Shown here: positions 1-32,000 of the stretch, piece by piece | How the letters are laid out: every line of letters begins with the position of its first letter | Numbering within the stretch: position 1 is the first letter of the stretch | Origin: Aliiroseovarius subalbicans | Lineage (GTDB): Bacteria; Pseudomonadota; Alphaproteobacteria; Rhodobacterales; Rhodobacteraceae | DNA length: 32,000 bases | Reading direction: 5' to 3' | NCBI RefSeq assembly: GCF_022678625.1 | Contig: NZ_JALBYQ010000001.1 | Coordinates: forward strand, 1,107,895-1,139,894 | Translations under genes and position numbers: made by a program | Notes under the pieces: generated by a model | What the model was told of the DNA's origin: nothing | The model's database searches: none | What the model saw: only the letters and a program-made list of their open reading frames with translations

Positions 1-769
1 GCGCCAATAGGCATTTCGCCCAATCGATCGTTTCCGCCACACCGGGGCGTTTGAACAGATCCTCGGTGCGCAATTTCTGAACGAAGGCAATGACTTCGCG
101 GCTCAACTTTTCGCTGGCCTCTGGCGCGCGGGCGGACAGGATTTCCATCTCGCGGGCAAAATCCGGGTAATCGACCCAGTGATACAGGCAGCGCCGTTTC
201 AGCGCGTCGTGCACCTCGCGCGTGCGGTTCGAGGTCAGGATCACGATCGGCGGCTCGGGCGCCTTCACCGTGCCCAATTCGGGGATCGTGACCTGGAAAT
301 CGGACAAGGCTTCCAGCAGGAACGCCTCGAACGGCTCATCGGTACGGTCAAGTTCGTCGATCAACAGGACCGGCGCACCACCGGCTTGTGGGCTCATTGC
401 CTCAAGCAGCGGGCGGCGGATCAGAAACCGGTCGGAAAACAATTCGTCCGTCAGCGTGTCGCGGTCCGTGCCCTCGGTCACCTCGGCCGAGCGGATCGAC
501 ACCATCTGCGCCGGGAAATTCCATTCATACACCGCCGAGGACGCGTCCAGCCCTTCGTAGCATTGCAGCCGGATCAGTCGGCGCCCCAGCCCGGCGGCCA
601 GTGCCTTGGCGATCTCGGTCTTGCCCACGCCCGCCTCGCCCTCCAAAAACAGCGGCCGGCCCAGGGTCAGCGCCAGAAACACCACCGTGCCCAGCGCGCG
701 ACCACAGACATAGTCTTGATCCGAAAGCATTTTCTGCACGGCGTCGATAGAATTTGGGATCTGGGTCAT
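1..769 (-). CDS. MoxR-like AAA+ ATPase; 5' part only, the gene continues past the left edge
   Basis: This ORF is absent from the ORF track because it runs off the window. My reverse-complement translation from the ATG at 769-767 gives MTQIPNSIDAVQKMLSDQDYVCGRALGTVVFLALTLGRPLFLEGEAGVGKTEIAKALAAGLGRRLIRLQCYEG.... It has Walker A GEAGVGKT and Walker B VLLIDELDR. An AAGGAGG SD lies on the minus strand at 780-774. Confidence 0.85.
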   Translation of the reverse strand, partial: MTQIPNSIDAVQKMLSDQDYVCGRALGTVVFLALTLGRPLFLEGEAGVGKTEIAKALAAGLGRRLIRLQCYEGLDASSAVYEWNFPAQMVSIRSAEVTEGTDRDTLTDELFSDRFLIRRPLLEAMSPQAGGAPVLLIDELDRTDEPFEAFLLEALSDFQVTIPELGTVKAPEPPIVILTSNRTREVHDALKRRCLYHWVDYPDFAREMEILSARAPEASEKLSREVIAFVQKLRTEDLFKRPGVAETIDWAKCLLA

Positions 770-861
770 GAGGCCTCCTTTTGCCGTTGCAATGGGGCAT
801 GGCGCGGGCGGGCGGGTCAAGCCCGACTTGCAGAATGTCACCCCACGGGCCAAGAGGGGGG

Positions 862-1896
862 ATGCACGCCGTGACCCGCCCCCGTCTGACCGCCCTGATC
901 GCCGCCGGGATCGGCGCGGCGGTATTTTCCTGGCTGGGCGTGCCACTCCCCTTCTTGCTGGGGCCAATGATGGGCTGTCTGCTTGTCGCCTTGGCCGGTG
1001 CCCCTATGGAGGGTATGGGCACGCTGGGCATCGTCATGCGCACGATCCTGGGCGTGGCCATCGGCGCGTCCCTGACCCCCGACACCCTTGCCGCGCTGCC
1101 AGGTTTTGCCCCGACGCTTCTCCTGATTCCCGTCTTCATCGCGGTTATCGGCGCGATAGGCTATCCGTTCTTTCGCCGGGTCTGTGGTTTCGATCCGGCG
1201 ACCTCGTTCTATTCCGCCATGCCCGGCGGGCTGCAAGACATGCTGATCTTCGGCGAAGAGGCCGGTGGCGACGTGCGTGCGATGAGCCTGATCCACGCCA
1301 CTCGCATCCTGGTGCTGGTGACGATCGCCCCGATCCTGATCACCCTGGCCTGGGGTGTTGACCTGACCGCCGCGCCGGGGCAACCGGCCAGCGAGGTCGG
1401 CTGGGTCCAGATCACCCTGATGACCGTTTCGGGTATCGCGGGTTGGAAGTTTGCCGAACGCGCCGGGCTTTTTGGCGCGTCGATCCTGGGGCCGATGATC
1501 CTGACCACGATCCTGTCACTAAGCGGCGTAATCCAGACCCGCCCCCCGGCCGAGATGATCTGGGCCGCACAATTCTTCATCGGGTTGGCCGTGGGGGCGA
1601 AATACGCGGGCATCACCGCCAAGGAAATCCGAGTCGATATCGGCGCAGGGCTTGCCTATTCAGTACTTCTTGCTGTGATTTCTATCCTGTTTTTCCTGGG
1701 CGTGGCCTGGATCAGCCCGGCGGATGACCTGGACGTGCTTTTGTCCTTCCTGCCCGGCGGTCAGGGGGAAATGGTGGTGATCGCCATCGTTACGGGGGCC
1801 GATCTGGGCTTTGTCGTTACCCACCACCTGCTGCGTATCTTCACGGTGATCATCGCCGCCCCGATCGTGGCCCGCCGGGTGGCGCCAAAACGCTAG
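862..1896 (+). CDS. AbrB-family (putative ammonia-monooxygenase-like, COG3180-type) polytopic membrane protein
   Basis: This is track ORF 781..1896. The product is hydrophobic and multi-TM, with blocks typical of the family (PLPFLLGPMMG, SAMPGGLQDM, LPGGQGEM) and an internal duplication. I moved the start to ATG 862 (MHAVTRPRLTALIAAGIGAAV) because the first 27 aa of the long ORF look non-coding and a start at 781 would leave only 11 nt to the divergent MoxR start. AAGAGG lies at 852-857. Confidence 0.75.
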   Translation: MHAVTRPRLTALIAAGIGAAVFSWLGVPLPFLLGPMMGCLLVALAGAPMEGMGTLGIVMRTILGVAIGASLTPDTLAALPGFAPTLLLIPVFIAVIGAIGYPFFRRVCGFDPATSFYSAMPGGLQDMLIFGEEAGGDVRAMSLIHATRILVLVTIAPILITLAWGVDLTAAPGQPASEVGWVQITLMTVSGIAGWKFAERAGLFGASILGPMILTTILSLSGVIQTRPPAEMIWAAQFFIGLAVGAKYAGITAKEIRVDIGAGLAYSVLLAVISILFFLGVAWISPADDLDVLLSFLPGGQGEMVVIAIVTGADLGFVVTHHLLRIFTVIIAAPIVARRVAPKR

Positions 1897-1952
1897 GGCT
1901 TGCACCGTGTGCCTGGGACGGCGATGCTCATACGGCTTGAAAAGGAAACACC

Positions 1953-2573
1953 ATGCCCTTCGACCTCTGGCTTGCCTTCGTCGCCGCCTGTTTTGCGATC
2001 CTGCTGATCCCCGGACCCACGGTGTTGTTGGTCCTGTCCTATGCCCTGACCCAGGGGCGTCGGGTGGCCGTGGGCATGGCGCTTGGCGTGGCCCTGGGCG
2101 ATTTCATCGCCATGAGCGCCTCGCTTGCCGGGTTGGGCGCACTCGTGCTGGCCTCGGCCACCCTGTTCACGGTGCTGAAATGGGTCGGGGCGGTCTATCT
2201 TGTCTATCTGGGCGTGACGCTTTTGCGCGCCGGGCCAGTTCGGTTCGATCTGAATAGGCCTGAGGACAAGCCGGTTGGCGCCATCTTCACCCATGCCGCG
2301 GCGGTGACCGCCCTGAACCCCAAAAGCATCGCCTTTTTCATCGCTTTCGTGCCCCAGTTCATCCGGCCCGAGGCAGCCCTGGCACCGCAGTTTGCCATCC
2401 TGATCGCGACCTTCGTCGGTTTGGCCGGGGTGAATGCGCTGGCCTATGCGCTGCTGGCTGACCGCCTGCGCAGCCGCATTCGCCGCCCCGGCGTGCTGCG
2501 TTGGATGACCCGGATCGGCGGCGGCGCGCTGGTGTCCATGGGCGTGCTGACCGCCACGATGGCGCGTAACTAA
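1953..2573 (+). CDS. LysE/RhtB-family amino-acid (or homoserine-lactone) efflux protein
   Basis: The 206-aa hydrophobic product has the family-typical N-terminus FVAACFAILLIPGPTVLLVLSYAL. The length and TM pattern fit LysE/RhtB. An AAAGGAAA SD lies upstream. Confidence 0.85.
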   Translation: MPFDLWLAFVAACFAILLIPGPTVLLVLSYALTQGRRVAVGMALGVALGDFIAMSASLAGLGALVLASATLFTVLKWVGAVYLVYLGVTLLRAGPVRFDLNRPEDKPVGAIFTHAAAVTALNPKSIAFFIAFVPQFIRPEAALAPQFAILIATFVGLAGVNALAYALLADRLRSRIRRPGVLRWMTRIGGGALVSMGVLTATMARN

Positions 2574-2748
2574 CCCCGCGACCCCGCTGCAACAGCCGAT
2601 GGTTTCCATTTTCGCAAAAGTTGACCTAAGTCGCGGAAACTGACACATATTATCGCAACAAAAACGAGGTAGCACGGGACAAACCCGGCCCTTACCAAAG
2701 CAGGCGGACGTATGGCGAGTTCCTTGAACCAAATGGGCGGGGCGTAAG

Positions 2749-3771
2749 ATGCGCATCACCGCTGTCACCTGCGTCAAGAACGAAGGTCCCTTCCTGTTGG
2801 AGTGGATCGCCTTCAACCGCGTTCTTGGCGTCACGGATTTCCTTTTCTATTCAAACGATTGCACAGATGCGACCGACAAGATTCTGGACGCGTTGCAGGA
2901 CCGTGGCATCGTCACCCACCTGCCCAACCCGGCGCAGGGACGCAATTACCAGATGGAGGCACTGAAGGCGGCGAAAAAGCACGATCTGGTGCTGGCCTCG
3001 GACTGGACCTGGATCGCGGATGTGGACGAGTTTCTGAATATCCACGTCGGCAATGGCACCATCCCCGAACTGATCGAAGCCTGCGGCGACCCGCACGCAA
3101 TCTCGATCACGTTCCAGTTCTTCGCCAATTGCGACATCGACGACTATGTCGACAAGCCGGTGATCGAGCAGTTCACCCGCTCGCACAATCCCGACATCTG
3201 GTGCGATCAAACGGCGCAAGAGGTCAAGACACTGATCCGGCACGATTTTCCGGTGAAATACTACGGCGCGCATCGTCCCTTCATGAAAGACAAGCTGTCC
3301 AAGGACAGGCGGCCGAAATGGACCGACGGATCCGGGCGCGACGTGCCGTGGAAATACCGAACTGCGGCCAACAAACGGCGCATCCGCAAGTTTCCCGCCG
3401 GGGGCGCGCGCAATTTCGCGACACTGAACCATTATGCGCTGCGCTCGCTCGACAGCTATCTGGTCAAGAACGACCGCGGCGACGTGAACCGCGAAAACCG
3501 CGATTTCGACGACACCTATTGGCGTGAACGCAATGATGACGCGTGGGAAGACACCTCGATCAAGCGCTATCTGCCGCGTCTCAGGGCCGAGATGAAGGCG
3601 CTGATGGCGGACAAGGAAATCGCCGATCTTCACGCCGAAGCTGTCGCGGCCCACAAGGCCACGCTGGACCGGCTTTTGGCAGATGAGGATTATGTCACAC
3701 TGCGCAAGCAGTTGAAATCCGTCCCGAAACTCAGCCCGGCCGAGCTGGCCTTGCTGGAGTTGATCGCCTGA
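2749..3771 (+). CDS. Glycosyltransferase, GT2-like 'Glyco_tranf_2_4'/GT92-like domain (paralog 1 of 3)
   Basis: The 340-aa product has the N-terminal block VKNEGPFLLEWIAFNRVLGVTDFLFYSNDCTDATD, a DxD block ADVDEFLNIHVGNGT, and LNHYALRSLDSYLVKNDRG. The same three blocks recur in the ORFs at 4399 and 6744. I see no TM segment. Confidence 0.8.
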   Translation: MRITAVTCVKNEGPFLLEWIAFNRVLGVTDFLFYSNDCTDATDKILDALQDRGIVTHLPNPAQGRNYQMEALKAAKKHDLVLASDWTWIADVDEFLNIHVGNGTIPELIEACGDPHAISITFQFFANCDIDDYVDKPVIEQFTRSHNPDIWCDQTAQEVKTLIRHDFPVKYYGAHRPFMKDKLSKDRRPKWTDGSGRDVPWKYRTAANKRRIRKFPAGGARNFATLNHYALRSLDSYLVKNDRGDVNRENRDFDDTYWRERNDDAWEDTSIKRYLPRLRAEMKALMADKEIADLHAEAVAAHKATLDRLLADEDYVTLRKQLKSVPKLSPAELALLELIA

Positions 3772-3772
3772 G

Positions 3773-4399
3773 ATGGCGCCGCCGAAGGTCATAAACCTGG
3801 GGTTCCCAAAATCGGGCACCACGACGCTGGCGCAGGCGCTGACCCAAGCAGGGTTTCGCGTGGCGGACTGGAAGTTGCGCGGCGCGGGGCAAAAGGGCTT
3901 TGTTGGCGGGCTGATGTATCGCGGCTATTTCGAAACCGGCGACCCGCTGACATACCTTGGCGACTATGACGCCTTTTCCGAAATCGACGTGGTTCGCGAC
4001 AAACGTAATTTCTGGCCGCAATGCGATTTCGCCCTGATCCAGGCCATTCGCGACACCCATCCCGGTGCGCTGTTTCTGCTGTCCAGCCGGGACGCGGAGG
4101 CGCAGGCCGACAGCATGATGCGTTGGTCCGACATGGGCACACGGCGCCTGCCAATGACCAATATCCCCGGGCTGCCGAAAGGGTTTGGCAAAACCCGCGC
4201 GGACCTTACGCGCTGGATCACCGGGCACGTGGCCTTTTGCCAAAAAGTATTCGAGGGGGCCGAGGATTTCCTGGCCTATGACATCAACGACCCGGAGGCG
4301 CCGGGCAAAATCGGCGCATTCCTAGGGCGCGATCTGCCCTGGTGGGGGGTGGCCAATGCCAACCCACCTGTTGACGAGTTGAAGGAGGGCGCCGCCTGA
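3773..4399 (+). CDS. Sulfotransferase-family protein (PAPS-dependent type)
   Basis: The 208-aa product has a 5'-phosphosulfate-binding loop, GFPKSGTTTL (residues 10-19). It also has a 3'-phosphate-binding pattern after a beta-strand, FLLSSRDAEAQADS (R106...S114, the canonical R-x7-S spacing). The start lies 1 nt after the stop of the upstream GT gene. Confidence 0.7.
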   Translation: MAPPKVINLGFPKSGTTTLAQALTQAGFRVADWKLRGAGQKGFVGGLMYRGYFETGDPLTYLGDYDAFSEIDVVRDKRNFWPQCDFALIQAIRDTHPGALFLLSSRDAEAQADSMMRWSDMGTRRLPMTNIPGLPKGFGKTRADLTRWITGHVAFCQKVFEGAEDFLAYDINDPEAPGKIGAFLGRDLPWWGVANANPPVDELKEGAA

Positions 4400-6744
4400 T
4401 GCGCATCTATTTGCATATTGGCCTGGAGCAATGCGGTGCAACACGCATTCAGGAGGTGCTGGACAACAAGCGGGACCAGCTGTCCGACAAGGGCGTATTG
4501 TACCCCCGCACGCCGGGGCGGAAAAACCACACACGGCTGTATATGGCGGTGTCGGACCCTGACCGCGTCGACGTGCTGCGCGCCAATCGCGGCTTCACTG
4601 ATCCGGCGGCACAGGAAAAACTGCGCGCAGACGTGGCGCGGGATTTGGCCGCCGAGGTGGCGAAACACAACCCGGATGTGATGATCCTGTCAGCCTCACA
4701 GCTGTGCACCCTGTCGCGCCCGTCGGAACTGGCGCGGCTGAAAGCACTGCTGTTGCCGCTGTCCGATGACATCCGCGTCGTCGCCCATGTGGATGAACAA
4801 GGCCGCGTGCTGGCGCGCCATTATGCCGAGGCGGTGTTCTCGGGCCGGGTGTCACCTTTGGATCAGGAGCTTTCTATGCTCGGCGCGGCCTCTTGGCGGG
4901 ACGCGGCACTGGCAGACTGGGACGAGGTCGATCCGCGTCATCTGGGGCACCCTGAAATTCAGGCCCCACCCTTCTGGCTGGACTATCCCGCCCTGGTCAC
5001 CGCCTGGGAAGAGGCGTTTGGCGACGGCCGCGTGGCGCTGCGGGCCTATGATGCCGATCTGTTTGCCTCCGAACGGTTGACCGACGAAATTCGCGACGCT
5101 TTTTCGATCAAGGCCAACATCGGCAAGGCGGCCAAAGGGGGGCTGCCCGCGATGCCTGCAGCGGCCTGGTTGACCCGTGCGCGGATGTTGAACAAGGTTA
5201 TGGTGCAGCTTCTGCACAAGGGCCGGATCATCCCACGCCAGCTGTGGCGCCGCTTCATCGGCGAGATTGCGACACCGGGCGAGGCGATGCAGCCCGGATC
5301 CTTGGTCGAATTCTCGAAAATGTTCGAAAAGGACAACAAAGCGCTGGTTAAATCCCATGATCTGCCGGCTGAATGTCTGAAACGGGACAGGGCGCAGAAG
5401 CCCTGGAGTGAAGCAGACCCGGAAAAAGGATTTCGCGCCAGCCAATATGTGGCCGCCTTCCTACCCCGGATCGACATCATCACCCGTCAGGCCATCCGCG
5501 CCGCCCGCCAAGGTATCAAGGCCCAGCAACATGACGAAGAAAGCACGACAAACTCCGGCCTGACCGCCACGGCGGAACGACTGATGTCCGACCGCGCCAA
5601 GGAAAACTTTCACGAGCTGAAAGGCGGGCGTTTCGCGCCGCACAACCGGATTGGCCGGGTGAACGAGGAAGAGCTGGCCGCTGCCTTCTCCGAGGTGCCG
5701 ATGCGCGACCTGCCCAAGGGAAATTCGGGCAACGTCATCGTCGGCTGCATGAAGAACGAAGCGCCATATATTCTGGAATGGGTCGCCTTTCACCGCGCGA
5801 TCGGTGTCGACAATTTCATCATCTACACCAACGATTGCACCGACGGGACCAGCGAACTTCTGGACCGGTTGCAAGAGCTGGGCGTGCTGCAGCACCGCAA
5901 CAACGACAATTGGAAGGGTAATTCGCCCCAGCAATACGCGCTGAACCAATCGCTGAAGGAAGACGTGATCCTGAACGCCGAATGGGTGATCCATATTGAC
6001 GTGGATGAATTCATGAACGTGCGCTGTGGCAACGGCACGCTGGAGGATTTCCTGGAGCGTATCCCCGATGCCACCAATGTCGCGATGACCTGGCGTCTGT
6101 TCGGCCACAACGATGTGACGAAGTTCGAAGACGAGCTGGTGATCGAACAATTCGACCAGGCCGCGCCGAAATACTGCCCGAAACCGCACACGGTCTGGGG
6201 CTTCAAGACGATGATGAAGAACATCGGCGCCTATGAGAAGATTTCCTGCCACCGGCCCAACAAGTTGCGCGACACGCACCGGCAGAAGGTGCATTGGGTG
6301 AACGGCTCCGGTCAGCCGATGGGCGATGAGGTGAAAGAAGGCGGCTGGCGCTCGTCGCTGGGCACGATCGGCTATGACCTGCTTCAACTGAACCACTATG
6401 CGCTGCGCTCGGCGGAAAGCTTCCTGATCAAGCGTCAGCGCGGGCGCGCGCTGCATGTGGACCGCTCGATCGGCATCAACTACTGGGTGCGGATGGATTG
6501 GGGTGGCAACAAGGACGTCACGATCAAACGCAACATCCCGCGCACCAAGCTGGAATTGGCGCGACTGTTGGAGGATCAACAACTGCGTACGATCCATGAG
6601 GCCGGGGTGGCTTGGCACAAGGCCAAAGCCGCCGAGCTGCATGCGATGCCGGAGTTCCAGGAGCTCTATGCCCAGGCGCTGGAAACCGACCTGACCGAGA
6701 TGGAGCGCGTGGCCTATTCGCTGGCGCTGGACATGGAAAGCTGA
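4399..6744 (+). CDS. Two-domain protein: N-terminal sulfotransferase-like domain with a substituted PAPS loop, a linker, and a C-terminal glycosyltransferase domain (paralog 2 of 3)
   Basis: The product is 781 aa. The N-terminus YLHIGLEQCGATRIQEVL aligns position-for-position with VINLGFPKSGTTTLAQAL of the preceding sulfotransferase. The C-terminal domain (about nt 5731-6744) carries MKNEAPYILEWVAFHRAIGVDNFIIYTNDCTDGTS, IDVDEFMNVRCGNGT and LNHYALRSAESFLIKRQRG. The ATG shares A4399 with the upstream TGA (TGATG). GAAGGAGGG lies at 4381-4389. Confidence 0.78.
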   Translation: MRIYLHIGLEQCGATRIQEVLDNKRDQLSDKGVLYPRTPGRKNHTRLYMAVSDPDRVDVLRANRGFTDPAAQEKLRADVARDLAAEVAKHNPDVMILSASQLCTLSRPSELARLKALLLPLSDDIRVVAHVDEQGRVLARHYAEAVFSGRVSPLDQELSMLGAASWRDAALADWDEVDPRHLGHPEIQAPPFWLDYPALVTAWEEAFGDGRVALRAYDADLFASERLTDEIRDAFSIKANIGKAAKGGLPAMPAAAWLTRARMLNKVMVQLLHKGRIIPRQLWRRFIGEIATPGEAMQPGSLVEFSKMFEKDNKALVKSHDLPAECLKRDRAQKPWSEADPEKGFRASQYVAAFLPRIDIITRQAIRAARQGIKAQQHDEESTTNSGLTATAERLMSDRAKENFHELKGGRFAPHNRIGRVNEEELAAAFSEVPMRDLPKGNSGNVIVGCMKNEAPYILEWVAFHRAIGVDNFIIYTNDCTDGTSELLDRLQELGVLQHRNNDNWKGNSPQQYALNQSLKEDVILNAEWVIHIDVDEFMNVRCGNGTLEDFLERIPDATNVAMTWRLFGHNDVTKFEDELVIEQFDQAAPKYCPKPHTVWGFKTMMKNIGAYEKISCHRPNKLRDTHRQKVHWVNGSGQPMGDEVKEGGWRSSLGTIGYDLLQLNHYALRSAESFLIKRQRGRALHVDRSIGINYWVRMDWGGNKDVTIKRNIPRTKLELARLLEDQQLRTIHEAGVAWHKAKAAELHAMPEFQELYAQALETDLTEMERVAYSLALDMES

Positions 6745-7790
6745 TGCGCGCGACGGCCATCTTGTGCGTGCGCAACGAAGGCGCGTTTTTGCTGGAATGG
6801 CTGGCCCATCACCGGGGCGTCGGGTTCACGGATTTCCTTGTGTTTTCCAATGATTGCGATGACGGGACCGACGCAATACTGGACCGCCTGGAGGCATTGG
6901 GCGAGCTGACCCACCTTCGCAACGACGGCCCCCATGAAGGCGGCGTGCAATGGGCCGCGATGAAGATCGCGGACAAGCATCCGCTGGTGAAAAACGCCGA
7001 CTGGCTGATGACGCTGGACATTGATGAATTCGTGAACATCCACGTCGGCGACCATACGCTGGCGTCTTTGATTGCCACCCTGCCCGACGCGGACGCGATC
7101 ACGCTGACCTGGCGGCTGTTTGGCAATTGCGGTATCGAACGCTTTGAAGACCGCCCGGTGACCGAGGTTTTCACCCACGCAGCACCCGCCGTGATGTACT
7201 GGCCCTGGCGCGCGCATATGTTCAAGACGCTGTATCGCAACACCGGCGCCTATCGCAAACTGGGCGTGCACCGCCCGCGCAGCCCGGTGGATGGCAAGGC
7301 CGACGCCACCCGCTGGTTCGACGGCGAAGGACGCGCGCTTGAGACGCGGTTTCGCCGCCAGCAGATCTTTTCCCCGTTCGGGCGTTCGAACATCGCATTG
7401 GCGCAGCTGAACCACTATGCCCTTGGCGCGATGGAAAGCTATATCGTGAAACGCGATCGGGGCCGCGCGGTGCATGGTGCTGACAAGCTGGGGCTGGATT
7501 ATTGGAGCGAGCGCAACTGGTGTAACGTCGAGGACAGCTCGATCCGGCAATGTGACCGTTTGCGCGATGACCGGCTTGCGCGGTTGAAGGCGGATCCGAC
7601 GCTGGCCCGGCTGCACGCGCAGGCTGTGACATGGCGTCAGGACAGGTTCCATCAACTGATGCAGGAGGAACCCTTCCGAGCGCTCTATGGTCGGCTGTTG
7701 ATGTCGCCCCCGGCCCAGCCGATTCCCATCGACCGGGCGCGATTTCTGTTTTCATTTGCGCAGCAATCCAGAGGCAAACAGCGTGATTGA
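6744..7790 (+). CDS. Glycosyltransferase, same GT2-like/GT92-like domain (paralog 3 of 3)
   Basis: The track ORF 6612..7790 is trimmed to ATG 6744, which shares A6744 with the upstream TGA (TGATG). The product starts MRATAILCVRNEGAFLLEWLAHHRGVGFTDFLVFSNDCDDGTD. It then has LDIDEFVNIHVGDHT and LNHYALGAMESYIVKRDRG, colinear with paralog 1 from residue 1. Confidence 0.8.
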   Translation: MRATAILCVRNEGAFLLEWLAHHRGVGFTDFLVFSNDCDDGTDAILDRLEALGELTHLRNDGPHEGGVQWAAMKIADKHPLVKNADWLMTLDIDEFVNIHVGDHTLASLIATLPDADAITLTWRLFGNCGIERFEDRPVTEVFTHAAPAVMYWPWRAHMFKTLYRNTGAYRKLGVHRPRSPVDGKADATRWFDGEGRALETRFRRQQIFSPFGRSNIALAQLNHYALGAMESYIVKRDRGRAVHGADKLGLDYWSERNWCNVEDSSIRQCDRLRDDRLARLKADPTLARLHAQAVTWRQDRFHQLMQEEPFRALYGRLLMSPPAQPIPIDRARFLFSFAQQSRGKQRD

Positions 7791-7924
7791 TGCCAAACCG
7801 TCAACTGTTAACGACCTGTTTTCCAATTATCACCGTTTCGCCCCATTGCCCCCGCAATTGAGCCCGCATTACATTGGTATCCGCTGACCTGCCCCGGGAT
7901 GGGCAAAGGCATGTGGAGTATGAG

Positions 7925-8881
7925 ATGCAGGAAGATGTCCTGACAGTACCTGTTGACCTGGCCGAAGCCAGTCGCGCGGATTGGTTGGCCCAAATCGAAG
8001 ACATGGGTGAAGAGCGGGGGTATTTCGAACCGCTGGGCAAGCGCCACGCGGCCATCCTGACCGACGAGGGGCCGACCCTGATCGTCACGTTCGAAACCAT
8101 CGACGCGATCCGGACGGGGTCGGAAAGCCATGAACCGATGGGTTGGGAACTGGTGGCCGAGGACGGCTGGTCCAACCTATGCCTGCTGGCCCATGACGAC
8201 AGCTGGTTTCGTGACAAATCCGTATATGGGTATTTCGACCGTCTGGTAGATGACGGATTCTTCGAAGATTTCGACCGCGTGGTTTTCTATGGCACCGGCA
8301 TGTGCGGTTATGCAGCGGCGGCCTATTCGGTCGTGGCGCCCGGCGCGACGGTGATCGCGCTGCAACCGCAAGCCACGCTGGATCCGGCCCTGACCGAATG
8401 GGACACACGGTTTCCCGCCATGCGCCGCACCTCGTTCACGGACCGGTATGGCTATGCCCCCGATATGATCGAGGCAGCCGAGGGCGCCTTCATCATCTAC
8501 GACCCCACCGTGCCGGTGGATGCGATGCATGCGGCGCTGTTTAAGCGGTCGAACGTAACCCGGCTGCGCTGCCCCAACCTGGGCCACACGCTGGAAGCGG
8601 ACTTGTGGCAGATGGGTGCCCTGCCCGACATGATTGGTGCTGCGGCCCAAGGCAATCTGGATGCACCCATGTTCCACCGGCTGTATCGCCAGCGGCGCAC
8701 GCATATGCCGTACCTGCGCACGCTGCTTGAGCGGATGCAGAACGCGAACCGCCCGCGCATGGTGCAGATGCTGTCGAACTCGGTCGTCGCGCGCATGAAC
8801 GCGCCGCGCTTCCGCCGCGCCCGCGAACTGGCCGAACAGCAGTTGGAGGGCACTCCCTCTGAAACCACCCCGATCCTTTGA
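7925..8881 (+). CDS. Conserved-looking hypothetical protein, soluble, function unknown
   Basis: This is track ORF 7874..8881, whose start at 7874 is TTG. I prefer ATG 7925 (MQEDVLTVPVDL), which has GGAG at 7914-7917. Third codon positions are strongly G/C biased, like the flanking genes. A beta-alpha-beta-like stretch, RVVFYGTGMCGYAAAAYSVVAPGATVIALQP, is present. I cannot name a family for it. Confidence 0.65.
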   Translation: MQEDVLTVPVDLAEASRADWLAQIEDMGEERGYFEPLGKRHAAILTDEGPTLIVTFETIDAIRTGSESHEPMGWELVAEDGWSNLCLLAHDDSWFRDKSVYGYFDRLVDDGFFEDFDRVVFYGTGMCGYAAAAYSVVAPGATVIALQPQATLDPALTEWDTRFPAMRRTSFTDRYGYAPDMIEAAEGAFIIYDPTVPVDAMHAALFKRSNVTRLRCPNLGHTLEADLWQMGALPDMIGAAAQGNLDAPMFHRLYRQRRTHMPYLRTLLERMQNANRPRMVQMLSNSVVARMNAPRFRRARELAEQQLEGTPSETTPIL

Positions 8882-8990
8882 CCGCACCTCGCGAGACTTG
8901 TGCAAATCCTTGACGTGGATCAACGAGGACATCTTACCAAACGGATAAAGCATGGCGTAACTTCTTTTGTTTTCTGAAAGGACGCGCACC

Positions 8991-11381
8991 ATGACCAATG
9001 GCATTCAACACCTGATTTGGTTCGAAGACCTTCGCCGCGAAGACGGCGCTCTTGTCGGGGGTAAAAACTCGTCCCTTGGCGAAATGGTCGCTAAGCTGGA
9101 CCCGCTGGGCATCAAGGTCCCACCGGGCTACGCCACCACCGCCGACGCCTTCCGTGCCTTCATCAAGGCCAACGGGCTGACCAAGCTGATCAAGAAGACG
9201 ATGGAGGATCTGGCGGCCGAAAAGATCACGCTGGCCAAGGCCGGCAAAAAGGTGCGCAAGGCGATTGCCGCAGGCGAATTTCCCGCCGACACCCGGGACG
9301 CGATCATCGCGGCCTATCATGAGCTGGGCAAACGCACCGGCCATGCAGAGGCCTCGGTCGCCGTGCGGTCGTCTGCCACCGCCGAGGACCTGCCCGACGC
9401 GTCGTTCGCCGGTCAGCAGGAAACCTTCCTGAACGTGCGTGGGGAAAAGGCGCTGTTGGATACCTGTCGGCGCTGCTATGCGTCGCTGTTCACCGACCGG
9501 GCCATCACCTATCGCACGATCCAGGGCTTCGACCACCTTGACGTGGCGCTGTCGATTGGCGTGCAGCTGATGGTGCGCTCGGACATCGGTGGCTCGGGCG
9601 TCATGTTCTCGATCGACACCGAAACCGGGTTTGACAAATCCGTCCTGATCAACGCCGCCTGGGGCCTGGGTGAAAACGTCGTGCAAGGCGCGGTGACGCC
9701 GGACGAATACCAGGTCTACAAACCGTTCCTGGACAATCACGACCTCAACCCGATCCTTGAGAAAAAGCTGGGCGCGAAAGAGAAGAAGATGATCTATGCC
9801 GGGCTGGAGGGGGGCGACATTCGCAACGTGCCGACCTCGAAGGCCGAGCGCGCGTCGTTTGTCCTGTCCGACCCGGAAATCCTGGATCTGGCCCGCATGG
9901 CCAAGACGATCGAGGAGCATTACGGCTGCCCGATGGACATGGAATGGGCCCGCGACGGCGATACCGGCAAGCTCTATATCGTGCAGGCGCGCCCCGAAAC
10001 GGTGCAAAGCCGTGCGGATGTGGGGGCGATGAAGTCCTATACGGTGAAATCTGCCGGTGAGGTTCTGCTCAAAGGTCTGTCGGTGGGTGCTGCCGTGGCG
10101 ACCGGACAGATCTGCCTGATCGAGGACGTGAAGAACATCGACAAATTCGTTGATGGCGCGATCCTCGTAACCTCCACCACCGACCCGGACTGGGTGCCGA
10201 TCATGAAACGCGCCAGCGCCATCATCACGGACGCGGGCGGGCGCACCTCGCACGCGGCGATTGTCAGCCGTGAACTGGGCGTGCCAGCCATCGTCGGCAC
10301 CGGCACTGCGACCCACTTGCTGCACGACGAACAGGAAGTGACGGTCTCCTGCGCCGAAGGTGACGAAGGCATCATCTATGCCGGCATCGCCGAGTATGAG
10401 GTCGAGGACCTGCGTCTGGACAACGTGCCGGAAACCAAGACCAAGATCATGCTGAACTTGGCCAACCCCTCCACCGCCGCACGGTGGTGGAAACTGCCGG
10501 TCGATGGCGTCGGTCTGGCGCGTATGGAGTTCGTGATCAACAACGCGATCAAGGTGCACCCGCTGGCGCTGATCAACTTCGATCAGCTGCGCGATCAGGC
10601 GGCCCGCGACGAGATCGAGGAACTGACCAAGGGCTATGACGACAAGACCGATTACTTCGTCGAACACCTTGCCATGGGCCTCAGCCGCATCGCCGCACTT
10701 GTCTATCCGAAACCGGTGATCGTGCGCATGTCGGACTTCAAGACGAACGAATACGCCGACCTTCTGGGCGGGCGTCAGTTCGAACCGCACGAAGAAAACC
10801 CGATGATCGGCTTCCGTGGTGCGTCGCGCTATTACTCCGAAAGCTACAGCCCCGGCTTCGCGCTGGAATGCAAAGCGATCGAGAAGCTGCGCGAAGAAAT
10901 GGGCTTTGACAACGTCGTCGTCATGATCCCCTTCTGTCGCTCGCTGGACGAGGCGGACAAGGTGTTGGAGGTGATGGGCCAGAACGGGCTGTCGCGCGGT
11001 GAGAAAGGCCTAGAGGTCTATGTCATGTGCGAAATCCCCGCCAACGTGATTCTGGCCGAGCGTTTCGCCGACCGGTTCGACGGCTTCTCGATCGGGTCGA
11101 ATGACCTGACCCAGCTGACGCTGGGTGTTGACCGGGATTCGGGTGAACTGGCCGATTTGTTCGACGAATCGAACGATGCGGTGACCTGGATGATCCGCAC
11201 GGTGATCGAAAAGGCCCATGCGCATGGCTCCCACGTGGGTCTGTGTGGGCAGGCGCCGTCGAACAACCCTGAATTCGCACAGCTTCTGGTGGATGCCGAG
11301 ATCGACACGATTTCGGTCACGCCCGACAGCTTCATCGCGGTGAAGGAACATGTCGCCGCGGCCGAGGCCAAGAAGAAATAG
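8991..11381 (+). CDS. ppsA: Phosphoenolpyruvate synthase (pyruvate, water dikinase)
   Basis: The product is 796 aa counted from [14 protein letters not shown] (ATG 8991, AAAGGA SD). It has the N-terminal [10 protein letters not shown], the phospho-histidine motif [21 protein letters not shown] and the C-terminal PEP-utilising block GLCGQAPS. It is colinear with E. coli PpsA. Confidence 0.95.
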
Positions 11382-11405
11382 ACCTCTTTAGGAGAGGCAT
11401 CAACA

Positions 11406-11440
11406 AAAGGGGCCGGTGCGCAATCATCGGCCCTTTTCGT
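11406..11440 (+). terminator. Putative intrinsic terminator downstream of ppsA
   Basis: The stem pairs AAAGGGGCCG (11406-11415) with CGGCCCTTTT (11428-11437). That is 10 bp including one G-U pair, with a 12-nt loop, and the T-run runs into TTTTCGTGT. It starts 25 nt after the ppsA stop. Confidence 0.55.
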
Positions 11441-11547
11441 GTGCATAGACCCAGAGGCGCTGTGACGTTTACTGCCGGGTAACCAAATGCTCCTAGCGTG
11501 GTCAGGGATAGACTGAACCTTGACCACTGACAGCCTGGGGGACCTCG

Positions 11548-11877
11548 ATGCGAAACATACACCCGGTCGAAGAACTGGCGGAAATCCGCGCCGAGATGCG
11601 CCAGCTGAAGGCGCGTGAGGCCGAACTCAGGCGCTATTTCCTGTCCGAAGCTGCGCCCGCCTGCGAGGGGCCTTTTCACCGGGTCGACATCCGCCGGCAA
11701 CGCGCCCGTGTTTTCGACAAGACCCGCCTGCCGCAGGTCATCCTGTCGGATCCGCGATTCTACAAGGATCGGGTGTCCGACGTGGTGAAGGTGCAGCCCG
11801 TCATGGCTCACACCCCGTTGCCTGGTCTTTCGGACGGCTGGGGGGACGACATAGACCTGATCGAACCCTGTCACTAG
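11548..11877 (+). CDS. Small hypothetical protein (109 aa) with a predicted coiled-coil N-terminus
   Basis: Third codon positions are strongly G/C biased in this frame, whereas the overlapping minus-strand ORF 11332..11874 has shadow-ORF composition. GGGGGA lies 7-8 nt upstream of the ATG. The N-terminus EELAEIRAEMRQLKAREAELRRY is heptad-like. I recognise no family. Confidence 0.5.
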   Translation: MRNIHPVEELAEIRAEMRQLKAREAELRRYFLSEAAPACEGPFHRVDIRRQRARVFDKTRLPQVILSDPRFYKDRVSDVVKVQPVMAHTPLPGLSDGWGDDIDLIEPCH

Positions 11878-11957
11878 CGCGCAAGACGCCTTTTCGTCGG
11901 CGGCGCGACGATTCTTCTCTGGTCTGGAAATGATGGGCGCGCTATCCCTGCCGCATC

Positions 11958-12998
11958 ATGACACACAGCCTTACCATCCGCCGCCCCGATGACTGGCACC
12001 TGCACCTGCGCGATGGCGCGGTGCTGAACGCCGTCCTGCCCGAAACCGCGCGCCACTTTGCCCGCGCCATCATCATGCCCAACCTGGTACCCCCTGTGGT
12101 CACCGGGGTCGATGCCGCCGCGTATCGCGACCGCATTCTGGCCGCCCTGCCCGACGGTATGGGGTTCGAGCCGCTGATGACGCTTTACTTGACCGAGGAC
12201 ACCGACCCCGAAGACGTCGCCGCCGCCCATGCCAGCGGGCTGATCACGGCGGTAAAGCTGTACCCGGCCGGGGCCACCACGAACTCGGCCAGCGGCGTCA
12301 GCGATTTCCGCAAGGTGCAGAACGTGCTGGAGAAAATGGCCGAGATCGGCCTGCCGCTTTGTGTGCACGGCGAAGTCACGGATAGCGAGATCGACATTTT
12401 CGACCGCGAGGCCGTGTTCATCGACCGCGTGCTGGACCCGATCCGCCGCGCCACCCCCGGGCTGCGCGTCGTGATGGAACATATCACCACGAAAAACGGT
12501 GTGGATTACGTGCGCGCGAACGACACAGACCTGGGTGCAACAATCACCACGCACCACCTGATCATCAACCGCAACCACATCCTGGTGGGCGGGATCAAGC
12601 CGCATTACTACTGCCTGCCCGTGGCAAAACGCGAAGAGCATCGCATCGCCTTGCGGGAGGCAGCGACCAGCGGCGATGCGCGGTTCTTCCTGGGCACGGA
12701 TTCGGCCCCGCATATCGACCCACTGAAGGAAAACGCCTGTGGCTGTGCGGGCTGTTTCACCGCAACGAATACCATGTCCTGCCTGGCCGAAGTGTTCGAG
12801 CAGGACGGCGCGCTGGACCAGCTCGAAGCCTTCGCCTCGCTCAACGGTCCCGCCTTTTACCGCCTGCCCGTCAACGACGCGACCATCACCCTGACCAAGG
12901 GCGATGCCGTTGATTATCCACCGAAAATCGAATGTGACGCCGGGGACATCACCGTCTTTGACCCCGGTTTCCCCCTGCACTGGAGTGTCTCTGCATGA
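11958..12998 (+). CDS. pyrC: Dihydroorotase (class II, E. coli type)
   Basis: The N-terminus [43 protein letters not shown] closely matches E. coli PyrC ([15 protein letters not shown]...AIVMPNLAPPV). FLGTDSAPH is also present. The product is 346 aa. Confidence 0.95.
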
Positions 12999-13675
12999 TC
13001 CCCACCAGCTTCCCGCCGAAAGAGGAAATGGCCCGCCTGACCGCCCGGATGCTTCTGGAAATCGGCGCGGTGAACTTCAATACGGATGAGCCCTTCACCC
13101 TGGCCTCGGGTCTGCCCAGCCCGTCCTACATCGATTGCCGCAAGCTGATCAGCTTTCCGCGCATCCGATCCACCCTGATGGATTTCCTGTCGGTCACGAT
13201 CATGCGCGAAGCCGGGTTTGAGGCCTTCGACAATATCGCTGGCGGCGAAACAGCGGGCATTCCTTTTGCTGCGCTGGTGGCCGAACGTCTGGCCCTGCCG
13301 ATGACTTATGTGCGCAAGAAGCCCAAGGGCTATGGCAAGAACGCCCGGATCGAAGGCGCGATGGATGATAGCCAGCGTGTTCTGCTGGTCGAGGATCTGA
13401 CCACCGATGGGGGATCAAAACTGTCTTTCGTCGACGCGATTCGCGACACCGGGGCCAGCTGCGGCGCCACTGCGGTGATCTTTTACTACGACATTTTCCC
13501 CGAGACCGAGAAAACCCTTGGCGATCATGGGGTTCAGCTGATCCACCTGTGCACCTGGTGGGACGTGCTGGCCGAAGCCAAGGCGCAAGGGGCGTTTTCC
13601 GACGCCACTTTGGCCGAGGTCGAACGCTTCTTGAAGGCCCCGCGCGCCTGGCAGGAAGAGCGCACCAAGGGATAA
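12995..13675 (+). CDS. pyrE: Orotate phosphoribosyltransferase
   Basis: The product is 226 aa with the PRPP-binding loop [14 protein letters not shown]. An ATGA start/stop overlap with pyrC (12995-12998) indicates a pyrC-pyrE operon. Confidence 0.93.
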
Positions 13676-13743
13676 TTCTCGCCCGAATTAAGCTGTATCT
13701 GGGGATCCTTTTGCGGAAGCCCCCCAAATCTGGTATGTTCGGG

Positions 13744-13752
13744 TTATCCACA
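13744..13752 (+). promoter_or_regulatory. Perfect consensus DnaA box TTATCCACA upstream of dnaB
   Basis: The box is an exact 9/9 match to the E. coli-type consensus and lies 79 nt upstream of the dnaB ATG. It is centred between the inverted arms GTATGTT (13733-13739) and AACATAC (13755-13761). A TACAAT hexamer lies at 13759-13764. Confidence 0.6.
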
Positions 13753-13830
13753 GAAACATACAATTTGCCCCCTCCGCGGGCGCTGGGGTAAACCCTGCAT
13801 CCAGACCATTTCGGGGGGAATGAGGGTAAG

Positions 13831-15330
13831 ATGAACGAGATCAGTGCGATCCCACAGGGTGAACAGGACGGCGCAAAATCGGACGATGAAGCGGGCACCC
13901 TGCCCCACCACATCGAAGCTGAACAGCAGCTTCTGGGCGCGATCCTGACCAACAACGACGTCTATGACCGCGTCGCGCAGATCATCAAGCCCGAGCATTT
14001 CTATGAACCTGTGCACGCGCGCATCTTCGAGATTTCCGCAAACCGGATCTCCAAGAACGCCCTGGCCAGCCCGGTCACGCTGAAGGCGTTCATGGAGGAT
14101 GATGACGGTCTGAAAGAATTGGGCGGCCCGGCGTATCTTGCCCGCATCGCCGGGGCGGCAATCTCGTCCTTTGCCGCGCGGGATTATGCGCAGATGATCT
14201 ATGACCTGGCTGTCCGGCGCGAGCTGATCCGGCTGGGCGGCGACATTTCCGCCAAGGCGGCGAAGGTCGAGGCCACGTCCGAGCCGATGGACCAGATCGT
14301 CGAGGCCGAGCAATCGCTTTACAAGCTTGCCGAACAGGGTCAGGCCACGACCGGGTTTGTCAGTTTCCTGTCTGCGGTCACCGACGCGGTGCAGGTCGCC
14401 AATGCGGCTTACATGCGCGACGGCGGGCTTGCAGGTGTGTCCACCGGGTTGATTGATCTGGACAAAAAGCTTGGCGGTTTGCACAGATCCGACCTTCTGA
14501 TCCTTGCCGGGCGCCCCTCGATGGGCAAGACATCACTGGCCACCAACATCGCGTTCAACATCGCCAAGGCCTACAAAAAGGGCACCCTGCCCGACGGCTC
14601 TGAAGGGGCCATCGAAGGCGGTGTGGTTGGTTTCTACTCGCTTGAAATGTCGTCCGAACAGCTCGCCGCCCGGATCTTGTCCGAGGCGTCCGAAGTGCCG
14701 TCAGAACAGATCCGCCGCGGCGACATGACCGAAGGCGAGTTTCGCCGCTTCGTCGACGCCGCCAAGGCGCTGGAAAGCTGCCCGCTGTATATCGACGACA
14801 CCGCCGCAATCCCGATCGCGCAGCTGGCCGCCCGGGCGCGCCGCCTGAAGCGCGAAAAGGGGCTGGATGTGCTGATCGTCGACTACCTTCAGCTGGTACG
14901 CGGCACGGCCGAAAACCGGGTGCAGGAAATCGGTGAGATTTCGATGGGCCTGAAGGCGATCGCCAAGGAATTGCAGATCCCGGTGATTGCCCTGTCCCAG
15001 CTGTCGCGCCAGGTCGAAAGCCGTGACGACAAGCGCCCGCAGCTGTCGGACTTGCGCGAATCCGGCTCGATCGAGCAGGACGCCGACGTGGTCATGTTCG
15101 TGTACCGCGAGGAATATTACGCCGAGCGCGAAAAGCCCGGTGAGGACAATTTGGAAGCCATGGCCGCCTGGCAGGAACGCATGGAGCGCCTGTATGGCAA
15201 GGCCGAGGTGGTGATTGGCAAGCAGCGTCACGGGCCTATTGGCAACGTGGAACTCAGCTTCGAAGGCCGCTTCACCCGGTTCGGCAATCTGGTGCAGCCC
15301 TGGCAGCAGGGCGACGACCAGGGGTTCTGA
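13831..15330 (+). CDS. dnaB: Replicative DNA helicase DnaB
   Basis: The product is 499 aa. It has the N-terminal LPHHIEAEQQLLGAIL, Walker A GRPSMGKTSLATNIA, Walker B VLIVDYLQL, and SQLSRQVE / LRESGSIEQDAD / GKQRHGP. Confidence 0.97.
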   Translation: MNEISAIPQGEQDGAKSDDEAGTLPHHIEAEQQLLGAILTNNDVYDRVAQIIKPEHFYEPVHARIFEISANRISKNALASPVTLKAFMEDDDGLKELGGPAYLARIAGAAISSFAARDYAQMIYDLAVRRELIRLGGDISAKAAKVEATSEPMDQIVEAEQSLYKLAEQGQATTGFVSFLSAVTDAVQVANAAYMRDGGLAGVSTGLIDLDKKLGGLHRSDLLILAGRPSMGKTSLATNIAFNIAKAYKKGTLPDGSEGAIEGGVVGFYSLEMSSEQLAARILSEASEVPSEQIRRGDMTEGEFRRFVDAAKALESCPLYIDDTAAIPIAQLAARARRLKREKGLDVLIVDYLQLVRGTAENRVQEIGEISMGLKAIAKELQIPVIALSQLSRQVESRDDKRPQLSDLRESGSIEQDADVVMFVYREEYYAEREKPGEDNLEAMAAWQERMERLYGKAEVVIGKQRHGPIGNVELSFEGRFTRFGNLVQPWQQGDDQGF

Positions 15331-15384
15331 TCCCCAACCTCGCGATCAAAGGGCTCACGCCCGAAACACTTCCCAGAAACAAGC

Positions 15385-15412
15385 GAAGGGCGGCCACTTG
15401 GGGCCGCCCTTC
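15385..15412. terminator. Shared (bidirectional) intrinsic terminator between the convergent dnaB and bioY genes
   Basis: A perfect 11-bp GC-rich stem pairs GAAGGGCGGCC (15385-15395) with GGCCGCCCTTC (15402-15412), with a 6-nt loop ACTTGG. TCTCATTC follows on the plus strand and GCTTGTTTCT follows on the minus strand. Confidence 0.7.
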
Positions 15413-15438
15413 TCATTCAGTAAACGCTGCGGTGAAAA

Positions 15439-16038
15439 TCAGGCGCGGGCGTTGCCGACCAGTTTCCACACGCCGGGCACGATCAGCGCAGCCAGGGCCA
15501 GCTTGACCACATCACCGACGATGAACGGGGTAAAGCCCCACTCCAGGATCGGCTTGTCCCAGCCATACAGCATACCCAGCCAGATCAGTCCGGGAACGTA
15601 AATCAGCGCGTTGCCCAGCACCATCGCGCCGGCCATCTTGCCCATCGACCGGTCCCAGCCTTTGCGCGCCAGAGCGCCCAGCGCCAGGGTGGCCAGCACA
15701 TAGCCGACCAGATAACCACCGGTGCCGCCCATCATGTAGGTCAGCCCGTTGGCCTCGGCCGAGGAATTGGCGAAGACGTCAAAGCCCAGCATACCTACGA
15801 TCATGTAGCCAAAGATCGTCGCCAGACCCAGGCGCGGGCCGTAAGCCGCACCCAGCGTCAGAACGGCAAAGGTGCCCATGGTGATCGGCACGGGCCACAT
15901 CGGCACCTTGATCTTGGCGGCAATGGCCAGAACGGCGATGCCGACCAGCACCAGAGCCACCTGTTTCACGCGAAGGGCGGTGCCTTCGGTGGGGCCGAAC
16001 ATTTCGCTCAGAACCTTGTCATTCATCGTGATAGCCAT
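15439..16038 (-). CDS. bioY: Biotin transporter BioY (ECF-type S component)
   Basis: The product is a hydrophobic six-helix protein with typical BioY blocks: KVPMWPVPITMGTFAVLTLGAAYGP, GGTGGYLVGY and FIVGDVVKLALAA. I trimmed the track ORF (15439..16104) to MAITMNDK (ATG 16038-16036), which is preceded by AAGGAAGAG. Confidence 0.88.
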   Translation of the reverse strand: MAITMNDKVLSEMFGPTEGTALRVKQVALVLVGIAVLAIAAKIKVPMWPVPITMGTFAVLTLGAAYGPRLGLATIFGYMIVGMLGFDVFANSSAEANGLTYMMGGTGGYLVGYVLATLALGALARKGWDRSMGKMAGAMVLGNALIYVPGLIWLGMLYGWDKPILEWGFTPFIVGDVVKLALAALIVPGVWKLVGNARA

Positions 16039-16119
16039 ACGTCTCTCTTCCTTCATGAGTGGCGTCAGTGTTACGGGCCTTTTTGCACCAGCAGAATGCT
16101 GCACGCAAGCACCGCGTTG

Positions 16120-16530
16120 TTAGCGCCGGTAATCCGAGATCATCGTGTAATCCTTGCGCGGCCCGGTCACACGCCAGATCGCGCGCCAATCGGGCCAGTG
16201 GGTGAAGTTGTAACTCACCTCGTAGAAATCCGGCGGGCAATCGTGAAACGCGGTCACTACCGGCTGGTCCAGCGCGATGCGGTGAAAGTCCCGTCCGTCG
16301 TCGAACATGACGTCAATCGCCCCATCCCCGGGCCGCCAAGTGTATCGACGGGTCGCGGCCATGCCCGGCCCGTCGGGCAGCCGCAATTCACCGGCCTCCT
16401 CATAGGCGAGGCCCGCGCCCTCCCGCGTGAACACCGCCACGCCTTCAAACAGCCCGGTGCCGCCGGTCTTTGCGTCCTCGATCCGGCGCGACAGCCGCCA
16501 GCGGCCTTCGAAATCCATCAATTGCGGCAC
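16120..16530 (-). CDS. Hypothetical protein, 136 aa (resembles what I recall as the DUF6314 family)
   Basis: Coding-type codon bias is present. The sequence reads MDFEGRWRLSRRIEDAKTGGTGLFEGVAVFT...YTWRPGDGAIDVMFDDGRDFH...HDCPPDFYEVSY. The family name is from memory only. Confidence 0.6.
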   Translation of the reverse strand: MPQLMDFEGRWRLSRRIEDAKTGGTGLFEGVAVFTREGAGLAYEEAGELRLPDGPGMAATRRYTWRPGDGAIDVMFDDGRDFHRIALDQPVVTAFHDCPPDFYEVSYNFTHWPDWRAIWRVTGPRKDYTMISDYRR

Positions 16531-16624
16531 ATCCGCCCCCTTGCGACATGCGCACGCCTTGCCGCGCGCGCGTGGTCAGTCTAAGACGCGCGCAACCGCT
16601 GCTCAAACCGAAAAGGCCTCTCCC

Positions 16625-17929
16625 ATGATCCCTCGCTATTCCCGCCCCGACATGGTTGCCATCTGGTCGCCCGAGACCAAGTTCAAAATCTGGTATGAGA
16701 TCGAGGCGCACGCCTGCGATGCGATGGCCGATCTGGGCGTGATCCCGCGCGAAAACGCGGACGCCGTTTGGAAAGCCAAGGACGTGGAATTCGACGTCGC
16801 CCGGATTGATGAGATCGAGGCCGAGACCAAGCATGACGTGATCGCTTTCCTCACCCACCTGGCCGAACATGTCGGGTCGGAAGAAGCCCGCTTCGTGCAC
16901 CAGGGCATGACTTCGTCGGACGTTCTGGACACCTGTTTCAACGTGCAGCTGGTGCGCGCTGCTGACATTCTGATCGAAGACACCAAGGGGCTGCTGGTCG
17001 CGCTGAAAAAACGCGCCTATGAGCACAAGGATACGATCCGCATCGGCCGCAGCCACGGCATTCACGCCGAACCCACCACGATGGGCCTGACCTTCGCCCG
17101 GTTCTATGCGGAAATGGACCGCAACCTGAAACGCCTGAAACGCGCCCGCCATGAGGTCGCCACCGGCGCGATTTCCGGCGCGGTCGGCACCTTCGCCAAC
17201 ATCGACCCCGCCGTTGAGGAGCATGTCTGCGAGAAACTGGGGTTGGAGCCCGAGCCGATCTCGACGCAAGTTATCCCGCGCGATCGTCACGCTGCCTTCT
17301 TCGCAGCCCTAGGTGTGGTTGCCAGCTCGATCGAGAACGTCGCCACCGAAATCCGCCACATGCAGCGCACGGAAGTTCTGGAAGCCGCCGAGTTCTTCTC
17401 GATGGGTCAGAAAGGCTCGTCTGCCATGCCGCACAAGAAAAACCCGGTGCTGACCGAGAACCTGACCGGTCTTGCCCGCCTGGTGCGCATGACCGTTGTC
17501 CCGGCGATGGAAAACGTGGCGCTTTGGCACGAACGCGACATCTCGCACTCGTCCGTGGAACGCAACATCGGCCCCGATGCCACCATCACGCTTGATTTCG
17601 CTCTGTCGCGTCTGACCGGCGTGATCGACAAGCTGTTGGTTTACCCCGACAACATGCTGGCCAACATGAACAAATTCCCCGGGCTGGTGATGTCGCAGCG
17701 CGTGCTGCTGGCGCTGACCCAGGCGGGGGTGTCGCGCGAAGACGCCTACAAGATGGTGCAGCGCAACGCGCTCAAAGTCTGGGAAACCGGGTGTGACTTC
17801 AAAGGCGAGCTTCTGGCCGATGAGGCCGTCGTCAAGGCGCTTGGCGTCGAAGAGATCGAAGAGAAGTTCGACCTTGGCTATCACACCAAACACGTCGACA
17901 CGATCTTCGCCCGCGTGTTCAAGGACTGA
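16625..17929 (+). CDS. purB: Adenylosuccinate lyase
   Basis: I trimmed the track ORF 16427..17929 to MIPRYSRPDMVAIWSPETKF (ATG 16625), the canonical PurB N-terminus. The fumarate-lyase signature GQKGSSAMPHKKNP is present. The product is 434 aa. Confidence 0.95.
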   Translation: MIPRYSRPDMVAIWSPETKFKIWYEIEAHACDAMADLGVIPRENADAVWKAKDVEFDVARIDEIEAETKHDVIAFLTHLAEHVGSEEARFVHQGMTSSDVLDTCFNVQLVRAADILIEDTKGLLVALKKRAYEHKDTIRIGRSHGIHAEPTTMGLTFARFYAEMDRNLKRLKRARHEVATGAISGAVGTFANIDPAVEEHVCEKLGLEPEPISTQVIPRDRHAAFFAALGVVASSIENVATEIRHMQRTEVLEAAEFFSMGQKGSSAMPHKKNPVLTENLTGLARLVRMTVVPAMENVALWHERDISHSSVERNIGPDATITLDFALSRLTGVIDKLLVYPDNMLANMNKFPGLVMSQRVLLALTQAGVSREDAYKMVQRNALKVWETGCDFKGELLADEAVVKALGVEEIEEKFDLGYHTKHVDTIFARVFKD

Positions 17930-17948
17930 TCCTGATCAAAGCCATTTT

Positions 17949-17974
17949 CGTTCCGTCCCGATAGGGTCGGAACG
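17949..17974 (+). other. Stem-loop between purB and the next gene (possible weak terminator or processing/attenuation element)
   Basis: CGTTCCGTCCC (17949-17959) pairs with GGGTCGGAACG (17964-17974), giving 11 bp with one central T-T mismatch and a GATA loop. Only TT follows before AAAAAGGAG, so it is not a canonical U-tract terminator. Confidence 0.4.
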
Positions 17975-17991
17975 TTAAAAAGGAGATCACC

Positions 17992-18399
17992 ATGTCCAAA
18001 GCCGCCTCATCCCGTGCCGCCGCCGTTTTCGGCGCCGGTTTTTCCTTCGTCGTCATGTTTTTCAGCGGGCTGTTTCTGGTCGTCGCGCCGAAGGGGTCGC
18101 TGGCGAAAGAGATCGACTGGACCCTGGCAGGGCTGTCGCGCGACGGGTGGGAAGCGGTGCACCTTGGCACCTCTTTCCTGTTCACGCTGTTTGCCGTTTG
18201 GCACGTGGTCATCCACTGGTCCGTGGTGACGAATTTCCTGACCGGCACTGCGATGCACCCGGCCGGACACCGCCGCGAAGGTCTGGCGATGTTCGTGATT
18301 GTCGTGTTCCTGCTTGTGACCGCCATTCTGGACCTGCCGCCGACCGCTTGGCTTGTCGAATTGAACGAGTATTTCAAGAAGGAATACTGGGCGCTCTGA
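17992..18399 (+). CDS. Small integral membrane protein, DUF4405-like (about 3-4 TM helices, conserved His residues)
   Basis: A strong SD (AAAAGGAGATCACC) precedes the ATG. The product is 135 aa. Hydrophobic helices include FSFVVMFFSGLFLVVAP, LGTSFLFTLFAVWHVVIHW and LAMFVIVVFLLVTAIL. The family label is from recall of the H-x-x-x-H-W style helices. Confidence 0.68.
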   Translation: MSKAASSRAAAVFGAGFSFVVMFFSGLFLVVAPKGSLAKEIDWTLAGLSRDGWEAVHLGTSFLFTLFAVWHVVIHWSVVTNFLTGTAMHPAGHRREGLAMFVIVVFLLVTAILDLPPTAWLVELNEYFKKEYWAL

Positions 18400-18438
18400 A
18401 CCCTGATTTTGGGAAACTGCCTGTTTCGTGCTACTCTT

Positions 18439-18458
18439 GTCCTCCACGAAAGGAGGAC
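18439..18458 (+). promoter_or_regulatory. Hairpin that sequesters the Shine-Dalgarno sequence of the 52-aa peptide gene
   Basis: GTCCTCC (18439-18445) pairs perfectly with GGAGGAC (18452-18458), with loop ACGAAA. The right arm is the SD (GGAGGA), 3 nt before ATG 18462. A competing helix can form between TTCGTG (18425-18430) and CACGAA (18445-18450). Confidence 0.45.
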
Positions 18459-18461
18459 TTC

Positions 18462-18620
18462 ATGCAAATCAAAACGCTTCTGACTGCTGTCTTGCTTGCG
18501 TTGATGCCGGCGCTGAGCCTTGCCGAGGGCTGCGCACGTGATCAGCACGCGCAAAGCTGCGCGACCGGGTTCGTCTGGGACAACGACACCGGCGGTTGTG
18601 TCGAACAAGTGACCGGATAA
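18462..18620 (+). CDS. Small secreted peptide (52-aa precursor, about 31-aa mature form with 3 Cys)
   Basis: This is an internal start within track ORF 18147..18620. AAAGGAGGAC lies 3 nt upstream of the ATG. The N-terminus MQIKTLLTAVLLALMPALSLA is a classical Sec signal with an SLA cleavage motif. The mature part is EGCARDQHAQSCATGFVWDNDTGGCVEQVTG. Confidence 0.6.
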   Translation: MQIKTLLTAVLLALMPALSLAEGCARDQHAQSCATGFVWDNDTGGCVEQVTG

Positions 18621-18630
18621 GCCTATTCTT

Positions 18631-18644
18631 CCGGAAATTTCCGG
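18631..18644. repeat. Perfect 14-bp palindrome CCGGAAATTTCCGG
   Basis: The palindrome reads the same on both strands. It lies 10 nt after the peptide-gene stop and 70 nt before the fliG-like GTG start. Confidence 0.6.
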
Positions 18645-18713
18645 GCGCTTGTAAGGGTGGTGTTAACCCGGCTCTGCGACCTTGTGTGAAAGACACTGGG
18701 TTCGGAGGAATAT

Positions 18714-19796
18714 GTGACGACCGCGCTCGCGACACTCGGCGATGACATGGGCCTGCCCGAACCATTTGCGGTGCCGGGCGTGCTTGGTCTTGGCGCGCCG
18801 AAACAACTGACCAAAAAGCAAAAAGCGGCGATCATCGTGCGCCTGTTGCTGGCCGAAGGGGTGGATTTACCCCTGACCGGAATGGATGAGGGCATTCAAG
18901 AAGACCTGACATTGCAGATGTCCGCCATGCGCTTCGTCGACCGCGCAACGTTGAAATCGGTGATCGAGGAATTTGTCAGTGAAATGGAGGAAATTGGCCT
19001 GTCCTTTCCGGCCGGCCTGGAAGGCGCGTTGACCGTGCTTGAGGGCACGATCAGCCCGGCCACCGCGGCGCGCATTCGCAAACAGGGCGGCGTGCGCCAC
19101 ACCGGCGACCCATGGGAAACGATTTCTGGCTTGGACCCCGCCCGTCTGATGCCGGTGTTGGAGGAGGAAAGCGTCGAGATCGCGGCGGTGCTGTTGTCGA
19201 AACTGAAGGTCTCTACCGCCGCCGAGCTGCTGGGCAAGCTGCCCGGCCCGCGCGCCCGGCGCGTGGCCTATGCGGTGTCGCTGACCGGCTCGATAGAACC
19301 GGAGGTCGTGGACAAGATCGGCCGCTCACTGGCCGAACAACTGGACGCACAACCCTTGCGGGCCTTTGCCGACGGCCCGGTGGAGCGGGTTGGCGCGATC
19401 CTGAATTTCAGCCCCGCCGCCACCCGCGATGAAGTTCTGGAAGGGCTGGACAAGGACGACGCCGCCTTTGCCAGCGAAGTGCGCAAAGCCATCTTCACCT
19501 TCGCCAACATTCCCGCCCGGATCGACCCACGCGATATTCCCAAGCTCACCAAGGATATCGACCAGGCGGTTCTGATCACTGCCCTGGCCGCTGCTGCGGT
19601 CGACCTGACCGAGGTTGTGGATTTCATCCTGGACTCCATGTCCAAACGCATGGCCGACCAGATCCGCGAAGAGATGGAAAACCTGGGAAAGGTAAAAGAC
19701 AAGGATGGCGAGGCCGCGATGAACGCAGTCATCGCCACCATCCGTGCGTTGGAAGCGGCCGGCGAGGTGCTGCTGATCGCCGAAGACGAGCAGTAG
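18714..19796 (+). CDS. fliG: Flagellar motor switch (rotor) protein FliG homologue
   Basis: The start is GTG with GGAGG at 18704-18708. The product is 360 aa. The N-domain has KKQKAAIIVRLLLAEG, the central region has the FliG MFxF-type motif AIFTFANI, and the C-terminal torque helix is SKRMADQIREEMENLGKVK. That helix aligns with E. coli SQRAADILRDDLANRGPVR (R281, D288, D289, R297 correspond here to R312, E319, E320, K328). Confidence 0.85.
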   Translation: MTTALATLGDDMGLPEPFAVPGVLGLGAPKQLTKKQKAAIIVRLLLAEGVDLPLTGMDEGIQEDLTLQMSAMRFVDRATLKSVIEEFVSEMEEIGLSFPAGLEGALTVLEGTISPATAARIRKQGGVRHTGDPWETISGLDPARLMPVLEEESVEIAAVLLSKLKVSTAAELLGKLPGPRARRVAYAVSLTGSIEPEVVDKIGRSLAEQLDAQPLRAFADGPVERVGAILNFSPAATRDEVLEGLDKDDAAFASEVRKAIFTFANIPARIDPRDIPKLTKDIDQAVLITALAAAAVDLTEVVDFILDSMSKRMADQIREEMENLGKVKDKDGEAAMNAVIATIRALEAAGEVLLIAEDEQ

Positions 19797-19896
19797 CCTT
19801 CCCAGCCCAACTCCCCATAGGCGAACAGACGAGCCCGCCATCCCCCTACGCTGCGCCAGCCGCTATCCTGCCTTGTGAAGGTGTGCCGAGCGTTCT

Positions 19897-20823
19897 ATGT
19901 CTCTTCCCGATAACAAGGACGAACTGATGAAAGAGGACGGCAGGACTTTCGGTGCCTTTCTGGGCAACCTTGCGGCGCAAACCCTCCTGCGCTTGCCCCT
20001 TGCCCTGCCGTTTGCAAAGCGTATCCCTACGGTTGGCTGGCTGGTGGATCGGCTGGCTGGTCCAATCGCAGGTTGGCACAAACGTGTTCGGGCGAACCTG
20101 GCGCTCATCCACCCGGGAATGGATCGCAAAGAAGTATCTCGTCTTGAACACGCGGTCGTCAACAATGCAGGGCGTGTGCTGGCAGAGCTCTGGAGCCAGC
20201 AGGAGTTCATAGACCGTGTCGGTGACACACCCCTTGTCGGTCCGGGTCTTGAAGCTTTGAAAGCCGCCCAAAATGCCGGTCGACCGATCGTGGGGGTGAC
20301 GGGGCATTTTGGCAGCTATGACGCCATGCGTGTGGCGCTTGTGCGGGATGGATTTGACTGTGCGGGTCTCTACAAACCCGCAAAAAACCCCTATTTCAAC
20401 GACGCATATGCAATGCGAATGGAAGGCCTGGCCGGGCAAGTCTTTCCGACCACGCGACGTGGGTTGGCACAAGTTTCCGCGCACCTGAGAAAAGGGGGGT
20501 TCCTGGCAATCCTTGTCGACCAACGCGATAGCGGCGGCGCGTGGCTTGATTTCATGGGGCAACCGGCACTCACCCCCCTGACCGCCGCAAACCTCGCACT
20601 TAAGAATGATGCGCTATTCGTGCCCTGTTTTGGCATACGCCAAGCAAACGGTCTTGATTTTGAACTGCGCGTGGAAACGCCGATCGAGCTGACCGACAAA
20701 ATGAAAATGATGCAGGATTTCAATGACCTGCTGGGCGAAATGGTGCGCAAACACCCAGACCAATGGCTCTGGTCTCACCGCAGATGGGCCAGCGCCGATG
20801 CAAGCGAACCTCAGCGCAGTTGA
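19897..20823 (+). CDS. Lysophospholipid/lipid A biosynthesis acyltransferase (LpxL/HtrB family)
   Basis: The product is 308 aa. It has the acyltransferase HX4D motif in VGVTGHFGSYDAMR, ILVDQRD, and the family-typical C-terminus HPDQWLWSHRRW. Confidence 0.8.
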   Translation: MSLPDNKDELMKEDGRTFGAFLGNLAAQTLLRLPLALPFAKRIPTVGWLVDRLAGPIAGWHKRVRANLALIHPGMDRKEVSRLEHAVVNNAGRVLAELWSQQEFIDRVGDTPLVGPGLEALKAAQNAGRPIVGVTGHFGSYDAMRVALVRDGFDCAGLYKPAKNPYFNDAYAMRMEGLAGQVFPTTRRGLAQVSAHLRKGGFLAILVDQRDSGGAWLDFMGQPALTPLTAANLALKNDALFVPCFGIRQANGLDFELRVETPIELTDKMKMMQDFNDLLGEMVRKHPDQWLWSHRRWASADASEPQRS

Positions 20824-21512
20824 ATGGCAGCCAGTATCGGCCCGGCCCCAGACGCCTGTATCAAAATGGCCAATGACCCTTCTTTCGGGACGGGAATGCT
20901 GGTCTCGAACGCGTCTATGCCATCCCACTCCCCCACGATATGTAAGTCGGTGACGATGTTCGCATAGGATATTGATTTTCCGGCATTTTCCCCGCGAGAG
21001 ATATTGACGGTTTCTCGGGCGGTGAACTGGACAAGCTGTGCGACCATCTTCCTGGGTAAGTCCTCCCTCGGCTCAGCGCGCACAAACGCCACCCCGTCCT
21101 CTACGCGCCCAGTCAGACCGACACGGCCCATCGCCGCCCGGTGCGCGGCAAGGAAATCTGCCACTTTCATCGGCTTGTGCCCAATCACGTGATCGACGCC
21201 GCCCACCACCATCTGCGGCGTATAGATCGACCGCATCCCTGCCGCATGGGCATAGGCTTTCTGCCGCGCGGTATGTTCGGGGCGGGCGAATTTGTCGGCC
21301 CAGCCGATGTAATCCCAGTAATCGACATGCAGCGCCAGCGGTAGCACGTCGGCGCGTTCCTCGGCCAACTGGGCCAAAAGCGCGTCCGCCGGTGGGCAGG
21401 ACGAACAGCCCTGAGAGGTGAACAGTTCCACAACCACAAGCGGTTTCGGTTCGGCCCAAGCCGTACCCAGCGCCGCAAACAGCGCCATCACAATCGCAAA
21501 AATGCGTCGCAT
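20811..21512 (-). CDS. DUF1223 domain protein (secreted thioredoxin-like CxxC protein)
   Basis: I trimmed the track ORF 20811..21689 to MRRIFAIVMALFAALGTAWA, a signal peptide (ATG 21512-21510). The sequence continues VVVELFTSQGCSSCPPADALL...HVDYWDYIGW, which is typical of DUF1223. Confidence 0.85.
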   Translation of the reverse strand: MRRIFAIVMALFAALGTAWAEPKPLVVVELFTSQGCSSCPPADALLAQLAEERADVLPLALHVDYWDYIGWADKFARPEHTARQKAYAHAAGMRSIYTPQMVVGGVDHVIGHKPMKVADFLAAHRAAMGRVGLTGRVEDGVAFVRAEPREDLPRKMVAQLVQFTARETVNISRGENAGKSISYANIVTDLHIVGEWDGIDAFETSIPVPKEGSLAILIQASGAGPILAAIQLR

Positions 21513-21736
21513 GAAGGATCCCTTCGTCTCGTGTCCCATCCTCGTTAGACCATCGCCCCCTGCCCCGCCAATCAAGGTTTTGCGAGGTTTGTAACGCGTT
21601 GCCTGACGGGCACGTGAGAAAGCGGTGAACCCCGGCGACCCGACCATGGAAAACAGCCCGCCCTTGATTAAGGCCCTGCATTCAAGCAAGCCTATGGGAG
21701 ATTAAAGCCAGACATGTTCCCAAAGGGAGACCCGAA

Positions 21737-24427
21737 ATGACCATCGTTGTCGGCCAAGACACAGCCAAGACCCGCAGAACCCTCAGCGCCGGTGGCGTTG
21801 AGATTGCTTATTACTCGATCCCGGCTGCCGAGGCGGCCGGGCTGGGCGATTTCTCGCGCCTGCCTGCAGCCCTTAAGGTGGTCTTGGAAAACATGCTGCG
21901 GTTCGAGGATGGCGGGCGCACCGTCTCCGTGGACGACATCAAGGCCTTCAGCAGCTGGGCCGACAACGGGGGCAAGAACCCGCGTGAGATCGCCTATCGC
22001 CCTGCCCGCGTGTTGATGCAGGACTTTACCGGTGTGCCCGCAGTGGTCGATCTGGCCGCAATGCGCGACGGCATAAAGGCGCTTGGGGGCGACGTTCAGA
22101 AGATCAACCCGCTGAGCCCGGTGGACCTCGTCATTGACCATTCGGTCATGATCGATGAGTTCGGCAATCCGCGTGCGTTCCAGATGAATGTGGACCGTGA
22201 ATATGAGCGCAACATGGAACGTTACCAGTTCCTGAAATGGGGTCAGGGCGCGTTTAACAACTTCCGCGTCGTTCCCCCCGGCACCGGTATCTGCCACCAG
22301 GTGAACCTGGAATATCTGGCGCAAACCGTCTGGACCGATGAAGACCAGACCGGGGCGCAGGTTGCTTACCCGGATACGCTGGTTGGCACCGACAGCCACA
22401 CCACGATGGTCAACGGACTGGCCGTACTGGGCTGGGGTGTTGGGGGGATCGAGGCCGAGGCCGCGATGCTGGGGCAACCGATCTCGATGCTGATCCCCGA
22501 GGTTGTCGGGTTTGAGCTGACCGGCGCGATGGTCGAAGGCACCACCGGCACCGATCTGGTGCTGAAGGTCGTTGAACTTCTGCGCGCGCACGGCGTGGTG
22601 GGCAAGTTTGTCGAGTTCTACGGCGAAGGTCTGGACCGCTTGCCGCTAGCCGATCGGGCTACGATCGCCAACATGGCGCCGGAATACGGCGCGACCTGTG
22701 GTTTCTTCCCGGTGGACGGCGAAACCCTGCGCTACCTGCGCATCACGGGTCGGGACGACGCGCGCATCGCGCTGGTCGAAGCCTATGCCAAGGAAAATGG
22801 GTTCTGGCGCGGCGCGGATTATGCCCCCGTCTACACCAACACGCTCAGCCTGGACATGGGCACCATTGTGCCAGCCATTTCAGGTCCGAAGCGGCCGCAG
22901 GATTTCGTCGCGCTGACCAATGCCAAGGACGCGTTCACGCGTGAGATGGCCGAGACCTTCAAGCGACCGATGGGCAAGGAAATCGCCGTGCAAGGCGAAG
23001 ACTACACGCTGGAAAGCGGTAAGGTCGTTATCGCCTCGATCACCTCGTGCACCAACACGTCGAACCCTTACGTGATGATCGGTGCGGGCCTTGTCGCGCG
23101 CAAGGCCGCGGCCCTTGGCCTGACCCGCAAGCCCTGGGTGAAAACTTCGCTGGCCCCCGGATCGCAGGTCGTGTCCGCCTATCTTGAGGCCGCAGGGCTG
23201 CAGGAGGATCTGGACGCCATCGGCTTCAACCTGGTGGGCTATGGCTGCACCACCTGCATCGGCAACTCAGGCCCCATTCAGCCCGAATTGTCCCAGGCGA
23301 TTGCCGAAGGCGACCTGGTCGCGACTTCGGTCCTGTCAGGCAACCGCAACTTCGAGGGAAGGATCAGCCCCGATGTGCGCGCCAACTACCTGGCTTCTCC
23401 GCCGCTTGTGGTCGCCTATGCCCTGGCAGGTACGATGGATATCAACCTGACCAGCGACCCTATCGCGAAAGACAAGGATGGCAATGATGTCTATCTGAAA
23501 GACATCTGGCCGACCACACAGGAGATTGCGGATCTGGTGGACCAGACCGTCACCCGCGAGGCGTTTCAGTCGAAATACGCCGACGTCTTCAAAGGCGATG
23601 AGAAATGGCGCGCGGTCGAGGTCACCGAAGCCAAGACCTATGACTGGCCAGCGGCGTCGACCTATATCCAGAACCCACCCTATTTTCAGGGCATGTCGCC
23701 CGAGGCGGGTATGATCCAGAACATCGAAGGCGCCAAAGTGCTGGCCGTGCTGGGGGACATGATCACCACCGACCACATCTCGCCCGCAGGCAGTTTCCCG
23801 GTTCAATCGCCCGCAGGGCAATACCTGAGCGAGCGCCAGGTGCAACCGCGCGAGTTCAACTCCTACGGCTCGCGACGCGGCAACCACGAAGTCATGATGC
23901 GTGGCACATTCGCCAACATCCGCATCAAGAACGAGATGCTGCCGGGCGTCGAAGGTGGCTTCACCAAGGGACCAGACGGTCAGCAGACCTCGATCTACGA
24001 CGCCGCGATGGCTTATCAGGAAGCGGGCATTCCGCTGGTTGTCTTCGGCGGGGAACAATACGGCGCAGGGTCCTCGCGCGACTGGGCCGCGAAGGGCACC
24101 AACTTGCTGGGCGTCAAGGCGGTGATCGCGGAAAGTTTCGAGCGCATTCACCGCTCCAACCTGGTTGGCATGGGCGTTGTGCCATTCGAGTTTACCGATG
24201 GCGACACGCGTAAAACGCTTGGCCTGACCGGGGACGAAACCGTTTCGATCACGGGGCTGTCGGGCGATCTGAAGCCGCTTTCAACCCTGCCCTGCACCAT
24301 CACCTTTTCGGACGGGCGTGAGAAAACGATCCAACTGAAATGCCGGATCGATACCGAGGTTGAGATTGAATATGTCGAAAACGGCGGTGTGCTGCACTAT
24401 GTGTTGCGCAACCTCTCCAGGTCGTGA
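21737..24427 (+). CDS. acnA: Aconitate hydratase A
   Basis: The product is 896 aa. It has the Fe-S ligand motifs [13 protein letters not shown] and [12 protein letters not shown], plus the C-terminal swivel-domain block [21 protein letters not shown] lies upstream. Confidence 0.97.
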
Positions 24428-24566
24428 CACCGGCCGCCTGACACAACAAAGCCCAGCCTACACGACCGGGGATTGGGGCTCTGCCAACGTGGCGGCGGAC
24501 GCCAATCCGAGCAGCCGAAAGGCCGTGAGACATCAAGCGTGCCGAAGGCACTCAATCAGGAACGGT

Positions 24567-25118
24567 TCACCGCGCGGCAGCTTCGGCCATCGCCGGGCGG
24601 ATCACGCTCTCCAGGATGCTTTCGGTGACCGGACCGGCAAAACGTTTGACGATCACCCCGTTGCCGTCGATCACATAGGTTTCGGGCACGCCATAAAGAC
24701 CCCAGTCCAGGGCTGTGCGCCCGTTCGGGTCGGCGGCCAATGCGGTATAGGGATTTCCCAACTCCTCAAGAAACCTCAGCCCTTTGGCCGCGTCGTCCTT
24801 GTAGTTGATGCCATAGAGCGTGACACCTTCCTGCGACAAGGTTTTCAGTTGGTCATGCTCGGCCCGGCACGGCGCGCACCAACTGGCCCAGAAGTTTACC
24901 AGCTTCACGCCGGGCGCGCGCAATTCGGCCTCGCCAAACGGCGCACCGTTGCCCAGCGTCGTCAGGTAAACCGGGGGCGTCAAACCGCCCTCGCGAGTCG
25001 ATTCAAGTTCACGCGGGTTGTCGCGCCCCATGCCCCACATGAACAGCACTGCCAGCCCGGCAAACAGCAGGGGCGGTAGCAGCATCAGGAAGGAAACCCT
25101 TTTTTTCTTTTCAGCCAT
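24567..25118 (-). CDS. ccmG: Cytochrome c maturation thiol:disulfide oxidoreductase CcmG/DsbE (HelX)
   Basis: I trimmed the ORF to MAEKKKRVSFLMLLPPLLFAG, an N-terminal membrane anchor. The active site is WASWCAPCRAEH, and GVPETYVIDGNG is present. The start overlaps the ccmD stop (ATGGCTGA). Confidence 0.9.
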   Translation of the reverse strand: MAEKKKRVSFLMLLPPLLFAGLAVLFMWGMGRDNPRELESTREGGLTPPVYLTTLGNGAPFGEAELRAPGVKLVNFWASWCAPCRAEHDQLKTLSQEGVTLYGINYKDDAAKGLRFLEELGNPYTALAADPNGRTALDWGLYGVPETYVIDGNGVIVKRFAGPVTESILESVIRPAMAEAAAR

Positions 25119-25269
25119 GTCGTGCCGCCTTTCGGGCTTCTGCCGCATCCAGATCAAGCTTGGCCTTTGCCGATTGGCGCAAGGTGATCAACACCAGTAA
25201 CACCACCAACCCCAACGCGATCGCCCAGGACGCGTAAACCGCGACTGCGTACTTTCCAAGATCAAGCAT
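25111..25269 (-). CDS. ccmD: Heme exporter protein CcmD (HelD)
   Basis: The 52-aa product counted from MLDLGKYAVAVYASWAIALGLVVLLVLITL has a single TM helix. Its position between ccmC and ccmG and the 8-nt overlaps at both ends support the call. Confidence 0.8.
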   Translation of the reverse strand: MLDLGKYAVAVYASWAIALGLVVLLVLITLRQSAKAKLDLDAAEARKAARHG

Positions 25270-26038
25270 CGGCCATCCTTTCGCGGGTTTCCAGCGCATG
25301 GGTCCGGCGGCGGCGCACCTCGGTGCGGGTGCGCAAAAGCAGCAAGGTCACGAACAGAAGGCTGAAGCCGACGATCGCCAGTACCAGCGGCTGCCAATAC
25401 ACGTCCGAAACGTTCTCTTGTTTGTCCAACGACAGTGACGCACCCTGGTGCAGACCCTGGTTCCAGAAGTTCACCGCATAACGGCTGAGCAGCGCGAAGA
25501 CCGAACCAACCAGGCACAGGACTGAAGTCAGGTCCGCCGCCGTATCCGGATCATCAATCGCTCCCCAAAGCGCCATGTAGCCCAGGTAGAACAAAAACAG
25601 GATCAGGAACGAGGTCAGGCGCGGGTCCCAGGCCCAGTAGGTGCCCCACATCGGTTCGCCCCAGATTGCACCGGTAAACAGCGCCGCCACAGTCATTGTC
25701 AGCCCGATCAAAGCGGCGGCCTTGGCGGCCAGCGCCGAGACATGGTGGCGCCGCACCAGCCAGATCAGGGAAGCGACCAGCATCATCACCCAGATGTTGA
25801 TGGCCAGCATCGCGGTTGGCACGTGAACATAGATGATCTTGACGGAGGATCCGAAATTCACAGCTTCAGGGGTGAAGAAGAATCCCCAGATCAGACCCGG
25901 CAGCAACGTCAGTGCGCACAAGCCCATGACCCAGGGAAGGATCTTACCGGACAGCGACATGAATTTGACCGGGTTGGCCCATTCCCACAGCCAGTTCCAA
26001 CGGTCCTCGGCCTGTTTAGTGCGATGTGTTTCAGTCAT
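25262..26038 (-). CDS. ccmC: Heme exporter/heme lyase subunit CcmC (HelC)
   Basis: The product is 258 aa and polytopic, with the tryptophan-rich WWD motif WGEPMWGTYWAWDPRLTS. Confidence 0.95.
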   Translation of the reverse strand: MTETHRTKQAEDRWNWLWEWANPVKFMSLSGKILPWVMGLCALTLLPGLIWGFFFTPEAVNFGSSVKIIYVHVPTAMLAINIWVMMLVASLIWLVRRHHVSALAAKAAALIGLTMTVAALFTGAIWGEPMWGTYWAWDPRLTSFLILFLFYLGYMALWGAIDDPDTAADLTSVLCLVGSVFALLSRYAVNFWNQGLHQGASLSLDKQENVSDVYWQPLVLAIVGFSLLFVTLLLLRTRTEVRRRRTHALETRERMADA

Positions 26039-26089
26039 GCAGATGTCCTAATCGGGGTTCTCGAATTGGGCAAGTGTCCCATGATCACA

Positions 26090-26746
26090 TTATCTCAGAT
26101 TGACACGAATGGCCGCAGAGGCGGCGAAGGGTAAAAGTGCGATCGCACCGGCCGTGATCCCGGCCATCAGGGCCAAGGGTGTGGCATTTTCCAACCCGGC
26201 TGCGCCCCGTGTCGCGGCCTCGGCGCCGAAAATCAGGGTGGGAATATAGAGCGGGAGGACCAGCAGCGACAACAGCAGCCCACCGCGTTTCAGCCCCACA
26301 GTAAGCGCAGCCCCGAAAGCGCCGATCATGCTTAACGCCGGGGTGCCAATCAAAAGCGTGACGAATACCCACAGGTGGCCCGGTGATTGCAAGTTCAAAA
26401 GTGTGGCAAAGATCGGTGCCGACAGGGTCAGTGGCAAACCTGTAACCAGCCAATGGGCCAGTGCTTTGATTGCCACGGCGCCCTCCATCGGAAGCGGCGC
26501 GGTGGCCAGAAGGTCCAGCGTGCCGTCCTCATGGTCCAACTGGAAGACGCGATCAAGCGACAGCAGGCAGGCCAGCAGCGCACCGACCCACAAGATGCCG
26601 GGCGCGATCCGCGCCAGGATCTGGCTTTCCGGTCCCACGCCGAACGGCACCAGCACGGTCACGATCAGGAAAAAGGCAAGACCCAGGCCAAAGCCACCAC
26701 CGGCCCGCATCGCCAGCTTCAGGTCGCGGATCAACAGCGCGATCAT
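26090..26746 (-). CDS. ccmB: Heme exporter permease CcmB (HelB)
   Basis: The product is 218 aa and begins [18 protein letters not shown]. It is a six-TM hydrophobic protein typical of CcmB. A 4-nt overlap joins it to ccmA. Confidence 0.92.
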
Positions 26747-27366
26747 ACGAAGGCCTCGTCGAACGCGGTCTGGACCCTTGCCGCGCGCGGGTCGGCGCGA
26801 AACGGACCGATGTCGACCTCATCCGCATCGATCCCCATGTCGATATGGGTCGCGATCAGGGCCGAGCCGCCATCCGCCACATGAGCACGCACAGCGTCCG
26901 CAAACAGTCCCACACTGGCCACGTCCAGCGACACGGTGGGTTCATCCAACAACCAGATCGGGCGCCCGGTGACCAGCAGCCGCGCAAGGCCCAGCCTGCG
27001 TTTTTGACCAGCCGACAGATTCTGCGCCGCGCGCTCCAGCAGCCCGTCCAGATTGAACGCCTTTGTCGCCGGGGCGATGTCGTTGGTGCCATAGACGCTG
27101 GCCCAGAATTTCAGGTTCTCGGCGACCGAAAGCGTTGCCTTCAGCCCGTCCGCATGGGCGCCATAGGCGATCGCCTCAGGCTCCACACTAACCCGCCCTT
27201 CCAGCGCCGGCTGCAGCCCGGCAAGCGTGCGCAGAAGCGTCGTTTTGCCTGAACCGTTTGGTCCACGCAGCATTACAACCTGACCGGGGGTCACGGTGAA
27301 CCCGACCCCCTCCAACACCGGCACGCCGCCGCGCGTGACCGTCAGGTTTTCAACGACAAGATCCAT
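26743..27366 (-). CDS. ccmA: Heme exporter ATP-binding protein CcmA (HelA)
   Basis: The product is 207 aa. It has Walker [13 protein letters not shown], the ABC signature [14 protein letters not shown] and Walker B IWLLDEPT. Confidence 0.92.
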
Positions 27367-27452
27367 GAGCGCGCGTTTTCCTGTTTTGCTTCCTGACTAC
27401 GTGACCGGTATTGTCGGTCGCTTCCTTGATTTCGCTCAAGCCCGCAGGCGTT

Positions 27453-27806
27453 TCACACCGGCAGGGCGGCCAGGGCGATGCGCCGGCCTTCGCTGACCAG
27501 AACGTTGAAGGTACGGCAAGCCGAGGGCGACGCCATTGCCTCGACTCCGATCCCGACCGCCTCCAAAGCCTCGCGCAGTGCGGCGGGCGGGTGCGCGGTG
27601 TCAGCGCCGGTGCCCAGAAACAGCACGTCGACCTGGCCCGACAGCGCCACAAGCGGGCCGAGGTCATCAGGGCCGGCCCAGCTGCGGGCGGCCTGATCGG
27701 TGATCAGCATCGGCCCCTGGATCACTTCGCCCGCCACGCGGAAAAAGCCGGGGCCATAGCCATCGACCGGCACCGCGCTGTCATAGGTGATTTCCGTCAG
27801 TTGCAT
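27453..27806 (-). CDS. Mth938-like domain protein (DUF498; bacterial homologue of the complex I assembly factor NDUFAF3)
   Basis: I trimmed the track ORF 27453..27932 to MQLTEITYDSAVPVDGYGPGFFRVAG (ATG 27806-27804). The RBS GAGGA overlaps the upstream stop. DVLFLGTG and ACRTFNVLVSEGRRIALAALPV are typical of the family. Confidence 0.8.
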   Translation of the reverse strand: MQLTEITYDSAVPVDGYGPGFFRVAGEVIQGPMLITDQAARSWAGPDDLGPLVALSGQVDVLFLGTGADTAHPPAALREALEAVGIGVEAMASPSACRTFNVLVSEGRRIALAALPV

Positions 27807-27813
27807 GTGATCC

Positions 27814-28566
27814 TCAGTCGAAAAGCGGCAGGCCCGACAAGGCCGACGCCGCGATAAGCAGATAGGCCGCCGCACGGTAGGTTTTTTCAAGCTCTGGTCG
27901 GAACAGCCACCCGCCCAGCACGTTTCCGGCAAGATACGGCAGCGCTAGCAGAAAGCCCAGCACAAGCGCAGTGGGCTCCAACCGCCCCATGACCCAGAGC
28001 AAAAGCATCATCAGAAGGTCGACGCCCAGCAGGTAAAGTAGCAAGTTCGCGCGGATCACCCGGACCTGGTGACGAGACGCCATGTAGAGCATGATGACCG
28101 GCGGGCCCGCCAGGCCGGTGGCCCCGGCAAGAAACCCGCCCAGCATGCCAGTCGCATAAATCATCCAGTGCTTCAGCGTGCCCCGGTAGCGGTAGCCGGT
28201 GATCAACAACACCAGCAGCGTCAGGGACAAAAGCGAGACCGAATAGCGAAAGACCTCGGGCGCGATGCTGGCCAGCGTCCAGATGCCGATCGGCATGGCG
28301 ATGAGAAGCCCGCCGCACAGCCGCAGGATATCCCGCCGGTGCCCGTCGCGCACCGCGCGCGGCACATTGGGCAACGGGCCAATCACGTCCATCGCAGTTA
28401 GGGTGACAAGGGCTGCGAACGGGTCCAGGATCTGCCCTGCAACAGGCATATAGATCATCGCGGTTCCGAACCCGGTAAACCCCCGAACAACGCCCGCGAC
28501 TGTTGTCGCCGCCACCAGCCAAAGCAGATACTCCTGCCCCAGCGCGGCGGCGATCAGATCAGGCAT
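27814..28566 (-). CDS. TauE/SafE-family (sulfite/organosulfonate exporter-type) membrane protein
   Basis: I trimmed the ORF to MPDLIAAALGQEY (ATG 28566-28564), giving 250 aa. The polytopic product carries the duplicated GFTGFG / GATGLAGPP glycine-rich helices typical of TauE/SafE. The start overlaps the secF stop by 8 nt (ATGCCTGA). Confidence 0.85.
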   Translation of the reverse strand: MPDLIAAALGQEYLLWLVAATTVAGVVRGFTGFGTAMIYMPVAGQILDPFAALVTLTAMDVIGPLPNVPRAVRDGHRRDILRLCGGLLIAMPIGIWTLASIAPEVFRYSVSLLSLTLLVLLITGYRYRGTLKHWMIYATGMLGGFLAGATGLAGPPVIMLYMASRHQVRVIRANLLLYLLGVDLLMMLLLWVMGRLEPTALVLGFLLALPYLAGNVLGGWLFRPELEKTYRAAAYLLIAASALSGLPLFD

Positions 28567-29527
28567 CCACGTTCGCGAACTGGGTGCCGGCATTTGCGTC
28601 GGGCTTGGACCAGTCCCGCTTGACGCCAAGGCGCAGCAGGATCGCCGAGGCGACGAAGACCGACGAATAGGTGCCCACGATCACGCCCCAGATCATCGCG
28701 AAGACGAAGCCGCGGATCACGTCCCCGCCCAGGATATACAGCGAGATCAGCGCGATCAGCGTGGTGACCGAGGTCATCACCGTGCGCGACAGGGTTTCGT
28801 TGATCGACAGGTTCAGCACCTCTTTCAGGTCCATCTTCTTGTAGCGCCGCAGGTTTTCGCGCACCCGGTCGAACACGACCACGGTGTCGTTCAACGAATA
28901 GCCGACGATGGTCAGAAGGGCGGCAATGATGGCCAGGTCGAACTTGATCTGCACCACGGCGAACACGCCAATGGTCAGAACCACGTCATGCACCAGCGCC
29001 GCAACCGCGCCCAGGCTGAACTGCCATTCGAACCGCAGCCAGATATAGACCAGAACCGCCGCGATGGCGGCCAAAACCGCATAGATCGCGGTCAAGACAA
29101 GCTCGCCCGAGACCTTCGGCCCCACGCTTTCCACGCTGGGAAATGTGATCGCCGGATCGGCGCCGCGCAGCGCGTCCTGGATGACCGCCATGGTTTCCGG
29201 CGTGATCGCCTCTTCGCCCTCCTGGGCTTCGATACGGATCTGGCTGACATGCTGGTCGTCACGGAAGTTCACGTCGAACACTTCAGTGATCGACACATCG
29301 CCCAGGTTCAGCGGCGCCAGAGCGTCGCGATACCCCCCCACGTCCACGGCCTGCGTGCTTTCCGTCCGGATCGTCGTGCCGCCCCGGAAATCGATGCCGA
29401 AATTCAGGCCGATGACAAAGAAAGCCACGACCGAGGCCACCATCAAAAGCGCCGAGAACCCGAAGGTGATCGACGTTTTCGAGAAAAAATCCCAGTTCGT
29501 TTCAGCAGGAACAAGTCTCAGGCGCAT
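28559..29527 (-). CDS. secF: Protein translocase subunit SecF
   Basis: I trimmed the ORF to MRLRLVPAETNWDFF (ATG 29527-29525), giving 322 aa. It has FGIDFRGGT and YSLNDTVVVFDRVREN. A GGAGG SD lies inside the secD 3' end, and the ATG is 1 nt after the secD stop. Confidence 0.93.
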   Translation of the reverse strand: MRLRLVPAETNWDFFSKTSITFGFSALLMVASVVAFFVIGLNFGIDFRGGTTIRTESTQAVDVGGYRDALAPLNLGDVSITEVFDVNFRDDQHVSQIRIEAQEGEEAITPETMAVIQDALRGADPAITFPSVESVGPKVSGELVLTAIYAVLAAIAAVLVYIWLRFEWQFSLGAVAALVHDVVLTIGVFAVVQIKFDLAIIAALLTIVGYSLNDTVVVFDRVRENLRRYKKMDLKEVLNLSINETLSRTVMTSVTTLIALISLYILGGDVIRGFVFAMIWGVIVGTYSSVFVASAILLRLGVKRDWSKPDANAGTQFANVDA

Positions 29528-29528
29528 A

Positions 29529-31190
29529 TCAGACCTCCAAAGCTTTGGGGCGGCGGCGTTCGAACCAGATGACAATCATCAGGCGGGTGACGAAGATGGC
29601 AGTGAAAACCGAGGTCAGGATGCCCAGCCCCAGCGTCACCGAGAACCCGCGCACCGGGCCCGAGCCCATGATGAACAGGATCAGCGCGGTGATGAAGGTT
29701 GTGATGTTCGCGTCCAGAATGGCCGACAGCGCCTTTTCATAGCCCAACTCGATCGCGCGGGCCGGGCCACGACCCGCCTTGATCTCCTCGCGAATGCGTT
29801 CGAACACCAGCACGTTGGCGTCCACCGCCATGCCGATGGTCAACACGATACCCGCAATCCCCGGCAGGGTCAGCGTCGCGCCGATCATGCTGAGCAGGCC
29901 GAAGATCAGACCCACGTTCAGGATCAGGGCAACGTTTGCGATGATGCCGAACAGGCCATAGCTGAGCGCCATGAAGATCAGCACGCCCGCGAAGGCGATG
30001 ACCGAGGCGACCTTGCCCGCGTCGATACTGTCCTGCCCCAATTCAGGGCCGATGGTACGTTCTTCGACATACTCCAGCTCGGCCGGCAGGGCGCCGGCGC
30101 GCAGAAGCACGGCAAGGTTGGTTGATTCCGTGATGTCGAAATTACCGGTGATGATGCCCGATCCGCCACAGATCGCTTCATTGATGCGCGGGGCCGAGAT
30201 GACCTCGCTATCCAACACGATGGCGAAGGGCTGGCCGACGTTCTCGCCGGTGTATTCACAGAACTTGCGCGCACCTGAGACGTTGAAGCGGAAAGTCACA
30301 GCGGGCTGGCCGTTCTGATCGAAACTGGGCTGCGCGTCGTTCAGCTCCTCGCCGGTGACGGTCGGGGTCTGCTCCAGCACGTAAAACACGCCGTCTTCGT
30401 CCAACGATGGATAAATCACATTGCGCGGACCGGGGTCGGTCGCGCCGTCGCCGGTGCGGCTGACCACCGGGTGGAAGGTCAGTTTCGCGGTCTTGCCGAT
30501 CAGCTCTTTCAACTCGGAGGCCGACCCGATGCCAGGCACCTGGATCAGGATCCTTGTGTCGCCCTGGCGCTGGATCGTGGGTTCGCGGGTGCCAACTTCA
30601 TCCACGCGGCGGCGAATGATTTCAAGGCTTTGCTGGATCGTGCGATCATCAGTCGCCAGCTTTTCGGCGTCCGACAGCGTAACGATGATGATGTCGTCCT
30701 GCCCGGCCACCTCGATGTCGGTCGATCCGACACCGGTCAGGCTGACCACAGGCTGCGCCAGGGCACGGACCAGTTCCAGTGCGCGCGGCATGCCGTCGGC
30801 CTCACTGATGCGCACGCGCAGTTCGTCCTCAGGCCCGTCCTGACGGCGGATCGTGCCGATCGTGGCGCGTTCCCCGCGAAGCGCGTTTCGCACCTCGGGC
30901 CAAAGCGCATCCATACGGGCCGAATAGACATCCGCCACCTGCACTTCGGCCAGCAGATGCGCACCACCGCGCAGGTCCAGACCCAGGTTCACCAGGTTGG
31001 AGGGCGCCCATTCAGGCCAGGCCGAGGCATCTGCCTCGCGCTCGGCGGTTGCGCCGTAAAGCTCGATCTCGGCCACGGCATCATTGTGCTGCTCGACCCG
31101 CGAATAGAACGCGTTGGGCACCGCATAGGCCAGACCCAGCGCCACCAGGGCCCAGATCACGACCCGTTTCCAAAGAGAAATCTGAAGCAT
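29529..31190 (-). CDS. secD: Protein translocase subunit SecD
   Basis: The product is 553 aa. It has NLGLDLRGGAHLL, GPELGQDSI and the C-terminal six-TM block ending DANVLVFERIREE. Confidence 0.95.
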   Translation of the reverse strand: MLQISLWKRVVIWALVALGLAYAVPNAFYSRVEQHNDAVAEIELYGATAEREADASAWPEWAPSNLVNLGLDLRGGAHLLAEVQVADVYSARMDALWPEVRNALRGERATIGTIRRQDGPEDELRVRISEADGMPRALELVRALAQPVVSLTGVGSTDIEVAGQDDIIIVTLSDAEKLATDDRTIQQSLEIIRRRVDEVGTREPTIQRQGDTRILIQVPGIGSASELKELIGKTAKLTFHPVVSRTGDGATDPGPRNVIYPSLDEDGVFYVLEQTPTVTGEELNDAQPSFDQNGQPAVTFRFNVSGARKFCEYTGENVGQPFAIVLDSEVISAPRINEAICGGSGIITGNFDITESTNLAVLLRAGALPAELEYVEERTIGPELGQDSIDAGKVASVIAFAGVLIFMALSYGLFGIIANVALILNVGLIFGLLSMIGATLTLPGIAGIVLTIGMAVDANVLVFERIREEIKAGRGPARAIELGYEKALSAILDANITTFITALILFIMGSGPVRGFSVTLGLGILTSVFTAIFVTRLMIVIWFERRRPKALEV

Positions 31191-31234
31191 TCGCCCCGCC
31201 TGCCCTGTTGACCGAATTCAAATCGCGCCGGGGA

Positions 31235-31564
31235 TTACCCCTCGGCCGGTTCCGTCTTGCTGACCACACTTGCGATGGTCGAACGCACAACGCGCACCTT
31301 CACGCCGCTGGCGACCTCAAGCTCAACCTCGGTGTCGTCCTTGACCTTGGTGACCTTGCCGATCAACCCGCCGGCCGTGATCACCTGGTCGCCACGACGC
31401 AGCGCTCCAAGCATGCCCTGGTGCTCTTTCATTTTCTTTTGCTGCGGACGGATCATGAAGAAATACATGATCGCAAAAACTAGCAGCATCGGGACGAGCA
31501 TGGAGTTCAGAAGACCCCCGGCGGGCGCACCCGCGGCCTGCGCAAAAGCTGGCGTGACAAACAT
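31235..31564 (-). CDS. yajC: Preprotein translocase subunit YajC
   Basis: I trimmed the ORF to MFVTPAFAQAAG (ATG 31564-31562), giving 109 aa. It has a single TM helix and then FFMIRPQQKKMKEHQ...GDQVITAGGLIGKV, the YajC hallmark. Confidence 0.9.
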   Translation of the reverse strand: MFVTPAFAQAAGAPAGGLLNSMLVPMLLVFAIMYFFMIRPQQKKMKEHQGMLGALRRGDQVITAGGLIGKVTKVKDDTEVELEVASGVKVRVVRSTIASVVSKTEPAEG

Positions 31565-31735
31565 GTGGTTATTCCCCTCATTTCTGGGCCGCATCGGACC
31601 CATTCAAACTGGCGGGCACCCTATAGGGGGGCCGGAAGGTTGGCAAGCAAGCGCAGGCGGATTTCATAGCCCCCCTTGCCCGCACTTTGCGCCTTGTCCT
31701 AGGCTGCGCCAAACACACCAACGTGATGAGGTTCC

Positions 31736-32000
31736 ATGTCTGATCTTGCCCTTCCCTTTGCCCCCGATGGCCCTGGCGAAGTTGACCGCCCCGCCGCCAA
31801 CCGCCTGATCGCCGGTGATCCGGTCTTTACCACCTGGGATTTGGAAGAACGCGACGGGTTGTTTGCTGGCATCTGGCAATCCACACCGGGCAAATGGCGT
31901 GTCGCGTATGACGAATGGGAGTATTTCAACATCCTGTCAGGACATTCGATCCTGACCGAGGACGACAAACCGCCCGTGCACCTGCGCGCCGGCGACCGCA
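31736..32000 (+). CDS. Cupin-domain protein (DUF861/cupin_3-like); 5' part only, the gene continues past the right edge
   Basis: This ORF is not in the track because it is open at the window end. My translation from ATG 31736 gives MSDLALPFAPDGPGEVDRPAANRLIAGDPVFTTWDLEERDGLFAGIWQSTPGKWRVAYDEWEYFNILSGHSILTEDD.... The G-x-W-x-x-x-P-G-K-W and E-Y-x-x-I-L-S-G pattern fits small cupins. Confidence 0.65.
   Translation, partial: MSDLALPFAPDGPGEVDRPAANRLIAGDPVFTTWDLEERDGLFAGIWQSTPGKWRVAYDEWEYFNILSGHSILTEDDKPPVHLRAGDR

Follow-up and report, generated by a model that had tools for sequence, protein, structure and literature searches.

A conserved gene cluster of marine roseobacters combines three GT92-like glycosyltransferase units with a sulfotransferase and may decorate a surface glycan

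A compact group of genes in Aliiroseovarius subalbicans encodes glycosyltransferases and a sulfotransferase with no exporter beside them, which raises the question of what glycan they serve and whether it leaves the cell. The original prediction described a five-gene operon for a soluble machine, and not a capsule- or O-antigen-type locus, within the window (the whole 32-kb stretch of DNA analysed here). Re-reading the sequence confirmed its five same-strand ORFs, here named A to E, with their coordinates and junctions (Table 1).

Table 1. Features of the cluster and other genes of the 32-kb window (positions are those of the window).
Feature	Positions	Strand	Description
A	2749-3771	+	ORF, 340 aa; stand-alone GT-A glycosyltransferase (Glyco_tranf_2_4/GT92-like), DVDEF motif
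B	3773-4399	+	ORF, 208 aa; small PAPS-type sulfotransferase
C (whole)	4399-6744	+	ORF, 781 aa
C N-terminal domain	4399-5718	+	~aa 1-380 plus linker; putative sulfotransferase-like fold, degenerate PAPS loop HIGLEQCGAT
C C-terminal domain	5719-6744	+	Second GT-A unit (Glyco_tranf_2_4/GT92-like), IDVDEF motif
D	6744-7790	+	Third GT-A unit, 348 aa from ATG, LDIDEF motif
Promoter-like motif 5' of E	7836-7859	+	TTTCGCCCCA ... CAATT, conserved
E	7925-8881	+	318 aa; predicted alpha/beta-hydrolase-fold accessory protein, Gly replacing the nucleophile Ser
Other genes in the window			AbrB-family, LysE, ppsA, pyrC-like amidohydrolase, PRTase, dnaB, bioY, purB, fliG, lipid A acyltransferase, DUF1223, aconitase, ccmABC, DUF498, TauE, secDF

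Read directly in the sequence, the A/B junction is TGAgATG (3769-3775), and the B/C and C/D junctions are both TGATG (4397-4401 and 6742-6746, respectively). The C/D overlap reflects a lineage without the methyltransferase gene that lies between C and D in about half of the related loci and is absent here. The frame of D is already open from a TTG at 6612, and the ATG at 6744 was chosen since it agrees with the N-termini of A and of the homologues; likewise, the frame of E is open from 7874, and its start was placed at 7925, where the homologues begin with MQ(D/E). A 134-nt spacer separates D from E, with a GGAG located 7 nt upstream of the E ATG, and the minimum D-E spacer among 117 loci is ~86 nt. 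The motif T[TC][TC]NGCCNNA occurs in 92 of 109 D-E spacers (in shuffles, 4.1 on average and at most 9) at a median position 76 nt upstream of the E ATG, and the same motif precedes E in genomes without glycosyltransferase genes; it would act as a promoter. Because of this spacer and this conserved promoter-like motif, the tight unit is A-D, with E apparently promoted separately. A coupled operon of four genes, with E added, describes the locus better than a five-gene operon does: the coupling of A-D stands, but E, which has its own motif and also occurs alone, lies apart.

The original prediction had read three copies of one glycosyltransferase domain, and the Pfam search gives three paralogous GT-A domains. 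PF13704 was matched above the gathering score by A (1.1e-18), C at aa 452-552 (2.3e-23), and D (3.1e-21), and PF01697 (GT92) was matched above threshold over the same stretches (7.6e-13 for A); these are exactly the families that had been anticipated. A shares 31-39% identity with the other two units, and the DxDEF and NHYALRS motifs are common to all three. A PDB sequence search with the units returned no match. The orthologues of A (58-85% identity) occupy the first place of the cluster, the fusion of N-terminal domain and glycosyltransferase in C is kept at ~772-809 aa in 120/120 listed homologues, and D is the unit most often retained beside E, including loci with D and E only. In CAZy, GT92 comprises, for example, the plant GALS1 galactan synthases and the C. 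elegans beta-1,4-galactosyltransferase GALT-1. The eukaryotic enzymes resemble the cluster units in matching PF01697, in having a GT-A-type fold, and in carrying a DxD motif; however, they are Golgi type II membrane proteins, whereas the cluster units are soluble, ~340 aa long, and carry a conserved helical C-terminal tail.

B matches PF17784 (Sulfotransfer_4) at 6.2e-8 with 33.2 bits, above the gathering cut-off of 22.8 bits, and 23 orthologues show no variation in NLGxPKxGTT, R106, and S114; both the expected sulfotransferase-family match for this ORF and the reading of a small sulfotransferase with intact PAPS motifs were thus borne out. B has 1148 homologues, and every named one in the list of the 120 best comes from Rhodobacterales, the majority carrying the NCBI name sulfotransferase. 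Residues 1-440 of C have no Pfam or NCBIfam match, and a profile comparison of the C N-terminus with B detected no similarity. The best PDB matches to its AlphaFold model (pLDDT 88.9) in Foldseek are sulfotransferases with weak E-values (3rnl, 1.2e-3; NDST1 ST domain, 8.8e-3), with TPST2 and CurM ST as further matches, which suggests a sulfotransferase-like fold. All 120 listed homologues have other residues in place of the Lys and the first Thr of PKxGTT. Of the earlier reading of this half as a sulfotransferase-like domain with substituted motifs, the degenerate PAPS loop is therefore firm and the fold tentative.

E, formerly left as a protein of unknown function, has no Pfam or NCBIfam match and can now be described further by its predicted fold and as a recurrent fusion partner of glycan enzymes. 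Its model (pLDDT 91.9) gave 220 PDB matches at E<=1e-3, and the 50 best listed are nearly all alpha/beta hydrolases with TM of 0.40-0.45 (Foldseek E ~3e-7 and probability 1.0 for the core fold). This core matches hormone-sensitive-lipase-type esterases and Asp2/Gap-type glycan acetyltransferases, though only at that TM range; unlike them, E has a Gly at the nucleophile position and an extra C-terminal helical bundle of ~100 residues, together with many invariant Arg. The elbow reads YGTGMCGY here, and the Gly is present in the window E and in 62 of 69 close homologues, whereas the fused relatives read G-x-S-M-G-G-Y and keep the canonical G-x-S-x-G elbow of alpha/beta-hydrolase esterases; an Asp and a His are conserved family-wide. 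As modelled, E is an alpha/beta-hydrolase-fold protein without the nucleophile Ser. An A. subalbicans protein 100% identical to E is named 'PAPS reductase' by NCBI, a name for which no support was found.

Wherever the genes are found in Rhodobacterales genomes and metagenomes, they follow one order, A-B-C-(methyltransferase)-D-E. This set is carried by 45 of the 69 E-anchored genome loci, and E lies immediately downstream on the same strand in 46 of the 50 C-anchored metagenome loci with enough flank; the same order in well over a hundred independent loci is beyond chance. Three parts are optional: the methyltransferase, the sulfotransferase, and A-C as a block. B is missing in ~10 loci, and the optional methyltransferase and B fit a core glycan with optional substituents. 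The link to E is not obligate, since E has no glycosyltransferase neighbour in 9/69 loci (the E-only loci adjoin divergent cox genes) and Maritimibacter HTCC2654 and 4/50 metagenome loci have A-D genes but no E. E is always followed by a pyrC-like gene or ppsA, and additional E-domain genes are grouped in the same variable island in one other full-cluster context (L085). A literature search found no paper characterising the cluster, which is real, uncharacterised, and conserved across marine roseobacters.

The gene survey of the 32-kb window found no Wzx/Wzy/Wzz, capsule ABC exporter, priming transferase, nucleotide-sugar or PAPS gene, as originally noted, and no exporter, priming transferase or nucleotide-sugar gene lies beside the cluster in L085 or in two further full-cluster contexts (L088 and L089). 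In L089, a DegT-family aminotransferase is located ~3 kb past E. No TM segment or signal peptide is present in any of the five proteins, whose Kyte-Doolittle means over 19 residues peak at 1.42, in agreement with the earlier view by eye. 'Exporter-less', however, holds only in cis, and relatives of the GT92-like and E modules are found in exporter-linked loci, although these are distant relatives (28-43% identity) and not orthologues. E domains are fused to GT92-like domains in P0389 and a Loktanella plasmid protein, to Sulfotransfer_2 in P0295 and, with a faint Sulfotransfer_2 match, in P0316, to a 'sulfotransferase' (NCBI annotation) on Paracoccus albus p4, to a methyltransferase in Cognatishimia, and to a pyruvyltransferase on pP128_e of Phaeobacter gallaeciensis, the single plasmid that was read completely. 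Among the Phaeobacter plasmid rows that were listed, from a total of 57 Phaeobacter records with a match, the E-like match mostly lies in a protein named pyruvyltransferase. Loci of E/GT92-like relatives carry rhamnose or GDP-mannose genes; some include ManC, Ugd, and epimerases, and one contains ABC, HlyD, YjbH/YjbF, an epimerase, and two GT92-like genes. The Loktanella fusion adjoins rfbABCD; the pP128_e fusion is accompanied by GT4, YjbF/YjbH, and an NDP-sugar epimerase, with a type I secretion ABC/HlyD pair ~8 kb off, beside a calcium-binding protein. A-D orthologues were not seen on the Phaeobacter and Loktanella plasmids with E-like domains. Relatives thus occur in polysaccharide loci with exporters, a setting that the original prediction had counted against itself for orthologues in characterised loci, but these loci are uncharacterised and the relatives distant.

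A self-contained cytoplasmic machine, which would assemble and sulfate a short glycan on an acceptor that is soluble or stays in the cell (a small molecule, storage-type oligosaccharide or internal lipid) and would export nothing, is an unlikely explanation, though the likeliest of the three rivals to the main reading. It agrees with the five proteins without TM segments or signal peptides and with the lack of exporter, priming, and precursor genes in the window and beside the three other clusters; however, the absence of TM helices does not discriminate, since glycosyltransferases of lipid-linked pathways are commonly TM-less and soluble or peripheral. A precedent is provided by the cytoplasmic polymethylated polysaccharides of mycobacteria, whose clusters combine glycosyltransferases and methyltransferases without an exporter. 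The Pfam family of B (S. mansoni-type) acts on small molecules. In its favour too, this family is listed as distinct from the polysaccharide sulfotransferases (PMC11625862). Against such a machine, relatives of the glycosyltransferase and E modules have exporters and polysaccharide proteins of the outer membrane as neighbours, E domains occur in fusion with a pyruvyltransferase and near rhamnose operons, both typical of surface polysaccharides, and roseobacter polysaccharide genes are reportedly dispersed over replicons (PMC5030684). Given these relatives in exporter-bearing polysaccharide loci, the claim of a soluble machine that is not of capsule or O-antigen type does not follow, and a surface glycan exported by machinery encoded elsewhere appears more likely.

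Somewhat less probable still is that E stands outside a system consisting of A-D, as a core roseobacter gene that is merely syntenic and heads the block E - pyrC-like - PRTase - dnaB. Its own conserved motif, retained in genomes without glycosyltransferase genes, the spacer of at least 86 nt in 117/117 loci, the E-only loci next to cox genes, the A-D loci without E, and the constant pyrC-like gene or ppsA after E all point that way; yet the independent fusions to the same glycosyltransferase family, to sulfotransferases, a methyltransferase, and a pyruvyltransferase, the extra E-domain genes in the island of L085, and the direct downstream position in most C-anchored loci argue for membership. 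There is only a slim chance of cytoplasmic glycosylation and sulfation of a protein (e.g., flagellin or another secreted or surface protein) in place of a lipid-linked glycan. In its favour are the solubility of every enzyme, the syntenically conserved position of fliG 10 kb downstream, and the presence of an accessory Sec glycosylation-associated complex (6oyc_B, rank 45) in the PDB list of E. Against it, the fliG linkage is incidental via purB and dnaB with no other flagellar gene nearby, a Phaeobacter motility transposon screen does not mention glycosyltransferases or glycosylation, the cluster encodes no candidate acceptor protein, and the relatives go with nucleotide-sugar and YjbF/YjbH/ABC polysaccharide genes and not with secretion substrates.

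Bacterial glycan sulfation is also known from Sinorhizobium LpsS, mycobacterial Stf0, and cyanobacterial synechan (xss), which employ PAPS-type sulfotransferases, the type of B, on glycans or glycolipids; the earlier list of such systems was incomplete in omitting synechan and NoeE. To our knowledge, none of LpsS, Stf0, and synechan combines three GT92-like units, a fusion of a sulfotransferase-like pseudo-domain with a glycosyltransferase, and an E domain; the synechan locus has its own Wzx/Wzy-type export genes, and Stf0 works alone on trehalose. NodH and NoeE are rhizobial Nod-factor sulfotransferases, and NoeI is an FkbM-type methyltransferase. In Nod-factor decoration, alphaproteobacterial, soluble, PAPS-dependent sulfotransferases and an FkbM-family O-methyltransferase modify a short glycan that soluble or peripheral enzymes assemble, as the cluster and its relatives would do; sulfation and methylation are optional and strain-specific there, and the genes for them are so here too. 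In contrast, the Nod system has the NodABC chitin-oligomer backbone machinery, which the cluster lacks, and its genes sit on a symbiosis island, whereas the cluster lies on the chromosome and spans the marine roseobacter clade. B belongs to Sulfotransfer_4 and the cluster glycosyltransferases are GT92-like, whereas NodH was identified with Sulfotransfer_3 (PMC11625862). In the same host clade as the cluster, roseobacters reportedly distribute more than 20 EPS genes, the rhamnose operon, and a capsule ABC exporter over distinct biofilm plasmids (PMC5030684), the EPS loci being those of RepA-I plasmids. Those EPS loci are plasmid-borne with precursor genes and, according to that paper, the exporter; the cluster, in contrast, is found on the chromosome without either and includes a sulfotransferase. 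Phaeobacter plasmids of ~65-70 kb, not typed here as RepA-I, resemble those loci in carrying an E-like domain beside polysaccharide genes, as does the Loktanella plasmid.

The gene structure, families, motifs, synteny, and fusions are observed directly; from them we infer as follows which acceptor is used, in what order the enzymes act, what E does, and how the product is exported. A, B, C, and D would be expressed as a translationally coupled operon and E from its own promoter. A, the C-terminal half of C, and D, as DxD-type GT-A enzymes, would each add one sugar, from nucleotide sugars made elsewhere, to a glycan held on the cytoplasmic side of the inner membrane. B would transfer sulfate from PAPS to this glycan, and, in the related genomes that have it, the FkbM-type methyltransferase would O-methylate it too. 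The N-terminal domain of C, having lost the PAPS-binding Lys and Thr, is probably a binding or positioning module and not an enzyme. E may be an accessory module of the same machinery, as its fused relatives suggest, and a docking or acceptor-binding role is likelier than hydrolysis since the catalytic Ser is missing in the clade. The product would most likely be found at the surface, as a sulfated oligo- or polysaccharide of EPS, capsule or LPS type. At roughly even chances, the cluster is a chromosomal glycan-building and decorating module of roseobacters, serving a sulfated surface glycan whose export machinery is encoded elsewhere.

The five genes of the cluster, which encode three glycosyltransferase (GT) proteins (A, C and D), a sulfotransferase (B) and an α/β-hydrolase-fold protein (E), are ORFs on the same strand and lie exactly where the original prediction had placed them. 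The junctions read directly from the sequence, TGAgATG for A/B and TGATG for both B/C and C/D (the last at 6742-6746), are of the predicted types, as is the GGAG located 7 nt 5' of the E ATG; the spacer between D and E measures 134 nt. As had been judged by eye, none of the five products has a segment hydrophobic enough for a TM helix; Kyte-Doolittle means over 19 residues peak at 1.42.

Coordinates of the cluster ORFs and of the promoter-like motif preceding E, counted within the window
Feature	Position	Strand	Remark
A	2749-3771	+	ORF
B	3773-4399	+	ORF
C	4399-6744	+	ORF
D	6744-7790	+	start taken as the ATG matching the N-termini of A and homologues
E	7925-8881	+	ORF
Promoter-like motif upstream of E	7836-7859		conserved T[TC][TC]NGCCNNA and TA element

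The remaining genes of the window are housekeeping genes: AbrB-family, LysE, ppsA, a pyrC-like amidohydrolase, a PRTase, dnaB, bioY, purB, fliG, a lipid A acyltransferase, aconitase, ccmABC, TauE and secDF. Exporter, chain-length and polymerase genes are absent from the ORFs of the 32-kb window, as are priming phosphoglycosyltransferase and nucleotide-sugar Pfam families, and PAPS genes were not found in the window either, all of which bears out the original prediction. Because exporter, primer and precursor genes are missing in cis, the cluster falls outside the self-contained capsule, O-antigen and EPS loci of the Wzx/Wzy- or ABC-dependent kind. No exporter, chain-length or polymerase gene lies beside the cluster in the related loci L085, L088 and L089; such genes adjoin distant relatives in L087 and L170. 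The base composition is uniform (GC 0.57-0.65 along the window and 0.60-0.63 within the cluster) and gives no sign of recent horizontal acquisition. A generic sigma-70 and terminator scan of 2400-9100 returned matches at or below chance, and Rfam and tRNA scans of the whole window returned none. In the 175-nt intergenic region between LysE and A, TTGACC is followed 19 nt later by CATATT (2621-2651); this pair, which the consensus scan left uncalled because its spacer is one base over the limit, could be the operon promoter. Two further observations concern the surroundings. A lone fliG lies downstream of purB (18714-19796) with other flagellar genes not nearby, and fliG also follows purB in Maritimibacter HTCC2654 (L088, 21312-22343). 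Between secF and ccmA, on the minus strand, are genes for a TauE/SafE-family membrane protein (27817-28629; Pfam name, sulfite exporter) and a DUF498 protein (27456-27932), for which no evidence of a tie to the cluster was found.

The Pfam search returned the families that had been predicted. Glyco_tranf_2_4 (PF13704) scores 68, 83 and 76 bits in A, C and D, respectively, against a cut-off of 27.5, and GT92 (PF01697) scores 34-49 bits in the GT units against a cut-off of 23; the two matches overlap in every unit, in C within residues 452-588. The three GT units are full-length paralogues with 31-39% identity, all sharing DxDEF and NHYALRS. Their DxD motifs read DVDEF, IDVDEF and DIDEF, with D, D, E and F unchanged in every unit and also among 21 homologues of C. 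With both the Pfam threshold exceeded and a DxD motif present, A, the C-terminus of C, and D are predicted GT-A glycosyltransferases; a search for PDB or characterised sequence relatives of these units found none. In B, Sulfotransfer_4 (PF17784) reaches 33.2 bits, above its cut-off of 22.8, with the match covering the N-terminal half of the model only. B carries GFPKSGTTT, and P12, K13, G15, T16, T17, R106 and S114 do not vary among 23 orthologues, and neither does NLGxPKxGTT. We take PKxGTT to be the 5'-phosphosulfate-binding loop and R106...S114 to be the 3'-phosphate-binding Arg...Ser. Among the best listed matches of 1148 B homologues, the named ones are mostly called sulfotransferase. Judged by sequence, B is a bona fide PAPS-type sulfotransferase with the intact PAPS motifs attributed to it earlier.

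The N-terminal half of C (model pLDDT 88.9) has no Pfam match within residues 1-440, and its comparison with the B profile by hhalign was not significant (probability 0.4%). Its top Foldseek matches in the PDB are sulfotransferases, albeit weak ones (E 1e-3 to 1e-1, target TM ~0.5), the best being 3rnl (1.2e-3), the NDST1 sulfotransferase domain (8.8e-3), TPST2 and CurM. A P-loop-like segment, HIGLEQCGAT, takes the family form HIGLxxCGA. In all 120 homologues the position of the PKxGTT Lys is occupied by C, V or T, and that of the first Thr nearly always by A (otherwise P, G, S, T or V), so that the PAPS-binding Lys and Thr appear to be missing from this domain. It is conserved, and is probably a non-catalytic, sulfotransferase-derived (pseudo-sulfotransferase) domain; the "substituted motifs" reported earlier were rightly seen, and the evidence for the fold, with weak Foldseek matches and a negative profile comparison, is modest.

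E and C are 100% identical to Aliiroseovarius subalbicans proteins (order Rhodobacterales). An E profile scan detected relatives of E in at least 554 species-representative genomes, and all 80 loci listed from that scan belong to Rhodobacterales or unclassified MAGs. Among 69 E-anchored loci with sufficient upstream sequence, 45 have the order A-B-C-(MT)-D-E, where MT is a methyltransferase gene; B is missing in 3, the cluster is partial in 2, D-E only is present in 10, and E stands alone in 9. In the E-alone genomes, divergent cox genes adjoin E, after which pyrC-like, PRTase and dnaB genes follow as in the window. A C-anchored metagenome scan gave the identical invariant order, E following D in 46 of the 50 loci with enough right flank, and in Maritimibacter HTCC2654 the locus reads A-B-C-MT-D with E absent. 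MT (~235 aa), of the FkbM/Methyltransf_21 type of SAM methyltransferase, lies between C and D in about half of the loci, including L090, L093 and the closest metagenomic relatives of the window (77% identity in C, with AbrB-LysE on the left flank and ppsA on the right, as here). It is absent from the window, from A. crassostreae S72 and from A. salicola, and the C/D overlap in the window is a scar-free junction resulting from this absence. From the conserved order and the optional genes, it follows that the system is a GT core with optional sulfation and methylation. The cluster is real, conserved and uncharacterised.

Some loci depart from this arrangement. The pyrC-like gene directly follows E in most genomes, and ppsA stands between the two in the window (8967-11381) and, among the relatives, in a minority (L089, L090, L093, L094 and L164); its presence there suggests an insertion, particular to some lineages, into an otherwise conserved gene order. 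In A. crassostreae CV919-312 (L002, ~5073-9699), A is truncated, both halves of C are each found in two tblastn pieces, and a remnant of MT apparently continues the reading frame of C at its end. The cluster is intact in another strain of this species, S72 (L003), and the degraded appearance in CV919-312 reflects either pseudogenisation or an assembly error.

The model of E (pLDDT 91.9) gave 220 PDB matches at E<=1e-3, and the best 50 listed are nearly all α/β hydrolases, with TM scores of only 0.40-0.45 and a C-terminal helical bundle added in E; the predicted core is accordingly of the α/β-hydrolase fold. No Pfam or NCBIfam family, including PAPS_reduct (PF01507), matches E at E<=0.1. Many members of the family are named "phosphoadenosine phosphosulfate reductase" by NCBI, and one "GAT domain-containing protein". 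We rejected E as a PAPS reductase (CysH), since the PAPS_reduct domain is missing and the predicted fold is that of an α/β hydrolase instead of an adenine-nucleotide α-hydrolase, and the naming looks like a propagated misannotation. An exhaustive profile search found 2351 cluster representatives at E<=1e-3, the best 150 of which were aligned for the nucleophile elbow and residue conservation. The canonical elbow, G-x-S-M-G-G-Y, is found in distant and fused members (26 of the 150 overall and 15 of the 25 long proteins). The elbow of the window's E reads Y-G-T-G125-M-C-G-Y, with G125 aligned to the Ser of the fused relatives, and Gly occupies this position in 62 of 69 close homologues. With Gly in place of the Ser, Cys or Asp of G-x-Nu-x-G, the window's E appears to be devoid of a canonical nucleophile. 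Cys127, considered as a shifted nucleophile, is no substitute because stand-alone representatives of the family vary there between G, C, A and S. D193, D199, H202, R96 and R162 are conserved throughout the family. E represents an unclassified α/β-fold family that Pfam lacks and whose domain repeatedly occurs fused to polysaccharide enzymes.

Does E belong to the system at all? The spacer between D and E is at least ~86 nt in all 117 loci, and T[TC][TC]NGCCNNA, followed by a TA-containing element, occurs in 92 of 109 D-E spacers, compared with 4.1 on average after shuffling; its median position is 76 nt upstream of the E ATG. The same motif precedes E in genomes without GT genes, and from these features E most likely has its own promoter. 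The five-gene operon of the original prediction therefore holds for A-D, with their coupled junctions, but not for E with its predicted separate promoter. (CtrA/motility control of E was dropped, since the CtrA box TTAA-N7-TTAA is found upstream of E in none of 78 loci.) The spacer and the motif would also suit an E that has nothing to do with the system, which we consider rather improbable in view of the repeated fusions of the E domain to glycan enzymes. The partners are an A/C/D-family GT (P0389 and a 646-aa protein of a Loktanella salsilacus plasmid), Sulfotransfer_2 (P0295 and, with a faint match, P0316), a SAM methyltransferase in Cognatishimia, and a polysaccharide pyruvyltransferase (a 669-aa protein of Phaeobacter gallaeciensis pP128_e); a 546-aa annotated "sulfotransferase" of Paracoccus albus plasmid p4 also contains an E domain. 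On Phaeobacter plasmids, with 57 matching records, the E-like match lies within a pyruvyltransferase-named protein in most of the rows listed. P0261 has tandem E domains, and the roseobacter locus L085 has a second E-domain gene, fused and divergent from C-D-E. Another N-terminal fusion partner resembles GT32 only below threshold (Caps_synth 0.024, Gly_transf_sug 0.064), and the label "GT32-like" was rejected and kept as a lead. From the fusions and the second copy in L085, we take E to have a functional link with the machinery despite being transcribed separately.

The neighbourhoods of distant relatives indicate the kind of product. The GT-E fusion P0389 has as neighbours ManC, a UDP-glucose/GDP-mannose dehydrogenase, two epimerase/dehydratases and a GSCFA protein, and the Loktanella GT-E fusion adjoins rfbABCD and GT61. 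The sulfotransferase-E fusion P0316 lies near a GT2_4 protein, a GT32-like protein, a dehydrogenase and GT25. L087 contains an ABC transporter, an HlyD-type adaptor, YjbH, YjbF, an E-domain protein, an epimerase and two GT92-like genes, and a Phaeobacter plasmid (L170) contains GT4, the pyruvyltransferase-E fusion, YjbF/YjbH, an NDP-sugar epimerase and a type I ABC/HlyD pair. When the neighbours of unnamed function in the distant loci were searched with HMMs built from B and from the N-terminal half of C, none matched. The modules of the window's cluster belong, in relatives, to surface-polysaccharide loci. Sulfated surface glycans are plausible for Rhodobacteraceae, the family that includes the genus Poseidonocella, in view of a polysaccharide from that genus. 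This sulfated O-polysaccharide, from Poseidonocella pacifica, has been described chemically, according to a citing article (Kokoulin et al. 2017, cited in PMC7281560). The RepA-I biofilm plasmids of roseobacters, which are needed for attachment, carry more than 20 EPS genes, a rhamnose operon and a capsule-type ABC exporter (Michael et al., PMC5030684), and roseobacter polysaccharide genes are therefore dispersed over replicons.

Three further contexts were observed. On a 504-kb plasmid of Thioclava sp. FTW29 (L173, 9598-14848), three E-like domains occur together: one forms the C-terminus of a hypothetical protein of 744 aa, and the others are proteins of 332 aa and 310 aa, the latter again named "PAPS reductase"; their genes flank a formylglycine-generating-enzyme gene and adjoin a sulfatase-like gene, and the two stand-alone copies retain a Ser elbow (GTSMGGY/GTSMAGY). 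This neighbourhood is another link to sulfate-ester chemistry. The 37-kb p4 of Paracoccus albus (L172) is dominated by glycan genes, with several GTs, UDP-galactopyranose mutase, a GT2 and small-sulfotransferase pair and the sulfotransferase-E fusion, and no exporter was found within the 18.7 kb examined. In the brown alga Nemacystus decipiens, a fused sulfotransferase/α-β-hydrolase gene adjoins fucoidan precursor genes, and PF13704 glycosyltransferases missing in Ectocarpus are present (PMC6418280); the bacterial sulfotransferase-E fusions pair the same domains.

The best explanation overall, which we hold with about even confidence, is a glycan-building and -decorating cluster whose product is exported by machinery encoded elsewhere. 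Gene structure, families, motifs, conservation and fusions were observed; what the acceptor is, in which order the enzymes act, what the pseudo-domain and E do, and how the product is exported belong to a scheme that we infer. A-D would be co-translated, and the three DxD GT-A enzymes would add sugars, from precursors made elsewhere, to a glycan located on the cytoplasmic side of the membrane. B would sulfate this glycan using PAPS, and relatives with MT would also O-methylate it. The pseudo-sulfotransferase domain of C may serve as a binding or docking module, and so may E, with its α/β fold, missing nucleophile and many invariant Arg; the product would leave through export machinery encoded elsewhere. 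The original prediction had instead proposed a truly cytoplasmic product; its families, motifs and lack of an exporter in cis stand, but the modules of relatives sit in surface-polysaccharide loci, and we regard this reading as unlikely. Quite unlikely too, in our estimate, is a self-sufficient cytoplasmic pathway to a hitherto unknown, never-exported sulfated (in most roseobacters also O-methylated) oligosaccharide or glycoconjugate, in which the E family would be a new acceptor-carrying or assembly module, a hub docking GT, sulfotransferase, methyltransferase and pyruvyltransferase; if true, it would reveal a new class of intracellular sulfated glycan in a bacterial clade that ranks among the most abundant in the sea. 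That the enzymes glycosylate protein seems very improbable.

The cluster belongs to a familiar category, that of clusters for making and decorating glycans that include a sulfotransferase, and is a variant not described before. Its enzymology resembles that of rhizobial Nod-factor decoration, where a sulfotransferase and an FkbM methyltransferase are likewise optional decorations, and that of sulfated-EPS systems. PDB sequence searches with B, C, E, the B profile and the three-GT profile returned nothing significant, NCBIfam has no family for any of A-E, and no study of the cluster was found in the literature on roseobacter sulfotransferases, GT92, PF13704 or PF17784; a motility screen and a phage-resistance study in roseobacters concern other genes. 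What is unusual is the combination of three GT92-like paralogues, a conserved pseudo-sulfotransferase fusion and an unclassified α/β-fold accessory family misnamed by NCBI; no mechanistically surprising feature has emerged yet.

Roseobacters are dominant marine surface colonisers and algal partners (PMC5030684), and the glycans for their attachment and recognition are poorly defined. Most of the E-anchored loci examined carry the full set, and so widespread a cluster, adding sulfate and often methyl, would point to a clade-wide sulfated bacterial glycan, chemically recalling the sulfated polysaccharides of algal hosts. The cluster is a small, defined genetic target: full clusters occur in several isolates of Phaeobacter (L017, L026 and L071), a genus with a transposon library, that of Phaeobacter inhibens DSM 17395. 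It is widespread within a clade of ecological importance and open to direct testing, and, if its function is confirmed, it would join the few known pathways of carbohydrate sulfation in bacteria.
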